Source of the DNA: an uncultured Bacilli bacterium
GTDB lineage: Bacteria; Bacillota_I; Bacilli_A; RFN20; CAG-826
Direction of reading: 5' to 3'
NCBI GenBank assembly: GCA_905236715.1
Contig: CAJOMQ010000001.1
Coordinates: 7,211-71,210, forward strand
DNA: 64,000 nucleotides
This document shows positions 1 through 64,000 of this stretch, one piece after another. The notes under the pieces are model-generated. The model did no database searches and was not told the DNA's origin. It saw nothing but the letters and a program-made list of their open reading frames with translations. Made by a program: the position numbers and the translations under genes. The number at the start of each line of letters is the position of its first letter. Position 1 is the stretch's first letter.

Positions 1-124
1 TATGTCTAAAAAAGAAAATAATATTTATTTTATGGGTGAAATGTTAGATATTGATGGAAGATGTGGTGGATATAATCTCCGTTACGCTCTTACCAGTGCG
101 ATAAAATTAGTGAAAGGCTTATGA
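1..124 (+). CDS. 3' end of a truncated CDS, possibly the C-terminus of an HI0933/BaiN-like flavoprotein
   Basis: Frame 2 reads ...MGEMLDIDGRCGGYNLRYALTSAIKLVKGL followed by TGA at 122-124. The DxDGxCGGYNL segment resembles, from memory, the conserved C-terminus of HI0933-family NAD(P)/FAD oxidoreductases. The fragment is too short to be sure. Confidence 0.3.
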   Translation, partial: MSKKENNIYFMGEMLDIDGRCGGYNLRYALTSAIKLVKGL

Positions 125-125
125 T

Positions 126-731
126 ATGGAATGGAAATTAATCGATGTTGTTAAGGAAACTAATCATCGCTATTTGAATTATTATACGATGCATTATGAA
201 ATAAAAGATGGTGACAAGACCAAATATTATGAATATTTTTTAGCGTCTCGTCACGATGAAGATAAATTATATGCCTTACACGCCACGACACGTCCAGATG
301 GCGTGATTATTCCCTGCTATTACATTGATGAAAAGGGAGAATATTATTTATTAATAACTTCCCAATTCCGTCCCGCTTTTAATCGTATTGTCACTTCTAT
401 GCCTGCCGGATTAATGGATCCTGAGGATGATATCTTTTCTTGTGCGAAAAGAGAAGCCTTAGAAGAAGGTGGTGTTATCATCGATAATTTAGAAATTATT
501 GCTCCTATCGGGCCAACTTCTTCCGGTTTTAGTGATGAAATTAATGCTATTGTCATGGGACAAATTGTTTCTTTTGCCTCTAATAAATTAGAAGAATTTG
601 AGGATATATCGGTCAAATTAATTAAAATAGAAGATTTATTAAAAATGCTTGATGATCCCCAATATTTCTTTGCGTTAAATGTCCGTTTACTCATCAAATA
701 TTTAGCTTTAAGATTTAAATATGAAAAATAA
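126..731 (+). CDS. NUDIX hydrolase (ADP-ribose pyrophosphatase-like)
   Basis: 201-aa ORF with a Nudix box GLMDPEDDIFSCAKREALEEGGV, matching GX5EX7REUXEEXGU. Confidence 0.8.
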   Translation: MEWKLIDVVKETNHRYLNYYTMHYEIKDGDKTKYYEYFLASRHDEDKLYALHATTRPDGVIIPCYYIDEKGEYYLLITSQFRPAFNRIVTSMPAGLMDPEDDIFSCAKREALEEGGVIIDNLEIIAPIGPTSSGFSDEINAIVMGQIVSFASNKLEEFEDISVKLIKIEDLLKMLDDPQYFFALNVRLLIKYLALRFKYEK

Positions 732-1299
732 AATTATTTTTTCTTCTCTAATAATTATTCCATTTATTTGCTGTTGTTCTTCTAATAAACAAATCAACAA
801 AGAAACCGCTTTAAAGCGTGCAAATAATTATGATTTAGAAACATTAGATGATTATGAAAATAACGTCAGTGTAGAAAATGTTTTCACTATTTCCGCTAGT
901 GGCGCATTTTCCGAAGATGGAGATTTATATAATTCTCTTCCGCAAGGAAAAACGGAAACCACTAATGAAAACAAAGAAATATATTTTTATGATAAACAAA
1001 AAATTGAAGATTTAGATTTATCTATTAAAACTAGTAATGGTGTCGAAACATCATATAAATTATTTGCCTATCTCGATAGTGGGCTCATTATTGAAAAATA
1101 CGCAAAGATTAAAACTAGTAGCAGTGGTATTCCCATCAAAGGATATGAAAAGACATTAACTTACATATTAGATGATGGAAGAGTGGAAAAAGTTCTCTTT
1201 TCTTCCCAAATTAGTGTTCAAAGTGACAAAGATGATTTCCAATTAACTGGAGAATATTCATACAATATTGATAAAAATATCACTTGGATAAAAAAATAG
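721..1299 (+). CDS. Putative lipoprotein, paralogue of 1361-1942
   Basis: Signal peptide MKNKIIFSSLIIIPFICCCSS with a Cys lipobox. It shares A-x-x-R-A-x-x-YD, Y(I/V)LDDGR(V/I)EK and a C-terminal TW-x-x-K with the next ORF. Its start overlaps the NUDIX stop. Confidence 0.65.
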   Translation: MKNKIIFSSLIIIPFICCCSSNKQINKETALKRANNYDLETLDDYENNVSVENVFTISASGAFSEDGDLYNSLPQGKTETTNENKEIYFYDKQKIEDLDLSIKTSNGVETSYKLFAYLDSGLIIEKYAKIKTSSSGIPIKGYEKTLTYILDDGRVEKVLFSSQISVQSDKDDFQLTGEYSYNIDKNITWIKK

Positions 1300-1360
1300 T
1301 TAGCCATATGCATAAAATAAAGATAGAATAAGTACGTTAGTTAACAAATAGGAGGATAAT

Positions 1361-1942
1361 ATGAGAAAATCATTTGTTAAATTATTAACATTGGCCCCTG
1401 TTGCGCTAGTCGCATTGACAGCCTGCGAGGCTAAATTGTCAGAAGACAAAGCCAAAGAAAGAGCAGAAGGTTATGATCCTGCTGTCGTTGAAAATTACGA
1501 AAGCGTTACCATCAAAACTTCCTACAGCAAAAAAGAAGCCAAAGGTTCAATCTTTGAAATGATGATTGAATTCTTGGAAGATGACGAATATGAGGAAGAT
1601 CCTGAATTATGCTTCTTCACCCTTGATTTAGTGGATGAAGCAGCCGCGGAAATCGGCGATGAAGGTGAACTTACCACAACATATTACAGCTACAAGAAGA
1701 CCGGTTTAAAAGTCGTCATTAACGGTAACGTAAAAAAAGAAAAAACGGACGATGAACCTTATAGCATGGAAATGAAAACATCTTCAACAATCTATGTTTT
1801 AGATGATGGCCGTATTGAAAAACAAGAAATGTCCATCAGTGGTAAATCCGAAGGTTCAATGGAAGTTTTTGGTCAAACCTTTGATTTCTCTGGTTCTATT
1901 GATGTCAAAGGCACCCAAACTTTTACTTGGAATGCCAAATAA
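1361..1942 (+). CDS. Putative lipoprotein, paralogue of 721-1299
   Basis: Signal peptide with lipobox LVALTAC. A strong SD (aggagg) lies upstream. It shares motifs with the preceding ORF. Confidence 0.7.
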   Translation: MRKSFVKLLTLAPVALVALTACEAKLSEDKAKERAEGYDPAVVENYESVTIKTSYSKKEAKGSIFEMMIEFLEDDEYEEDPELCFFTLDLVDEAAAEIGDEGELTTTYYSYKKTGLKVVINGNVKKEKTDDEPYSMEMKTSSTIYVLDDGRIEKQEMSISGKSEGSMEVFGQTFDFSGSIDVKGTQTFTWNAK

Positions 1943-1960
1943 TTAATCTAAAAAACCATA

Positions 1961-1986
1961 AAAAGGAGCGTTTGCTCCTTTTTATT
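1961..1986. terminator. Bidirectional intrinsic terminator between the lipoprotein gene (+) and msrA (-)
   Basis: Hairpin aaaaggagc-gttt-gctcctttt, with an A-run on the 5' side and a T-run on the 3' side. Confidence 0.7.
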
Positions 1987-2470
1987 TTGCCTTTTTTGGT
2001 AGAGGTATATGACAATATCCGTGTGGATTTTTATCTAAATAATCTTGGTGATATTCTTCCGCAGGATAATAATTTTTTAATAATTCAATTTTTATTGCAA
2101 ATGGACCCTTGTTAAGTTCTTTTTCTTTTTTACTGAAAAAGAGTCTTATTAATGCCAATTCTTTTTCGTCATCGCTAAAGACCGCGGTGCGATATTGTTC
2201 TCCATAATCTTCCCCTTGATGATTGATAGAATAGGGGTTAATCACGGATATATATTTTTCTAATAATTGTACAATACTTACAATATTTTCATCATATATA
2301 ATCTTTAAAGTTTCGGCATGATTTGCGCGATGCGCTTTCAAATCGTCATATGATGGATGAGCCATATTTCCATTAGCGTAACCAACTTCGGTATCGATAA
2401 CTCCATCAATTAATTTGAAATAGGCTTCCATGCCCCAAAAACAACCACCCGCTAAAAATAATGTTTTCAT
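1982..2470 (-). CDS. msrA: Peptide-methionine (S)-S-oxide reductase
   Basis: 162 aa with the N-terminal GGCFWGME active-site motif and EYHQDYL near the C-terminus. Confidence 0.92.
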   Translation of the reverse strand: MKTLFLAGGCFWGMEAYFKLIDGVIDTEVGYANGNMAHPSYDDLKAHRANHAETLKIIYDENIVSIVQLLEKYISVINPYSINHQGEDYGEQYRTAVFSDDEKELALIRLFFSKKEKELNKGPFAIKIELLKNYYPAEEYHQDYLDKNPHGYCHIPLPKKAK

Positions 2471-2547
2471 GATAATACTATAGTAGCATTATCATTTAAT
2501 TGAAAATAATTTTCAATAAGTGCAAAATACTAAATAGAGGTCTAACT

Positions 2548-2736
2548 ATGGATATTAGTAAATATGCAATGTTAAAAGCGATTGTGCCGCAGAAAGATTT
2601 TGTTTCTGTTTCACAAATTAAAAGCGAATTAAATGTCACTAACCAAGAGGCAGAAGAAATGATTTCTAATCTGGCCCAAGAAGGCATGGTGGAATCTTAT
2701 CCTGTTGATGGTTTACATTTTCGCGTTATCAAATAA
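2548..2736 (+). CDS. Small (62 aa) winged-helix-like protein of unknown function
   Basis: I prefer the internal ATG at 2548 over 2500 because agagg lies 7-8 nt upstream. VSVSQIKSELNVTNQEAEEMISNLAQEGMVE looks like a wHTH. It sits directly upstream of an ABC transporter pair. Confidence 0.45.
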   Translation: MDISKYAMLKAIVPQKDFVSVSQIKSELNVTNQEAEEMISNLAQEGMVESYPVDGLHFRVIK

Positions 2737-2750
2737 AGGAAAATATTTAA

Positions 2751-3638
2751 ATGATTGAAATTAAACAAGTTGTTAAAAAATTTGGTAAAAAAATCGCCGT
2801 TAATAACCTCACCACACAAATCGGTAGTGGTATCACCGGTTTAGTTGGTGAAAATGGCGCTGGTAAATCAACATTATTTCGTCTTATTTCTGGAGTATAT
2901 ATCCCAAATAACGGTCAAATTACCGTTGATGGCTATCCTCACGATAGTAAGAAAGCCAAAGAAAGCGTCTTCTTTTTAGCGGATGAACCATTTTTTAATT
3001 TAGGTGATACGCCCTCTACTTTATATAAATCTTACGCAACGTTTTTTGATGTTGATGAAAAGAAATATTTTTCTTTAATCAAAAAATTTGGACTACCAAA
3101 AGATAAGACATTACAAACTTTTTCTAAAGGTATGCGTCGACAAGCTTTTATTGCCATGTCTTTATCCATAAATGTGAAATATCTCTTATTAGATGAAGCT
3201 TTTGATGGTTTGGACCCCTTAGTTTTGGAATCCATCAAAGATGAAATTTCCCAAAAAGCCAAAACCGGTGCTTCCATTGTCATTTCCACTCATAATATTT
3301 CTCTATTAGACAAATTAGCGGACCAATTTATTGTTTTATCGCGCGGTCGCTTAGCGAATACCAAAGAAAATGTTGATCAAGCCGATATGATGATTAAAGT
3401 GCAGTTGCTCTTTAAAAAAGATCATCCAATCGAAGATTTCCAAAATGTGGGAATTGATATTTTCCAAATGGAAAAAATCGGTTCCATCACCCACATTGTC
3501 TTATTAGATGATGCAGAATTAGAAAACAAAATCAATCAAATTGAAAAGCCTGTATTAATGGAAAGAATACCATTAAGTCGAGAAGATACGATTAAATTAG
3601 TGATGCAATCCGCCAAAGGAGGTAAACAAAATGTCTAA
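2751..3638 (+). CDS. ABC transporter ATP-binding protein (ABC-2 type) with a C-terminal extra domain
   Basis: Walker A GENGAGKST, signature-like FSKGMRRQ and Walker B LLLDEAFDGLD. Confidence 0.9.
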   Translation: MIEIKQVVKKFGKKIAVNNLTTQIGSGITGLVGENGAGKSTLFRLISGVYIPNNGQITVDGYPHDSKKAKESVFFLADEPFFNLGDTPSTLYKSYATFFDVDEKKYFSLIKKFGLPKDKTLQTFSKGMRRQAFIAMSLSINVKYLLLDEAFDGLDPLVLESIKDEISQKAKTGASIVISTHNISLLDKLADQFIVLSRGRLANTKENVDQADMMIKVQLLFKKDHPIEDFQNVGIDIFQMEKIGSITHIVLLDDAELENKINQIEKPVLMERIPLSREDTIKLVMQSAKGGKQNV

Positions 3639-4755
3639 ATTTATTTCCTGGCAATTAAAAAGATGGCTTTTGCCAATCTTAATTATTACTAGTACTTTAA
3701 CTTTAACTGTTGTTTTCAGTGCTATTTCTGAACCAGTTAGCTATTTATCTTATTGTCTTGAAGAAGATAATTGTTTCGTTTCAGAAACACCAAGCACACT
3801 TTTCTTCATGCTGATTATTTATTCTTCGTTGATGGCCTTTATTTTCCCACTTATCATGTTCAATTATAAATTCGGCATTAGAAGAGCGGATTTTTATAAG
3901 CAATTACCTTTTAAACCCAAACAATTAAGAAGAACTATTTTCCTTCTTGGTTTAACTGTTACTTTAGTTTGTGTCTCCATCATATTTGCATTGTGTTTTG
4001 GTATTTATGCACTCAGGTATTTTGCTACAGATATTACAAAAATATCATCTACTGCAGTCTTGATAGATATTCAATGGAAATATCTTGGTTATTTCTATCT
4101 TTTGTTAATAGGTTCGACATTTTCAACATTCTCTTTACATTCATTATTTGTCTTCCGTAACGCGAATATTTTCGAAGGTATTGTAGCTGGTGTATTAGCG
4201 CAAGTTTTGCTTAACCTTCTACCTTTTGGAATTTTAAGTCAAGTCGCTATTATTTATCCCGTTATTACAGGGGAAACATTTTCCATACCTTCCATCTTTT
4301 TAGGTGTCGCCGCACCAGCCGCTGCTAGTTTCAATTTGAACCAATTATTTACTTCTTCCGCGAAGGCTATTGATAAAAGTATTTTCTGGAATGTGCCATC
4401 TTATTTATTATTTGGCCTTGGTTCTTTCTTATATCTATTTATGGAAAAAGATCGTTCTTCCGATATCGAAAACGAAAGAGGAAGACCATCTGCGGTCACT
4501 TTAATAGCGTTACATGGTGGTTTTTTGGCAGTCCTCTTAATGTTTGATTGCGTTGAAATTATCTCTCTTTATGTCCCATTAATTTTATGGACTTTTACCA
4601 CAGCAATTTATTATTTCATTAATGTCTTATTTGCCGCTGGCTTCAAATTTAAATTATCGCAATGGCTCCCCTTTACGCTTGTTGCCATCATCGCTTTTGC
4701 GGAAATATTTATCTTAAACTACTTTTCTTCGCAATTATGCTTATTTAATTGCTAG
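3631..4755 (+). CDS. Polytopic membrane protein, probable permease partner of the ABC ATPase
   Basis: 374 aa and very hydrophobic, with many predicted TM segments. Its start overlaps the ATPase stop by 8 nt, which suggests translational coupling. Confidence 0.6.
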   Translation: MSKFISWQLKRWLLPILIITSTLTLTVVFSAISEPVSYLSYCLEEDNCFVSETPSTLFFMLIIYSSLMAFIFPLIMFNYKFGIRRADFYKQLPFKPKQLRRTIFLLGLTVTLVCVSIIFALCFGIYALRYFATDITKISSTAVLIDIQWKYLGYFYLLLIGSTFSTFSLHSLFVFRNANIFEGIVAGVLAQVLLNLLPFGILSQVAIIYPVITGETFSIPSIFLGVAAPAAASFNLNQLFTSSAKAIDKSIFWNVPSYLLFGLGSFLYLFMEKDRSSDIENERGRPSAVTLIALHGGFLAVLLMFDCVEIISLYVPLILWTFTTAIYYFINVLFAAGFKFKLSQWLPFTLVAIIAFAEIFILNYFSSQLCLFNC

Positions 4756-4808
4756 CGGAAATCAATAATTCTGATATACAATATAAAAAAATTTGAAGAA
4801 CTTTTATT

Positions 4809-5480
4809 ATGACAACATTTGCATGGATTAAATTGATCATTGTACTAGCCTTTATTGCCGTAATCGTTTTACTTTCGATAAACAAATTAACGCCAAAAAA
4901 GCATTTAATTTCGACGAAAATGATTACTGCGACTGGTATCTTAACAGCGGTAGAAATAGTTTTACAAATTGCTGGTAATTTTATCGCTATTGGACCAGTA
5001 AGTATTAATTTATCCCTTATTCCGATTGCTTTAGGCGCTATATTATATGGCCCATTTTGTGGAGCATTCCTCGGATTTATTAATGGATTATCGGTATTAT
5101 TTGCTCCCTCCACATTAGCGGTATTTATGCCCATTAATCCCGTTGCTACTATTTTCTTATGTATTTTGAAATCTACATTAGCAGGATTATTTGCGGGATT
5201 AATTTATTTACCATTCAAAGAAAAACGCCAATTTGTGGGTTCTATCATCGCATCGATGATTGTTCCGATTGTTAATACTGGCTTATTTGCCATTGGTTCT
5301 TTAATATTCTTTAGACCATTTTTAGACGCTGTAGCGGTGGGATTCCCTAATTTATACGCCGCTTTATTTATCGGTGTTATTGGCTGGAATTTTGTCTTTG
5401 AATTTTTGGTTAATACCGCTTTATCTCCAGCTTTAGCGCGTGTAGTAAAAATAATGCAACATAAACAAGTTTATGCCTAA
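4809..5480 (+). CDS. ECF-transporter S (substrate-capture) component-like membrane protein, folate-family-like
   Basis: 223 aa with ~6 TM segments. ITATGILTAVEIVLQ ... IPIALGAILYGPFCGAFLGFINGL matches the pattern typical of ECF S components. Confidence 0.55.
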   Translation: MTTFAWIKLIIVLAFIAVIVLLSINKLTPKKHLISTKMITATGILTAVEIVLQIAGNFIAIGPVSINLSLIPIALGAILYGPFCGAFLGFINGLSVLFAPSTLAVFMPINPVATIFLCILKSTLAGLFAGLIYLPFKEKRQFVGSIIASMIVPIVNTGLFAIGSLIFFRPFLDAVAVGFPNLYAALFIGVIGWNFVFEFLVNTALSPALARVVKIMQHKQVYA

Positions 5481-6114
5481 TATGAAAAAATATAATTACT
5501 ACCTATTTGATTTTGATGGCACATTATTTGATACGATAAAAGCGAACCAGAGAGTCTTTATCGAAGCTTTTGCTTATATCAATATCCCCATTAAAGCGGA
5601 AGATGTTTTAGGCTATACTCGTGTTCCTATTCCCGAAACTTATGAAAAATTAGGTGGTAAAGAAGAAGATGTCGAACGCTTTGGCGAGAAAATCATTTCT
5701 TTAGTTAATGATCAAACCACAGTCAATCTTACCGAAATATATGATGATACATATGACACACTTCTCGATTTAAGATTACAAGAAGCGACTTTAGGTATTG
5801 TGACTAGCAATAATGTCAAGCATGTCGGTGATATCTTAAAGAAATTTTCCATGAATGAATTATTTTTCACCATTTTAGTGGGTAATCAAGAAGCTCCTAT
5901 TCCGAAACCTGACGCTCAACCGATAAATGTCGCCATAGAAATGTTGCATTATCAGGGTGATAGAAAAGATATTGTCTATATCGGGGACGCGATGAATGAT
6001 GTCATCGCCGCGCATAATGCCCATATTGATGCGATATTGATAGATCGAAATAATGAATATCCCGATAGTGATGATTACCTTCGTATCACCTCATTAAAGG
6101 AATTATTGGAATAA
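5473..6114 (+). CDS. HAD-superfamily phosphatase (phosphoglycolate phosphatase-like)
   Basis: Motif I FDFDGTLFDT, motif II VTSN and motif IV GDAMNDV. The true start could be the ATG at 5482. Confidence 0.85.
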   Translation: MPNMKKYNYYLFDFDGTLFDTIKANQRVFIEAFAYINIPIKAEDVLGYTRVPIPETYEKLGGKEEDVERFGEKIISLVNDQTTVNLTEIYDDTYDTLLDLRLQEATLGIVTSNNVKHVGDILKKFSMNELFFTILVGNQEAPIPKPDAQPINVAIEMLHYQGDRKDIVYIGDAMNDVIAAHNAHIDAILIDRNNEYPDSDDYLRITSLKELLE

Positions 6115-6133
6115 GGCCGCAAGGTCTTTTTTT
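6113..6133 (+). terminator. Intrinsic terminator after the HAD gene
   Basis: aaggcc-GCAA-ggtctt stem (one G-U pair) followed by a T-run. Confidence 0.5.
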
Positions 6134-6145
6134 CTACTCGTTTAT

Positions 6146-6192
6146 TAAAGTAAAAATATATAATTAAAAATTTCTTTGAAATTTTTACTTTA
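6146..6192. repeat. 12-bp perfect inverted repeat (taaagtaaaaat / atttttacttta) with a 23-nt spacer
   Basis: The arms are at 6146-6157 and 6181-6192, read directly from the sequence. The repeat lies in the promoter region of the Sel1-repeat gene. Confidence 0.6.
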
Positions 6193-6237
6193 CAAATAAT
6201 TATATATATGCTATGTTAGTTTTGCGGAGGTTTTTGT

Positions 6238-7077
6238 ATGTTAGAAGAAGTAGATGTTGAATCCTTAAAAAAGAAAGTAAAAATCGGTGATCCAGCGGCG
6301 ATGGTGGAATTAGCGGATTACCATCGTAGCCAAAATGAAGACAACGAAGCTTTTCGTTTATTATCGAGAGCAGTGTTATTTTCTTACGCGAAAGCAGAAA
6401 GAAGATTGGGCTATTTTTATGAAAAAGGCATTGGCTGCCAAGTCGATTATGAAAAAGCTTTCCATTATTACCAATTAGCGGCTTCACATGGTGATGAAAA
6501 AGCGAAATATAATCTCGCTGTGTTATATAACTTGGACAAAGGTTGTGAACAAAATAGTGAAAAAGCTTTCCAATTAGCCAAAGAAAGTTCCCTTAGTTAT
6601 TATGGTAAAGCCTTTCTCTTACTAGCCTATTTCTATGAACACGCAGTGGGATGCGAACTAGATTATGAAAAAGCCCTTGATTGCTATTTAAAAGCCCTTG
6701 ATGCAGGAGAAAAAAATATTTATCACAAATTAGGTCAATATGCCTATTATGGCTATGGTCAAGAACAGAATTTATCTTTAGCGTTCTCCTATTTCTATAA
6801 AGGGGCTAACGAAAAAGAAAAAGCCTGCTATTACTATTTAGGGGCGATGTACGCCAAAGGCGAAGGAGAAAATAAAGACCTCACCAAAGCCTGCTATTGG
6901 TATCAACAAGGTGCTAATTCTGGTGATCCCAAAAGCATGTATAACCTCGCTTTATATTATGAAAATGGTATCTATGTCCCCAAAGATATGGATAAAGCCA
7001 TTTATTGGTTAAAAAAATCAGCGGCCTTAGGTTTTGATTTAGCCATCAACAAAATGCAACTTCTGCAAAATAAATAA
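6238..7077 (+). CDS. Sel1-like (TPR-family) repeat protein, no signal peptide
   Basis: Repeated ~36-aa units of the form A-x-x-(W/Y)Y-x-x-(A/G)A-x-x-G-(D/E)-x-x-(A/S)-x-Y-N-L-(A/G)-x-x-Y. A ggagg SD lies upstream. Confidence 0.85.
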   Translation: MLEEVDVESLKKKVKIGDPAAMVELADYHRSQNEDNEAFRLLSRAVLFSYAKAERRLGYFYEKGIGCQVDYEKAFHYYQLAASHGDEKAKYNLAVLYNLDKGCEQNSEKAFQLAKESSLSYYGKAFLLLAYFYEHAVGCELDYEKALDCYLKALDAGEKNIYHKLGQYAYYGYGQEQNLSLAFSYFYKGANEKEKACYYYLGAMYAKGEGENKDLTKACYWYQQGANSGDPKSMYNLALYYENGIYVPKDMDKAIYWLKKSAALGFDLAINKMQLLQNK

Positions 7078-7099
7078 AAATAAAAATACAAATACCTTA

Positions 7100-7128
7100 T
7101 TGCGTTAATTATAAATTAATGATATTAT
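7100..7128 (+). promoter_or_regulatory. Candidate sigma-70-type promoter of the rimP-nusA-infB operon
   Basis: TTGCGT (7100-7105), 17 nt, then TATTAT (7123-7128). Confidence 0.4.
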
Positions 7129-7162
7129 CAATGAGCATCGCAAGATGTACAATACTCTGTAA

Positions 7163-7191
7163 AGAGTGGCCAGTCGCCACTCTTTGTTTTT
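7163..7191 (+). terminator. Leader terminator/attenuator immediately upstream of rimP
   Basis: 8-bp stem agagtggc/gccactct with loop cagtc, then TTTGTTTTT. It ends 9 nt before the rimP ATG. Confidence 0.6.
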
Positions 7192-7200
7192 AAAGGATAT

Positions 7201-7659
7201 ATGGATTTAGCAAATTTAACAAAGTTAATCGCAGAAAAATTAAAGTCTCACGGCTATGAATTAATTTCTTTAAACCAAAGAAATGAAAAAGGTGAGAATA
7301 TTCTTTCCATTGTGGTTGATCGTGTCGAACCAATCGATATGGAAGCCATCGTCGATATTTCTCATGTTCTTAACGATTACCTAGATGAATTAAATCCCAT
7401 TGAATCATCCTATACCCTAGATATTTCCTCTCTCGGCGCGGAAAAACCCCTCAAAGTGGAACAATTAGATAAATATGTGAACCGTTATGTTCATGTCCAT
7501 CTCATTAACCCCATCGAAGGAGAAAATATCTACGAAGGTGAATTGTCTGAAGTGAAGGAAGAAAATATCGTTCTTCTTTATAAAATAAAGACAAGAAATA
7601 AAACTGTTGATATTAAAAAAACAAATATATCAAAAATCCGTTTAGCAATTAAATTTTAA
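7201..7659 (+). CDS. rimP: Ribosome maturation factor RimP
   Basis: 152 aa, in the conserved position upstream of nusA, with the typical RimP pattern (LEVSSPG-like ISSLGAEKPL). Confidence 0.88.
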   Translation: MDLANLTKLIAEKLKSHGYELISLNQRNEKGENILSIVVDRVEPIDMEAIVDISHVLNDYLDELNPIESSYTLDISSLGAEKPLKVEQLDKYVNRYVHVHLINPIEGENIYEGELSEVKEENIVLLYKIKTRNKTVDIKKTNISKIRLAIKF

Positions 7660-7673
7660 GGAGAATTTATTTT

Positions 7674-9332
7674 ATGGCTATTAACGCAAGTGAATTCCTC
7701 AAAGCTTTAGAAGAAATTGAAGCGCAAAAAGGAATTAGCAAAGAAACAACTCTACAAGCTTTAAAAGAAGCGATGGAAAGAGGCTTCCGCAAACAATTGG
7801 GTGGTGATGATGCCCTCGTCAAAGTGGAAATCGACCCCGAAAAAGGCATTATTGAAATGGCCCAAATCAAAAAAGTGGTCAAAGAAGTGGAAGATGACTT
7901 TTTAGAAATTGGTTTAGAAGAAGCCCAAGAAATTGATCCCAAATATCAAGAAGGTGATGATTTTATCATTCCCGCGAGTGTGGAAGATTTAAAGAAAGCC
8001 ACCGCCTTAAGTGTCAAAAGTGTCTTAAGACAAAAATTTGCCGATGCGGAAAAGGCCATTTTATATGATGCTTTCAAAGACAAAATCAACACCATGATTA
8101 CTGGTAAAGTCGAAAAAGTCGACGAAAGAGGCGCCACTGTTAACATTGGTCGTACATCTGTCTTTTTACCGAGAAATCAAATGATTGGCGATGAAAGATT
8201 CCAAGCTGGTGATTATATCAAACTATTTGTTTCTGATGTCGATGGCGGTAGTAAAGGTGGAGCCCATATCGTGGTTTCCCGTTCCAACGAAGGATTTTTA
8301 AGATGTTTGTTTAATGAAGAAATTCATGAAATATATGATGGCACAATTGTCATTAAAGCCATTGCTCGTGAAGCCGGTGAAAGAAGCAAAGTCGCGGTCT
8401 ATAGTCCCGATCCCAATATTGATCCGGCTGGTGCTTGTATCGGTCCTAATGGTTCCCGTATTCAAAAAATCGTTGGCCAATTAGGTAATGGCCAAGCCAA
8501 AGAAAAGATTGATATCATCGGTTATAGTGAAAACGCTGGCTTATATATCATGGAAGCTTTAAAACCCGCTCGTGTGGTTGGTATTTCTTTTGATGAAGAA
8601 GCTAAAACCGCCACGGCCATTGTTAAAGACGACTCCTTATCTTTAGCGATTGGTAAAAAAGGCGTCAACGCCCGTTTAGCGGTTCGTTTAACTGGTTATA
8701 AGATTGATATCAAAACCGAAACCGAAGCTTATGAAGAAGGCTTTGCATTCCAAAGCTATGAAGAATTAGCGGCGCAAGAAATTGAAAATAAAGAAAGAGC
8801 GATTATGGAAGCGCGCGCTGCGGCTTATGAAAATAATGCACCCAGTGTTTTACCTGGTTTACCAGAAGGCTATGTGGCCCCACAACAAAGAGTATATGAA
8901 GATGAATCTAATGTTGAATTAAACGAAGCCTTAGAAGAAGCCAGCGAAAAAGAAGAAATCGCCGCTCCTGCTAAGGAAGAAAAGGTTTCTATTGAACAAA
9001 AACCAGTTGTCGAAGAAAAAGAAGAAGTGGTGAACGAAGTCAAAGAAGTGAAGACCACAACTTCCTTAGAAGATTTAGAAAAATCTTTAGCCCAAGAAGC
9101 CAACAAACAAAAAGCCAAATCTTCCCAAAAAGGCAACCGCCGCAAAAAGAAAGAGGAAGAAGAGGAAGAAGAAAGTGTTTCTCCTGTGGGAACCACTGGT
9201 CCTCGTATGTCCATCTATACCGAAGAAGAACTTCGTGAAATGGAAGAAGAAGAGGCCCAAGAAGGTCAAGACGAAGAAGAAGATGTCGATTACGACGAAT
9301 ATGACGATTACTACGATGACGATGATCGTTAA
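7674..9332 (+). CDS. nusA: Transcription termination/antitermination factor NusA with a long acidic C-terminal tail
   Basis: NTD, S1 (GKVEKVDERGATVNIG) and KH1/KH2 (GACIGPNGSRIQ, LAIGKKGVNARLA) are recognisable. Residues ~350-552 are E/K/D/Y-rich low complexity. Confidence 0.95.
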   Translation: MAINASEFLKALEEIEAQKGISKETTLQALKEAMERGFRKQLGGDDALVKVEIDPEKGIIEMAQIKKVVKEVEDDFLEIGLEEAQEIDPKYQEGDDFIIPASVEDLKKATALSVKSVLRQKFADAEKAILYDAFKDKINTMITGKVEKVDERGATVNIGRTSVFLPRNQMIGDERFQAGDYIKLFVSDVDGGSKGGAHIVVSRSNEGFLRCLFNEEIHEIYDGTIVIKAIAREAGERSKVAVYSPDPNIDPAGACIGPNGSRIQKIVGQLGNGQAKEKIDIIGYSENAGLYIMEALKPARVVGISFDEEAKTATAIVKDDSLSLAIGKKGVNARLAVRLTGYKIDIKTETEAYEEGFAFQSYEELAAQEIENKERAIMEARAAAYENNAPSVLPGLPEGYVAPQQRVYEDESNVELNEALEEASEKEEIAAPAKEEKVSIEQKPVVEEKEEVVNEVKEVKTTTSLEDLEKSLAQEANKQKAKSSQKGNRRKKKEEEEEEESVSPVGTTGPRMSIYTEEELREMEEEEAQEGQDEEEDVDYDEYDDYYDDDDR

Positions 9333-9372
9333 TATTTAATAATATTAAATTTAGAAGAAGGAAGGTGTTGAT

Positions 9373-11214
9373 ATGGCTAAGAAGAATAAAAATTTTACTA
9401 CTAATCGTGAAACTAATGTTTCCACCAAAGTCAACGTTGATAAGGTGAAAACCAAAGTCAATGGTGGGGTTTTTATCTACACCGGCGCCATCAGTGCGGG
9501 TGAATTAGCTAAATCATTAAACGTTCCTCTTGGTGAAATCATCAAATTCCTTTTTATGCAAGGGAAAATGGTCACCATTAATACTATTCTCGATGATGAA
9601 TTAATCGGCACAGTCTGTTTACAATTTGGTTATGATTTCCAAAAGAAAAACATCGTCGCTGCCGAAAATTTTGAAGAATTAGAAATTAATGACGATCCAA
9701 AAAAATTAAAAGAAAGACCACCCGTTGTCACCATTATGGGTCACGTTGACCATGGTAAAACAACCTTAATTGATGCGATTAGAAATTCGAACCTCGTCGC
9801 TGGTGAAGTCGGTGGTATTAGCCAAGAAATTGGTGCTTATCAAAAAGAAATTAATGGTCATAAAATCACCTTCATCGACACTCCAGGGCATGAAGCTTTT
9901 ACCGCGATGCGTAGTCGTGGAGCCTCTGTCACCGATATTGTCGTATTAGTGGTGGCCGCGGATGATGGTGTGATGCCACAAACAATTGAAGCGATTGACC
10001 ACGCCAAAGCCGCTGGTGTACCAATTATTGTCGCTATCAATAAAATGGATAAACCCGGTGCTGATCCTAGTCGTGTCAAAGAAGAATTATTACAACACGA
10101 TGTCATCGCCGAAGAATATGGTGGTGAAGTCATTTGTGTGGAGATTTCTGCAAAGCAGAAAAAGAATATTGATGGTCTATTAGAAGCCATTATTACAGTA
10201 GCTGAATTAGCGGAATTAAAAGCTAATCCTGACCGTTACGCGATGGGCACTGTCTTAGAGGCGAAATTAGATAAAAACGAAGGACCAAAAGCCACTTTAT
10301 TAATTCAAAACGGAACATTAAAAGAAGGTGACTATTTAGTCGTCGGCACCAGTTATGGTAAAGCCCGTCGTATGACCAATGAATTTAAAAAAGTCTTAAA
10401 TGTGGCCACTCCCTCCACACCGGTGGCGATTATTGGCTTAAGTGAGGTCCCACAGGCTGGTGATCGTTTTATGGCGTTCAGTGAAGAAAGTGAAGCCAAA
10501 GCCATCGCCACGAAACGTAAATTAATCAAAGAATCAAAAGAAAGAAATCAAACTTCTGCCGCCAGTTTAGAAGATTTATTTAATCTTGCCAAAGAAGGAA
10601 AAATGCAAAATATCAATGTCATCATTAAAGCGGATTCTACTGGTTCAGCGGAAGCGGTCAAATCTTCTTTAGAAAAATTATCTAATGATGAAGTAAAAAT
10701 TAATATTGTCAGAGCCACCAGTGGTGCCATCACTGAAAGTGATGTTTTATTAGCTAGTGCTAGTCACGCGATTATTTATGGCTTTAATGTCCGTCCGGAT
10801 GCCAGAACCCGCGCGAAAGCCGAAGAAGAAAAAGTGGAAATCCGTTTGCACCGTATCATCTATGCTTTAATTGAAGAAATTCAAGCGGCGATGAAAGGTA
10901 TGTTAGCCCCCACCTTAGTGGAAAAAGTCACTGGTCAAGCTGATGTTCGTAAATTATTTAAAGTTTCTAAATTGGGAACTATTGCCGGATGTATGGTTGT
11001 GGATGGTTTCATTAAAAACAATTCACCCGCTCGAGTATTAAGAGAAGGTATTGTTATCTATGAAGGCAAATTAGCGTCCCTTCAAAGAGGCAAAGATGCC
11101 GCGAAAGAAGTCAAATCCGGCTTTGAGTGTGGCATTATGGTGGAAAATTTCAACGATTTTAAGGAAGGCGATATCATTGAAGGATATGAAATGGTCGCCC
11201 AAAAGGCGGATTAA
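9373..11214 (+). CDS. infB: Translation initiation factor IF-2
   Basis: GTPase motifs GHVDHGKTT, DTPGH and NKMD, with the conserved C-terminal domains. 613 aa. Confidence 0.97.
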   Translation: MAKKNKNFTTNRETNVSTKVNVDKVKTKVNGGVFIYTGAISAGELAKSLNVPLGEIIKFLFMQGKMVTINTILDDELIGTVCLQFGYDFQKKNIVAAENFEELEINDDPKKLKERPPVVTIMGHVDHGKTTLIDAIRNSNLVAGEVGGISQEIGAYQKEINGHKITFIDTPGHEAFTAMRSRGASVTDIVVLVVAADDGVMPQTIEAIDHAKAAGVPIIVAINKMDKPGADPSRVKEELLQHDVIAEEYGGEVICVEISAKQKKNIDGLLEAIITVAELAELKANPDRYAMGTVLEAKLDKNEGPKATLLIQNGTLKEGDYLVVGTSYGKARRMTNEFKKVLNVATPSTPVAIIGLSEVPQAGDRFMAFSEESEAKAIATKRKLIKESKERNQTSAASLEDLFNLAKEGKMQNINVIIKADSTGSAEAVKSSLEKLSNDEVKINIVRATSGAITESDVLLASASHAIIYGFNVRPDARTRAKAEEEKVEIRLHRIIYALIEEIQAAMKGMLAPTLVEKVTGQADVRKLFKVSKLGTIAGCMVVDGFIKNNSPARVLREGIVIYEGKLASLQRGKDAAKEVKSGFECGIMVENFNDFKEGDIIEGYEMVAQKAD

Positions 11215-11216
11215 TT

Positions 11217-11543
11217 ATGGCCAATAAACAAGAAAGAATCGCGACTTTAATTAGAAAAAATATTGCGGAAATCATCCAGATGGAATTAAAAAATCCCCAT
11301 CTTGGCTTTGTTTCGATTCCCGAAGTAAAAGTCAGTAACGATTTTTCTTATGCGAAAGTATATGTTTCTTTCTTTGATGAAAAGCAAGAAAAAGAAGGAC
11401 TCGCGGTTTTAGAACATTCCAAAGGCTTTATCCGCAGTGAATTAGCCAAACGTATGGATACCCGTCGTTGTCCGGAAATATCATTTGTGTTAGATGAAGG
11501 ATATAAAAGAGAAGAAAGGATCAATCAATTATTAGGGAAATAA
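11217..11543 (+). CDS. rbfA: Ribosome-binding factor A
   Basis: 108 aa, in the conserved position after infB, with a typical RbfA KH-like sequence (VSNDFSYAKVYVS). Confidence 0.9.
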   Translation: MANKQERIATLIRKNIAEIIQMELKNPHLGFVSIPEVKVSNDFSYAKVYVSFFDEKQEKEGLAVLEHSKGFIRSELAKRMDTRRCPEISFVLDEGYKREERINQLLGK

Positions 11544-11544
11544 T

Positions 11545-12663
11545 ATGTTTTTAAATAGCTATATCAAAGAATATGGAAAATATAGCTTTGCCCAACGTCC
11601 CTTTAATGATGTCGACGCCCTTGTCCTTTCGGAAATATCATATTTAAATTTAGACCGCGTTATTAATAAGAAAAACGACGGTTCTTTTGTTATTAAAGAC
11701 ATTGATTTAAGTAATATTGATGAATTAACTGCCCAACAAAGCGACATGAAAAAGAATAAAATCATGCTCCCTTTGTTAATGAAAGCCAAAAGATACAAAG
11801 ATTTAGTCATCAGTGATGTGGAATTCCGCAACGACAATGAGGAAGTTTGTCAATTTTATGCCATAACTATCTTCTTTGAAGATAAGATGTTTCTTTCTTT
11901 CCGTGGCACCGACTTAACTTTAAGGGGTTGGAAAGAAAATTTGGAAATGTCTTATAAAAACATCATACCCGGTCATAATGAGGCTATTAGATATACCAAA
12001 AAGATATTAAAAAAATATGATTTCCCCTTTTATTTAGGCGGTCATTCCAAAGGCGGCAATCTCGCTGTTTATGCTGGCATTAAAATGCCAATTGAACATT
12101 ATTCGCGTTTACAACATATTTATACCTTTGATGGGCCTGGCTTTTTTGATGAAAAATTAGTGAAAAATATCGAAGAATCACCCCTTCATAAAAAAATCAT
12201 CAAATATGTACCGAAAGAATCAGTCGTGGGGATTGTTTTAAAGCACACCAAAACCGCGAAAATTGTCGATGCTGTTTCCGTTGGCGTCTTACAACATGAC
12301 CCCTTTAACTGGAAAATTAATGATGATGGCACTTTTAAATTATTAAAAAGACGCGCAGTTATTTCCTATATCAATGAAAAATCATTAAATAATTGGCTTG
12401 ATAGTTTAAAAACAGAAGATATTTTATTGATGTCTGATATTTTATTTGCCTCTTTTGATGATTTGAGCATTGATTTAATCCAAATCAAAAAGAATTGGTG
12501 GGATACTTTCCATAAAATCCATCAACAATATTTAAAATTAAGTAAAGAAGATAGATATCGTGTGAGAGATATCTGGTTTAAATTAATTAAAAGTAACGCG
12601 AAATCAACAGTCACTTTAATAAAAGAACAAACGAATAAAAACCGCAAAAAGAAATCCAGCTAA
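11545..12663 (+). CDS. Mbeg1-like (DUF2974) alpha/beta-hydrolase, lipase-like
   Basis: A nucleophile elbow GGHSKGGNLA lies in a 372-aa protein. The start is 1 nt after the rbfA stop. The family was assigned from memory of the GHSKGG signature. Confidence 0.6.
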   Translation: MFLNSYIKEYGKYSFAQRPFNDVDALVLSEISYLNLDRVINKKNDGSFVIKDIDLSNIDELTAQQSDMKKNKIMLPLLMKAKRYKDLVISDVEFRNDNEEVCQFYAITIFFEDKMFLSFRGTDLTLRGWKENLEMSYKNIIPGHNEAIRYTKKILKKYDFPFYLGGHSKGGNLAVYAGIKMPIEHYSRLQHIYTFDGPGFFDEKLVKNIEESPLHKKIIKYVPKESVVGIVLKHTKTAKIVDAVSVGVLQHDPFNWKINDDGTFKLLKRRAVISYINEKSLNNWLDSLKTEDILLMSDILFASFDDLSIDLIQIKKNWWDTFHKIHQQYLKLSKEDRYRVRDIWFKLIKSNAKSTVTLIKEQTNKNRKKKSS

Positions 12664-12679
12664 TGCTGGATATTTTTTT
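12654..12679. terminator. Bidirectional intrinsic terminator between convergent genes
   Basis: atccagc-taat-gctggat hairpin with T-runs on both strands. Confidence 0.7.
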
Positions 12680-13859
12680 AATACGCTAAGGAGTCGAGTT
12701 TCTCTACGTGATCAGTTAATTTCTCAATACAGAATTTTCTTCTATTTTCATCTTCTGGATAATATATGAGCGCTCGAGAATAGAATAAGATATAGGCTAA
12801 TGTTTCCACTTTTAATTGGATTTGTGCTTGTTCTTCTTGACTTCTATCTCCATATAATTGTTGGAAAATACCTTGATATAAATTTAAACAAATTTGTTTA
12901 TCTAAATCTAAAAATCTCTTGGTGTTTCCGGGATCGACTTGTTCATATGTCACATAAGTGAGATAAAACGCCACGACATCGAAGATTTCATGTCCTTTAG
13001 ATAAAGTATCCATATCAATGAGAATTGGCTCGTTATTTTGCACTAAAATGTTTTTTACGTGGCAATCCCCATGCACCATGAAGTCCACATCAGGGATCGT
13101 TTCGATTAATTGTTCTAATTTTTCATAAACATTTTCATCGAGATGACCTTTAATAGTTTTCATCCAATCTTTCGTGGCCTCTTTGGCATATGGTAAATCT
13201 TTGGATAAAACCGTAGTGGAATTAATCTTTTTCACTAAATCAGCGTGCATTTTCACATATTCAGCAAATTTATTGGGATTATCTCTAACTAAATCACGTA
13301 AAGATTTCGCTTCTAATAATTCAAAGACAGAACCATAACATTCTTTGCCTTGTTCTTTGACTTTGACGATGTCATAACTAATGGCAGTGGGAATGCCTAA
13401 GATAAAAGCGGTTTTCGCTAATTTTCTTTCTCTTTTCACATCATCAATGGCGCCCCCACGGAAATAGACTTTCACGATTGTGTCAGGAGAAATACGATAA
13501 ACACGGCCATAAAAGCCTTCACCAATGATTGGACAACCTTCAATCGAAACTTCTTTTAAGACTTTTTCGATATCAATGATATCGGTAAAACCAGTCATTT
13601 CAAAAATGTCATAAACTTCGTTTTTGACATCTAAAACACGAATGTTTTCATATAATTGTGATAAACGTAAAACAATTCTTAATCCGACACTAGAAATATA
13701 ATTGAGATTAATCGCGTCGAGCACTAATTTTTGAAAACCATTATTTTCATTAATAATGTTATTGATAGTGTCTTCGACTTGTTGGGCATTAGAAGTATCA
13801 ATTGTCGGTGGTAATTGGATCGTCAATTGTTCATCTTCGTAATTAAATAATAATTCCAT
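12678..13859 (-). CDS. STAS (anti-sigma-factor-antagonist) domain fused to an APH/protein-kinase-like phosphotransferase domain
   Basis: Residues 1-100 look like SpoIIAA/RsbV, with NYISSVGLRIVL carrying candidate phospho-Ser56/57. Residues ~105-393 carry GEGFYGRVY (Gly loop), IVKVY (Lys), HGDCHVKNIL (catalytic loop) and LIDMD (metal-binding Asp). Confidence 0.75.
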   Translation of the reverse strand: MELLFNYEDEQLTIQLPPTIDTSNAQQVEDTINNIINENNGFQKLVLDAINLNYISSVGLRIVLRLSQLYENIRVLDVKNEVYDIFEMTGFTDIIDIEKVLKEVSIEGCPIIGEGFYGRVYRISPDTIVKVYFRGGAIDDVKRERKLAKTAFILGIPTAISYDIVKVKEQGKECYGSVFELLEAKSLRDLVRDNPNKFAEYVKMHADLVKKINSTTVLSKDLPYAKEATKDWMKTIKGHLDENVYEKLEQLIETIPDVDFMVHGDCHVKNILVQNNEPILIDMDTLSKGHEIFDVVAFYLTYVTYEQVDPGNTKRFLDLDKQICLNLYQGIFQQLYGDRSQEEQAQIQLKVETLAYILFYSRALIYYPEDENRRKFCIEKLTDHVEKLDSLAY

Positions 13860-13861
13860 AA

Positions 13862-16750
13862 TTATTTATTTCCCCCATCCTTGTTCTTTAAATATTTTTG
13901 TAAAATTAAGACGTTTTTATTATTTTGATAATAATAATGATATTTATCCATGAAATTTTTCACCATATAAATACCTAATCCACCGATTTTTCGATCTTTT
14001 AGTTCGGTAGTGATATCGGGATCCGCTTTTTCTAACGGATTAAATGGTTCGCCATAATCAGAAATAGTTAACGCTAATTGTTCAGGAGTGATATCTAAAG
14101 AAACATATATTTTTCCTTTTTTCTTCGCGTAAGCATATTTCGCGGAATTAGAGAATATTTCATCATAACAAACTAAGGTTTTATTGATGATTTCTTGGGG
14201 AATATTTTCTTTCTTTAAATCGATTGATAAATCTTCTTTGGCTTTGGCAAAATTAGAAATAACACCATCATATTCATAACGATAGTGACGAGCAAAGCCG
14301 TAATAGGAGAAAGTTAATAAAGTAATATCATCACTTTGTTCATATTCGCCAACAAAATCACGATTATCATTTAGCACATTTTCGCATATCTTTTGTGGAT
14401 CAATAGTGGCCAATTTATTCACATAATCTAATAAGCGTTGTTCTCCATACATGGATGAAGAACTATTTTTCGCTTCCGTGATACCATCGGTATATAAAAG
14501 GATGACATCGCCTGGACTTAATTTAAATAATTGTCTTTGATATGGAGCGCGTGATAAACCACCTAAAACTAAATTTGGAACACTCTTTAAATATTCATAT
14601 TTACCATTATGTTTAATTAGTGGTGGATTATGACCCGCATTAACGTATTCCACAACCCCGGTATCGTAGTGGACCACACCAATCCAACAAGTCACAAACA
14701 TTTTCGCTTCATTATTCGTGCATAATTGCATATTTGTGTGTTTGATAGCTTCTTCCACACTCATACCGGTTTCTAATAAAGATTTAATTAAAGTCTTGGT
14801 GCGCATCATAAATAATGCCGCCGGTATGCCTTTACCAGAAACATCCGCAATAAGGATAACAAAACAATTATTATTTAAGGGGAAATAATCATAGAAATCC
14901 CCACCGACAACTTTTGCCGTCACCATTTCCGCATAAATATCAAAATCGTGGATATCGTAATATGCTTCATTAGGAGGTAAGGCCCCCATTTGAATGGCTT
15001 TCGCGTTTTCCATTTCTTTTTCATTGATGGCTTTTAAGGTCTTCACAGTTTCATTAATAGAGCCATTTAATTCGCCAAAATCTTTGGAATTATGACTATC
15101 TAATACGACATTTAAATTACCTTCAGTAATTTCTTTTAATCCGGTATTCACTTTGTCTAAATCGCGTAAGACATAATGTTGAATGATGCCATATGAAAGC
15201 CAATAAATAATGCCAAAAATAATGAATTGTTCATAAGTAGCAACATAAATGGACATTTCTCTCGCAAAAAGAATTTCGCTATCAAGCATCACCGCGGTGA
15301 TGTAATAAGCTTCTTTTTCTTGTGATAAGAAATGAATTTTATTGATTTCTCCGCCGATTTTTACCGTACCACGATAAACTTTTAGCATTTCCATTTTGCT
15401 GGTATCACCATCATATTGGAAATCGGTTATTTCATGTTCGGTGTCACTGGCTTCCGTCATCGTGACGAGGTTGCCATTAAAATCAGTGACAATAATAAAA
15501 CCATTTTCACCCACGCGTTTATTACGGACCGTTTTTTCAATGGTGTCTTCTAAATTTTTATAGAATAAAGTGCTATTATAACCAACTTGTACAAAACCAC
15601 TGAAAGACAAATCTTTTCCAGCATATTTCATATCGGTTTCATTATCCGCGCCTATTTTCCGATATGCTTGGACATATTCTTCTTCCCCATTAACGAGAAG
15701 ATGATCATAAAATTCTCTCGGTTGGGGACCATTATTTTTCATATCAAATTGTTCATCCACCCAACGGGAATCAGAAGAAATCACAATGATGCCATTTTCA
15801 TCAATGATATTGATTTCGGATACTTCAAAATGCACGCCACCAAATAAATCAGGAGTGATTAGTGATAGTAAATAACTATTATCAATAATTTCACTATTGC
15901 TATTTCTTGTTTCTAAATTTTCGGCGATTTGACGAGTCAAATTTAACAAATTTTCATCCGCTCGATCTTGGACATCGTTAGTCACCTCTACTGCATCATT
16001 AATCAAAGTGTTTTTAGCGTTATTTTCCGCGATTTGGGATTGGATATCAAAAGTAAAGATGAACATGGCTCCATAAGCGAATAATACGGCGCCAAATAAA
16101 GACAATTGTAAAACCGTGGAAATCCGCCAATTATGGCGAGAGACACGAGCCGCTCTCCAATCGTGCGAAAATAATTGAATAAGACCAACACCCAAACCAA
16201 CAGAAATGGCGACACCAATAATCATGGGGTTACCAATTTTACTGACATAACTAAATGCCGTGGTGGTATCGGTCATATTAGTGACAAATATCATCAAAAT
16301 ATGACTAGTTTCTAAGACAGCACCAATTAAAAGACCTTGATACCAAGTTGGTCTTCTTTTTCTAAAGAAAACAAAATGTAACAAACTAGCGGAAGCACCG
16401 GAAATAAAGGTGGAAATACTACACGCTAATTGGGTGTAATATGTTCCTTTCCAGAAAGCGGAAAGGAATCTTTCAAAGCCACCGATAAAGCCTGATATTA
16501 AACCAGCTGGCCAGCCAAAGCATAAACCAGCAATAATCGGTGCGGAATCACGGACATTTAAAACAGCTCCATTACTTTGCACACCAAATTCGGTACATAA
16601 AACAGCAATGATACCAAAACCAACACCAAAAATAATTTGTTTGATCCAATAATTTAATTTATGAAAAGCGGTCTTTTCTAAAAAATAAAAACCAACCGCT
16701 GTAATAGGGGCTAATAAAGCGAATAATCCTAATAATAAATATGGAACCAT
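13862..16750 (-). CDS. Membrane sensor: LytS-like 5TM module + extracytoplasmic domain + HAMP + PP2C/SpoIIE phosphatase + RsbW/SpoIIAB-type GHKL kinase domain
   Basis: Residues 1-195 form a multi-TM region with NVRDSAPIIAGLCFGWPAGLISGFIGGFERF. TM segments lie at ~209-234 and ~505-525 and flank a ~265-aa loop. The PP2C motifs are GGDFYDYF, ADVSGKGIPAALFM, NAGHNPP, LYTDGITEA and SDDITLL (about 14306-14998). The C-terminal domain carries DEIFSNSAKYA, DYGEPFNP and GGLGIYMV (about 13886-14278). Confidence 0.8.
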   Translation of the reverse strand: MVPYLLLGLFALLAPITAVGFYFLEKTAFHKLNYWIKQIIFGVGFGIIAVLCTEFGVQSNGAVLNVRDSAPIIAGLCFGWPAGLISGFIGGFERFLSAFWKGTYYTQLACSISTFISGASASLLHFVFFRKRRPTWYQGLLIGAVLETSHILMIFVTNMTDTTTAFSYVSKIGNPMIIGVAISVGLGVGLIQLFSHDWRAARVSRHNWRISTVLQLSLFGAVLFAYGAMFIFTFDIQSQIAENNAKNTLINDAVEVTNDVQDRADENLLNLTRQIAENLETRNSNSEIIDNSYLLSLITPDLFGGVHFEVSEINIIDENGIIVISSDSRWVDEQFDMKNNGPQPREFYDHLLVNGEEEYVQAYRKIGADNETDMKYAGKDLSFSGFVQVGYNSTLFYKNLEDTIEKTVRNKRVGENGFIIVTDFNGNLVTMTEASDTEHEITDFQYDGDTSKMEMLKVYRGTVKIGGEINKIHFLSQEKEAYYITAVMLDSEILFAREMSIYVATYEQFIIFGIIYWLSYGIIQHYVLRDLDKVNTGLKEITEGNLNVVLDSHNSKDFGELNGSINETVKTLKAINEKEMENAKAIQMGALPPNEAYYDIHDFDIYAEMVTAKVVGGDFYDYFPLNNNCFVILIADVSGKGIPAALFMMRTKTLIKSLLETGMSVEEAIKHTNMQLCTNNEAKMFVTCWIGVVHYDTGVVEYVNAGHNPPLIKHNGKYEYLKSVPNLVLGGLSRAPYQRQLFKLSPGDVILLYTDGITEAKNSSSSMYGEQRLLDYVNKLATIDPQKICENVLNDNRDFVGEYEQSDDITLLTFSYYGFARHYRYEYDGVISNFAKAKEDLSIDLKKENIPQEIINKTLVCYDEIFSNSAKYAYAKKKGKIYVSLDITPEQLALTISDYGEPFNPLEKADPDITTELKDRKIGGLGIYMVKNFMDKYHYYYQNNKNVLILQKYLKNKDGGNK

Positions 16751-16796
16751 GAGTTAATTATAAAACAGTGGTGGATTTTATAAAATCCCTTTTTCT

Positions 16797-17990
16797 TTAA
16801 TATGTCTTTTTAAGGGGAAAATGTTTAATTCCGGCTTCAAGGAATTCTTCCCCAATTATTTCGTATCCTAAGGACAGATATAAAGGCAAAATATCACTCA
16901 TTGAATGAATATAAATAGTGCACGGATTATATTTATGACCAATTAAATCACCTAAAAAATTAATCGCTGAAGAAGCATAGCCATGATGTCTTTCTTCTTT
17001 GATAATCGCCACACGTTCTATCTTATAGCCATCTTCATAAGGCCGATAACGGATGCAGCCAATCGGGTTATCCTTTAGATAAATAAGGAAATTGTGCGAA
17101 TCTTTTTCCGTATTTAAATCAATTTCATCCGCAAAAGAAATACCATATTCTTCCACAAAACAGCGATATCTAATATCAGACATAATAGCCATTTGGTATG
17201 AATCAATCACCGGTCTTAAAGTTAAGCCTTCATTATTTAATTGATAGGCAATATCTTCACCCCATAAATCCATTTGTTCATATTTAGATAACATCTTGAT
17301 GAAATTTTCTTGGGCTTGTGGGTAAGAATGATAAATATCATTCATGAGATTTTTAATATCTTCTCTAGTGGTGGTTTTATCCGCGGGGCAATGCGAATCA
17401 AAAACGGGTAGATTCTCTTCTTTCACTAATCTTTTAATTTCATTTTCATGTGTCAATATAAGAGGACGAATAAAAGTGATATCCGCTTTCGCTAAATGCA
17501 TTTTCGGTGAGAAAGTAGCAATACGCGAACCATATATTTCATTCATCATTAAAGTTTCAATCGCATCATCCGCGTGGTGGGCGAAAGCCACTTTATTAAA
17601 AGCAATCTCATTTGCCACTTTATTAATCGCCGCTTTTTTCATCCGGGAGCAAATAGAACAGGGAAGATGCTTTAAATCTTGTTTCTCTTGCTGAATTTTT
17701 AAAATCTTATATACTTCGCGACAATCAACGACCATTAACTCCAAACCAATAGAACGACAAAATGTCACCATAGGTTGAGGATTAAAATTTGGAAAACCCA
17801 AATCCAAAGTGACCGGTTGAAGCTTAAAATCAGTGTGAGAAAATTTCTGATATAAAGTCAAACAATAGGTTAAAGCAATACTATCTTTTCCGCCTGATAA
17901 ACCGATGACAATTTTATCGCCATGTTCAATAAGATTATAGGTGCTATCAGCTTTCCTGATACAAGCCAAAACCGTTCTAATTGATTTCAT
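16797..17990 (-). CDS. TtcA-like PP-loop ATPase (tRNA thiolase family) fused to a C-terminal GNAT acetyltransferase domain
   Basis: SGGKDS PP-loop, CSICSRMKK and a later HCP (TtcA-type Cys triad), and HHADD. The C-terminal ~140 aa (about 16800-17228) have a GNAT-like pattern (ERVAIIKEERHHGYASSAINFL). Confidence 0.7.
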   Translation of the reverse strand: MKSIRTVLACIRKADSTYNLIEHGDKIVIGLSGGKDSIALTYCLTLYQKFSHTDFKLQPVTLDLGFPNFNPQPMVTFCRSIGLELMVVDCREVYKILKIQQEKQDLKHLPCSICSRMKKAAINKVANEIAFNKVAFAHHADDAIETLMMNEIYGSRIATFSPKMHLAKADITFIRPLILTHENEIKRLVKEENLPVFDSHCPADKTTTREDIKNLMNDIYHSYPQAQENFIKMLSKYEQMDLWGEDIAYQLNNEGLTLRPVIDSYQMAIMSDIRYRCFVEEYGISFADEIDLNTEKDSHNFLIYLKDNPIGCIRYRPYEDGYKIERVAIIKEERHHGYASSAINFLGDLIGHKYNPCTIYIHSMSDILPLYLSLGYEIIGEEFLEAGIKHFPLKKTY

Positions 17991-18017
17991 AGTGATAATT
18001 ATATTATCATAAAAATA

Positions 18018-18866
18018 ATGGATGGCATATTATTAATTGATAAAGAAAAAGATTGGACTTCCCATGATGTTTGTCAAAAAATCAAACATCTTTTAAAAGT
18101 GGATAAAGTCGGTCATAGTGGAACTCTTGATCCTTTTGCCACTGGTTTATTAATTGTCGCTATCAATAAAGCCACCAAAGCCTTGCTTTATGCTAATTTT
18201 TCTTATAAAACTTACATTGCCGAATTAGCGTTAGGTAGCAAAACTTCAACAGGTGATGTCACAGGGGAAGTAATAGAAAACAAAGATGTGCCTAATCTAA
18301 ACAAAGAACAAATTAAAGAAGTATTGTCTTCCTTTGTCGGCCATTCATCCCAATTAGTGCCGATGACCAGTGCGGTACATGTGAATGGAATGAAATTATA
18401 TAAATATGCTCAACAAGGTCTTGATGTCGAGCGACCATCACGAGAAATAGATATCAAATACATCAAACTTTTATCTTTTGATAAAAATATCATTAAATTT
18501 CAATGTTTGGTCTCTTCTGGTACCTATATCAGAGTGCTTGGGGAAGATATCGCCGAAAAATTAAATACCGTGGGCCATCTTGTTTCTTTGAAACGAATCG
18601 CTTTTGGCGAAAATGAATCGTTGAAATTAGAAGACGCGATCAAGATAGAAGATGTTAATATTGATCAAATTAAATCAATCATCAATTTTATTGATTTGCC
18701 ACATTATGAAATTGATGAAGAGATGGCGAAAAGAATCATTTGCGGACAAACAGTCCCGTTACAAACCAAAGAAAATAAAGTCTTAATCGTGTATAATAAT
18801 GATGCCATCGCGGTCTATCAAAGAGACCATGGTGATTATTTCAAATGCGAAAGGGGTTTGTGGTAG
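18018..18866 (+). CDS. truB: tRNA pseudouridine(55) synthase
   Basis: HSGTLDPFATGLL catalytic Asp motif and conserved synteny with ribF. Confidence 0.95.
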   Translation: MDGILLIDKEKDWTSHDVCQKIKHLLKVDKVGHSGTLDPFATGLLIVAINKATKALLYANFSYKTYIAELALGSKTSTGDVTGEVIENKDVPNLNKEQIKEVLSSFVGHSSQLVPMTSAVHVNGMKLYKYAQQGLDVERPSREIDIKYIKLLSFDKNIIKFQCLVSSGTYIRVLGEDIAEKLNTVGHLVSLKRIAFGENESLKLEDAIKIEDVNIDQIKSIINFIDLPHYEIDEEMAKRIICGQTVPLQTKENKVLIVYNNDAIAVYQRDHGDYFKCERGLW

Positions 18867-19766
18867 ATGCAAATTATTGAATTCACCTATCCAAATATCG
18901 AACCAATTAATGAAGATTTAACGCTTTGCTTAGGCTTTTTTGATGGCATGCATTTGGGGCACCAATTATTAATCAAAAATGCCAAAAAAGAAGGTTATAA
19001 AGTTGGTGTCTTTACTTTTGATAATTCACCCGCTTTTGTGTTAGGGAAAATCAATGAGAATCTCTGCTTAACATCAATCGCCGATAAAGCGGAATTTTTA
19101 TCCGAATATAACATCGATTATCTTTTCTTGATGCATTTTGATTTGGAAACCACCAAAATCACCAAAGATGAATTTATTGATAATGTTTTAAAAATTATTA
19201 ATCCAAAAGTTATTTTCTGTGGTGAAGATTATCGTTTTGGTGCTCGTGGTGAAGGTAACCCTAATTATTTGTCTTTATTCTTCCCGACAAAAGTTTTGGG
19301 AATTGCCAAAAAAGATGGCATCAAAATTGCCTCTCGCGACATCAAAAAATTAATTCAAACCCATAAAATAACAAAAGCCAATGAATTATTAGGAAGACCT
19401 TATCGCATTAATGGGTTAGTCGTAGAAGGAAATCACCAAGGTAAATCTTTAGATTTTCCCACAGCAAATCTCAAATTGGATTATCCCTATGTTTTTCCGG
19501 ATTTTGGTGTTTATATGGGATATGCCGAAATATATGGAAAAAGATATAAAGCTATCATCAATGTTGGCACTCATCCCACCTTACTTACTTTATTTAAACC
19601 CATCATTGAAGTTCACATCATTGACTTTGATGGGAACATATACGGAAAAGATATTTTCATCGAATTTATCGACTATATGCGGAGCGAAAAGAAATTCGCT
19701 TCCGTCGAAGAATTAAAGGCCCAATTAGAAAAAGATAAAGAAAAAGCAAAAAATACTTTGAAATAA
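18867..19766 (+). CDS. ribF: Bifunctional riboflavin kinase / FMN adenylyltransferase
   Basis: GFFDGMHLGHQ (nucleotidyltransferase) and a C-terminal riboflavin kinase (FPTANL, E-x-H). Confidence 0.95.
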   Translation: MQIIEFTYPNIEPINEDLTLCLGFFDGMHLGHQLLIKNAKKEGYKVGVFTFDNSPAFVLGKINENLCLTSIADKAEFLSEYNIDYLFLMHFDLETTKITKDEFIDNVLKIINPKVIFCGEDYRFGARGEGNPNYLSLFFPTKVLGIAKKDGIKIASRDIKKLIQTHKITKANELLGRPYRINGLVVEGNHQGKSLDFPTANLKLDYPYVFPDFGVYMGYAEIYGKRYKAIINVGTHPTLLTLFKPIIEVHIIDFDGNIYGKDIFIEFIDYMRSEKKFASVEELKAQLEKDKEKAKNTLK

Positions 19767-19784
19767 TTACGAAAGAATATATTA

Positions 19785-19850
19785 TATTCCCAGCGACTTT
19801 CGCGCAGTCTACCGAATCCTCGACGGTTCACCGGGTGAAAGTTAAGAAGA
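19785..19850 (+). promoter_or_regulatory. Candidate structured rpsO (S15) leader
   Basis: A GC-rich (~60% by hand count over ~48 nt), self-complementary island sits in AT-rich DNA. actttc (19796-19801) can pair with gaaagt (19837-19842), and tcac(c)/(g)gtga forms a local hairpin at 19828-19838. It lies directly upstream of the rpsO SD. Confidence 0.35.
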
Positions 19851-19868
19851 AAATAGGAGGAACATTTC

Positions 19869-20138
19869 ATGGCATTAACCAAAGAAATGAAAGCGGAAAT
19901 TGTCAAAAAATATGGCAAGAATGAAAAAGACACTGGCTCTGTGCAAGTGCAAGTGGCCTTATTAACCGCGCAAATCAAAGCTTTAACTGCTCACTTAAAA
20001 GCCAATCACAAAGATGCTCACAGTAAGCGTAGCTTGATGATCTTAGTCGGTCAAAGACGTAGTTTATTAGACTACCTCATCAGAACCGATAGAGAAGCAT
20101 ATCTCAAACTAATTGTCGATCTCGGATTACGTAAATAA
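19869..20138 (+). CDS. rpsO: 30S ribosomal protein S15
   Basis: 89 aa with a typical S15 sequence (GSVQVQVALLTAQI...HLKANHKDAHSKRSL). Confidence 0.97.
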   Translation: MALTKEMKAEIVKKYGKNEKDTGSVQVQVALLTAQIKALTAHLKANHKDAHSKRSLMILVGQRRSLLDYLIRTDREAYLKLIVDLGLRK

Positions 20139-20156
20139 TTAGGAGATATCGAAACA

Positions 20157-20182
20157 AACCGCGAAATGCGGTTTTTCTTTTT
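20157..20182 (+). terminator. Intrinsic terminator after rpsO
   Basis: aaccgc-gaaat-gcggtt followed by TTTCTTTTT. Confidence 0.75.
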
Positions 20183-20193
20183 CTATAAAACTG

Positions 20194-20222
20194 TTGATAT
20201 CAGTTTTATATTTACATATAAT
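20194..20222 (+). promoter_or_regulatory. Candidate promoter of pnp
   Basis: TTGATA (20194-20199), 17 nt, then TATAAT (20217-20222). Confidence 0.5.
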
Positions 20223-20256
20223 ATGACCGTTGAAAATTTAAAAAAGAGGTAAAAAA

Positions 20257-22458
20257 ATGAAAAGAGTATTCGAATTAGAATTCGAAGGAAAGAAGTTTGT
20301 CGTTGAAGCCGGTGAAATCGCCAAACAAGCCGATGGCGCCGTCTTAGTGAGATTAAACGACACAGTTGTTCTTTCCACCGCATGTTGCTCCGACAATCCC
20401 AAAGAAGGAGATTTCTTCCCTCTCACCGTCGGATATGAAGAAAAGCAATATGCTGTTGGCAAAATTCCTGGCTCCTTCTTAAGAAGAGAAGGCCGCGCTA
20501 GTGAACATGCCACCTTAACTGCGAGATTAATCGATCGTCCCATTAGACCGATGTTCTCCGAAGGATTTAGAAATGAAGTGCAAATCGTTAACACCGTGAT
20601 GTCTGTTGATCAAGATTGCACACCCGAAATGACCGCCATGCTCGGTAGCTCCTTAGCCTTAGGAATTTCTGATATTCCTTTTGATGGACCTATCGCTGGT
20701 GTCCAAGTTGGTCGCGTTAATGGTCAATTTATCATTAACCCCACCGTCGCGGAAAAAGAAGCTAGTGATTTAAATTTAACAGTCGCTGGTACTAAAGAAG
20801 CCATCAATATGGTGGAAGCCGGTGCTGACCAATTAGATGAAGACACGATGCTTGATGCTTTAATGTTTGGTCACGCTGCCGTGAAGAGATTATGCGAATG
20901 GCAAGAAGAAATCATTAAAGAAATCGGTGTCGAAAAAAGAGAAATTGAATTATATCAACCTGATCCCGAAGTGGTGAAAGATATCACCGATAGAGCGGAA
21001 GAAAGATTGAAAAAAGCTATCTCTATCTTTGATAAATTAGAAAGACAAGATGCGATTGACGCGATTGAAAACGAAATTATCGAAGATTACGATTCCCGTA
21101 AATATGAAGATGAAAAAACCCATCAAAAAATCATGCACATGGTCAACGAAACTTTAGAAGGTTTAGTGGCCAAAGAAGTGAGAAGATTAATCACCGATGA
21201 AAAGATTAGACCTGATGGTCGTAAAGTCGATGAAATTCGCCCTTTAGATGCGCAAGTGGATTTATTACCAAGAGTGCATGGTAGTGCGATGTTCACCCGT
21301 GGTCAAACCCAAGTCATCTCGGTCACCACTTTAGGGGCCAAGAGCGATGAACAAATTATTGATAATTTGACCCCTGAAGAAACTCGTCATTGGATGCATC
21401 ATTATAATTTCCCACCATATTCTGTTGGTGAAGTGGGAAGAATGGGGAGCCCAGGCCGTCGTGAAATCGGTCATGGTGCCTTAGGCGAAAGAGCCTTATC
21501 TTATGTCATTCCTAGCGAAGAAGAATTCCCATATACCATCCGTACAGTCGCGGAAGTGTGTGAAAGTAACGGTTCTAGTTCCCAAGCTAGTATCTGCGCT
21601 TCTTGTATGTCCTTAATGGCCGCTGGTGTCCCTATCAAAGCAATGGTTTCTGGTATTGCCATGGGCTTAATTAGTTCTGGTCCATTAGATGGCAAACACC
21701 CCTATACTATCCTTACGGATATTCAAGGTTTAGAAGACCATTTTGGCGATATGGACTTCAAAGTGGCAGGTACCGAAAAAGGTATTACCGCTTTACAAAT
21801 GGATATCAAAATTAAAGGTGTCACTCGTGATGTTCTAAAAGAAGCCTTAGCGCAAGCCCATGATGCTCGTGCCCAAATTCGTGAAGTGATGAAAAAAGCC
21901 ATCGCCGAACCACGTCCTGATGTCGGTAAATACGCACCAAAAATGGATACATTTAAAATCGATGTCGATAAAATTAGAGAAGTTATCGGTACCGGTGGCA
22001 AAGTCATCAATGATATTATCGCTAAATGCGATAACGTCAAGATTGATATCGAAGATGATGGCCAAGTCACCATCTATCATATGAATCGCGATGTCATTAA
22101 CCAAGCGAAACAAATGATTCTTGATATCGTTAGAGAAGCCAAAGTTGGTGAAGATTTTGAAGGCGAAGTCACACGTGTGGAAGATTATGGTGCTTTTGTC
22201 CACTTATTCGGTAATGTGGAAGGCTTATGCCACGTCTCCCGTTTAGGCTGGGGCTATATTGAAAATGCCTCTGACGTCGTCAAAGTGGGTGACCGTATCA
22301 AAGTTCGCGTCATCGAAATCGATGATAAAGGTAAAGTGAAAGTCTCCCACAAAGAATTCACCGAAAAACCCGAAAATTATACGGAAAGACCAGCGAAAAT
22401 TGAACATCATGATCGTCCCGATCGTTCCTTCAAAGGTCCCCGCAAATTCAAAAAATAG
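20257..22458 (+). CDS. pnp: Polyribonucleotide nucleotidyltransferase (PNPase)
   Basis: 733 aa with two RNase PH domains, KH and S1 ([15 protein letters not shown]). Confidence 0.97.
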
Positions 22459-22472
22459 AAAATAAAACATCA

Positions 22473-22498
22473 AGGCTCTCGATTTGAGAGCCTTTTTC
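22473..22498 (+). terminator. Intrinsic terminator after pnp
   Basis: aggctctc-gattt-gagagcct followed by TTTTT. Confidence 0.8.
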
Positions 22499-22534
22499 GT
22501 GTATGATACATACGTAAATTAGTTTTATTGATGT

Positions 22535-24118
22535 ATGAAAAAATTCTTTCGTAAATTATTCTCACCAACCACTTTTATCATCTTAATTTTGCTATTAGAA
22601 TTAGCGATTTTAATTTTTGGCTTTTACCTTATTGAATTTATTTTTGAAAACTACGTCCCTGAAGAATATAGTAGTCTTTCTTTTTTGACGTATATATTCA
22701 TCCGGTTCTTATTATGGATTTTCCAAATGATTATCTTTTTCCGGATTATCAATAAATACGAAAATCCTGAATATAAAGTCACTTGGATTGCTTTTATGGC
22801 GATTTTACCCGTGAGCACAACGATTATGTATCTCATTTTCGCTAATCACGGATTAAGAAAGAAAGATCGTCGTATCATCTTGCCCACGAACAAGATACAA
22901 GAAGGGATATTCCAGTTAAAAGAAGAAGAAATCGACGATTTCCGCTATAACGTCCCACTGGAATATCGTGGCATCTTTAAATATTTAAGAAAAACCACCC
23001 GTTTATCAAATAGTAAAGATAACCAAGTTACATATTTTAAAAACGGTGAAGCATTCTTCCCAGAATTTGTCCGTTGCTTATCGGAAGCCAAAGAATTCAT
23101 CCTTATGGAATTTTTCATCATCGGTGAAGGCAAGTGGTGGAAACAAATAGAATCAGTTTTAAAGCAAAAGGCGAAAGAAGGCGTAGAAATAAGACTCATC
23201 TATGATGATATGGGCTCTTTTGGTTTATTACCTTCTTCTTATCCTAAACAATTAGCCAAATTTGGCATCAAATGCTATAAATTTAACAAATTTAAACCAT
23301 TATTATCCGGTGTATATAATAACCGGACTCATAGAAAAATCGCTGTTATTGATCACAAATATGGCTTTACCGGTGGTATGAATTTAGCGGATGAATACGC
23401 CAATGAAATCGTCCGCTTCGGTTATTGGAAAGATACCATGGTGAAAATTGAAGGTCGTGGTATTGCTAATTTAATTGCTACTTTCTTACAAAATTATGAT
23501 TTATGCACCCACAAAATTTCTGATTATAAGAAATATATTGAAGGTGAATACCCACAATATGAAAATGGTGGCTATTTATTTGCGTTTGGCGATGGTCCTG
23601 GTAGCTTTGACGGTAACGAACAAATTGGTGAACAAAATTATTTAAATATCATTAATTCCGCAAAAAGAGAATTATGGATATCCACTCCTTATCTCATTCC
23701 TACTTATCGTTTAACAGAAGCTTTAAAAAACGCCGCGAAAAGAGGTGTGGAAGTGAATTTATTTGTCCCCGGCATTCCCGATAAACGCGTCGTTTATTGG
23801 ATGGCCAAATGTGATTTTCACATTTTAGTGGATGCCGGAGTCAATATTTATATCTATAAACCAGGTTTCAATCACGAAAAAGAATGTTTAGCGGATGATA
23901 TTATCGCCTTTGTGGGTACCATTAATTTTGATTTCCGTAGTTTAACACATCATTTTGAATGTGGCGTGGATATTTATAACGACCCATGTTTAAAAGATAT
24001 CAAAGAAGATTTTTTAGAAATGAAAATGCAATCACAAATTGTGGACAAAGCCTATAAAGTTAATGGCTTTCAAAGATTTGTGGCCTCTATTCTCAAATTA
24101 GTGCGCACATTGTTATAA
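22535..24118 (+). CDS. cls: Cardiolipin synthase (PLD superfamily)
   Basis: N-terminal TM helices and two HKD motifs (HRKIAVIDHKYGFTGGMNL and HEKECLADD...GTINFD). Confidence 0.9.
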   Translation: MKKFFRKLFSPTTFIILILLLELAILIFGFYLIEFIFENYVPEEYSSLSFLTYIFIRFLLWIFQMIIFFRIINKYENPEYKVTWIAFMAILPVSTTIMYLIFANHGLRKKDRRIILPTNKIQEGIFQLKEEEIDDFRYNVPLEYRGIFKYLRKTTRLSNSKDNQVTYFKNGEAFFPEFVRCLSEAKEFILMEFFIIGEGKWWKQIESVLKQKAKEGVEIRLIYDDMGSFGLLPSSYPKQLAKFGIKCYKFNKFKPLLSGVYNNRTHRKIAVIDHKYGFTGGMNLADEYANEIVRFGYWKDTMVKIEGRGIANLIATFLQNYDLCTHKISDYKKYIEGEYPQYENGGYLFAFGDGPGSFDGNEQIGEQNYLNIINSAKRELWISTPYLIPTYRLTEALKNAAKRGVEVNLFVPGIPDKRVVYWMAKCDFHILVDAGVNIYIYKPGFNHEKECLADDIIAFVGTINFDFRSLTHHFECGVDIYNDPCLKDIKEDFLEMKMQSQIVDKAYKVNGFQRFVASILKLVRTLL

Positions 24119-24135
24119 GTTGGGAGGAAAAGACA

Positions 24136-25572
24136 ATGTATGATGTTTTAATTATCGGTGCCGGTGTCACCGGTGCGATGATCGCGAGAAATTTAGCTAA
24201 ATATCAATTATCTGTGGCCTTATTAGATAAGGAAAATGATGTTGGTAATTTAACTAGTAACGCTAATTCGGCAATTATCCATTCTGGATATGACCCTGTT
24301 CCCGGTACTTTAAAAGCCAAATTCAATGTTCTTGGTAATCAAATGTATGACCAAGTCGCCGATGAATTAGATGTACATTTTTATCGTTATGGTTCTTTAA
24401 CCGTCGCTTTATATGATGAACAATTACCCGTTTTAAACGAATTAGCGGAAAGAAGTAAATTAAATGGTGTCCCCGTGCAATTATTAAACGCCGAAGAAGT
24501 AAAAGCGCTAGAACCTAATATCAGCCCCAATGTTAAAGGAGCTTTATTAGCCCCCACAGCCGGCGTTATTGATCCCTTTAATTTAGTGGTCCATGCGGTG
24601 GAAAACGCGGTCGATAACGGGGTGAAATTATTTTTAAATGAAGAAGTGGTTAATATCAGCAAAACCAAAGATAAATTCTTAGTTCTAACTAAGAAAGGAC
24701 AATATGAAGCTAAAATTGTCATTAACGCCGCCGGGGCATTTGCGGATAAAATTGCCTCGATGTTTGAACCCATTGATTGGCATATTATTCCGCGTAAAGG
24801 TGAATATTTTGTTTTAGACCATTTTGCTTATGGCTTTGTTAATCACACGATTTTCCCTTTACCAAGTGAAAAAGGAAAAGGCATTTTAGTGACGATGACT
24901 AGTTCCGGTAATTATCTAGTGGGACCGAGCAGTGAAGTAGTTAATGATCCCGATGATTATCAAACAGATGGTCCTACTTTAGCCAATGTGAGAAAACAAG
25001 CCACCGATATGGTACCAAATATACCATTTAACCAAGTCATAAGAGTCTTTTCTGGCATTAGACCGACACCAAGTACACACGATTTCATTCTTGGCTATGC
25101 CAAAACTGATAATCATTTCATCAATGCCGCTGGTATTGAATCACCTGGTTTAGCAAGCGCTCCCGCGATTGGTCAATATGTCGTAGAAGAATTAGTGAGA
25201 CCTCTTATCGAATTAATTCCTAATCCCAATTTCAATCCGAGAGTAAGAAAATATAAAGTCATGTACGATATGACATTAGAAGAAAAAGAACAAGCCATTA
25301 AGGAAGATCCCGATTACGGCAAAATCATCTGTAATTGCGAACATATTCCTTTGGGACAAATCAAAGATGTTTTATCGCGTAGTGTTCCTCCACATAGTGT
25401 GAAAGGGGTGAAACGTCGTGTCCGTGCCGGATATGGCAAATGTCAAGGTGGCTTCTGTTCACCAAGTGTCGTTTTGCTTTTAGCAAAGCATTATGGTATT
25501 TCGCCATTAGAAGTGAGTTATGATCAAGAAAATTCTCCCATTCTTTTACAAAAAGTAAAGGAGGTCAAATAA
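24136..25572 (+). CDS. FAD-dependent glycerol-3-phosphate dehydrogenase/oxidase-like protein with a BFD-like [2Fe-2S] C-terminal domain
   Basis: GAGVTGAM dinucleotide fold, and C-terminal CNCEH...GKCQGGFC cysteines. Confidence 0.8.
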   Translation: MYDVLIIGAGVTGAMIARNLAKYQLSVALLDKENDVGNLTSNANSAIIHSGYDPVPGTLKAKFNVLGNQMYDQVADELDVHFYRYGSLTVALYDEQLPVLNELAERSKLNGVPVQLLNAEEVKALEPNISPNVKGALLAPTAGVIDPFNLVVHAVENAVDNGVKLFLNEEVVNISKTKDKFLVLTKKGQYEAKIVINAAGAFADKIASMFEPIDWHIIPRKGEYFVLDHFAYGFVNHTIFPLPSEKGKGILVTMTSSGNYLVGPSSEVVNDPDDYQTDGPTLANVRKQATDMVPNIPFNQVIRVFSGIRPTPSTHDFILGYAKTDNHFINAAGIESPGLASAPAIGQYVVEELVRPLIELIPNPNFNPRVRKYKVMYDMTLEEKEQAIKEDPDYGKIICNCEHIPLGQIKDVLSRSVPPHSVKGVKRRVRAGYGKCQGGFCSPSVVLLLAKHYGISPLEVSYDQENSPILLQKVKEVK

Positions 25573-25573
25573 G

Positions 25574-26824
25574 ATGCGTAATGTTGATTTATTAATTATC
25601 GGTGGTGGTTCCGCGGGTATGGCGGCCGCCATTAAAGCAAGACAAGAAGGTGTTCAAGACATCTTAATCGTGGAAAAAGATGATAATTTAGGTGGCATTT
25701 TAAATCAATGCATCCATAATGGTTTTGGTTTAACCGAATTTAAAGAAGAATTGTCCGGTCCTGAATATTTAGCTCGCTTTGTCGAACAAGTAGAACAATT
25801 ACAAATTCCCTACGAACTCAATACGATGGTCATCGATATGACTCCTGATAAAATTGTTACTATAAGTAACAAAAAAGATGGTGTTTCCCAAATTAAAGCC
25901 AAAGCTATCGTGATGGCCACGGGCTGCTATGAAAGAGGAGCGGGTGCCATTCAAATTCCTGGTGATAGATGTGCGGGAATTATCACTGCCGGTACTGCCC
26001 AAAAATATTTAAATATCCATGGCTATATGGTTGGTAAACGCATTGTCATCCTCGGTAGTGGTGATATCGGTTTAATTATGGCGAGACGTCTCACGTTAGA
26101 AGGGGCGAAAGTCATCTGCGTGAGTGAAATTATGCCTTATAGCAATGGATTAAATCGAAATATTGCTCAATGCTTAAATGATTATGATATTCCTTTATAT
26201 CTTTCGCGTAGTGTTAGTAAAGTCGAAGCTAAAGATGGACGCTTATATCGCGTCACTCTTTCTGCGGTTGATGAAAAAATGCAGTTTATTCCCGGAACAG
26301 AAATGGTCATAGATTGTGATACTTTAATCTTATCCGTAGGATTAATTCCATATATATCCTTATTAAATAATATTAATTGTCCTTTATCTTCCACCAAAGG
26401 TGCGAAAGTGAACGAATATATGGAAACAATGATTGATGGCATCTTTACTTGTGGTAATTGTCTCCACGTACATGATGTCGTGGATTTTGTCACCGATGAA
26501 GGCCGCTTGGCGGGTCATGGTGCCGCCCTCTATTTAAAAGGCGAATTACCGAGTGGTGACATTATAAATGTCAAACCCGGTGATGGCATCGGTTATGTAG
26601 TCCCACAAAATATCGATCAAAACATGAATGAAGATGTCACTTTGAAATTCCGTGTTCGTAAGCCGGTCAAAGACCAATGGCTCATTATTGAATCGAATAA
26701 TCAAATCATCCAAAAGATATTTAAACCAGTTCTAATTCCTAGTGAAATGGTGATGGTGAAATTATCTAATGATAAATTAAAACAAACACAAGGGGAATTA
26801 ACCTTGCGATTGGAGGCCCGTTAA
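25574..26824 (+). CDS. NAD(P)/FAD-dependent oxidoreductase (pyridine nucleotide-disulfide oxidoreductase-like)
   Basis: GGGSAGMAAA and a second GSGDIGL Rossmann motif. It is the second member of the 3-gene cluster. Confidence 0.8.
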   Translation: MRNVDLLIIGGGSAGMAAAIKARQEGVQDILIVEKDDNLGGILNQCIHNGFGLTEFKEELSGPEYLARFVEQVEQLQIPYELNTMVIDMTPDKIVTISNKKDGVSQIKAKAIVMATGCYERGAGAIQIPGDRCAGIITAGTAQKYLNIHGYMVGKRIVILGSGDIGLIMARRLTLEGAKVICVSEIMPYSNGLNRNIAQCLNDYDIPLYLSRSVSKVEAKDGRLYRVTLSAVDEKMQFIPGTEMVIDCDTLILSVGLIPYISLLNNINCPLSSTKGAKVNEYMETMIDGIFTCGNCLHVHDVVDFVTDEGRLAGHGAALYLKGELPSGDIINVKPGDGIGYVVPQNIDQNMNEDVTLKFRVRKPVKDQWLIIESNNQIIQKIFKPVLIPSEMVMVKLSNDKLKQTQGELTLRLEAR

Positions 26825-26825
26825 T

Positions 26826-27167
26826 ATGAAAGAATTTACTTGTATTGTCTGCCCACGCGGATGTCATTTAACTATCGATGATAATATGAATGTAACGGGT
26901 AATTCTTGTCCCCGTGGTAAAGAATATGCGATTAGTGAAATCACTAATCCCGTGAGAACCATAACTTCTTCTATCCGAGTCACCAATCGCGAAGATTTAT
27001 TAGTGTCCGTGAAAACTAGTGGACCCATCCCCAAAGGAAAAATCTTTGATGTGATGGAAGAAATTAATAAATTAGGGGTCTCCGCTCCATGTCAAATAGG
27101 ACAAATTGTCAAAAAAGACGTCCTTGGCTTAGGTGTGGATATCATTATTACCAAAAATATTAAATAA
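26826..27167 (+). CDS. DUF1667-domain protein
   Basis: 113 aa with CIVCPRGC...CPRGKEY, the typical third gene of this cluster in anaerobes. Confidence 0.75.
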   Translation: MKEFTCIVCPRGCHLTIDDNMNVTGNSCPRGKEYAISEITNPVRTITSSIRVTNREDLLVSVKTSGPIPKGKIFDVMEEINKLGVSAPCQIGQIVKKDVLGLGVDIIITKNIK

Positions 27168-27268
27168 TTATCTTTTTATTGCGAATTTTCTATCTTAAAG
27201 TTTGCTAATTGCGAAAATTTGATTATAATAAAGTCAAGATATTTGACATAGTCAATGTTGGGGGTTTT

Positions 27269-28957
27269 ATGGCAGATAAAGTCAAAATTTGTGCTTTAGG
27301 TGGTTTAGACGAGAAAGGAAGAGATTGCTATATCGTCGAAATTAATGATGATATTTTTGTTTTGGACTGCGGCATTTCTTTCCCTGATAAATCCTTACCA
27401 GGTGTTGATTGCCTGATCCCTAACCCCGAATATCTCGTCCAAAATAAGCATCGTGTCAAAGCTTATTTAATCACCCACGGGCATGATGAATCGATGTCCG
27501 CGGTGAAATATTTTGTCAGTCAAGTACCCGCGCCTATATATTGTTCTAGATTCACAAGAATCTGCATGGAAGGGCAAGCCAAGATGCACCATAACAAGAC
27601 AAAAATGAACTTCGTAGAGGTTAAACCATCCGATAAAATTATCATCGCTGGACACGAAGTGCGTTTCTTCCAAGTGCCTCATAATGTGGGTGAATCTAGT
27701 GGTGTCGCTTTATGGACTGATCGTGGTTGGATTATTTATACTTCCGACTTTATTGTCGATTTTTCCGTTAATGAACCAATCTACTATTTAGATTTAAAAA
27801 CATTAGAAGATATTGCCACCAAAGACACCCTTGTCATGTTAGCGGAATCTAAAGCGGTCAACCGCAGTGGTTATTGTTCGCCAAAACATAAAACCAAAGG
27901 CATTATTGAGAAATATTTTCGTGACGAAGATAAAAGAATTTTTATCGATTCCTTCTGGCAAAATGGCTACCGTATTTACGAAATATTAAAACTTTGTCGT
28001 ACTTATAATAAAAAACTCTATCCCTATGATTGCTATACAAGAATGATTCTCAAAGAATACGAAAAAGCGCAAGCAGATTTATTTAATAATTTAGAAATCG
28101 TTACTCCCACAGATTTATTACGTGTTAGAAATCAAGATTTAGTCATTCTATTGCTTGGCCAAGGTGATGAATTATATGAAGAATTACAAGATTTATCACG
28201 TGGCGATAACGAAGATAAACGTATTGTTTTAGGAAAAGATGACATCTTTATTAATGTCGCTCTTCCTTTACAAACACAAGAGACTTTATCAACACGCGCT
28301 GTCGATGCTTTATATCGTACCGGATGTGAAGTAGTGTGGGTTAGCGGCAAAGATGTCACCTCCATGCACGCACAAAAAGATGATTTAAAATTCATGCTCT
28401 CCTTATTAAGACCAAAATATTATTGGCCAGTCCGTGGTAATTTCGTCAATATGATGATTAATGCCCGTTTAGCCTTAAATATGGAAATTGGTTTAAATCA
28501 CACCAACGTGTTTGTGATGGATAATGGCATGCAATTAGTGTTTGAAGGTAATACTAGACCCAATATTATTCCAAACGAAGTCAATGGCATTAATATTGCC
28601 CCCGTTTTAGTGGATGGTGATGGCTTTACCCATGGCGATAATAACGCGGTTGATGAAAGGGTGCAAATGAGTGAAGATGGTGTCGTAGTCATTGCGTCCA
28701 CTGTGTCTCTTAATGCTAAAAGCATTATTGCGGGACCAGATTGTCAGATGCGTGGCTTTGTTTATGTGAAAGAAGCCGAACCTTTGTTAAAATCAATTTC
28801 TAACATCTATGTCGATGAAATTAATACCCATTTACAATTACCCAATTTTGATGTTGATGCCGTAGTGGCCGCGGTGAAAGATCGGGCTCATAAATTCATC
28901 AAAAGAGAAAATGGGCGTGAGCCATATATCTTACCGATTATCCAAATCGTTGAATAA
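27269..28957 (+). CDS. rnj: Ribonuclease J family protein with a degenerate metal-binding motif 2
   Basis: Beta-CASP/metallo-beta-lactamase architecture (VLDCGISFPD, PHNVGES, TSDFIVD). The ATG at 27269 follows a GGGGG SD. The TTG at 27209 was rejected because a TATAAT lies inside that extension. The expected HGHEDH position reads HGHDES. Confidence 0.85.
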   Translation: MADKVKICALGGLDEKGRDCYIVEINDDIFVLDCGISFPDKSLPGVDCLIPNPEYLVQNKHRVKAYLITHGHDESMSAVKYFVSQVPAPIYCSRFTRICMEGQAKMHHNKTKMNFVEVKPSDKIIIAGHEVRFFQVPHNVGESSGVALWTDRGWIIYTSDFIVDFSVNEPIYYLDLKTLEDIATKDTLVMLAESKAVNRSGYCSPKHKTKGIIEKYFRDEDKRIFIDSFWQNGYRIYEILKLCRTYNKKLYPYDCYTRMILKEYEKAQADLFNNLEIVTPTDLLRVRNQDLVILLLGQGDELYEELQDLSRGDNEDKRIVLGKDDIFINVALPLQTQETLSTRAVDALYRTGCEVVWVSGKDVTSMHAQKDDLKFMLSLLRPKYYWPVRGNFVNMMINARLALNMEIGLNHTNVFVMDNGMQLVFEGNTRPNIIPNEVNGINIAPVLVDGDGFTHGDNNAVDERVQMSEDGVVVIASTVSLNAKSIIAGPDCQMRGFVYVKEAEPLLKSISNIYVDEINTHLQLPNFDVDAVVAAVKDRAHKFIKRENGREPYILPIIQIVE

Positions 28958-28980
28958 AGCACTTAAAGGTGCTTTTTTTC
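28957..28980 (+). terminator. Intrinsic terminator after rnj
   Basis: aagcac-ttaaag-gtgctt followed by TTTTT. Confidence 0.7.
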
Positions 28981-29028
28981 TTGATTTTTATTAGACTTAT
29001 TTTCGTATACGCGTATATAATATTTAAT

Positions 29029-31677
29029 ATGAGCGAAAAGAAACCCGTCAAACAAATAAATAAGAAAACTGTGGCCTTTTTCATCGGTGTCGCGATCTGT
29101 TTATTATCCGTTATTCTTATCATGAATGTCGGAGCACCCGCCAGAGCGATTGCCTTTCCATTCTTTTATTTATTTGGGGTAGTTAGTTATATATTTTATT
29201 TATTCTTTTACGCGGTTGGACTTTCATATTTATTCCGTAATAAAGGGATAAAAATTGGCTTTAACGGCAAATTATTTGGTGGCATTTTCATTTTTATTAG
29301 TTTTTGTATGATGGCCACCTTAATTCAATGCAAGGGAAATTTACCTGGTAAGGATTTTGCCCAAACATTAAAAAATCTCGTATTTGGCACGGCTGAACAA
29401 TCTAATTTTGTCGCTGATTATGGCGGCTATTGGAAAGCCAGCTTCATCAATATGTTTGGTTCATATCCTTTCGGTGGTGGTTTATTGGGTTATATGCTTA
29501 TCGGTATTCTTCCAGCTTCTGTACAAAAAGGATTAGGCTGGACTATTACCATTATTCTTTTACTTGGTGGATTAACACTAATTTTCCTAAAGAAAATTTT
29601 ATCTCTTGTGAATAAAAAGAAACAAAAGAAAGCCACAAAAGAAGAAGAAAGACAAATTTATGTGGAAGAAACTTCCATTCGTTCTAACGAAAAAGAAAAT
29701 ATCCGTAACGCTTCGCAAATTGATGATGGATATACTGGTGAAGTAAGACCTTTATATGCCACACCTTCGACACCCGTCGATTATAATCAAAGAAATAATG
29801 TAGCTCCATCCAGTCCTTATTCATCTTCTTCCTATGCTGGAGATGGTTCTTTTACTCCTGCGCGTTTTATTAGACAAAATAGTGGAATGAATGAAAATAT
29901 TGTGCCTCCACAAAATAATAATCCCATTATTCCTCCTGTTATGATGACCGGAGAAGAAGCCCTTATCCAAGATAATAAACAAAATAGTAAAAACGAACAA
30001 TTAACTCTCGATTTTGAAGCAGAACCTCAATTCGATGAAAAATTATTACAAGCGCAACCCGAATTTGCTCCGATTGAATCTGCGCCTAAGAATAATGTAG
30101 AAGTCACACCTGTGGCTCCAGTTGTTAGCGCTCCTATCCCGCAACCAGCGCCCGCTCCGGCTCCCGCTCCCGTGGTGAAACCAAAAATCAAATGGATTCC
30201 ACCAAGTACCGCGTTATTAGAAGATTTACAAACGGAAGAAGCTTCGGAAAAGAATAATGCGGTCGCGGAAGAAAGAAGAGCGATGATAAATCATAGCTTT
30301 GAATCTTATGGCATTGGTGCATATTGTGTTGATCATATCGTCGGTCCGAGTGTCACTAATTTCCGTATTCAATATGAAAATAATGAGAAATCGAAAAATG
30401 TTTTTAATTTAATTGATGATATTTCTCGTAATTTAGGTGGTATTCCCGCGCGTTTCCAAAAAGTCATTAGAAATACCCAATATTCCGGCATTGAAGTTAG
30501 TAACGCAGTTATTACTCCCGTCGCTTTTAAGGAAGTCTTTAATGCTTTACCAGACCCCAAAAAGAAACCTTTAGCCGTCGCTTTTGGTAAAAATATTGAT
30601 GGCACGATTTGTTGGGCGGATATTGCCGAATTCCCCCATGCTTTAGTCTCTGGTACCACTGGTTCTGGTAAATCAGTCTTTATTCAATCCATTATTTGTA
30701 CTTTAATTATGCGTAATTCACCAGATGATTTACGTTTAGTTTTAGTGGACCCCAAACAAGTTGAAATGGCCTCATACCGCGATATTCCGCATCTATTATG
30801 CCCAGTTATCTCCGATATGAAAAAAGCCAAAGTCATGATTGATAAATTAGTGCAAGAAATGAATGACCGTTATTCATTATTTGAAGAAAATTTATGTCGT
30901 TCGATTACTGAATATAACGAATTAGCGGAAGAAGAAGGAAAACAAAAATTACCATATATTGTCATGTTTATCGATGAATACGCTGATTTAATTCAAACAT
31001 ATAAAGAAGTAGCTACCCCAGTAGTGCAAATAGCCCAAAAAGCCCGTGCTTGTGGCATTCATATGTTTATTGCTACCCAACGTCCATCCACCGATGTTAT
31101 CAGTGGTGTTATTAAAGGTAATTTACCAACCCGTGTGGCCTTAAAAGTGGGTTCTTATACCGATTCTGTCACCATTATTAATGAAGGTGGGGCGGAAAAA
31201 TTATTAGGAAAAGGTGATATGCTGGTTCTTTCTGCCGTTGTGGATACCGAACCTCATCGTGTACAATCCTGCTTTATTCAAAATAAAGAAATCCGTCATA
31301 TTATTGGCTATTTAAAAGAACATTATGAAGTCGATTATGATCCCAAATTCTTGAATCTAGAAGAAGAAGCTAAAGAAGCTGGCCAAGAATTAGTTAATGG
31401 TCCCGCTTTTGCCTATAATAGTGAAGATGATGAAGAAGCTAAATATAAATCCGTGAAAGAATGGGTCATGTCATATAAATATATGTCAATGAGCAAAATC
31501 CAAAGAGAATGCTCCATTGGTTTTAACCGCGCTGGTCGTTTCTTCAAACGTTTACAACAAGAAGGTATTATCGGTACCGAAAATGATGGTAATAAAGGCT
31601 GTCCGGTTTTAACTAATGATGCTTTTTATGAAAATGATGATAATATCGTCACTAGTGACGAACAATCGATAAAATAA
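29029..31677 (+). CDS. ftsK: DNA translocase FtsK/SpoIIIE
   Basis: N-terminal TM helices, a Pro/Gln-rich linker (PIPQPAPAPAPAPVVKP), the motor domain with Walker A GTTGSGKS, and a C-terminal gamma wHTH (MSMSKIQRECSIGFNRAGRFFKRLQQEGIIG). The start was chosen at the ATG at 29029, downstream of the rnj terminator. Confidence 0.92.
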   Translation: MSEKKPVKQINKKTVAFFIGVAICLLSVILIMNVGAPARAIAFPFFYLFGVVSYIFYLFFYAVGLSYLFRNKGIKIGFNGKLFGGIFIFISFCMMATLIQCKGNLPGKDFAQTLKNLVFGTAEQSNFVADYGGYWKASFINMFGSYPFGGGLLGYMLIGILPASVQKGLGWTITIILLLGGLTLIFLKKILSLVNKKKQKKATKEEERQIYVEETSIRSNEKENIRNASQIDDGYTGEVRPLYATPSTPVDYNQRNNVAPSSPYSSSSYAGDGSFTPARFIRQNSGMNENIVPPQNNNPIIPPVMMTGEEALIQDNKQNSKNEQLTLDFEAEPQFDEKLLQAQPEFAPIESAPKNNVEVTPVAPVVSAPIPQPAPAPAPAPVVKPKIKWIPPSTALLEDLQTEEASEKNNAVAEERRAMINHSFESYGIGAYCVDHIVGPSVTNFRIQYENNEKSKNVFNLIDDISRNLGGIPARFQKVIRNTQYSGIEVSNAVITPVAFKEVFNALPDPKKKPLAVAFGKNIDGTICWADIAEFPHALVSGTTGSGKSVFIQSIICTLIMRNSPDDLRLVLVDPKQVEMASYRDIPHLLCPVISDMKKAKVMIDKLVQEMNDRYSLFEENLCRSITEYNELAEEEGKQKLPYIVMFIDEYADLIQTYKEVATPVVQIAQKARACGIHMFIATQRPSTDVISGVIKGNLPTRVALKVGSYTDSVTIINEGGAEKLLGKGDMLVLSAVVDTEPHRVQSCFIQNKEIRHIIGYLKEHYEVDYDPKFLNLEEEAKEAGQELVNGPAFAYNSEDDEEAKYKSVKEWVMSYKYMSMSKIQRECSIGFNRAGRFFKRLQQEGIIGTENDGNKGCPVLTNDAFYENDDNIVTSDEQSIK

Positions 31678-31679
31678 TT

Positions 31680-33548
31680 ATGCAAATTGATTATTCTCCC
31701 TATTTAAAAGATGATTTAGGGGCTAATTTCCATCCTACTTATACGGAATTTGTCTTATGGGCTCCTGCTTCTACAAGAGTCGTTTTAAATCTAGAACAAG
31801 AAGATGGCTCTTTTAAATCTTTTATCTGCCAAAAAGAAGATAATGGGGTTTATCGTATCAAAATAGATGGTAATTATTTAAATAAAAAATATAATTACAC
31901 AGTCACTAATGATGGAGAGGAAATAACCACCAATGACCCATGGGGTAAAGGTACTTCCCTCAATAGTGTTTATTCGGCGGTCGTGGATATTGAACAAATC
32001 AAAAATATGGGCAATATCAAGCCCACATATGAGATGAAATCGCCTCTTGACGCGATAATATATGAATTACATATTCGTGATTTTACCGAAGATAAACATA
32101 ACGATATATCCGATAGACGTCATTATTTAGGTTTAGTGGAACCACATCGAAAAACTTTTGCGGGTCATCCTGCGGGCTTAGATTATCTAAAATTTTTAGG
32201 TATAACTCATGTCCAATTGTTGCCAGTATTAGATTTTTATGGACCGGATGACATCAATCCATTAAGAGGATATAACTGGGGTTATAATCCGATATCTTTC
32301 TTTGCGTTAGAAGGAAGTTTTTCTAAATCACCAGAAATTCCCCAATCCCGTTTAATTGAATTTAAACAAATGGTTAATGAATTACATAAGAATAATATTA
32401 GAGTGATTTTAGATGTTGTTTATAATCACGTTTATGAATATAAAAACACTTCTTGGCAGAAATTAGTGCCTGATTATTTCTTCCGTTTCTTACCAAACGG
32501 GAAAATTAGCGAATCCAGTGGTTGTGGTAATGATTTTGCCAGTGAAAAACCAATGGCCAGAAAAATGATTATCGATTCGATTAAATATTTGGTTGATGTT
32601 TTTGATGTTGACGGCTTCCGTTTTGACCTCATGGGCATCATTGACTATGAAACGATTAATTTAGCCCTAGAAGAGGCCAAAAAGATTAAAAAAGATATTA
32701 TGTTTTATGGCGAAGGATGGAATATGCCGACCTATTTAGCAGAAAAATATCGCGCTTCCACGGATAATGCGAATAAAATGCCGGAAGTTGGCTTTTTTAA
32801 TGATACCTTCCGCGATGTGATTAAAGGTTCGACATTTGATTTAGCTGATAAAGGTTTTATATCAGGAAATTTAGATAATTTAGCGGCGGTGGAATATGTC
32901 ATGAAAGGTAGTGTGATAAATTCCCCTTATCATCATCGTTTTGATGCCGCGCATCAATCCATCAATTATGTTGAATGTCACGATAACCACACCTTATTTG
33001 ATAAATTAGTGGTGGCCAATCACGATGAAAGTGATGATATGATTCTCCAAAGAATCAAATTCGCCAATTACGCGACGATGTTTTCTTTTGGTATACCTTT
33101 CTTTCATATGGGACAAGAAATTGGCCAATCAAAATTTGGTTTAGGTAATTCATATAATGTGATACGCGTGAATAATATGTCTTGGAAATTATTAGACGAA
33201 AGATATGATATGGCGTGTCAATTTCATCTGATTGCCACTTTAAGAAAAGAATTTGCCTTTTTCTTAAAATATGATGAACCCAGTGATATCGCAAATACAT
33301 TTAAATTTAAAAGATGGGGGAATGATATTTTATGCGCTTATGCGATTGATAAACCGCAAATAGCCCCATATAAAAAAGTGATTATTTTATATAATCCGAC
33401 GAATGAAAATAAACAATTCGAATTAGATGGATATTATGCTTATATGAGCATTATGAATAATGACCGCACCCCTAATTATATTAAAAACGGTATTATTCCC
33501 GCGGCTTGTGCGCAAATATTGTATCAAATGGAGAATGATAAGATATGA
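31680..33548 (+). CDS. pulA: Type I pullulanase / debranching enzyme (GH13), no signal peptide
   Basis: GH13 regions DVVYNHV, GFRFDLMG, YGEGW and YVECHDN, with an N-terminal CBM48-like YTEFVLWAP. Confidence 0.85.
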   Translation: MQIDYSPYLKDDLGANFHPTYTEFVLWAPASTRVVLNLEQEDGSFKSFICQKEDNGVYRIKIDGNYLNKKYNYTVTNDGEEITTNDPWGKGTSLNSVYSAVVDIEQIKNMGNIKPTYEMKSPLDAIIYELHIRDFTEDKHNDISDRRHYLGLVEPHRKTFAGHPAGLDYLKFLGITHVQLLPVLDFYGPDDINPLRGYNWGYNPISFFALEGSFSKSPEIPQSRLIEFKQMVNELHKNNIRVILDVVYNHVYEYKNTSWQKLVPDYFFRFLPNGKISESSGCGNDFASEKPMARKMIIDSIKYLVDVFDVDGFRFDLMGIIDYETINLALEEAKKIKKDIMFYGEGWNMPTYLAEKYRASTDNANKMPEVGFFNDTFRDVIKGSTFDLADKGFISGNLDNLAAVEYVMKGSVINSPYHHRFDAAHQSINYVECHDNHTLFDKLVVANHDESDDMILQRIKFANYATMFSFGIPFFHMGQEIGQSKFGLGNSYNVIRVNNMSWKLLDERYDMACQFHLIATLRKEFAFFLKYDEPSDIANTFKFKRWGNDILCAYAIDKPQIAPYKKVIILYNPTNENKQFELDGYYAYMSIMNNDRTPNYIKNGIIPAACAQILYQMENDKI

Positions 33549-33808
33549 TTTCTGATATCGTTTTAACAGGTGTTTTAAAAGAAGTATTTGATGATAAATT
33601 TCGTTATGTCGAAACGCATAATAACGATGTTTTTCATCCCACGGAAAATATTGTTTCGAAAATTCCTGTTTTATATTGGACAAGAGATAAAGATAATCCC
33701 TTTATTAAAGCAGCGGAAAATACATTTGTGATTATTCGTGGCCATTTAGAAAGTGATGGAAAGCATGGTTTATACGTTTTAGTGGAAACCGTGCAATTTG
33801 GTAAATAG
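33545..33808 (+). CDS. Small (87 aa) hypothetical protein, possibly an SSB-like OB fold without an acidic tail
   Basis: The pattern V-L-T-G-V-L ... IPVLYWT-x-x-x-x-N-x-x-I-x-x-x-E-N-x-F-V-I-I-R-G-H-L-E ... LYVLVETVQF resembles an SSB OB-fold core. It overlaps the pulA stop by 4 nt. This is a weak call. Confidence 0.3.
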   Translation: MISDIVLTGVLKEVFDDKFRYVETHNNDVFHPTENIVSKIPVLYWTRDKDNPFIKAAENTFVIIRGHLESDGKHGLYVLVETVQFGK

Positions 33809-33810
33809 AT

Positions 33811-34551
33811 ATGTCCCATCTCAGTCGTGGTATTTTCAAAACATTACCAATAGCGATATGGGATTATTTTGCTTGGATGATTAAATATTCCAGTAAAAAG
33901 AGACAAAAATACGCGATTGATAAAAGATATCGTCGTTTACAAAAATTAATTAAAAAAGTATCTGATAATTTTGAAATAACTTATCACATTGAAGGAAAAG
34001 AAAATCTTCCCGACGGCCCTTTGGCCTTTTTCCCTAACCATAGTGCGGGTTTTGATCCGATTGCTTTTATTTATAATTTAGATAAACCCACCGCATTCGT
34101 GGCTAAAAAAGAAATCAAAAAATGGCCAGCGGTAAACCGTTGTGTCAAAGTCATCGACGGTGAATTTATGGACCGAGACGATTTAAAACAATCTTTAAAA
34201 GTCATGATGCGTGTGGAAAAATCATTAAAACAAGGCAATATGAATTGGATTATTTTCCCGGAAGGCACGAGAAATAAAGACCCTCTTACTAATCTTCGAG
34301 ATTTCCATCATGGTTCTTTCCGCCCAGCAGTGAAAGCAGGAGTGCCAATTGTGCCTGTTGCGATTTATGGTACATATCGTATTTTAAGCAACAAATATAA
34401 AAAATATCCTGTTTATATCAAATTTTTAAAGCCTTTAATGCCTGAAGATTATCAAAATATGTCCACACAAGAAATCGCTCAATACGCTCATGATGAAGTG
34501 CAAAAAGCTCTTTCTTTTGATTTATTGATTAAAGATCATAAATTTCATTAA
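33811..34551 (+). CDS. plsC: 1-acyl-sn-glycerol-3-phosphate acyltransferase
   Basis: HX4D motif (NHSAGFD), FPEGTR, and an N-terminal hydrophobic segment. Confidence 0.88.
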   Translation: MSHLSRGIFKTLPIAIWDYFAWMIKYSSKKRQKYAIDKRYRRLQKLIKKVSDNFEITYHIEGKENLPDGPLAFFPNHSAGFDPIAFIYNLDKPTAFVAKKEIKKWPAVNRCVKVIDGEFMDRDDLKQSLKVMMRVEKSLKQGNMNWIIFPEGTRNKDPLTNLRDFHHGSFRPAVKAGVPIVPVAIYGTYRILSNKYKKYPVYIKFLKPLMPEDYQNMSTQEIAQYAHDEVQKALSFDLLIKDHKFH

Positions 34552-34581
34552 TCATAAATATTTGAATATTTAATCCCATAA

Positions 34582-34616
34582 TAAAAGACTAGGAATTTTA
34601 GTTCCTAGTCTTATTT
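34582..34616. terminator. Bidirectional intrinsic terminator (plsC + / lipoprotein gene -)
   Basis: 10-bp stem agactaggaa/ttcctagtct with a 6-nt loop, flanked by A-rich sequence on one side and T-rich on the other. Confidence 0.8.
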
Positions 34617-34639
34617 GTGTTGCTTGCGAAATTTGGAAA

Positions 34640-37474
34640 TTAATCAGCAGGCATAACAATGATTTTGATAGTCATTGTTGTCTCATCAACTTTGTCAGCT
34701 CTAACAAGAATGGTGTTACCTTCAAATGTTTGATATACATAATAGAAATATGTCATATTAGCAAATGTTCCATCACCATCAAAATTATATCCTAAAGCTG
34801 TCCATGTTCCATAAGCCCATGTGCCGTCACCTTGTGTTAATACATAATTAACATACCAACCAAAATAACTAACGGAATCTTCATAAACGACTGTTACAAT
34901 ACCATCATCACCAGTGGTTGTAGTAACTGGATCAGCATCCACAATGGAGGTGAAATATGGTGTTAAATATTCGGCAACAGCGGCAGGACTCCAAGCTTTA
35001 ACATCAATCACATCTTGCGCTGCTTTAGCATCGTTAACATATAATGTTAATTGAACTAATTTAGTTGTTTTGTTATATTGAACAACAACGAATTCACCAG
35101 TTGTAGCGTTATAAAGACCAACTGTTTGCAAGAATTCTTTTACAACATAGTTAGCGGTTCCTAAAGCTTCATAGTAGCCATTAACGATAGTCTCGATGTT
35201 ATCACTGTCACCATAGGTGGCGGTGATAGTGTAGATTAAGGTCATGCCATATTCTTCATAATCATCGTCAAAGGTTCCTTCGTTACCCCAGTTAACTAGA
35301 TAATTGGAAGCACCAGCTAATTCTGGTAAAGCACTAGCGAAATCATAAGATGTACCAGTTAAATCACTGGCTTTAGATTTGGCTCTATCAACATATTCCG
35401 CTTTAGCGGCATCCCATGTAGCGAAACTAGCAGTGACATAAATGCCAGAGGCAACGGCATCATCACTCAAATTGTATAATTCGAAGAAAACAGTTGTATC
35501 AGTGGCTTTCGCATCGCTGAGAATGACAAATTCATTAGATGTGGCATTGAAATAACCATCAGTTCTTGTTGTATTGAAGGTTTTTGCTTCAAATCCATTA
35601 TCGAGTAAGAGTGTTTTTAAGCCGGCAACAAATGTTGTGGCATTTTCACCATCTGGCAAAGTATCTTTTAACACTAATGTGAATTCGTAATCAGTAAATT
35701 CACCTTTCTTTTCAAAGAGACTTTGGTAATAAGATTCGTAGTAGTAATCAAAGATAATTTGATCAACATATCCTTCAGGCATAGCTGGGATTTGAGAAGC
35801 GAAATCAGTTGTACCAAAGAAATCATTTACTCTAGCTTCATAGCCCGCTTTAACAACAGCGGCATCAGCATTGGTAATATTTGTGGATTCCCAAATACGG
35901 AAGAAAATATAAGCAGCTGGTTTAGCTTGTCCAGGAATTTCTCTTGAATCAACTTCAATGGTAAATCCTTCGAATGTATAAGTCGCAGCCCAACCGTTAT
36001 AGCCTAATTCTGTAGTAGCATCATGAGGTTTCACGGCTTCTTTAGTGCCTTCTGGTAATAATACAAGTGCTAAAGTGTCGATGATTTCATCATAAGCATA
36101 ATAATATCCACCATAAGTCCAATATTCTCTACCAAAATCAACATGTTCGATATTGATATCGTTTTTGTTTTTACCCATAGTAACATTTACTTCACCTAAA
36201 ATGCTCAAAGCAGTCCATGGGAAGGCTTTTGCAAAGAAGTCGACGTTAATTGTAGAAGAGGAACCTTGTTCGATGGTTAAAACAGCTTCCACTTTACTTG
36301 CTGCATCAACTAATTTGTAAGCATATTCATTTTTGTCACTATCTGTGTTGACTGTATCAAGACTCCATCCGTCTGTTAAGGCATTAGCTTTTGTCACGAC
36401 AGAAGTAATTGCATCATTGAAATTACCGGCTTTGACGTTAATTGTGGCTTCAAAAGCGCCGAAATCTTTGGCGTCTTTAGCAGGAATAGCAGCGATTTGC
36501 CATGAAGCAAAATTATTAATATCACCGTGGAAATAAGAATCATCCGCGAGATAAGAAATGAGGTTTGGATTATCATCGATACCGATATTTGGTAAAGCGG
36601 TTTCTAATCCTTCAGCAGCGATATCAATAACATCTTCCCATTTATCTAAGACTAAGGTGCTACCTTCATCGATATCAAACCATTCATCATCAAGGATCAT
36701 GCCTAAGCCACCTTCACTGAGAGAGTAGAAGAAGTGAGCATCTAAAGAAATGACATCACCAACATCAGCATCAGCAAAGCATTCTTCTAAGAATTCAAAA
36801 GTTTCATCAGCTAATTCGCCAGGAACTTTGACAAACATTGGACAAGTGTTATCAAGATCATCCAAGTCTAATTGTTCACCAGGGAATGTCACATAGAAAG
36901 ATGTGGCTTCTCCAGCGGCTAATTTGTCCGCTTCTGGTAATGATGCTAATTGGAAATCAACACCATAGAACGGGAAAGCGGAAAACGTTTTATTAAATTG
37001 GTTTTCGTAATAATATCTGTTGACATAACTTGACCAGGTGTAAACGCTACCAGCGCCTGCTTCTTCTAATGTCACTTCAGCTTCATCAACGAAAACACGA
37101 CCATCTTCAGAAGCTACTTTACCTTTAACGGTGACAACATCTTTATAAGCGAAATCGCCAGCTTCTTTTTGATGTATTTCAACACCTGTTAAATCAGAAT
37201 AATATTCAACGTCTGTTTCATTAACAAAGAGGACATTTCCATATCTTCCAGAAACAGCAGCGCCAGAGAATTCAACATATTGTCCATCTAATGTATAAGA
37301 TCCATCGGATTCAATTTGATTAATTTGACCCGCTGTCACTTTTTTGTAGACAATTGTTTCTTCTCCAGAACTTGATTCATCACTCTGACTATTACTAGGT
37401 GTTTTATTTCCACAGCTAGCGACCATCGCGACTACTGCGGAGCAAGCTAGAATTTTCAGTAAGTTCTTTTTCAT
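34640..37474 (-). CDS. Very large (944 aa) acidic surface lipoprotein with internal divergent repeats
   Basis: The start at 37474 (MKKNLLKILACSAVVAMVASCGNK, lipobox VASC) follows an aggag SD. Ser-rich linker. Repeated modules share DFAS-x-(I/L)P and G(Y/L)(F/Y)NAT(S/T)-x-EFV(I/V). Confidence 0.7.
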   Translation of the reverse strand: MKKNLLKILACSAVVAMVASCGNKTPSNSQSDESSSGEETIVYKKVTAGQINQIESDGSYTLDGQYVEFSGAAVSGRYGNVLFVNETDVEYYSDLTGVEIHQKEAGDFAYKDVVTVKGKVASEDGRVFVDEAEVTLEEAGAGSVYTWSSYVNRYYYENQFNKTFSAFPFYGVDFQLASLPEADKLAAGEATSFYVTFPGEQLDLDDLDNTCPMFVKVPGELADETFEFLEECFADADVGDVISLDAHFFYSLSEGGLGMILDDEWFDIDEGSTLVLDKWEDVIDIAAEGLETALPNIGIDDNPNLISYLADDSYFHGDINNFASWQIAAIPAKDAKDFGAFEATINVKAGNFNDAITSVVTKANALTDGWSLDTVNTDSDKNEYAYKLVDAASKVEAVLTIEQGSSSTINVDFFAKAFPWTALSILGEVNVTMGKNKNDINIEHVDFGREYWTYGGYYYAYDEIIDTLALVLLPEGTKEAVKPHDATTELGYNGWAATYTFEGFTIEVDSREIPGQAKPAAYIFFRIWESTNITNADAAVVKAGYEARVNDFFGTTDFASQIPAMPEGYVDQIIFDYYYESYYQSLFEKKGEFTDYEFTLVLKDTLPDGENATTFVAGLKTLLLDNGFEAKTFNTTRTDGYFNATSNEFVILSDAKATDTTVFFELYNLSDDAVASGIYVTASFATWDAAKAEYVDRAKSKASDLTGTSYDFASALPELAGASNYLVNWGNEGTFDDDYEEYGMTLIYTITATYGDSDNIETIVNGYYEALGTANYVVKEFLQTVGLYNATTGEFVVVQYNKTTKLVQLTLYVNDAKAAQDVIDVKAWSPAAVAEYLTPYFTSIVDADPVTTTTGDDGIVTVVYEDSVSYFGWYVNYVLTQGDGTWAYGTWTALGYNFDGDGTFANMTYFYYVYQTFEGNTILVRADKVDETTMTIKIIVMPAD

Positions 37475-37568
37475 AAATATCTCCTTTCGCAAAAAATATA
37501 GCTTGTCAAAAAGATATGCCAAAACGAAAATTCTTGCAACTATTTTTTATTGTAAATAATAAATAATG

Positions 37569-38855
37569 TTATTTTTGTATTTTTCCTCTCAATGATTTAG
37601 GGAGGTGGTTTTTAATTACACTGATATCACATTTTGTGATATCAACATTGATATTTTCGTATTGTAATAAAACATTTCCTTTCGGGCATGATGTTCTAAT
37701 GATATTTCCAGTAAAATATTGCTCTAATTCGGTGAAATTTAAAGAAAAAGCAGGTGAAAAGGTATCAACAAAATGAGAATAATGGTAATCATATTTGATG
37801 TCGTTATGAATTAATTCACCAATTTTAACACCTGTTCTGATGATGGATAGCCCTTTATTTTTAAATGCCTTTTGAAAGCCAAATAGGGTATTTCCGTATT
37901 TTTCTACATACGTGCACAAACAATCTATATTTTTATTTTGATTATTTTTTGTTGGTCCATTTTCTTCTTTGTTTTCTTTTAAAATTCCTGGCTTTTTGAT
38001 TAAACAAATATAATGTCCCTCCCCAGGAAAAATAGAAGGTAATAAATGAACACCAATTGGTTGCTTTTTATTTTTATAAAATAATGGGGAATGATTAATC
38101 GGGCTTAATTGTGCATCGGTATTAAACAATAAATGGGTAATAACATCTTCATCTTCCTCCTCCGAAAAAGAACATGTGCTATAAACCATCGTGCCACCCG
38201 GTTTTAACATTTGATAAGCGATTAAAACCAATTGTTTTTGTTCTTGTTGATATTTCAAAACTTTGTTGTATGACCAATCTGATAACATCTTTTCTTCTTT
38301 GCGGAACATCCCTGATCCTGAACAAGGAGCGTCCACGATAATCTTGTCAAAATAAGAAAGATAATTTTTGTATATCTTAGCAAAATCATTATTGGTGATG
38401 ACTAAATTACCTAAACCCAATCTTTCTACATTTTCTAATATCGCCATCGCTCTGGAATGAGAAATATCATTAGATATAATCACACCTTTATTGTGCATCA
38501 AAAAAGAAGCTTGGACACTTTTCCCTCCCGGTGCGGCGCATAAATCTAAAACCGTGTCATTATCTTTTGGTGATAACAAATAACTTGGAATCATCGCGGA
38601 TGGTTCTTGTAAATAATAACAACCTAAAGTTTGATAAATGGATTTACCAAGTTGATATTCATTTTTGTCATAAATATAGGCATGTGGCACAATTGGATGC
38701 GGAGTAACATGAGGAAATAAAGAAAGAAATCTATCATCGCTCATCTTTCTTTCATTTAATAGCACTGCATGTTTAGCGTCATCATTTAAACTTTCTAGAA
38801 GTTGGTCAATTTCATCTTGATTTAAATATGATTTTAAATGTTCCGCAAAATCCAT
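37569..38855 (-). CDS. rRNA (cytosine-C5) methyltransferase, RsmB/RsmF (NOL1/NOP2/Sun) family
   Basis: DLCAAPGGKS SAM motif, DAPCSGSGMFRK and YSTCSF catalytic Cys motifs. Confidence 0.88.
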   Translation of the reverse strand: MDFAEHLKSYLNQDEIDQLLESLNDDAKHAVLLNERKMSDDRFLSLFPHVTPHPIVPHAYIYDKNEYQLGKSIYQTLGCYYLQEPSAMIPSYLLSPKDNDTVLDLCAAPGGKSVQASFLMHNKGVIISNDISHSRAMAILENVERLGLGNLVITNNDFAKIYKNYLSYFDKIIVDAPCSGSGMFRKEEKMLSDWSYNKVLKYQQEQKQLVLIAYQMLKPGGTMVYSTCSFSEEEDEDVITHLLFNTDAQLSPINHSPLFYKNKKQPIGVHLLPSIFPGEGHYICLIKKPGILKENKEENGPTKNNQNKNIDCLCTYVEKYGNTLFGFQKAFKNKGLSIIRTGVKIGELIHNDIKYDYHYSHFVDTFSPAFSLNFTELEQYFTGNIIRTSCPKGNVLLQYENINVDITKCDISVIKNHLPKSLRGKIQK

Positions 38856-38939
38856 ATCTCTATTTTATAGAGTTTTCGTGAAAAATGGTATGTTTATTAA
38901 TTGTTATTATGTTAAAATCATTTGTTGAGGTATTGAACT

Positions 38940-40244
38940 ATGAGAATGGTGGATCTAATTATCAAAAAAAGAGAAGGTCATGCCTTAAGCGATGAAGAAA
39001 TTCGCTTTTGGATCGATGGCTATGCTAAAGGAGAAATCCCTGATTATCAATCAAGCGCGATGCAAATGGCGATTGTTTTCCGTGGTATGAATAAAAGAGA
39101 GGTTTCTACTTTAACTGATGCCATGGAACATTCTGGCGAAGTATTAGATTTATCTAATTTAAAAGGCGTTAAAGTTGATAAACATTCCACCGGTGGAGTT
39201 GGCGATAAGACATCCCTTGTTTTAGGACCCATGGTCGCCGCTTGCGGCGCTACCGTAGCCAAATTATCTGGTCGTGGCTTAGGTCATACTGGTGGCACCT
39301 TAGATAAATTAGAATCCATTCCTGGCATGTCCATCAATATCGAAGGCAAAAGATTTGAAGAACAAGTCAACCGCATTGGTTTAGCAATTGCGGGTCAAAC
39401 CGCACATTTAGTTCCTGCTGATAAGAAGATGTACGCTCTTAGAGATGTTACAGGAACCGTAGAATCCATTCCTTTAATTGCCGCCAGTGTCATGTCAAAG
39501 AAATTAGCGTCAGGTTGTGATGCCATCTTATTAGATGTCACTGTGGGTGAAGGCGCTTTTATGAAGAATATGGAAAGCGCTCGTGAATTAGCCAAAATCA
39601 TGGTGGATATTGGTAATGGTCTAGGAAGAGATACTCGTGCTGTTTTATCCGATATGGGTGAACCTTTGGGATATGCAGTTGGTAATTCTTTAGAAGTCAA
39701 AGAAGCCATTGAAGCTTTACATGGTCGTGGGCCCAAAGATTTAATGGAATTATGTTATACCTCTGGTAGCATTATGCTTGTCCAAGCCAAATGCGCGATT
39801 GATATGAATGATGGTAGAAAGAAATTAGAAGAAGCGATTTCTTCTGGTGCCGCTTTTGAAAAATTCCTCTTAATGGTGGAAGCTCAAGGTGGCGATACCA
39901 GTTATATCCTACATCCGGAAAAATTCCCCGTGGCGTCACGTATCATACCAATCTATGCTGAAGAAGAAGGATATGTCCATAAATTAAATGCTTTAGAAAT
40001 TGGTGTTTCTTCCATGAAACTCGGTGGTGGAAGAGAGACTTTAGAAGATACAATTGACATGTCCGCCGGTATTGTTTTGAATAAGAAAATTGGTGATCAT
40101 GTGAATAAAGGCGAATTATTATGTACTGCCTACACAAATAAAGAAGACATCGATGATATTTTGTTAGATATCAAAAATGCCTATGTTATTAAAGAAGAAT
40201 TTGCTTTAGAACAACCAGTCATTAAAGAAATCATTCAAAAATAA
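38940..40244 (+). CDS. pdp: Pyrimidine-nucleoside phosphorylase
   Basis: KHSTGGVGDK, SGRGLGHTGGTLDKLE. 434 aa. Confidence 0.95.
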   Translation: MRMVDLIIKKREGHALSDEEIRFWIDGYAKGEIPDYQSSAMQMAIVFRGMNKREVSTLTDAMEHSGEVLDLSNLKGVKVDKHSTGGVGDKTSLVLGPMVAACGATVAKLSGRGLGHTGGTLDKLESIPGMSINIEGKRFEEQVNRIGLAIAGQTAHLVPADKKMYALRDVTGTVESIPLIAASVMSKKLASGCDAILLDVTVGEGAFMKNMESARELAKIMVDIGNGLGRDTRAVLSDMGEPLGYAVGNSLEVKEAIEALHGRGPKDLMELCYTSGSIMLVQAKCAIDMNDGRKKLEEAISSGAAFEKFLLMVEAQGGDTSYILHPEKFPVASRIIPIYAEEEGYVHKLNALEIGVSSMKLGGGRETLEDTIDMSAGIVLNKKIGDHVNKGELLCTAYTNKEDIDDILLDIKNAYVIKEEFALEQPVIKEIIQK

Positions 40245-40259
40245 CTTAAATAGAGCATA

Positions 40260-40285
40260 GGGGTTGAATATTCAACCCTTTTTTC
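40260..40285 (+). terminator. Intrinsic terminator after pdp
   Basis: Palindrome gggttgaat/attcaaccc followed by TTTTTT. Confidence 0.8.
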
Positions 40286-40298
40286 TTATTATTTAATC

Positions 40299-41534
40299 AT
40301 GCAGAAACCATTAGCAGATTTATTAAGACCACAAAATTTAGATGAAATGGTGGGACAATCTCATCTACTTTCTCCCAATGCTTTATTCCGTAAAGTCATT
40401 GAATCGGGAAAGATTTCTAATATGATTTTTTATGGTCCTCCGGGAACGGGTAAAACGACCGCTGCGAAAATCATTGCCCAAAAGGCCAATATGTCTTTAT
40501 ATCAATTAAATGGGACAACGGCTTCTATAGAAGATATCAAAAAAATTATTGCTGACGTTAATAGTGTATTTACCACGAATGGTATTTTGTTATATCTAGA
40601 TGAGATTCAATATCTCAATAAAAAACAACAACAATCTCTTCTAGAATTTGTGGAATCAGGAGATATCACTTTAATTGCGAGTACGACCGAAAATCCCTAT
40701 TTTTATATCTATCCCGCTTTATTATCGCGTTGCACGGTTTTTGAATTTAAATCTATTAGCGCCAAAGAAATTGAAAAAGGTCTGTTAAGAGCGGCCAAAA
40801 CTCTTAAAATCACCATCAAAGAAGACGCTCTTACCCAATTAGCGTTAGGCGCTAATGGGGATATGCGTAAAGCTTTGAATAATTTAGAATTTATCGCTCA
40901 TTCCTTAAAAGGAAAGAAAACAATTAATCTCTCATTAGTTAATGAATTAATCGATAAAGCTAATATCAATTATGATAAAAGCGAAGATCGTCATTTCGAT
41001 AATCTTTCCGCTTTTATGAAATCTTTAAGAGGAAGCGATCCCGATGCGGCTTTATTTTATTTAGCCAAGATGTTAGAAGCCGGTGATTTAATCGCCGCTT
41101 GTCGAAGATTATTATGTTCCGCTAACGAAGATGTAGGGATGGCTTATCCACAAATTATTCCTATCGTGAAAGCCGCCGTTGATAGTGCTCTACAATTAGG
41201 TATGCCTGAAGCACGTTTACCTTTAGCTAACGCCACGATATTAATTGCTACTGCTCCTAAATCAAATTCAGGAGTCTTAGCAATTGACGCCGCTATTAGT
41301 GATGTGAAAGCAGGCAAAGGAATTAATGTTCCACGTACTTTACAAAATACCCATTATGATGGCGAAGATGCCAACGTTAAGGGACAAAATTATCTCTATC
41401 CACACAATTATTCTCATCACTGGGTCAAACAACAATATCTACCCGATGATATCAAACAAGCGAAATATTATGTCTATGGCGACAATAAATATGAAAAAGC
41501 TTTAGAAGAATATTGGGAGAAAATAAAGAAATAA
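40299..41534 (+). CDS. rarA: Replication-associated recombination protein A (MgsA/RarA AAA+ ATPase)
   Basis: GPPGTGKTT, LYLDEIQYLNK, and the MgsA C-terminal domain (HYDGEDA..YLYPH). Confidence 0.93.
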   Translation: MQKPLADLLRPQNLDEMVGQSHLLSPNALFRKVIESGKISNMIFYGPPGTGKTTAAKIIAQKANMSLYQLNGTTASIEDIKKIIADVNSVFTTNGILLYLDEIQYLNKKQQQSLLEFVESGDITLIASTTENPYFYIYPALLSRCTVFEFKSISAKEIEKGLLRAAKTLKITIKEDALTQLALGANGDMRKALNNLEFIAHSLKGKKTINLSLVNELIDKANINYDKSEDRHFDNLSAFMKSLRGSDPDAALFYLAKMLEAGDLIAACRRLLCSANEDVGMAYPQIIPIVKAAVDSALQLGMPEARLPLANATILIATAPKSNSGVLAIDAAISDVKAGKGINVPRTLQNTHYDGEDANVKGQNYLYPHNYSHHWVKQQYLPDDIKQAKYYVYGDNKYEKALEEYWEKIKK

Positions 41535-41535
41535 T

Positions 41536-41991
41536 ATGCGTATTGTTTTAACTACGGTCAAAGAAGCTAAAGTCGAAATAGAACAAAAGGTCGTTGCCCA
41601 AATAAATCGTGGCTATCTTTTACTAGTGGGCTTTACCCAAGGTGACAATCAAGAAATAGTCACCAAAATGGTGGATAAGTTGTTATCATTACGTGTTTTC
41701 CCCGATGAAAATGGTAAAACCAATTTATCTTTACAAGATATTAACGGAGAAATATGTTCTGTTTCTCAATTCACTTTATACGCGGATGTACAAAAAGGCA
41801 GAAGACCATCTTTTGTGGACGCTTTAGATCCAAAATCAGCGAACGAATTATATAATTTCTTCAATCAATATTTAGAACAATCTTTTGGTAAACCAATCCC
41901 CAAAGGTGTCTTTGGTGCCGATATGAAAGTCTTTTCCATTAACGATGGTCCCTTTACCCTACTATTAGATAGTAAGGAGATAGTGAAATGA
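41536..41991 (+). CDS. dtd: D-aminoacyl-tRNA deacylase
   Basis: SQFTLYAD, GVFGADM and NDGPFT motifs. Confidence 0.93.
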   Translation: MRIVLTTVKEAKVEIEQKVVAQINRGYLLLVGFTQGDNQEIVTKMVDKLLSLRVFPDENGKTNLSLQDINGEICSVSQFTLYADVQKGRRPSFVDALDPKSANELYNFFNQYLEQSFGKPIPKGVFGADMKVFSINDGPFTLLLDSKEIVK

Positions 41992-43118
41992 AAATCCTTG
42001 TCGGTCTATCTGGTGGTGTTGATAGCGCCGTTGCGGCCTATTTATTAAAGAAGCAAGGTCATGATGTTACTGGCTGTTTTATGCGTAACTGGGATGCTTT
42101 GGCTAACGGTGATTATCTGGGTAATCCCACAATTAACAATAGCCAATGCCCACAAGAAAAAGATTATGATGACGCTGTCGCAGTGGCCAATAAATTAGGA
42201 ATTAAATTATTAAGACATGATTATATAAAGGAATATTGGGATAATGTTTTTTCTTATTTAATTAGAGAATATGAAGCTGGAAGAACCCCTAATCCCGATA
42301 TTTTCTGCAATAAGTATGTGAAATTTGGCCCATTCCTAGATTTTGCTAAAGAACAAGGATTTGATATGATTGCCATGGGTCATTACGCTGAGCGTATAGA
42401 AAAAGATGGAAAGGTTTATCTATGTAAATCCTTTGACCAAAATAAAGATCAAACCTATTTCTTAAGTCAAATTGACCAAAGACAAGTATCTTCTTGCTTA
42501 TTTCCATTAGGAGATATTAATAAATCCGAAGTGAGAAGAATTGCTCATGAACTCGATTTAGAATCGGTGATGGATAAAAAAGATAGCACCGGTATCTGCT
42601 TTATTGGGGAAAGAAATTTCCGTGAATTCTTAAAGAATTATATCCCCGCACAAAAAGGCGATATTGTCGATATAGAAACTGGTCGCATTATCGGTCATCA
42701 TAACGGCGCTATGTATTATACAATTGGTCAAAGAAGAGGTTTAGGTATCGGTGGAATATCTGGCGAAGAGGCCAAAGGCTGGTTTATTGCCAAAAAAGAT
42801 GTCAAAAAGAATATTCTTTATGTCGCTAGTGGCGATGAAAATGATTATTTAATGTCGGATTCTTGCACTGTTGATAATTTAAATTGGATAACAGATAAAC
42901 CGAAAGAAGGACAACATCTTTCTGCCAAATTCCGTTATCGGCAAGAAGATAAAGGTGTCATAATTCATTTTATTGATGAAAATCATATTAAACTCATCTT
43001 TGATGAGCCATATAAAGCGGTCACTCCTGGCCAAGCTGCCGTGTTATATGATGGAGAAATATGTTTAGGTGGCGGATTAATTCTCCATACTTATAAAAAA
43101 GAGCAACAAACGGATTAA
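41988..43118 (+). CDS. mnmA: tRNA 2-thiouridine(34) synthase
   Basis: SGGVDSAV PP-loop, PNPDIFCN, DQTYFL and CFIGE motifs. Confidence 0.95.
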   Translation: MKILVGLSGGVDSAVAAYLLKKQGHDVTGCFMRNWDALANGDYLGNPTINNSQCPQEKDYDDAVAVANKLGIKLLRHDYIKEYWDNVFSYLIREYEAGRTPNPDIFCNKYVKFGPFLDFAKEQGFDMIAMGHYAERIEKDGKVYLCKSFDQNKDQTYFLSQIDQRQVSSCLFPLGDINKSEVRRIAHELDLESVMDKKDSTGICFIGERNFREFLKNYIPAQKGDIVDIETGRIIGHHNGAMYYTIGQRRGLGIGGISGEEAKGWFIAKKDVKKNILYVASGDENDYLMSDSCTVDNLNWITDKPKEGQHLSAKFRYRQEDKGVIIHFIDENHIKLIFDEPYKAVTPGQAAVLYDGEICLGGGLILHTYKKEQQTD

Positions 43119-43133
43119 TTCCGTTTTTTTGTT
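43108..43133 (+). terminator. Intrinsic terminator overlapping the mnmA stop codon
   Basis: aaacgga-ttaat-tccgttt followed by a T-run. Confidence 0.75.
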
Positions 43134-43194
43134 TTCTTTATCTTTTATTTAATACATTAATGTGATACATTACTTACGCAGGAAAATAAATTCA

Positions 43195-43385
43195 TTAACT
43201 AGTATTAGCGAGTGTCGGTGGGTGTAAAGGACATAACCAAGTGATGAATTAGCCACTTCCCAAGATTCGGGCAATGCCGACGTGTGATTAGCGATATTAA
43301 TCATAATTAAGAGCATCCATAATAGTGGATGAATTAGGATGGTAACGCGGTATTAATCGTTCCTAAAGGGAACGTTTTCTTATAT
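43195..43385 (+). promoter_or_regulatory. T-box riboswitch leader of alaS
   Basis: T-box sequence aggatggtaacgcgg (43336-43350) matches the consensus AGGGUGGNACCGCG at 12 of 14 positions. Its UGGU is complementary to the tRNA ACCA end. A terminator cgttcct-aaa-gggaacg plus TTTTCTT follows at 43358-43380. The Stem I base pairs gtcgg (43214-43218) with ccgac (43277-43281), with GA/K-turn-like flanks. Alanine codons GCC-A (43252) and GCA-A (43271) are candidate specifiers. Confidence 0.8.
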
Positions 43386-43402
43386 TTAGGAGGAAAAAAA
43401 CG

Positions 43403-46009
43403 ATGAAAAAAATGACTTCCAGCGAAATTCGCAACATGTGGTTAGAATTCTTTCAAAGTAAAGGTCATCATATCGAACAAGGAGCCTCTTTGATTCCCAA
43501 GAATGACCCCACTTTGTTATGGATTAATGCCGGTGTAGCAGCGTTAAAGAAATATTTTGATGGTAGTGAAATTCCTCCCAGCCGTCGTATCACGAATGCG
43601 CAAAAATCAATCCGCACAAACGACATTGATAATGTTGGTAAAACCGCCCGTCATCATACCTTCTTTGAAATGCTTGGTAATTTCTCTATCGGTGATTATT
43701 TCCGTAAAGAAGTTATACCCTGGGCTTATGAATTATTAACCGATGATAAGTGGTTTGCTTTTCCTAAGGAAAAATTATATGTCACTTATCATCCCAGTGA
43801 TTTAGAAACGAAAAATTTATGGATTTCTTGTGGCATTTTACCTGATCACATGATTCCTCAAGAAGGCAATTTCTGGGAAATCGGCGCCGGTCCATGTGGT
43901 CCCGATACTGAAATATTCTTTGATCGTGGCGAAAAATATGATCCAGAAAATATCGGCGTCAAATTATTACAAGATGATTTAGAAAATGACCGCTATATTG
44001 AAATTTGGAATATTGTTTTCTCGCAATTTAATTCCGAACCCGGCAAAAAAAGAAGCGAATATAAAGAACTTCCTTCTAAAAATATCGATACCGGCGCGGG
44101 ATTAGAAAGATTTTGTTGTGTGATGCAAGAAACTGACACGAATTTTGAAACGGATTTATTCTGGCCATATATTGAACAAGTGGAAAAGATGTCTGGTCAT
44201 AAATATGAAGAAAATAAAATGGCCTTTCGAGTCATCGCTGACCATATTCGTGCAATTACCTTCGCTCTTGCCGATGGTGAGATGTTTTCTAATGAAGGAA
44301 GAGGATATGTCTTACGCCGCTTATTAAGAAGAGCGGATCGTTATGGCCGTGTTCTTGGTATTAACGAGCCATTCTTATATAAGATGGTGGATACCGTAGC
44401 AGAAGTCATGCATAGTTATTATCCATATCTAGAAGAAAAGAAGAATTTTGTCCAAAAGATGATTCAAGCGGAAGAAGAAAAATTCATCAAAACATTAGCT
44501 AATGGTGAGAATTTATTATTAAAAACTATCAAAGATAGTTCTCTTCTTTCTGGTAATGATATGTTTAAGTTATATGATACCTTTGGTTTCCCCAAAGAAT
44601 TGACCATGGAAATATGTGAAGAAAATCACGTCAAAGTGGATTTAGATGGTTTTAATAAATTGATGGATGAACAAAAACAAAGAGCGAGAAACGCCCGTGG
44701 TGATTTGCAATCCATGAATAAACAATCTCCCGATTTGATGAATTGTCAAATTCCGAGTGTCTTTACATATGGAGTAGAACCTATCCAAGGTAAAGTTGTG
44801 GCTTTATTCAAAGATGGTGTCCAAGTCGATAGCATCAATGAAGAAGGCGATATTATCTTTGATCAAACAACATTCTACGCGGAAAGTGGCGGTCAAGTCG
44901 CCGATATCGGTGATATCGCAAATGAAAATACCGCCGCAAAGGTATTAGATGTTCATAAAGCGCCCAATAAACAACATTTGCATCACGTAGAAGTTTTATA
45001 TGGTGAAATTAAAGTCGGTGATACCTTCACTTTAAAAGTGGACTCTTACCGTCGTAAGAAAATTGCCCGTAACCACAGTAGTGTTCACCTCTTACAAAAA
45101 GCTTTAACGGATGTTTTAGGTGACCATATTGCTCAACATGGTAGTTATGTCAATGATGAATATAGCCATTTTGACTTCAATCATTTTGAAAAAATGACCC
45201 CTGAACAAATCGCCGAAGTGGAAAGAAAAGTCAATCATTACATCGCTCAAGGAATTCCCTGTGAAACTAAGGTTTTACCAATCGAAGAAGCCAAAAAGAT
45301 GGGTGCCAAAGCTCTCTTTGATGATAAATATGGAGACACTGTCCGCGTGGTTTGCTTTGATGAAGTATCGAAAGAATTCTGTGGTGGCACGCATGTTTCT
45401 AATTCCAGTGATATCGGTTTATTTGTCATTGAATATGAAGAATCTGTCGCCGCCGGAATTAGAAGAATCCAAGCCCGTACTTCTTTAGAAGCATATGAAT
45501 TATTAAAGAAAAGAGAAAATATCTTATCGCACGTGAAAGATCAACTTGGTGTTAATTCCTTTGTTGATGTTCCCACACGTATCAATAATTTGAACAAAGA
45601 AAAAGAAGAATATAAGAAATTGAGTGAATCTCTTGCGGATAAATTAGCGTTTATCAACGCGCAATCATTAAAATCTTCTTTCCAAAATATCAATGGTGTG
45701 AATGTCTTATCCACTTTCTTAAAAGGTCAAAAAAGAGATAATTTATTATCTCTATTAGACAATTTGAAAGGTGAATATAACGATTATGTCATCGTTTTAA
45801 TCGGTGAAGAAAATGGCAATTTACCCGTGGTGGTATCTGCGAGTAAAAGTGCGAATGATAAAGGATTATTAGCCGGAAATATTGTCCGTGGCGTAGCACA
45901 AATATTAAAGGGTTCCGGTGGTGGCCGTCCCGATATGGCTAGCGGGGCAGGTAAAGATATTTCGCAAATGGAATTAGCCCTATCTTATGTGAAAGGTTTA
46001 ATTAAATAA
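43403..46009 (+). CDS. alaS: Alanine--tRNA ligase
   Basis: 868 aa. FFEMLGNFSIGDYF, editing-domain HSSVH...CGGTH, and a C-terminal DHHA1 domain. Confidence 0.97.
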   Translation: MKKMTSSEIRNMWLEFFQSKGHHIEQGASLIPKNDPTLLWINAGVAALKKYFDGSEIPPSRRITNAQKSIRTNDIDNVGKTARHHTFFEMLGNFSIGDYFRKEVIPWAYELLTDDKWFAFPKEKLYVTYHPSDLETKNLWISCGILPDHMIPQEGNFWEIGAGPCGPDTEIFFDRGEKYDPENIGVKLLQDDLENDRYIEIWNIVFSQFNSEPGKKRSEYKELPSKNIDTGAGLERFCCVMQETDTNFETDLFWPYIEQVEKMSGHKYEENKMAFRVIADHIRAITFALADGEMFSNEGRGYVLRRLLRRADRYGRVLGINEPFLYKMVDTVAEVMHSYYPYLEEKKNFVQKMIQAEEEKFIKTLANGENLLLKTIKDSSLLSGNDMFKLYDTFGFPKELTMEICEENHVKVDLDGFNKLMDEQKQRARNARGDLQSMNKQSPDLMNCQIPSVFTYGVEPIQGKVVALFKDGVQVDSINEEGDIIFDQTTFYAESGGQVADIGDIANENTAAKVLDVHKAPNKQHLHHVEVLYGEIKVGDTFTLKVDSYRRKKIARNHSSVHLLQKALTDVLGDHIAQHGSYVNDEYSHFDFNHFEKMTPEQIAEVERKVNHYIAQGIPCETKVLPIEEAKKMGAKALFDDKYGDTVRVVCFDEVSKEFCGGTHVSNSSDIGLFVIEYEESVAAGIRRIQARTSLEAYELLKKRENILSHVKDQLGVNSFVDVPTRINNLNKEKEEYKKLSESLADKLAFINAQSLKSSFQNINGVNVLSTFLKGQKRDNLLSLLDNLKGEYNDYVIVLIGEENGNLPVVVSASKSANDKGLLAGNIVRGVAQILKGSGGGRPDMASGAGKDISQMELALSYVKGLIK

Positions 46010-46446
46010 TGGTGGATAAAGTTATTGGCTTAGATTTAGGAACAACCACTTTAGGCATTGCTTATAACGATTCTTTGGGATTTGTACACGGCATTGAAAC
46101 CTTTCGTTTCCCGAAAAATCAATATATTGTGGCCCGTAAACATGTCCATGAAATCGTGGAACGTTATATGATAAAAGAAATCGCAATCGGCTTACCTCTC
46201 CACTTGAGTGGAGATATGTCTGATATGGCGGAAAATGTCTTACGTTTTATCTCTGATTTAAAATCAGAAGACCCCACTTTAGATATTCATACAGTGGATG
46301 AAAGATTATCTTCCGTCAGCGCCAATAAAACGATTTCCACATTAGGTATGAATCACCAGCAAAGAAAAGATTCTGTCGATCGCATCGCGGCTTGTGTCAT
46401 ACTAGATACATATATAAGAGCAAAGGAGAATCAACATGGAAATTAA
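46009..46446 (+). CDS. ruvX: Holliday-junction resolvase-like / pre-16S rRNA nuclease YqgF
   Basis: GLDLGTTTLGIA N-terminus, DERLSS motif, and the conserved position after alaS. Confidence 0.9.
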   Translation: MVDKVIGLDLGTTTLGIAYNDSLGFVHGIETFRFPKNQYIVARKHVHEIVERYMIKEIAIGLPLHLSGDMSDMAENVLRFISDLKSEDPTLDIHTVDERLSSVSANKTISTLGMNHQQRKDSVDRIAACVILDTYIRAKENQHGN

Positions 46447-46711
46447 TGATGAAAAAAGAATGATTGTGCTTGATGATCAAGGCAATGAATATAATATGGA
46501 AATTCTTTTTACCTATGAACATGAGGAAAGAAAGAAAAAATATGTCTTCTTCTATGATGAAAATAATCCCGAAGAAATCTACGTGATGAGTTATAACGAT
46601 GAGGGAGAATTAGAAGATGTTGTTGATGAAGAAGAATATAACGAAATGTTAGAAGTCTTCAATGCCTATCAAGAAGACCCCGAAATCCAAAATTTAAAAG
46701 AAGAAAACTAA
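46436..46711 (+). CDS. DUF1292 (YrzB-like) protein
   Basis: 91 aa, acidic, with the typical D-x-x-G-x-E ... E-x-x-Y pattern. Conserved alaS-ruvX-DUF1292 synteny. Confidence 0.75.
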   Translation: MEINDEKRMIVLDDQGNEYNMEILFTYEHEERKKKYVFFYDENNPEEIYVMSYNDEGELEDVVDEEEYNEMLEVFNAYQEDPEIQNLKEEN

Positions 46712-47287
46712 TTAAATAAATAAAATGATGCCTAATCCGGCTGATATAGCTAATAAGACAATCGGATGCAGGCTCTTTTTATTTACCTTTTGATATAAAT
46801 AAGCAAAGCTTCCTAAAAATAATAAAAGAGTAAATCCTTTGCGATTAAAAGAAATGGTTTGGGAAAATAAATCATTACCCATAAAGCAAATCGTTTGCAC
46901 CATAAAGATAATCGCGGTACTTAAGATGAGGGCTAATATAACTGGTCTTACACCTCTTAAAGCACCTTTCACAAAACGATTAGATAATATCTTAGTTAAG
47001 ATGAAGGCTACTAATAAGATGATGATAAAAGAGGGTAAAACGACACCAATCGTGGAACATATCGCTCCACCTATACCAGCGGTTTGACTACCAACAAAAG
47101 TGGCAATGTTAATAGCGAAAGGTCCAGGAGTGGATTCACTAATCGCGATAAAATTGGCTAAAGTGGAAGAAGATAGCCAACCACGGGCGACCACCTCATT
47201 TTCAATCATCGGGATCATCGCATAGCCGCCACCAAAGGTGAATAGGCCTATGAGAAAGAAAACGTAGAATAATTCAAAATAAATCAT
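46712..47287 (-). CDS. Chromate transporter (CHR family), short-chain subunit 2
   Basis: FGGGYAMIPMIENEVV and ISESTPGPFAINIATFVG motifs. 191 aa. Overlaps its partner by 4 nt. Confidence 0.85.
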   Translation of the reverse strand: MIYFELFYVFFLIGLFTFGGGYAMIPMIENEVVARGWLSSSTLANFIAISESTPGPFAINIATFVGSQTAGIGGAICSTIGVVLPSFIIILLVAFILTKILSNRFVKGALRGVRPVILALILSTAIIFMVQTICFMGNDLFSQTISFNRKGFTLLLFLGSFAYLYQKVNKKSLHPIVLLAISAGLGIILFI

Positions 47288-47874
47288 TCTTTCTTATCTC
47301 CTTTCTTGTTTAATGCGGTAGCAATAATACCCACAATCATCCCGATAGCGATAAATATCAAAGAAACAGAAGGAATATTGACCTGTAAAAAGCTTAATAA
47401 AAGCATTCCAATCAAAGTAAAAGCGAATAATATGACACTCAATAAATCTCTTTTGACGGATTTTGATAATTTAATAACCGCCATAATAAGTAGGATAATG
47501 ACACCGATTTTTAATCCCGCAAATGCGGCGTAGACAACGCGCCATGTCATAAACTGTTCATAAAATAAAGAAATGACAAAGATAATATCAAAAGATGGTA
47601 ATATCAGTCCTAATGTGGCGAAGAAACTACCCCAAAACCCCATCACACGGAAACCAACATATGTCGCCGTATTAATGGAAATCGGACCAGGAGTGGATTC
47701 GCTAATGGCTAAAATATCTAATACTTCTCCGGCGGGAATCCATTTTCTTTTTTCAACGACTTCTTTTTGGATGATGGGAATCATTGCATATCCCCCTCCA
47801 AAAGTTAATAAACCGATTTTGAAAAAGGAGATAAATAATTGCCAGATTAATTTAAAGGGATTTTCTTTTTTCAT
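47284..47874 (-). CDS. Chromate transporter (CHR family), short-chain subunit 1
   Basis: FGGGYAMIPIIQKEVV and ISESTPGPISINTATYVG motifs. 196 aa. Confidence 0.85.
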   Translation of the reverse strand: MKKENPFKLIWQLFISFFKIGLLTFGGGYAMIPIIQKEVVEKRKWIPAGEVLDILAISESTPGPISINTATYVGFRVMGFWGSFFATLGLILPSFDIIFVISLFYEQFMTWRVVYAAFAGLKIGVIILLIMAVIKLSKSVKRDLLSVILFAFTLIGMLLLSFLQVNIPSVSLIFIAIGMIVGIIATALNKKGDKKE

Positions 47875-47954
47875 AAAACGCGGCTTTTATTATATAAAAT
47901 AACACGGCTAAGGGCAAATTATTGTCGTAATAGGGGAAACATATAATTAAAATA

Positions 47955-47983
47955 TGGAATTTCAAATTCGTTATTGTTATAAT
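47955..47983 (+). promoter_or_regulatory. Candidate extended -10 promoter of greA
   Basis: TGGAAT (47955-47960), 17 nt, then TGT-TATAAT (TATAAT at 47978-47983). A 7-bp inverted repeat cgttatt/aataacg spans the -10. Confidence 0.45.
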
Positions 47984-48013
47984 AACGCACGGTACACAAA
48001 AAGAGGTAAGTTT

Positions 48014-48484
48014 ATGGCCGAGAAAATTAAATTAACGAAAGCTGGTTATAAAAAATTAGAAGAAGAACTTCGCACTTTATTAGATGTCACACGTGACGAA
48101 GTTAAAAGACAATTAGCGGAAGCGCGTGCGCAAGGTGACTTAAGTGAAAACGCTGACTACGATGCCGCGAGATCCAAACAAGCCGAAGTCGAAGGTCGTA
48201 TTAAAGAAATCGAATATATCTTAGCAAATTGCGAAATTATCGATGAAGGTAATAAGAAAACCAATAAAGTAGCCTTAGGTTCCACAGTGACTATTAAAAA
48301 TTTAGAAACTGATAAAGAAGAAGAATATACCATCGTGGGTTCTGTAGAAAGTGATCCATTCAATGGCAAAATCTCTAACTCCTGTCCTCTAGGTGAAGCG
48401 ATTGTTGGTAAAAGCGTTGGCGATATCGTCGATGTCAAAGCCATCAAAAACTACAAAGTACAAATTGTGAAAATTGGCAAATAA
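48014..48484 (+). CDS. greA: Transcription elongation factor GreA
   Basis: The ATG at 48014 follows an agagg SD and gives 156 aa. Typical coiled-coil DLSENADYDAA and C-terminal domain. Confidence 0.95.
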   Translation: MAEKIKLTKAGYKKLEEELRTLLDVTRDEVKRQLAEARAQGDLSENADYDAARSKQAEVEGRIKEIEYILANCEIIDEGNKKTNKVALGSTVTIKNLETDKEEEYTIVGSVESDPFNGKISNSCPLGEAIVGKSVGDIVDVKAIKNYKVQIVKIGK

Positions 48485-48502
48485 ATAATCAACAATGAAA
48501 AG

Positions 48503-48528
48503 AAGGCGAATTTTTTCGCCTTTTTTTC
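48503..48528 (+). terminator. Intrinsic terminator after greA
   Basis: aggcgaa-tttt-ttcgcct followed by TTTTTT. Confidence 0.8.
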
Positions 48529-48661
48529 ATTTATAAATAAATGAAGATAATTATTTTATAAAAAATAAAAATTTTTTTGGTAAATTTGGCCATTTCCTCC
48601 CTATTTGATTAGTAGAGGGAAATTTCCTTCTATATTAGCCAATAAGGCAAAGGAGGTATTT

Positions 48662-49207
48662 ATGGCAAAAATTGTTATTGGCGTCTTAGTAGCCACAGTC
48701 GTGGTCATTGTCGGATTCATGGTCTTGGATCCCAAAATCAATCTCACCAACACTTCTTTAGTGAGCGAAACAATCGATGGTAAAGGTTTAGGTGGTTACA
48801 CTTATGTGATTGAAGGAGAAGTCAATAAACCAGGTAGTTATTCTCTAACGGAAAATATTACCATGGCGGATTTAATATCCGCGGCTGGTGGGGTCACTAG
48901 TAATGCGGATGATTTAGCGTGGTTTGATGACGCGACTTTAAAAGCGGGCAGCACTTATTATATTGCGAGCAAATATAACGCAAGTGATATATGTAGTAGT
49001 GAACCGATTACCAAAGTAAACATTAACACGGATACCGCGGATACTTTAGTGACAATCAATGGCATTACTTCTTCCATTGCGAGCTCAATTGTCTCTTATC
49101 GCACCGGAACGGGGCAATTCCAAACCATTGAACAATTAACGGAAGTCTATGGTGTTGGTAACGCTACCTATCGAAAAATACGTAATTTTGTGACGTTGCA
49201 CGAGTGA
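48662..49207 (+). CDS. comEA: ComEA-family DNA receptor (TM anchor + SLBB-like domain + helix-hairpin-helix)
   Basis: The ATG at 48662 follows an aaggagg SD. The C-terminus has INTDTADTLVTINGI...IEQLTEVYGVGNATYRKI HhH motifs. Confidence 0.85.
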   Translation: MAKIVIGVLVATVVVIVGFMVLDPKINLTNTSLVSETIDGKGLGGYTYVIEGEVNKPGSYSLTENITMADLISAAGGVTSNADDLAWFDDATLKAGSTYYIASKYNASDICSSEPITKVNINTDTADTLVTINGITSSIASSIVSYRTGTGQFQTIEQLTEVYGVGNATYRKIRNFVTLHE

Positions 49208-51219
49208 TTATTTTTCTTTTCTTCCTCTTTTATTGGATTGGGCTATCTTTCCGGTATAGTTATATCATCTTTATTATTATCGCGTTGATATTGCTATTAT
49301 TCGTATGGAAGAAATACCGCTATAAGATGGCTTTGATCTATTTAGCAACTTTTCTACTCGGGGTTGGCGTTAGTTATATTCGTATTGATATTAAAAGTGA
49401 TAACTATTCGGGCCTTGTTGTAGAAGCCAGAGATAATTATTTCATCTTGCTCTCCAAAGGAGAGAAATTATATGTTTATCAAAAAGATAATACATATGAA
49501 ATAGGTGATTATTTATCGATTTCTGGAGAGAAGAAAGAAACGAACTTTAGCAAGATTGAGAGTCAATTTGATTTCTCTTCTTATTTAGAAAGAAAAGGCA
49601 TTGTTTATGAACTAACCCCTCAAAATATCAAATCCATATCCCTATCTATACTCCGTATCAACAAATCCAAAAAATCATTTCTCAATCACTTCGATGAACA
49701 GACTGCAGATTTAGTCAAATCTCTATTATTCGCCCAGCAAGAATCTGACTTACTGGATGGAAATATTAATTATTTGCATCTGTCTCGATTAGTTAATATG
49801 AGTGGAGTTTATATCTATGCCTTTCTTTCCATGCTGGAATTTGCTCTATCATTTCTATTCAAAAAGAAGTGGGCCAAATTAGCCAGTCATGGTGTGTTAT
49901 TACCTTATTACATCTTTACTTTTCCAAGATTTACCATTATTAGAATATTTGTTTTACAAATATTAAGGTGGTTTAATCAATATGTTTTTAAGAAGAAATT
50001 TTCTTCTTTAGATATATTAGGTATCGGTGGATTATTCTTTTTATTCATCGATTACCATCTCGGTTATCAAGATAGCTTTATCATCGGTTTTACGCTACCG
50101 GCGATAATCGCTTTCATGAAAGAAGGGACATGGTGGTTAAAAGGTTTCAAAAAGAAAATATTAGAAGCCTTCTTCATCAATTTATTGATGATTCCTTTCG
50201 AAATCAAATATTATCAGAGCATCAACCTATTATTAATACCCATACAAACTCTATTCACCCCCTTAATCTTCCTTTTCGCACTCTGTGCTATGCTCTGCTT
50301 TTATAAGATTCCCATTTATGGGGCATGTGCGTTTTTCTATCATCCCATTGATGGATTAGCCTCTATATTGAAAAAAGTTACCTTCCCAATTAATGTTCCT
50401 TCTTTTTCTCCTTGGTTCTTACTCTTATATATCATCTTGTTAATCGCGGTATTTTATTATCGTGGGATAAATTTTATACCGTTATATAAAACTTTAACTA
50501 TTTCCATATTGTCTTTATTAACACTATATTGCTTACCAATAAATAATTTAATCAGTGAATCGGTAACTTTTATTAATGTTGGACAAGGGGATGCATGCCT
50601 TGTGCAAAGAGGAACAACCTCTATATTAATCGATACCGGTGGTCTATCTTATATGGATGTCGCTAAAGAAAGTCTTATTCCATATTTTAAAAAACAAAGA
50701 ATTTATGATATCGATTTATTAATCACCACGCATGATGATTATGATCATTCTGGAGCATTAGATTCTCTAAAAGAGAATTTCTATGTCAAAAAAGTGGTGC
50801 AAGAGGCTACTTCTTTCCCGATATCTATTGGTGGAATAACTTTAAATAATTACAACACCCATATTAGTGAATATAGTGATGATAACGATAAGTCTCTCGT
50901 CATTGGATTTCATTTAATGCGCAAAGATTTTCTCATCATGGGAGATGCCCCAATTGCGGTAGAGAAAAATATCATCAATGAATTTCCTAATTTAAAATGC
51001 GATATTCTCAAACTTGGTCATCACGGTAGTAAAACTTCCACTTGTGAAGAATTTATCCGCTTTTTAAATCCGGAATGCGCCATTATCTCATGCGGGTTAA
51101 ATAATCGATATGGTCATCCGCATCAAGAAGTCTTACAAATTTTAAATAAATACAACATTCCATACTTAAGAACGGATTATCAAGGAAGTATTCATTTTTC
51201 TAACTACATTTTTATGTAG
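49204..51219 (+). CDS. comEC: ComEC/Rec2 DNA internalisation channel with a C-terminal metallo-beta-lactamase domain
   Basis: Polytopic membrane core. The C-terminus has NVGQGDA...THDDYDHSG...GHHGS. The GTG start overlaps the comEA TGA stop. Confidence 0.88.
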   Translation: MIIFLFFLFYWIGLSFRYSYIIFIIIALILLLFVWKKYRYKMALIYLATFLLGVGVSYIRIDIKSDNYSGLVVEARDNYFILLSKGEKLYVYQKDNTYEIGDYLSISGEKKETNFSKIESQFDFSSYLERKGIVYELTPQNIKSISLSILRINKSKKSFLNHFDEQTADLVKSLLFAQQESDLLDGNINYLHLSRLVNMSGVYIYAFLSMLEFALSFLFKKKWAKLASHGVLLPYYIFTFPRFTIIRIFVLQILRWFNQYVFKKKFSSLDILGIGGLFFLFIDYHLGYQDSFIIGFTLPAIIAFMKEGTWWLKGFKKKILEAFFINLLMIPFEIKYYQSINLLLIPIQTLFTPLIFLFALCAMLCFYKIPIYGACAFFYHPIDGLASILKKVTFPINVPSFSPWFLLLYIILLIAVFYYRGINFIPLYKTLTISILSLLTLYCLPINNLISESVTFINVGQGDACLVQRGTTSILIDTGGLSYMDVAKESLIPYFKKQRIYDIDLLITTHDDYDHSGALDSLKENFYVKKVVQEATSFPISIGGITLNNYNTHISEYSDDNDKSLVIGFHLMRKDFLIMGDAPIAVEKNIINEFPNLKCDILKLGHHGSKTSTCEEFIRFLNPECAIISCGLNNRYGHPHQEVLQILNKYNIPYLRTDYQGSIHFSNYIFM

Positions 51220-51239
51220 TTTGTTGCTACAATAATTAC

Positions 51240-52226
51240 ATGATTTATTTCATCTTTGGTAATCAAACCGAACTTATCCGTAATCACATCAAGAAAATTG
51301 CGAAAACCAATCTACCCGAAGTTGACGATATGAATTTCGTCAAATTTGATGGTAGTGAAGTCTTGGTGCAAGATTTTGTTGATGAAGCTAATTACATTCC
51401 TTTGGGTTATGATAAAAAAGTGGTCGCGGTCACTAATTGCTATTGGATGCAGAAAAGAAAAGGCCGCAACAAGATTGAATCAGAACAAAATTACAAAGTT
51501 CTCGTGGAATATTTAAAACACCCCAATCCCGATTGTGAACTCATTTTAACTTTACCTAGTAGTGAGGTAGATAAAAATAGTGAGATTGGGAAATTAATTT
51601 TCGCGAACGCGGAAATTCGGGAAGCTAATGACCCTGATCCCAAAACTTGGAAAGAATATGTGCAAAAACAAGTCAGTAAACTGAACGCGGAAAATCCTAA
51701 TTTCCGTATGGATAGAGATGCTTTAGAAGAATTATCAAGTCGTACGGAAGGGGATATCCCCATGTTTAAAAATTCTTTAGCCAAACTATCTTTATATACT
51801 GACCATGTCCGTTATGAAGATATTTTATTAATGGTCACGAGACCTTTAGAAGATAATGTTTACCAAATATTTAATTATTTATTAAATGATAAAAATGAAT
51901 TAGCGGTGAAATTATTCCGTGACTTGAAAGTTACTAATGTGGAACCAGTCAGTCTTATTTCTACCTTAGCGGGACAGTTCCGTTTACTCAATCAAGTCGT
52001 CTTTTTAGCGAAAAAGAGTTTCACTAACGAAGAAATCGCCGATAAATTAGGTATTAAACCCGTGCGTGTACAAATCTTAAGGAGAAATACCTATTCTTTA
52101 TCCGAAAAGGCCTTGCACCGCACATTGGATGATTTATTTAATTTAGATTTACAAATTAAAAGCGGCCAAGTGAATGACCGCTATTACGCTTTTGAGCTAT
52201 TTTTAATAAATTTTAAACGAGATTAA
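51240..52226 (+). CDS. holA: DNA polymerase III subunit delta
   Basis: 328 aa, in the conserved position after comEC and convergent with rpsT. Typical HolA N-terminus (IYFIFGNQ..LI). Confidence 0.8.
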   Translation: MIYFIFGNQTELIRNHIKKIAKTNLPEVDDMNFVKFDGSEVLVQDFVDEANYIPLGYDKKVVAVTNCYWMQKRKGRNKIESEQNYKVLVEYLKHPNPDCELILTLPSSEVDKNSEIGKLIFANAEIREANDPDPKTWKEYVQKQVSKLNAENPNFRMDRDALEELSSRTEGDIPMFKNSLAKLSLYTDHVRYEDILLMVTRPLEDNVYQIFNYLLNDKNELAVKLFRDLKVTNVEPVSLISTLAGQFRLLNQVVFLAKKSFTNEEIADKLGIKPVRVQILRRNTYSLSEKALHRTLDDLFNLDLQIKSGQVNDRYYAFELFLINFKRD

Positions 52227-52229
52227 TTC

Positions 52230-52493
52230 TTATTTCAAAGAATTGACTAAACGTCTAATTTCCGATTTCTGTCTTGCACCGGTATTTTTGTGTTGAATAC
52301 CATCGCTGACACTCTTATCAATTAAACGTTCAGCAGCGACTAATAATTCTTCTGCTTTGGCTAAATCTTTTTCTTCAACTGCTAATTTGACTTTCTTAAT
52401 AGAAGTTCTCACAGCGCTTTTTGCGGAAGCATTTCTTTGACGCGCTTTTTCGTTTGTGCCGTTACGTTTAATTTGGGATTTTATGTTTGCCAT
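52230..52493 (-). CDS. rpsT: 30S ribosomal protein S20
   Basis: MANIKSQIKR... basic 87-aa protein. Confidence 0.95.
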   Translation of the reverse strand: MANIKSQIKRNGTNEKARQRNASAKSAVRTSIKKVKLAVEEKDLAKAEELLVAAERLIDKSVSDGIQHKNTGARQKSEIRRLVNSLK

Positions 52494-52560
52494 AATTTAC
52501 CTCGCCTTCTCGATATCGTTTGTTATACTACCAAATGTAAATAAATAATGCAAATTATTT

Positions 52561-54537
52561 CTATCTGATTTTCTTTATTCTGGCTACTTCTTGGGTGAAA
52601 TCATTAATGCTCGCCATAACGCCTAATGTTTCTTCTTTAAATTCGATGTTGAAATATTCTTGGACTTCTTTGACTAATTCCACATAAGACATCGAATCGC
52701 CACCTAAATCATTGATCCAATGGGCATCATCCGCGATTTTGAATTTGGGAAGAATGAGTACTTTCGCGAATAAATCTCTCATTGGTTCTAAGATTTTTTT
52801 CGTTACGTCAGGAGAAAATTCGACTTTGGAAGAAGATTCATTTTTCTTTTCAATTGGTAAATATTCACCGTTATTTTCTTCAATCGCCTTTTTGATGACA
52901 AAACGTCTAACTTTCATATTATTAGATAAAGGAAGTTTTCCTTTGGCTAGGTAAATATTGCCAATCTTCACATTGTGGGGCAATTTAATACCTTTGACCA
53001 ACTTTTTGATCTCTTCGATATTTGCATCAGTGGCTTGATTATCTAATTCTAAGATTAAGCACACATCTTCGTCCTGGCTATTTTTCTTTTTCACACCCAA
53101 GATGGAAAGATGAGAAACATGTGGTAGGTCTTTAAAATAAATTTCTAATTCATCCGGGAAAATATTTTCCCCATCCGCGTTAACGATGACATCTTTAATA
53201 CGACCACGGAGATAATATTCGCCTCTTTCATCAACTTCGGCGATATCTCCAGTGTGGTAGAAGCCTTCTTCATCTAATTGGGCATCTTGTTCTTTACCAC
53301 CGATAATTTCACGAATATGGGTGATAGGGGATTTAACCGCTAATTCGCCACCCGGAAGAATTTTATATTCAACGCCATTTAAAGGACGACCAATGCTTCC
53401 CAATAAACGAATATTGACATCAGGTGATAATTCTACGGAAGTAACACCTAATTCGGTCATGCCGTACCCATCATATAAATTATAACCAATACCATTAATG
53501 GTATTTAACGTTTCCGTTGATAAGAAGCCACCCCCAGAAATGCAATAGCGGACTCTGCTACCAAACATCGCATTTTGCACTTTTATTTTGGCAATGCTAC
53601 TGGCCGCAAGGCCGGCTTCATTTTTATCCATTTTACCGGTGTTAAAGGCAATCATTTTATTCAATAGATCGACTTTATCTTGTCCACTCATGGATGCTTT
53701 TCTAAATAAAGACTTAGCAGTGGAATCCCATAATAAGGGCACACTATAAATATGGGTGACACCTGTTCTTTGACAAATATATTGTAAATCACCAGGTGTA
53801 TTGCTGGCCGGGAAGACTAAAGTCTTACCATAGAATGTATACCATAAAAAGACGGCAACAAAACCAAAGATATGATGAAATGGAATCATCGCTAAGATTT
53901 TTAATTTGCCCATAATATTGGGATACATAATGTCTTTGGTTTCTTGTGGCATATTGATAGAGGCACAAATTTGGTGGACTAAATTTTCACCATTAAAAAC
54001 CATCATCTTCACATCGCCAGTGGTGCCACTAGAACAGAAAATGACTTCGTTTTCCCATTCGGGAGCAAAATTATCATGCGCTTTTTCTTCCGTGATAATT
54101 TCAACATCTAATTTCTTGATGGGATATTGATACATATCATCGCTGATAATCGCCGCGCCTTTGGCTTGATTAATTAAATTAATCGTATTTTCTTTACTGG
54201 TTTTCGCATCAATTAAAAGGGGCTTATAACCCGCCATAAGGATGGCCCAAAATAATTCCACCCAACGTGGTGAATTAGCGGCTTTTAAAATAATTGGTTG
54301 CCCTTTATTTTCGCCATGTAGCAATTCGTTAATAATAGCGGCGTCATTATAGACGTTTTTGATGAGTTTTTTATATTTATAATTTTTAATTTTTCCGCGA
54401 TCGTTGATATATTCCACAGCTACGTTATTTTTATTTCTTTGGTAGCTTTGGAAAATGTCTTTCATGGTTCTATCGCCTTCTAAAAGCGAATTAGCTTGCC
54501 CAAGAAAAGCATTTACTTTATTAAATTCGGGATACAT
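52561..54537 (-). CDS. Adenylate-forming enzyme (ANL superfamily) fused to a C-terminal phosphopantetheine carrier domain
   Basis: SSGTTGDVKMM (A3), DGYGMTELG (A5), YHTGDIAEVDERGEYYLRGRIKDVI (A7/A8), and the carrier motif LGGDSMSYVEL with Ser615 encoded at 52693-52695. A ggagg SD lies upstream. Confidence 0.8.
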   Translation of the reverse strand: MYPEFNKVNAFLGQANSLLEGDRTMKDIFQSYQRNKNNVAVEYINDRGKIKNYKYKKLIKNVYNDAAIINELLHGENKGQPIILKAANSPRWVELFWAILMAGYKPLLIDAKTSKENTINLINQAKGAAIISDDMYQYPIKKLDVEIITEEKAHDNFAPEWENEVIFCSSGTTGDVKMMVFNGENLVHQICASINMPQETKDIMYPNIMGKLKILAMIPFHHIFGFVAVFLWYTFYGKTLVFPASNTPGDLQYICQRTGVTHIYSVPLLWDSTAKSLFRKASMSGQDKVDLLNKMIAFNTGKMDKNEAGLAASSIAKIKVQNAMFGSRVRYCISGGGFLSTETLNTINGIGYNLYDGYGMTELGVTSVELSPDVNIRLLGSIGRPLNGVEYKILPGGELAVKSPITHIREIIGGKEQDAQLDEEGFYHTGDIAEVDERGEYYLRGRIKDVIVNADGENIFPDELEIYFKDLPHVSHLSILGVKKKNSQDEDVCLILELDNQATDANIEEIKKLVKGIKLPHNVKIGNIYLAKGKLPLSNNMKVRRFVIKKAIEENNGEYLPIEKKNESSSKVEFSPDVTKKILEPMRDLFAKVLILPKFKIADDAHWINDLGGDSMSYVELVKEVQEYFNIEFKEETLGVMASINDFTQEVARIKKIR

Positions 54538-54600
54538 ACGTTTACCTCCGCGCTTGTATATTTTACTTAATATCGTAGTAAAGACAAAGAATTTTTATAT

Positions 54601-55047
54601 TCACATAAGTGAGAGCAATGAATAAAAGTTCACTTTGATGTCTTTTTCATCGATTTCGATAATCGCGTAACTAAGGGGATAATCATCTCTTTCAAAACTA
54701 ATCGCCCCAGGATTAACAAAAGTTATACCTTCCAATACATGAAAATCTCTTCGATGTGTATGGCCATACAAAAATAATTTAATATTATTTTCTTTTAACA
54801 AATTTATATCGATATTGGGATAATGTTGAATCCATAAATTACCACCGGGAATCGGTAATAACATATGTTCGGGAAAATCATCATAATAATCACAATTACC
54901 CGCGACTGATGTATAAGGAGTGATGAGATAACTTGTTGATTGTGAATCGCCAGCATGGAGATATAAATCCATGTGGGGATGTTTAAGAGCAATCTCATCT
55001 AACGCAGCGTTATTGCCATGGGAATCGCTGACCAAAAGAATTTTCAT
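54601..55047 (-). CDS. YfcE/MJ0936-family metallophosphoesterase
   Basis: LLVSDSHGN, GDS, GNCD and GHTH motifs. 148 aa. Confidence 0.88.
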   Translation of the reverse strand: MKILLVSDSHGNNAALDEIALKHPHMDLYLHAGDSQSTSYLITPYTSVAGNCDYYDDFPEHMLLPIPGGNLWIQHYPNIDINLLKENNIKLFLYGHTHRRDFHVLEGITFVNPGAISFERDDYPLSYAIIEIDEKDIKVNFYSLLSLM

Positions 55048-55113
55048 ACAAGTAAAATAATAATATTATTTGCGGTTTTAAGAAACTATTTTATAATGTT
55101 TCCGGTATTAGAT

Positions 55114-56052
55114 ATGGATAAAAAACAGTTGAAAATCATCTTCGTGGGTACCCCAGAAATATCCGCTTATGTCTTAGAAGCTTTAATTCAAGATGGCTAT
55201 ATTATTTCTGGTGTTATTGCGCAACCCGATCGTCCCGTGGGTCGTAAGGGAGAATTAGAAAAAGTACCCACCAAAATCATCGCGGAAAAATATCAAATTC
55301 CTGTTTTTCAGCCAAGCAAAATTCGTCAAGATTATTCCTTTATTAAAGAAATAAATCCCGATATTATCATCACTTTAGCCTATGGACAAATCGTCCCGAA
55401 AGAAGTTTTAAATATCCCCCAATATGGCTGCTTAAATCTTCATGGTTCCCTTTTGCCCAAATATCGTGGCGCTGCCCCCATTCAATACGCTCTCATTAAT
55501 GGGGAAGAATGTACTGGCATGTCTTTAATGGAAATGGTGGAAGCCATGGATGCCGGCAAAGTATATGCCCAACAAATGATCAAAATCGATGAAAAAGATA
55601 ATGCTACAACGCTTTTTAAAAAGATGGGTGAAGCGGCAAAACAATTAATTTTAGAACAATTACCCGCTTATATTGATGGTCAATTAGTGGGCATCCCCCA
55701 AGATGATACATTAGTGACATTTGCGCCAAGCATCAAACCAGAACAAGAGAAATTGTCATTATCATATTCCACCAAGCAAATGCTTGGTTGGATTAAAGGC
55801 TTAAGTGAAAATCCAGGTGCTTATTTGTTATATGAAGGACAAAAATTGAAAATATATCAAGCAGAAAAATATAGTGATGATGTTTCCGAGGAAGTCGGTC
55901 AAATTGTTATCGCTGATAAAAGAGGCTTTGTGCTTCAATGTCTAGACGGACAAATAAATCTCTTAGAAGTCCAACTAGCAGGCAAAAAGAAAATGGATTA
56001 TAAATCCTTCCTCAATGGTCACCAAGATATTTTAAATAAGAAATTAGACTAG
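55114..56052 (+). CDS. fmt: Methionyl-tRNA formyltransferase
   Basis: The ATG at 55114 gives MDKKQLKIIFVGTPE. HGSLLPKYRGAAPIQ motif. The longer ORF from 55018 overlaps the divergent yfcE-like gene and was rejected. Confidence 0.93.
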   Translation: MDKKQLKIIFVGTPEISAYVLEALIQDGYIISGVIAQPDRPVGRKGELEKVPTKIIAEKYQIPVFQPSKIRQDYSFIKEINPDIIITLAYGQIVPKEVLNIPQYGCLNLHGSLLPKYRGAAPIQYALINGEECTGMSLMEMVEAMDAGKVYAQQMIKIDEKDNATTLFKKMGEAAKQLILEQLPAYIDGQLVGIPQDDTLVTFAPSIKPEQEKLSLSYSTKQMLGWIKGLSENPGAYLLYEGQKLKIYQAEKYSDDVSEEVGQIVIADKRGFVLQCLDGQINLLEVQLAGKKKMDYKSFLNGHQDILNKKLD

Positions 56053-56071
56053 TGTTTACTAGTCTTTTTTA
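56046..56071 (+). terminator. Intrinsic terminator overlapping the fmt stop
   Basis: agactagt-gttt-actagtct followed by TTTTTT. Confidence 0.8.
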
Positions 56072-56084
56072 TTAGAATATCCCT

Positions 56085-58424
56085 ATGGAAAAATATCTCA
56101 CCCTTTCTGTTCATCAATTAGTGGACTTTTTATTACGCACTGGTGATATCGATAATCGCGTTTTTAATCGTTCCTCCATGCAAGAAGGCAGTCGCTTACA
56201 CGCTGTTTATCAAAATAAGCAAGGTAGTGATTATATTTCCGAATATCCCTTAAAAAGAGATTTTACCGTTGATGAAGTAACCGTCACACTTGAAGGACGT
56301 GCTGACGGCATCATCAAAAGGAAAAATGGTGATTTTATCATTGATGAAATCAAAACCACCGTGGTGCCACTTGAAGAATTTAAACAAGAAAACCTCGCTT
56401 GGCATCTTGGACAAGCTAAATGCTACGCCTTAATGTTTGCCCTAGAACAAAATCTTGATCATATAGGTGTCAGACTCACATATATCCGACAAGGCCACGA
56501 AAAAGAAAAAAATATCGAAGAATTTCCCTTTTTCACTGCCGAATTAAAACAATATGTTTATTCTTTATTGGAAGATTATCTCGCTTTTTACAATATCATT
56601 TTCCGAGCACAAGAAAACCGCAACGCGACCATTGCTAATTTAGAATTCCCTTTTCCTAAATATCGTCGTGGACAACGAGAATTAGCTAAATATAGCTTTG
56701 CTATTGCTAAAAATGGTGGGCGTTTTTATTGTGAAGCACCCACTGGGATTGGCAAAACAATGTCCACCCTTTATCCATTTATCAAAGCGATGTCGTTAGA
56801 TGAAAAAAGCAAAATCTTTTATCTGACCGCTAAAACGAGTGGCAAAGAAAGTGCTTATCACGCCATTAATTTGTTAAAAGAAAAAGGATTGATCATTAAT
56901 GATATTGTCATTACCGCCAAAGACAAGATTTGCTTTAGCAAAGGAAAGGCGTGTAATCCCGATGAATGTCCTTTTACCAAAGCTTATTACAATAAAATTC
57001 AATCGGTTTTACGTTATAGTTTGCTCCATTATGACACTTTTGATTATCAAACGATTATCAATATCGCTCACGAAAATGAAATCTGTCCTTTTGAATTAGA
57101 ACTAGATTTATCTTTATTTTCCGATGTCATCATCTGCGATTATAACTACATGTTTGACCCTCTGTCTTATATGAAGAGATATTTTGATGATGATAGCAGT
57201 CATTATTTGGCTTTAATCGATGAAGCCCACAATTTAGTGGACCGCAGTCGTGATATGTATAGCGCTTCTATTTCTTATAAGAAATATTTGGAAGCCAAAA
57301 AATCCATAAGACATAGTAAACACGCTAAATTAAAACGCGCGCAAGCTAAACTCAATAAGATGTTTAAAGATTTATCTATCTCTTTAGAAGAGGGAGAAAA
57401 TATCGTCGATGATTTTAGTGATGAAATTTATCAAACCCTCAATTATTTCTTAACGACTTGCCAAGACATTAATAAAAACGAACACAAAGAGATGAGCAAA
57501 GAATTATTAGAATTTTACCTCGATGTAAATCGCTTTTTAAAAATCGCGGAATTCTATAACGAGAACTATTTAGCCTATATCGTCAAAAGAAAAGAGCAAA
57601 TCGAATTAAAATTGCTATGTTTAGACGCTTCTAAATTCCTTGCCTCCACGCTTAATAGAATTAAAGGTAGTGTCTTATTTTCTGCGACCTTACAACCCAT
57701 TGATTATTTTTTAAATACCTTAGGAGGAGATAGGGCGATTGATCCCACTTTATTGTTGCCTTCTCCCTTCCCCATGGAAAATTTAAAACTCATGGTGGCC
57801 CCGAATGTATCCATCAAATTTAAAAATCGCGAAAAAACCTATCAAGAAGTCGCTAGTTATATATCGTCTTTTATTAAAAATAAAATCGGTAATTATTTTA
57901 TCTATTGTCCCTCTTATGAATATTTAGATAATTTAATGAATTATATTGATTTATCGGATGTCGATATTTATAAACAAAAGAAAGATATGGATGATTTACA
58001 AAAAGAAGAATTCCTCTCTTATTTCCAAAGGAATCCCCAAAAGACCACTTTGGGATTTTTGGTTATCGGTGGGAGCTTTTCCGAAGGAATTGATTTAGTC
58101 AGTGACCGTTTAATCGGAGCGATAGTCATCGGTATTGGCATGCCAAAAATCAATTTTGAAAGTGACCAAATCGCTAATTTCTACAAAAACAAGAAATTAC
58201 CTGGTCACGATTATGCCTATGTCAATCCTGGAATGAATAAAGTCATGCAGGCAGTGGGAAGAGTGATACGTAGCGAAGAAGATAAAGGTGCGGTTTTATT
58301 AATTGATGAAAGATATATGTCCAAACAATATCAAGATTTATACCGCTACGAATGGAAGAATTATGAGGTCGTCTTTTTTCCAAAAGAAGTGGAAGAAAAT
58401 CTCAATAATTTCTTTAAGAAATAA
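56085..58424 (+). CDS. PD-(D/E)XK nuclease domain fused to an XPD/DinG-family Fe-S DNA helicase
   Basis: N-terminus: GRAD(73)GII...IID(87)EIK(90)TT and Q(110)AKCY(114), RecB/Cas4-like motifs. Helicase: APTGIGKT, four Cys (C283, C290, C295, C334), the DEAH box LIDEAHNL, and a C-terminal QAVGRVIR. Confidence 0.8.
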
Positions 58425-58447
58425 TTATTAATGTTTATAATTGCCAT

Positions 58448-60262
58448 ATGGATTTTGCACAAAAGAAAATTAGGAATTTTTCTATCATTGCCCATATTGA
58501 TCACGGCAAAAGCACTTTAGCGGACCGTATCTTAGAACAAACCGGGGCGATTGAAAGTCGCGAAATGAAAGAACAATTTCTCGATTCTATGGATTTAGAA
58601 AGAGAAAGAGGCATTACCATTAAATTAAATGCCGTCACTTTATCTTATAAAGCCGATGATGGTGAAGAATATATTTTTAATTTAATCGACACTCCTGGGC
58701 ATGTCGACTTCACTTATGAAGTGAGCCGTAGTTTGGCCGCTTGTGAAGGGGCTATTTTAGTCGTGGATGCCACCCAAGGTGTGGAAGCGCAAACTTTAGC
58801 TAATGTCTATTTAGCGGTAGATAATGATTTGATGATTTTACCCGTTATCAACAAAGTTGATTTACCAAGTGCGCAACCCGATATGGCGAAAAAAGAAATT
58901 GAAGAACGCATCGGTATTGATTGCCAAGACGCCATTGAAGTCAGCGCGAAAACTGGCTTCCATGTCCACGAATTATTAGAACGCATTGTCCGTGACGTTC
59001 CCGCGCCAGATGGCGATAAACAAGCACCTTTAAAAGCCCTTATCTTTGATAGTTATTATGATTCTTATCGTGGTGTCATTATTTTAATACGCGTCAAAGA
59101 TGGTTCTGTATCCGTTGGTGATCACATTAAATTGATGCAATCTGGCAAAGATTATGTTGTCACCGAAGTCGGCATTAGAACCCCTAATGAAATTAAAACG
59201 GATTCTTTAAGCGCTGGTGAAGTCGGCTATTTGTGTGCACAAATCAAAGATATCAAGGATGTCCATCCTGGTGACACTGTCACGCTTTTTGAAAAACCCG
59301 CTCAAGAAGCTTTACCTGGATATCGTAATATCAATCCGATGGTTTATTGTGGATTATATCCAGTTGATAGTAAATACTATCAAGAATTAAAAGATGCCTT
59401 AGAAAAATTATCGTTAAACGATGCTTCTTTACAATTTGTGGCCGAAACATCGCAAGCTCTTGGCTTTGGCTTCCGTTGTGGTTTCTTAGGATTATTACAT
59501 ATGGATATCGTCCAAGAAAGATTAGAAAGAGAATATAATCTCAATCTCATCTTAACCGCGCCCAGTGTTATTTATCACGTTCATCTTTCAGATGGTAGTG
59601 TCATTAATCTTGATAATCCAAGTAAATTACCCGATTCATCAAAGATTTCCTATATCGAAGAACCATATGTCAAAGCCAATATCATGACACCCAAAGAATA
59701 TGTCGGTCCCATTATGGAATTATGTCAAGAAAGAAGAGGTATCTATCAAAACCTCGAATATTTTGATGATACAAGAATGATTTTAACTTATGATTTGCCA
59801 CTTTCCGAAATTGTTTACAATTTCTTTGATAAATTAAAGAGTTACACCAAAGGATACGCTTCTTTTGATTATGAATTCTCCGAATATCAAAAAGGGGATC
59901 TCATTAAACTCGATGTTTTATTAAATGGACAAGTAGTGGATGCTTTATCATCAATTGTTTATAGACCAAGCGCTTATAATCGTGGTCTAGGCATTATTCG
60001 TAGGATAAAGCAAGTCATCCCTCGTCAACAATTTGAAATTCCTATTCAAGCCGCGATTGGCGGTAAGGTGATTGCTAGATGTGATGTCAAAGCCGTCCGT
60101 AAAGATGTCTTAGCCAAGTGCTATGGTGGGGATATTTCTCGTAAAAAGAAGCTCTTAGAAAAACAAAAAGAAGGCAAAAAGAGAATGAAGAAGATTGGCT
60201 CGGTGGAGGTTCCACAAGATGCCTTTATGTCAATCTTATCGATTGAAGAAGAAGATAATTAG
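58448..60262 (+). CDS. lepA: Elongation factor 4 (LepA)
   Basis: [14 protein letters not shown] and NKVD motifs, and the LepA-specific C-terminus. Confidence 0.97.
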
Positions 60263-60302
60263 ACAAAACTAGCAGAAAATTAGTAGTTTTTTAGTTTACT
60301 TA

Positions 60303-60331
60303 TTGCGCCTCGTGCGCTTTTCTTTTATAAT
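60303..60331 (+). promoter_or_regulatory. Candidate promoter of the Fic-like gene
   Basis: TTGCGC (60303-60308), 17 nt, then TATAAT (60326-60331). The spacer contains a gcgc-ctcgt-gcgc mini-hairpin. Confidence 0.45.
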
Positions 60332-60350
60332 GATGCCAGAGGTATTTATT

Positions 60351-61976
60351 ATGGCAACAAGCGAATTAGCAATTAGATTTACAGAAAACAAATATGCCAC
60401 GCGTAGCGAAGTGTCTAGAGAACTAAAGATGTCCTTGATTGACAATATCTGGAGCAACATCTTAAGCTACCGTAGCACATTCAATCATTATTTAACGATT
60501 AGAAGTATTGAGAAGAATCAATTGATTCTTTGCCAATGCCCATCGGTGTCCGCTTTAAGTAATGCGACCGATATGAAATTAATTCGTTTAATGCGCGAAC
60601 ATTCTAAACTCAATCCCAATAATGGTGATTTGGGATATTTTGAAGATCAATGCATGATTCGTTCCTTGCAAGCTTTAGCCAAAGAATATGATCTCGATGT
60701 CACCGATGCTTATTTAAGAAGCATGATTCATGGTGAAGTCAGAGAAATTTCTAAAGAAAATCGTGTCTTACTCAATTATTTAAATGCCTTACAATACGCG
60801 AAAAAATCTTACATGAATCCGATTGATGTCGATTATTTAGCCGCATTATATACACAAATAACTGGAATCGAAGAAATTACAACCTTCTATCGCCAAAACG
60901 AAGACAACAATCGTGAAAATAGGGTAATTATTGATAGAGTCTATACTTGTGCTCCAGTGCGTTTAATCGAAGAGATGATGAATGGCGTGTTTAATTTTAT
61001 TACCAATTCTTCTTTAAATGCTGCCTGTAAAGCCGCGATTGCCTATTATTACATCGTTTATGTACGTCCATTTGATGTCTTCAGCGATGAATTGGCCCTT
61101 TTAATTACTAAATCAATCCTCGCGAATAATGATTTAGGTGATGTCGGTATCTTGTTACCTTTAGAAAGCATCCTTTCCCAAGACCAAGAAGAAATCGCGA
61201 AAATCTTCGTGGAAGTCCAAAAGACTTCAGACACGACATATTTTGTCAATTATATGCTCAAATTCATCGATAAAAAATGTGATGAGTTATTAGATATTAT
61301 CGCTAATGCCAAAGCGACAACATTAAAACAAGACTTCTACAGAAGTGAACCCGAAAAAACCGCAATGCAAGCGCCAGAAGAAACGGTTTATACCGCGCCT
61401 ACTCCGACTTATTTTGCGGAACCACAGGTACAACCAGTTCACGTTGTTGAAGAAGAAAAGAAACCGGTTATTGAAAATAAACCAGCACAATATGAACAAA
61501 CTGATTTATTTAATCAGCCAGTCGAAGAAAAGCCTGTTCGTGTAGTGGAGCCAACACCTGTTCCTAAACCCGCACCCGCTCCCCAACCTGTACCAGTTTC
61601 TCAACCAGCACCCATTTCTCAACCAGCACCAGTTTCTCAACCAGTTATTAAAGAAGAACACAAAGTCGTGGTCAATCAATCTACAGAACAAATCGCAGTG
61701 GCGTATGTACCACCTGTGCTCGATGAAAAACAAGCTAGTCGTTTGGAACAACACCTATTAGAATTAGACCCTTCCTTAAGGAAACATGAAGCTAAATTCT
61801 ATGCTAGACATTGCACATTAGGCAAAAAATATACCATTGCCCAATATAAAAAAGCCATCGGTTGTGTCTATGAAACCGCAAGAACTTCTATGGACCATTT
61901 AGTGGAATTGGGGTATTATCGTAAAGAGGCGGTGAAAAACAAATATGTTTATACACCGATTCCTCGTCAAGATTAA
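60351..61976 (+). CDS. Fic-fold protein with an ablated catalytic motif, a Pro-rich linker and a C-terminal wHTH
   Basis: The ATG at 60351 follows an agagg SD. The Fic-core-like context is YRQNE..RVIIDRVYTCAPVRLIEEMMNGVFNFI...AACKAAIAYYYIVYVRPFDVFSDELALLITKSIL. The expected HPFxxGNGRxxR reads VRPFDVFSDELA (61062-61097). The C-terminal wHTH is YETARTSMDHLVELGYY. Confidence 0.6.
   Translation: MATSELAIRFTENKYATRSEVSRELKMSLIDNIWSNILSYRSTFNHYLTIRSIEKNQLILCQCPSVSALSNATDMKLIRLMREHSKLNPNNGDLGYFEDQCMIRSLQALAKEYDLDVTDAYLRSMIHGEVREISKENRVLLNYLNALQYAKKSYMNPIDVDYLAALYTQITGIEEITTFYRQNEDNNRENRVIIDRVYTCAPVRLIEEMMNGVFNFITNSSLNAACKAAIAYYYIVYVRPFDVFSDELALLITKSILANNDLGDVGILLPLESILSQDQEEIAKIFVEVQKTSDTTYFVNYMLKFIDKKCDELLDIIANAKATTLKQDFYRSEPEKTAMQAPEETVYTAPTPTYFAEPQVQPVHVVEEEKKPVIENKPAQYEQTDLFNQPVEEKPVRVVEPTPVPKPAPAPQPVPVSQPAPISQPAPVSQPVIKEEHKVVVNQSTEQIAVAYVPPVLDEKQASRLEQHLLELDPSLRKHEAKFYARHCTLGKKYTIAQYKKAIGCVYETARTSMDHLVELGYYRKEAVKNKYVYTPIPRQD
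61596..61646 (+). repeat. 18-nt tandem repeat, ~2.8 copies (gtttctcaaccagcaccc), encoding SQPAP(V/I)
   Basis: Read directly from the sequence. It lies within the Pro-rich linker of the Fic-like CDS. Confidence 0.8.
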
Positions 61977-61990
61977 GGAGGCCATAAATT

Positions 61991-62230
61991 ATGACAATCT
62001 ATGCTGAAGCATTCCCAGGTTGGGCGATATTTCTCATCGTATTAGGCTTTTTTGCTCTTATTGCTGTGGTCGCCTACATTATTTATCGAATCCTTCGTCC
62101 TCGTCTAAAAGATGATGATAAGAAAAAGACTGATCAAGAAAATGCACAAGAAGAATTAGACCGCATTTTACAACCAGTGGAAGACGAAAAAATCGCCAAA
62201 GAAATTGAAAATTATAAGGAAGATGAATAA
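61991..62230 (+). CDS. Small single-pass membrane protein with a charged tail
   Basis: 79 aa with one TM (WAIFLIVLGFFALIAVVAYIIY) followed by a K/D/E-rich tail. An aggagg SD lies upstream. Confidence 0.5.
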   Translation: MTIYAEAFPGWAIFLIVLGFFALIAVVAYIIYRILRPRLKDDDKKKTDQENAQEELDRILQPVEDEKIAKEIENYKEDE

Positions 62231-63329
62231 TCATCCCACCGCTTTATATATTCACATTCCTTTTTGTGAAACAATCTGCGATTACTGCGACTTTGCCAAG
62301 TTGCAGTATTTTCGTTTTTTTGCGGAAAAATACCTACAAAAATTAGAAGAAGAAATTAAAAGTTACAAAGTAAATAAAGATTTAAAGACCATCTATATCG
62401 GTGGTGGCACGCCCACCGCGTTAGAGGATGATTTATTCGCTAAACTTCTAGAAATGATTCATCCATACACGCAAAACATCAAAGAATATACTGTAGAAGC
62501 TAATCCCGAATCATTATCAATTAATAAATTAAGATTGATGAAAAAATATGGTGTGAACCGTTTATCCATCGGTGTGGAATCCACGAATGATGAAATATTA
62601 AAGGCCATTCATCGTCCGCATACCTTCGCGGATGTCAAAAAAGCGATTCTCAACGCCCAAAAAGAGGGATTTGATAATCTAAATGTCGATTTGATATTAG
62701 GTTTACCAAACGCCAGTAAAACACAATTAAAGAAAGATTTAGATAATTTATTATCTCTACCAATCACGCATATTTCTTGCTATTCATTAACTGTCCACCC
62801 AAACACTAATTTTTATATTAAGGGTGTGAAAGAAATGGAAAGTGATATCGAAAGAGAATTATATGACATCGTGGAAGAGAGATTAAGTCAAGAAGGATTC
62901 ATCCATTATGAAATTAGCAATTGGTGTCGCCCAGGACATCAGAGTCTTCATAATGATACCTATTGGCGGGATGAACAATATTATGGTGTCGGCCTTGGTG
63001 CTTCGGGTTATATCAATAATATTCGTTATACGAATACACGTAGCATAAATGAATATTTAAATGGTGTGACCATTAAAGAAAAAGAAAGAGTGACCCCTGA
63101 TGATGATAAAGAATATTTTATTATGCTTAATCTCCGCACCAATCACGGGGTTAATCTGGAAGATTATCAAAAACGTTTCCATGAAGATTTTTATCAAATC
63201 TATCAAGAAAAAATTAATAAGAATATCGCTAACGGGAAGATGATTTATGACAAAAAGAGGGGAAATATCTATCTTTCTTATGAAGGAATGATGATTCTTG
63301 ATACAATACTTTTGGAGTTATTCGCCTAA
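62223..63329 (+). CDS. hemW: Radical SAM heme chaperone HemW (HemN-like, oxygen-independent coproporphyrinogen oxidase family)
   Basis: The ATG at 62223 gives MNNHPTALYIHIPFCETICDYCDF (CxxxCxxC). Conserved position upstream of hrcA. Confidence 0.9.
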   Translation: MNNHPTALYIHIPFCETICDYCDFAKLQYFRFFAEKYLQKLEEEIKSYKVNKDLKTIYIGGGTPTALEDDLFAKLLEMIHPYTQNIKEYTVEANPESLSINKLRLMKKYGVNRLSIGVESTNDEILKAIHRPHTFADVKKAILNAQKEGFDNLNVDLILGLPNASKTQLKKDLDNLLSLPITHISCYSLTVHPNTNFYIKGVKEMESDIERELYDIVEERLSQEGFIHYEISNWCRPGHQSLHNDTYWRDEQYYGVGLGASGYINNIRYTNTRSINEYLNGVTIKEKERVTPDDDKEYFIMLNLRTNHGVNLEDYQKRFHEDFYQIYQEKINKNIANGKMIYDKKRGNIYLSYEGMMILDTILLELFA

Positions 63330-63736
63330 TGGAAATTGTCTCGTTAGCTAAAAGAGTATGGATTTATGTCATTAGTCTCCTTTTTTATACCGCTTCCGGT
63401 TTTGCGAGCGCTCTTCCTTTCTTATTAATAGAAAATATTTATATTTGGTTATACATTCTCATCGGTATTGGCTTTTCTTTAGCCGCGAGTATCATTTTAA
63501 ATTTCTTCATTTTAATAGCCAGTGGTGGATATACCATCATTTCATTTCTGTTTTCCGTGAAAATCGTCGGCGTGGAAGAACAAAGAATTACCCCTAAGCA
63601 AGCCCTTATACGCGCTTTTAACGCGAGTGTCATCTTCTTTTTAATCGCGGATCTCATTTATCTCATTTCCCATCACACAGAACGCAGTATTATTGACCGT
63701 TTAAGTGACACATTTATGGTGGATATGAGGCGATAA
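63329..63736 (+). CDS. RDD-family-like small membrane protein
   Basis: 135 aa with 3 TM segments. The C-terminal IIDRLSDTFMVD resembles the RDD-family ending. Its start overlaps the hemW stop. Confidence 0.45.
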   Translation: MEIVSLAKRVWIYVISLLFYTASGFASALPFLLIENIYIWLYILIGIGFSLAASIILNFFILIASGGYTIISFLFSVKIVGVEEQRITPKQALIRAFNASVIFFLIADLIYLISHHTERSIIDRLSDTFMVDMRR

Positions 63737-63749
63737 CGCCTCTTTTTTT
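63727..63749 (+). terminator. Intrinsic terminator with the stop codon in the loop
   Basis: gaggcg-ataa-cgcctc followed by TTTTTTT. Confidence 0.8.
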
Positions 63750-63787
63750 CTCGTTTTACTATGTAATTATTTTTATTTTGCACAAAA

Positions 63788-63814
63788 TTAGCAAATAATG
63801 CTTGCAAGTGCTAA
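63788..63814 (+). promoter_or_regulatory. CIRCE-like operator 1 (imperfect)
   Basis: TTAGCAAAT-N9-AAGTGCTAA, compared with the consensus TTAGCACTC-N9-GAGTGCTAA. It overlaps the -35. Confidence 0.55.
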
Positions 63815-63829
63815 CAAAAAAATTATAAT
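63802..63829 (+). promoter_or_regulatory. Candidate hrcA promoter
   Basis: TTGCAA (63802-63807), 16 nt, then TATAAT (63824-63829). Confidence 0.55.
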
Positions 63830-63833
63830 GTAA

Positions 63834-63860
63834 TTAGCAATCCGAAGATAGGAGTGCTAA
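63834..63860 (+). promoter_or_regulatory. CIRCE operator 2
   Basis: TTAGCAATC-N9-GAGTGCTAA, one mismatch to the consensus. It lies between the -10 and the hrcA SD. Confidence 0.85.
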
Positions 63861-63874
63861 AAAGGAGGTAAAAC

Positions 63875-64000
63875 ATGAAACTAAATCGCAGCGATACCAT
63901 TCTTAAATATATCGTAGAATATTTCATTAAAACGGCGCAGCCAGTCGGTAGCCAAACCCTCATTGATGAATATCATCTCCCCTATAGCAGTGCGACGATT
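63875..64000 (+). CDS. hrcA: Heat-inducible transcription repressor HrcA (5' part, truncated by the window end)
   Basis: MKLNRSDTILKYIVEYFIKTAQPVGSQTLIDEYHLPYSSATI matches the HrcA N-terminal wHTH (PVGS...SSATIRN). An aaggagg SD lies upstream. Confidence 0.9.
   Translation, partial: MKLNRSDTILKYIVEYFIKTAQPVGSQTLIDEYHLPYSSATI

Follow-up and report, generated by a model that had tools for sequence, protein, structure and literature searches.

What does a partner-switching module control when no sigma factor is encoded beside it? The question is raised by two adjacent genes in a 64,000-nucleotide stretch (the window) of contig CAJOMQ010000001.1 from an uncultured Bacilli bacterium. One gene codes for a sensor with opposing kinase and phosphatase domains, the other for its likely target, in which the switch domain is carried by a kinase-fold enzyme. 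We consider it probable that they form a sigma-less two-gene unit of the partner-switching type, in which a phosphorylated STAS domain controls the APH/ChoK-fold kinase fused to it.

Organisation of the locus

The ORF list agrees with the first-pass annotation that the two minus-strand genes adjoin, with 2 nt separating the gene 1 stop codon from the gene 2 ATG. The locus features are as follows.

13862..16750, minus strand: gene 1, 962 aa, membrane sensor with fused PP2C and RsbW-type Ser kinase (ORF, Pfam)
12678..13859, minus strand: gene 2, 393 aa, STAS-APH protein (ORF, Pfam)
16757..16784, minus strand: promoter-like site 5' of gene 1, TTTATA-16-TATAAT, 10/12 matches (consensus match only)
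12654..12671, bidirectional: terminator-like hairpin 3' of gene 2, 7-bp stem (consensus match only)

The score of the promoter-like site is joint-best in the region, and the site is located inside the 46-nt gap after a TtcA-like gene. A purine-rich GGGGGA stretch precedes the gene 2 ATG, while the hairpin, which has T-runs on both strands, is found 6 nt past the gene 2 stop. Because of the short intergenic gap and these three signals, gene 1 and gene 2 are regarded as a self-contained bicistron.

The gene pair is chromosomal and surrounded by housekeeping genes.

The gene 1 product

Five regions follow one another in the gene 1 product (AlphaFold model, pLDDT 85).

16175..16660, minus strand: 5TMR-LYT transmembrane module, aa 31-192 (PF07694, 5TM-5TMR_LYT, E 3.9e-22, above cut-off)
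15236..16048, minus strand: extracytoplasmic dCache-like loop, aa ~235-505, about 265 aa (AlphaFold model, homologues)
15032..15178, minus strand: HAMP linker, aa 525-573 (PF00672, E 0.0033, below Pfam cut-off)
14309..14869, minus strand: SpoIIE/RsbU-type PP2C phosphatase, aa 628-814 (PF07228, SpoIIE, E 6e-53)
13895..14218, minus strand: RsbW/SpoIIAB-type GHKL serine kinase, aa 845-952 (PF13581, HATPase_c_2, E 1.6e-20)

The N-terminal resemblance to LytS/YhcK-like 5TM receptors, proposed at first sight of the sequence, is borne out by the PF07694 match; this domain was matched in all 43 of 43 gene 1 homologues and is modelled as a helical bundle (aa 2-195). The loop had been presumed to be an extracytoplasmic ligand-binding domain. 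It gave no match in a Pfam search of the window protein itself, but dCache_1 was matched in 3 of the 43 homologues, and also in P0196. In the AlphaFold model of this region, two alpha/beta modules (312-392 and 418-489) are bracketed by a long helix (210-284) and a second helix (490-542). As modelled, the loop between two TM helices fits the double-Cache layout, and a dCache chemoreceptor model appears at rank 26 in the Foldseek comparison of gene 1 with structures. The HAMP-like linker also stands: below cut-off in gene 1, it was matched in 25 of the 43 homologues (best E 2.6e-7).

The PP2C/SpoIIE phosphatase is followed by the GHKL kinase as first described, and the motifs quoted for both are present. 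In the 43 homologues, the PP2C residues D618, D636, D755, D807 and D808 are invariant and D621 nearly so; in the GHKL domain E864, N868, G923, G924 and G926 are invariant, D898 and G900 nearly so. NCBIfam matches of the GHKL domain to RsbW (1e-10) and SpoIIAB (1e-7) are both below cut-off. Foldseek matches for the PP2C domain include the PP2C domains of RssB, SiaA and SpoIIE. The best PDB match of the whole model is 3KE6, the RsbU+RsbW structure of Rv1364c (E 5.6e-17, 21% identity), so the initial comparison with Rv1364c was apt. We count this PP2C-GHKL di-domain match in support of a partner-switching-type unit.

The gene 2 product

13551..13826, minus strand: SpoIIAA/RsbV-like STAS domain, aa 12-103 (PF01740, E 6.3e-10)
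13689..13694, minus strand: Ser56-Ser57 codons (YISSVGL in translation), Ser57 being the predicted phospho-acceptor
12693..13544, minus strand: APH/ChoK-fold kinase, aa ~106-389 (PF01636, APH, aa 112-299, E 1.4e-9)

Compared with the PDB, the STAS-APH family profile matches SpoIIAA (1.3e-11) and RsbV (1.3e-6). The equivalent of the phospho-acceptor had been placed in the NYISSVGL segment, and Ser57 does align with the SpoIIAA phospho-acceptor Ser58. S56, S57, G59 and L60 are invariant in 66 gene 2 homologues, as is the loop YISS(V/A)GLR.

The kinase fold is catalytically intact, as had been suspected: G113/G115, K130, E144, H263-G264-D265-x-H267-x-x-N270 and D282 are invariant in the same alignment, the catalytic Lys, Asp and Asn included. 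The best named NCBIfam family is TIGR02172 (E 3.5e-29, 102 bits against a 228-bit cut-off). Foldseek matches of the APH domain are APH(3'), maltokinase, MTR kinase and choline kinase (11-18% identity), and since these are the closest folds, we read gene 2 as a probable small-molecule kinase.

The AlphaFold model of gene 2 (pLDDT 94.2, pTM 0.82) is confident in the linker too, where K99, S105 and G108 are nearly invariant in the 66 homologues. On these grounds STAS and APH appear to be rigidly attached, hence coupled, which we count as support for control of one by the other. No characterised APH-superfamily member with a STAS domain was found in the literature.

Family and gene neighbourhood

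The STAS-APH family comprises about 1000 clusters at 50% identity, and species-representative genomes contain at least 557 stretches that match it. Its hosts are mostly Erysipelotrichaceae, other Bacilli and Clostridia, many gut Firmicutes among them. The first-pass annotation did not recognise the STAS-kinase-fold arrangement as a characterised one; the family is indeed unstudied, but it is large and by no means rare.

Gene 1 and gene 2 recur as neighbours, the pair being kept at 67%, 54% and 49% identity in three contexts with differing flanks. The neighbourhood survey covered 72 related species loci, a partner being a gene on the same strand within three genes. At least one partner-switching component is found beside STAS-APH in 54 of them: a GHKL kinase in 48, a PP2C in 38 (fused to GHKL in 35 of these) and an additional stand-alone STAS in 30. 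Fifteen of the 72 loci have no nearby partner gene, some of these contigs being short. Natural GHKL-STAS-APH and STAS-APH-GHKL fusions were also found.

A RelA/SpoT-type HD_4 hydrolase is encoded immediately upstream of STAS-APH in 30/72 loci, and an HD_4, HAD or PHP-like phosphohydrolase in 33/72. Partner-switching components and HD_4 apart, each further gene family occurs in at most 4 of the 72. The recurrence of HD_4, HAD and PHP partners hints at a small phosphorylated metabolite or nucleotide, and the gene 2 substrate is most probably a nucleotide or a small metabolite with a hydroxyl group. No phosphohydrolase adjoins the pair in the window, so this hint comes from the relatives only.

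The same partners bear on two other readings of the enzyme. The phospho-STAS switch could instead drive a protein kinase of YihE/SrkA or CotS type and thus a cascade on proteins, as the APH fold is common to protein kinases and gene 2 has weak NCBIfam matches to PRK11768 (YihE Ser/Thr kinase, 2.2e-6), CotS, Bud32 and RIO. We find this unlikely: those matches are far under the family cut-offs, the closest structures are all small-molecule kinases, and HD_4, HAD and PHP proteins act on small molecules or nucleotides and are not protein phosphatases. Alternatively, the dCache/5TMR receptor could detect an antibiotic or xenobiotic and post-translationally switch on a detoxifying APH. The extracytoplasmic domain of ligand-binding type would suit such a role, and aminoglycoside, hygromycin, spectinomycin and amicoumacin kinases are among the best APH-family fold matches. 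However, gene 2 shares only 11-18% identity with resistance enzymes, the window protein matches no NCBIfam resistance family, and the chromosomal location among housekeeping genes and conservation across many gut Firmicutes speak against it. A co-encoded hydrolase undoing the modification (HD_4, 30/72 loci) also fits badly, which makes detoxification very improbable.

Is a sigma factor involved?

No sigma factor is encoded within ~8 kb on either side of the pair or among 19 further small and mid-size ORFs of the window, and the conserved neighbours in the 72 species loci include neither a sigma nor an anti-sigma gene. The early statement that no such target is encoded nearby therefore holds.

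A classical switch with its sigma factor elsewhere would make the GHKL domain the anti-sigma factor, gene 2 the antagonist and APH an accessory or sensory appendage. In favour of it, the canonical set of three protein types is complete, the closest structure (Rv1364c) belongs to a SigF-linked protein, and gene 2 homologues are publicly annotated as 'anti-sigma factor antagonist'. Moreover, CrsR of Shewanella, a PP2C-GHKL fusion, binds and sequesters sigma-S, so such fusions can bind sigma factors. Against this, besides the empty sigma scans, the GHKL domain is membrane-anchored as part of gene 1, and invariant catalytic residues would be unexpected in a mere appendage. We regard a classical switch as quite unlikely.

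Proposed mechanism

Under the sigma-less reading, gene 1 would be a membrane receptor, with the 5TMR-LYT bundle, dCache-like domain and HAMP as its input and the opposing PP2C and GHKL domains in the cytoplasm. We infer that gene 2 is its substrate, Ser57 of STAS being phosphorylated by GHKL and dephosphorylated by PP2C. A ligand or the state of the membrane, most likely via HAMP, would act on PP2C as in other regulated PP2C phosphatases and so set the phospho-STAS fraction. Ser57 phosphorylation would in turn gate the fused APH/ChoK kinase, either by allostery or by retention on GHKL at the membrane. The active form is probably the unphosphorylated one, by analogy with All4160 (see below). 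The output would then be an ATP-dependent phosphorylation reaction and not transcription.

Comparison with known systems

The Bacillus RsbU/RsbV/RsbW-sigmaB and SpoIIE/SpoIIAA/SpoIIAB-sigmaF systems have the same PP2C, GHKL serine kinase and STAS phospho-serine loop. In contrast to them, no sigma factor was found here, an enzyme is fused to STAS, and kinase and phosphatase form one membrane protein; the NCBIfam scores also stay far under the equivalog cut-offs for SpoIIE, RsbW, SpoIIAB and SpoIIAA. Mycobacterium tuberculosis Rv1364c, a single PAS-RsbU-RsbW-STAS chain, shares the PP2C-GHKL order of gene 1, but its input domain is PAS and not 5TMR-LYT, dCache-like and HAMP, whereas here STAS is on a separate protein with APH and there is no SigF link.

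An RsbW-like kinase and PP2C in one protein, with a STAS target and partly sigma-independent outputs, are also found in HsbR/HsbA (Pseudomonas) and CrsR/CrsA (Shewanella), and likewise in SypE/SypA of Vibrio fischeri (PMC10120452). Unlike gene 1 and gene 2, HsbR, CrsR and SypE are soluble and receiver-controlled and have single-domain STAS partners. SiaA of the Pseudomonas SiaABCD system has a PP2C that matches that of gene 1 in sequence and structure.

The closest functional precedent for gene 2 is All4160 of the Anabaena All4160/HenR/Alr3423 system, in which a STAS domain is fused N-terminally to an enzyme and protein function depends on the STAS phosphorylation state (bioRxiv 10.64898/2026.04.08.717354). 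However, that enzyme is a cyanobacterial glycosyltransferase and not a kinase fold, and All4160 is served by a separate kinase and a separate phosphatase whose genes lie elsewhere. In CapK/CapS (PMC13373217) and in SiaABCD, a STAS-like protein with an output other than a sigma factor is phosphorylated by an RsbW-like kinase. Their outputs, the DNA-binding repressor CapS and a diguanylate cyclase partner (SiaD), differ from the fused kinase-fold enzyme of gene 2. Gene 2 has the fold of the APH/choline-kinase superfamily (PF01636) and the complete set of its catalytic motifs, but its identity to solved or characterised members is low (11-18%), and TIGR02172 itself has no known function.

The initial claim that the output differs from classical sigma release agrees with the sigma scans, but All4160 and CapS are sigma-independent precedents. 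Sigma-independent outputs of partner-switching-like systems, including STAS fused to an enzyme, are thus already known, as are PP2C-GHKL fusions. The pairing of a PP2C-GHKL sensor with a STAS-APH protein is recurrent in gut Firmicutes and previously unstudied.

Organisation of the two-gene locus

ORF calling placed the two adjoining minus-strand genes exactly as described in the first-pass annotation, including the gap of 2 nt between the stop codon of gene 1 and the ATG of gene 2. Gene 1 codes for a membrane sensor with PP2C and GHKL domains, gene 2 for a STAS-kinase-fold protein. The features of the locus are:

13862..16750, minus strand: gene 1, 962-aa ORF
12678..13859, minus strand: gene 2, 393-aa ORF
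16784..16757, minus strand: promoter-like site TTTATA-16-TATAAT (10/12 matches; consensus match only)
12654-12671, 3' of gene 2: hairpin with T-runs on both strands (consensus match only)

A purine-rich GGGGGA stretch is located 5' of the gene 2 ATG. The promoter-like site sits within the 46-nt gap in front of gene 1, and the hairpin stands between gene 2 and a convergent Mbeg1-like gene. Together with these two signals, which are consensus matches only, the genes appear to outline a self-contained bicistron.

The pair is surrounded by genes coding for NusA, IF2, RbfA, an Mbeg1-like hydrolase, a TtcA-like PP-loop/GNAT fusion, TruB, RibF, S15 and PNPase. The PP-loop/GNAT gene (16797-17990, minus strand), located 46 nt 5' of gene 1 and sharing its strand, encodes a 397-aa protein which combines a TtcA-like PP-loop tRNA-thiolation domain with a C-terminal GNAT acetyltransferase domain; its NCBIfam TtcA match (2.4e-48) is below the cut-off. 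This gene is syntenic in L091, the related locus with 67% identity, and not in L092, another related locus. The Mbeg1-like gene (11545-12663, plus strand; PF11187, 6.6e-58) codes for a lipase-class alpha/beta hydrolase, lies between rbfA and the module, is convergent with gene 2 and has an identical placement in L091. Two ORFs of ~190 aa (721-1299 and 1361-1942, both on the plus strand) have no Pfam match. A second ORF of similar size to gene 1 (960 aa, 34640-37522, minus strand) is not its paralogue; it has no Pfam match at E <= 0.001. A local HMM search found no STAS, GHKL, PP2C or HD_4 domain in the window outside genes 1 and 2.

Gene 1 product: receptor, phosphatase and kinase

Domains of the gene 1 product
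aa 31-192: 5TM-5TMR_LYT (PF07694), E 3.9e-22, 79.1 bits vs 24.6-bit cut-off
aa 525-573: HAMP, E 0.0033, sub-threshold
aa 628-814: SpoIIE PP2C (PF07228), E 6e-53
aa 845-952: HATPase_c_2 (PF13581), E 1.6e-20

The 5TMR-LYT, PP2C/SpoIIE and GHKL domains expected from the first reading of the sequence were all recovered by Pfam, and the PF07694 module is present in 43/43 homologues. The HAMP-like linker, also proposed earlier, holds at the family level, being detected in 25 of the 43 homologues (best E 2.6e-7), whereas the match in the window protein itself stays below the threshold. The metal-binding residues of PP2C (D618, D636, D755, D807 and D808) are invariant in the 43 homologues; so are E864, N868, G923, G924 and G926 of the GHKL domain, with D898 and G900 nearly invariant. 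Because of this conservation of key residues, both the phosphatase and the kinase activity look intact. NCBIfam matches to SpoIIE, SiaA, RsbW and SpoIIAB are each far under the equivalog cut-off, so gene 1 uses the domain types of these proteins and is none of them; its assignment as a true SpoIIE or RsbW was rejected on these scores.

The AlphaFold model of the gene 1 product (43-sequence alignment, pLDDT 85) starts with a helical bundle (aa 2-195) and a long helix (210-284), continues with two alpha/beta modules (312-392 and 418-489) and a second long helix (490-542), and ends with a HAMP-like helix (556-590), PP2C (~600-830) and GHKL (831-953). The large loop, presumed earlier to be a dCache-type ligand-binding domain, has a modelled double-Cache layout which fits this idea; however, PF02743/dCache_1 has no match in the window protein and matches only 3 of the 43 homologues. 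A dCache chemoreceptor model appears at rank 26 in the Foldseek search, and the dCache assignment is likely, not proven. The top Foldseek match in PDB is 3KE6, the RsbU and RsbW domains of Mycobacterium tuberculosis Rv1364c (E 5.6e-17, 359 columns), followed by the PP2C domains of RssB, SiaA and SpoIIE.

Cross-matches between 5TMR-LYT and the S components of ECF transporters were registered in both directions: 9/43 gene 1 homologues match ECF-ribofla_trS, and an ECF S-component ORF of the window (4809-5480, plus strand) weakly matches 5TMR-LYT (3.6e-4). The two families may have a small-ligand-binding membrane fold in common.

Gene 2 product: STAS and APH-fold kinase in one chain

Domains of the gene 2 product
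aa 12-103: STAS (PF01740), E 6.3e-10
aa 112-299: APH (PF01636), E 1.4e-9, 38.5 bits vs 23.2-bit cut-off

Both halves of gene 2 were thus assigned by Pfam as foreseen. When the family profile was compared to PDB, SpoIIAA (1.3e-11) and RsbV (1.3e-6) were retrieved, and Ser57 aligns with the phospho-acceptor Ser58 of SpoIIAA, giving the equivalent of this serine that had been predicted. In the set of 66 homologues (40-70% identity) S56, S57, G59, L60, R61, T89 and G90 of STAS are invariant. The same applies to the kinase domain: G113 and G115 of the Gly-rich loop, K130 of beta3, E144 of alphaC, the catalytic loop H263-G264-D265-x-H267-x-x-N270 and the metal-binding I281-D282-M283 do not vary. The complete catalytic signatures claimed for this domain, including the Lys and Asp, therefore stand in a proper alignment, and the possibility of a pseudokinase was rejected.

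The best named relative is TIGR02172, a family of unknown function, which is the top NCBIfam match (E 3.5e-29); with 102.2 bits vs the curated cut-off of 228.2 bits, gene 2 was not accepted as its member. The AlphaFold model (pLDDT 94.2, pTM 0.82) is confident for the linker as well. As linker residues K99, S105 and G108 are also nearly invariant in the 66 homologues, the model suggests that STAS and the kinase are held in a fixed arrangement and not on a loose tether. Foldseek returned small-molecule kinases of the APH/ChoK superfamily only, at 11-18% identity: APH(3'), maltokinase, MTR kinase, choline kinase, APH(2''), APH(4) and amicoumacin kinase. Judging by the model, the APH/ChoK fold is certain, the substrate is not; PDB sequence searches with the protein and the family profile gave STAS relatives and marginal APH matches only, with no substrate assignment, and neither they nor Foldseek revealed a closely related enzyme of characterised function. 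No defence-system family of PADLOC matches gene 1 or gene 2, so a defence role is not supported.

Distribution of the family and of the gene pair

Of the 8000 candidates scored in a database search, 6571 are relatives. The best 120 are nearly all ~390 aa long, with STAS and APH recognised by Pfam in 116, and the names they carry, where given, are "anti-sigma factor antagonist", "phosphotransferase" or "TIGR02172 family". The STAS-APH family amounts to about 1000 clusters at 50% identity in an exhaustive profile search (E <= 1e-30). Scanning one genome per species gave at least 557 matching stretches, mostly from gut and rumen Firmicutes; the best 80 of them belong to Erysipelotrichaceae and other Bacilli MAGs, Lachnospiraceae, Oscillospiraceae, Christensenella, Coprococcus catus and one Spirochaetaceae MAG.

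About 67 protein clusters combine 5TMR-LYT, SpoIIE and HATPase_c_2 in the manner of gene 1. The count of how often the fusion and the pairing recur, proposed with the original description, was in their favour: besides the cluster number, the exact pair is found at 67% identity, flanked as in the window by nusA-infB-rbfA / truB-ribF-rpsO-pnp, and in two different unrelated genomic contexts at 54% and 49% identity. Such recurrence, over three degrees of divergence, marks the pair as a functional cassette.

Conserved neighbours and the sigma factor question

For the census of neighbours, ORFs were called in all retrieved loci and searched with local HMMs built on the domains of the window and on one HD_4 neighbour.

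Neighbours of the STAS-APH gene (up to three genes away, same strand) in 72 species loci with a recovered STAS-APH ORF
GHKL kinase: 48/72
PP2C phosphatase: 38/72, of which 35 fused to GHKL
Extra stand-alone STAS: 30/72
HD_4 protein: 30/72
5TMR module: 8/72
None of GHKL, PP2C, STAS, HD_4 or 5TMR: 15/72, several on short contigs

Among members of the STAS-APH family there are natural GHKL-STAS-APH and STAS-APH-GHKL fusions, an independent link between the kinase and this STAS domain. The stand-alone STAS proteins (~98 aa, e.g., L015:5234-5530 and L057:9289-9585 in related loci) share the YISSAGLR loop with STAS-APH, and the same kinase probably acts on them. Since two STAS substrates are present in the fuller operons (STAS, PP2C-GHKL, HD_4, STAS-APH), partner switching in the proper sense, with two STAS proteins taking part, could operate there. 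The window contains the minimal form, sensor and STAS-APH, for which direct phospho-control is the simplest reading.

In three loci of Bacilli/Erysipelotrichaceae MAGs that have neither HD_4 nor partner-switching genes close by, the gene directly upstream of STAS-APH encodes a ~380-aa protein (L032:6558-7742, L061:6871-8004, L069:6844-7980); the first, which is the one scanned, contains DUF5677.

Judging by domains and residues, the pair has a STAS with a predicted phospho-acceptor Ser, a GHKL domain with N, G1 and G2 boxes and the metal aspartates of PP2C. A sigma factor encoded outside the 64-kb window is a possible, though unlikely, partner of the module. No sigma factor that GHKL could bind and STAS set free was found: Pfam detected no sigma gene among the window ORFs near the pair and no sigma or anti-sigma domain in 19 further window ORFs of 135-328 aa, and no sigma factor is a conserved neighbour in the 72 loci. 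The absence of a sigma or anti-sigma gene reported before thus extends to the scanned ORFs of the window and to the related loci. No other neighbour family recurs in more than 4 of the 72 loci, so a sigma factor does not belong to the module.

Phosphohydrolase partners of STAS-APH

The HD_4 gene codes for a RelA/SpoT-type, small-alarmone-hydrolase-like protein of ~190 aa and is located directly upstream of STAS-APH in 30/72 loci (e.g., L009:7424-8008, L015, L018, L029, L035), with a gap of -38 to +21 nt in 29 of the 30; it often overlaps the start of STAS-APH. The hydrolase motifs H..RK..HP.E.A and LHD..ED are kept in these partners. Other phosphohydrolases can occupy this upstream slot where HD_4 is lacking, namely a HAD_2 phosphatase in L025, a Cof-type HAD in L054 and a protein with weak PHP similarity in L026. 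Next to the window copy there is neither HD_4 nor another phosphohydrolase.

The best 150 cluster representatives include HD_4-STAS-APH, HD-CE-STAS-APH, STAS-APH-PHP and STAS-APH-polyA/CCA nucleotidyltransferase (head domain) fusions; the longer proteins, those with GHKL included, are P0348, P0267, P0264, P0322, P0230, P0236 and P0329. The nearest matches of the PHP part are 3',5'-nucleoside bisphosphate phosphatase (pAp-phosphatase) and RNase RNM. In the 80 loci, the only neighbour recovered with the PHP, HD-CE and PolyA_pol segments was a weakly PHP-like one (L026); given this near-absence as neighbours, such fusions are rare and some of them are possibly gene-calling artefacts.

As non-homologous phosphohydrolases replace each other beside the kinase, the relatives suggest a writer/eraser pair whose target would be a small phosphorylated compound, perhaps the ribose phosphate of a nucleotide. 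A more specific joint reading, which we regard as unlikely, draws on the relatives for the frequent upstream HD_4 with intact motifs and for the HD_4, PHP and CCA/polyA fusions. According to it, the STAS-gated APH domain would transfer phosphate to the 2'/3'-hydroxyl on the ribose of a nucleotide or at the 3' end of RNA/tRNA, so that a novel alarmone-like signal would arise or translation would be reversibly blocked. HD_4 would be the dedicated eraser, replaced by PHP/HAD phosphatases in some genomes, and the membrane receptor would steer this nucleotide writer/eraser pair via partner switching.

Proposed mechanism and its significance

While the anatomy of the module is hardly in doubt, the mechanism as a whole is in our opinion reasonably probable. 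From the observed domain content, residue conservation and gene linkage we infer that the receptor of gene 1 determines how its PP2C and GHKL activities are balanced, the phosphatase being the likely regulated arm because HAMP adjoins the PP2C domain. Ser57 of gene 2 would be the substrate common to both activities, and the phosphorylation state of STAS would control the attached APH-fold kinase. The dephosphorylated form is probably the active one, by analogy with the Anabaena STAS-enzyme fusion All4160, where STAS phosphorylation is inhibitory (bioRxiv 10.64898/2026.04.08.717354).

If so, a large family (about 1000 clusters, at least 557 stretches) has a partner switch wired to a kinase-fold enzyme, providing a post-translational path by which a membrane receptor would act on a phosphorylation reaction. 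With two genes, identifiable activities and one predicted phospho-site, the system is compact and directly testable. The frequent pairing of STAS-APH with RelA/SpoT-type hydrolases makes an undescribed phosphorylated nucleotide signal possible in abundant gut bacteria.

Comparison with known systems

Partner switching is taught as a route to free sigma factors. To our knowledge, there are few cases of a phospho-STAS switch with a non-sigma output, one of them, described recently, being fused to an enzyme. SiaC-SiaD is a sigma-independent output, PP2C-GHKL fusions such as Rv1364c, HsbR and CrsR are already known, and 5TMR-LYT inputs are a described family. SypE is another PP2C-GHKL fusion, with SypA as a sigma-independent output (PMC10120452); further sigma-independent outputs are CapS (PMC13373217) and All4160 (bioRxiv 10.64898/2026.04.08.717354). 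No published account of STAS fused to an APH-fold kinase or tied to RelA/SpoT-type hydrolases was found in the literature, in agreement with the initial view that a STAS-kinase-fold output is not a characterised arrangement. The module belongs to a large, unstudied family.

Gene 1 shares with Rv1364c, HsbR and CrsR the order of PP2C and then GHKL in one polypeptide. The input is different: receiver or PAS in these proteins, and 5TMR-LYT, a dCache-like loop and HAMP in gene 1. In Rv1364c STAS belongs to the same chain, whereas here it is encoded by the next gene, where it is joined to a domain having the complete motif set and the fold in common with the APH/choline-kinase phosphotransferases (PF01636).
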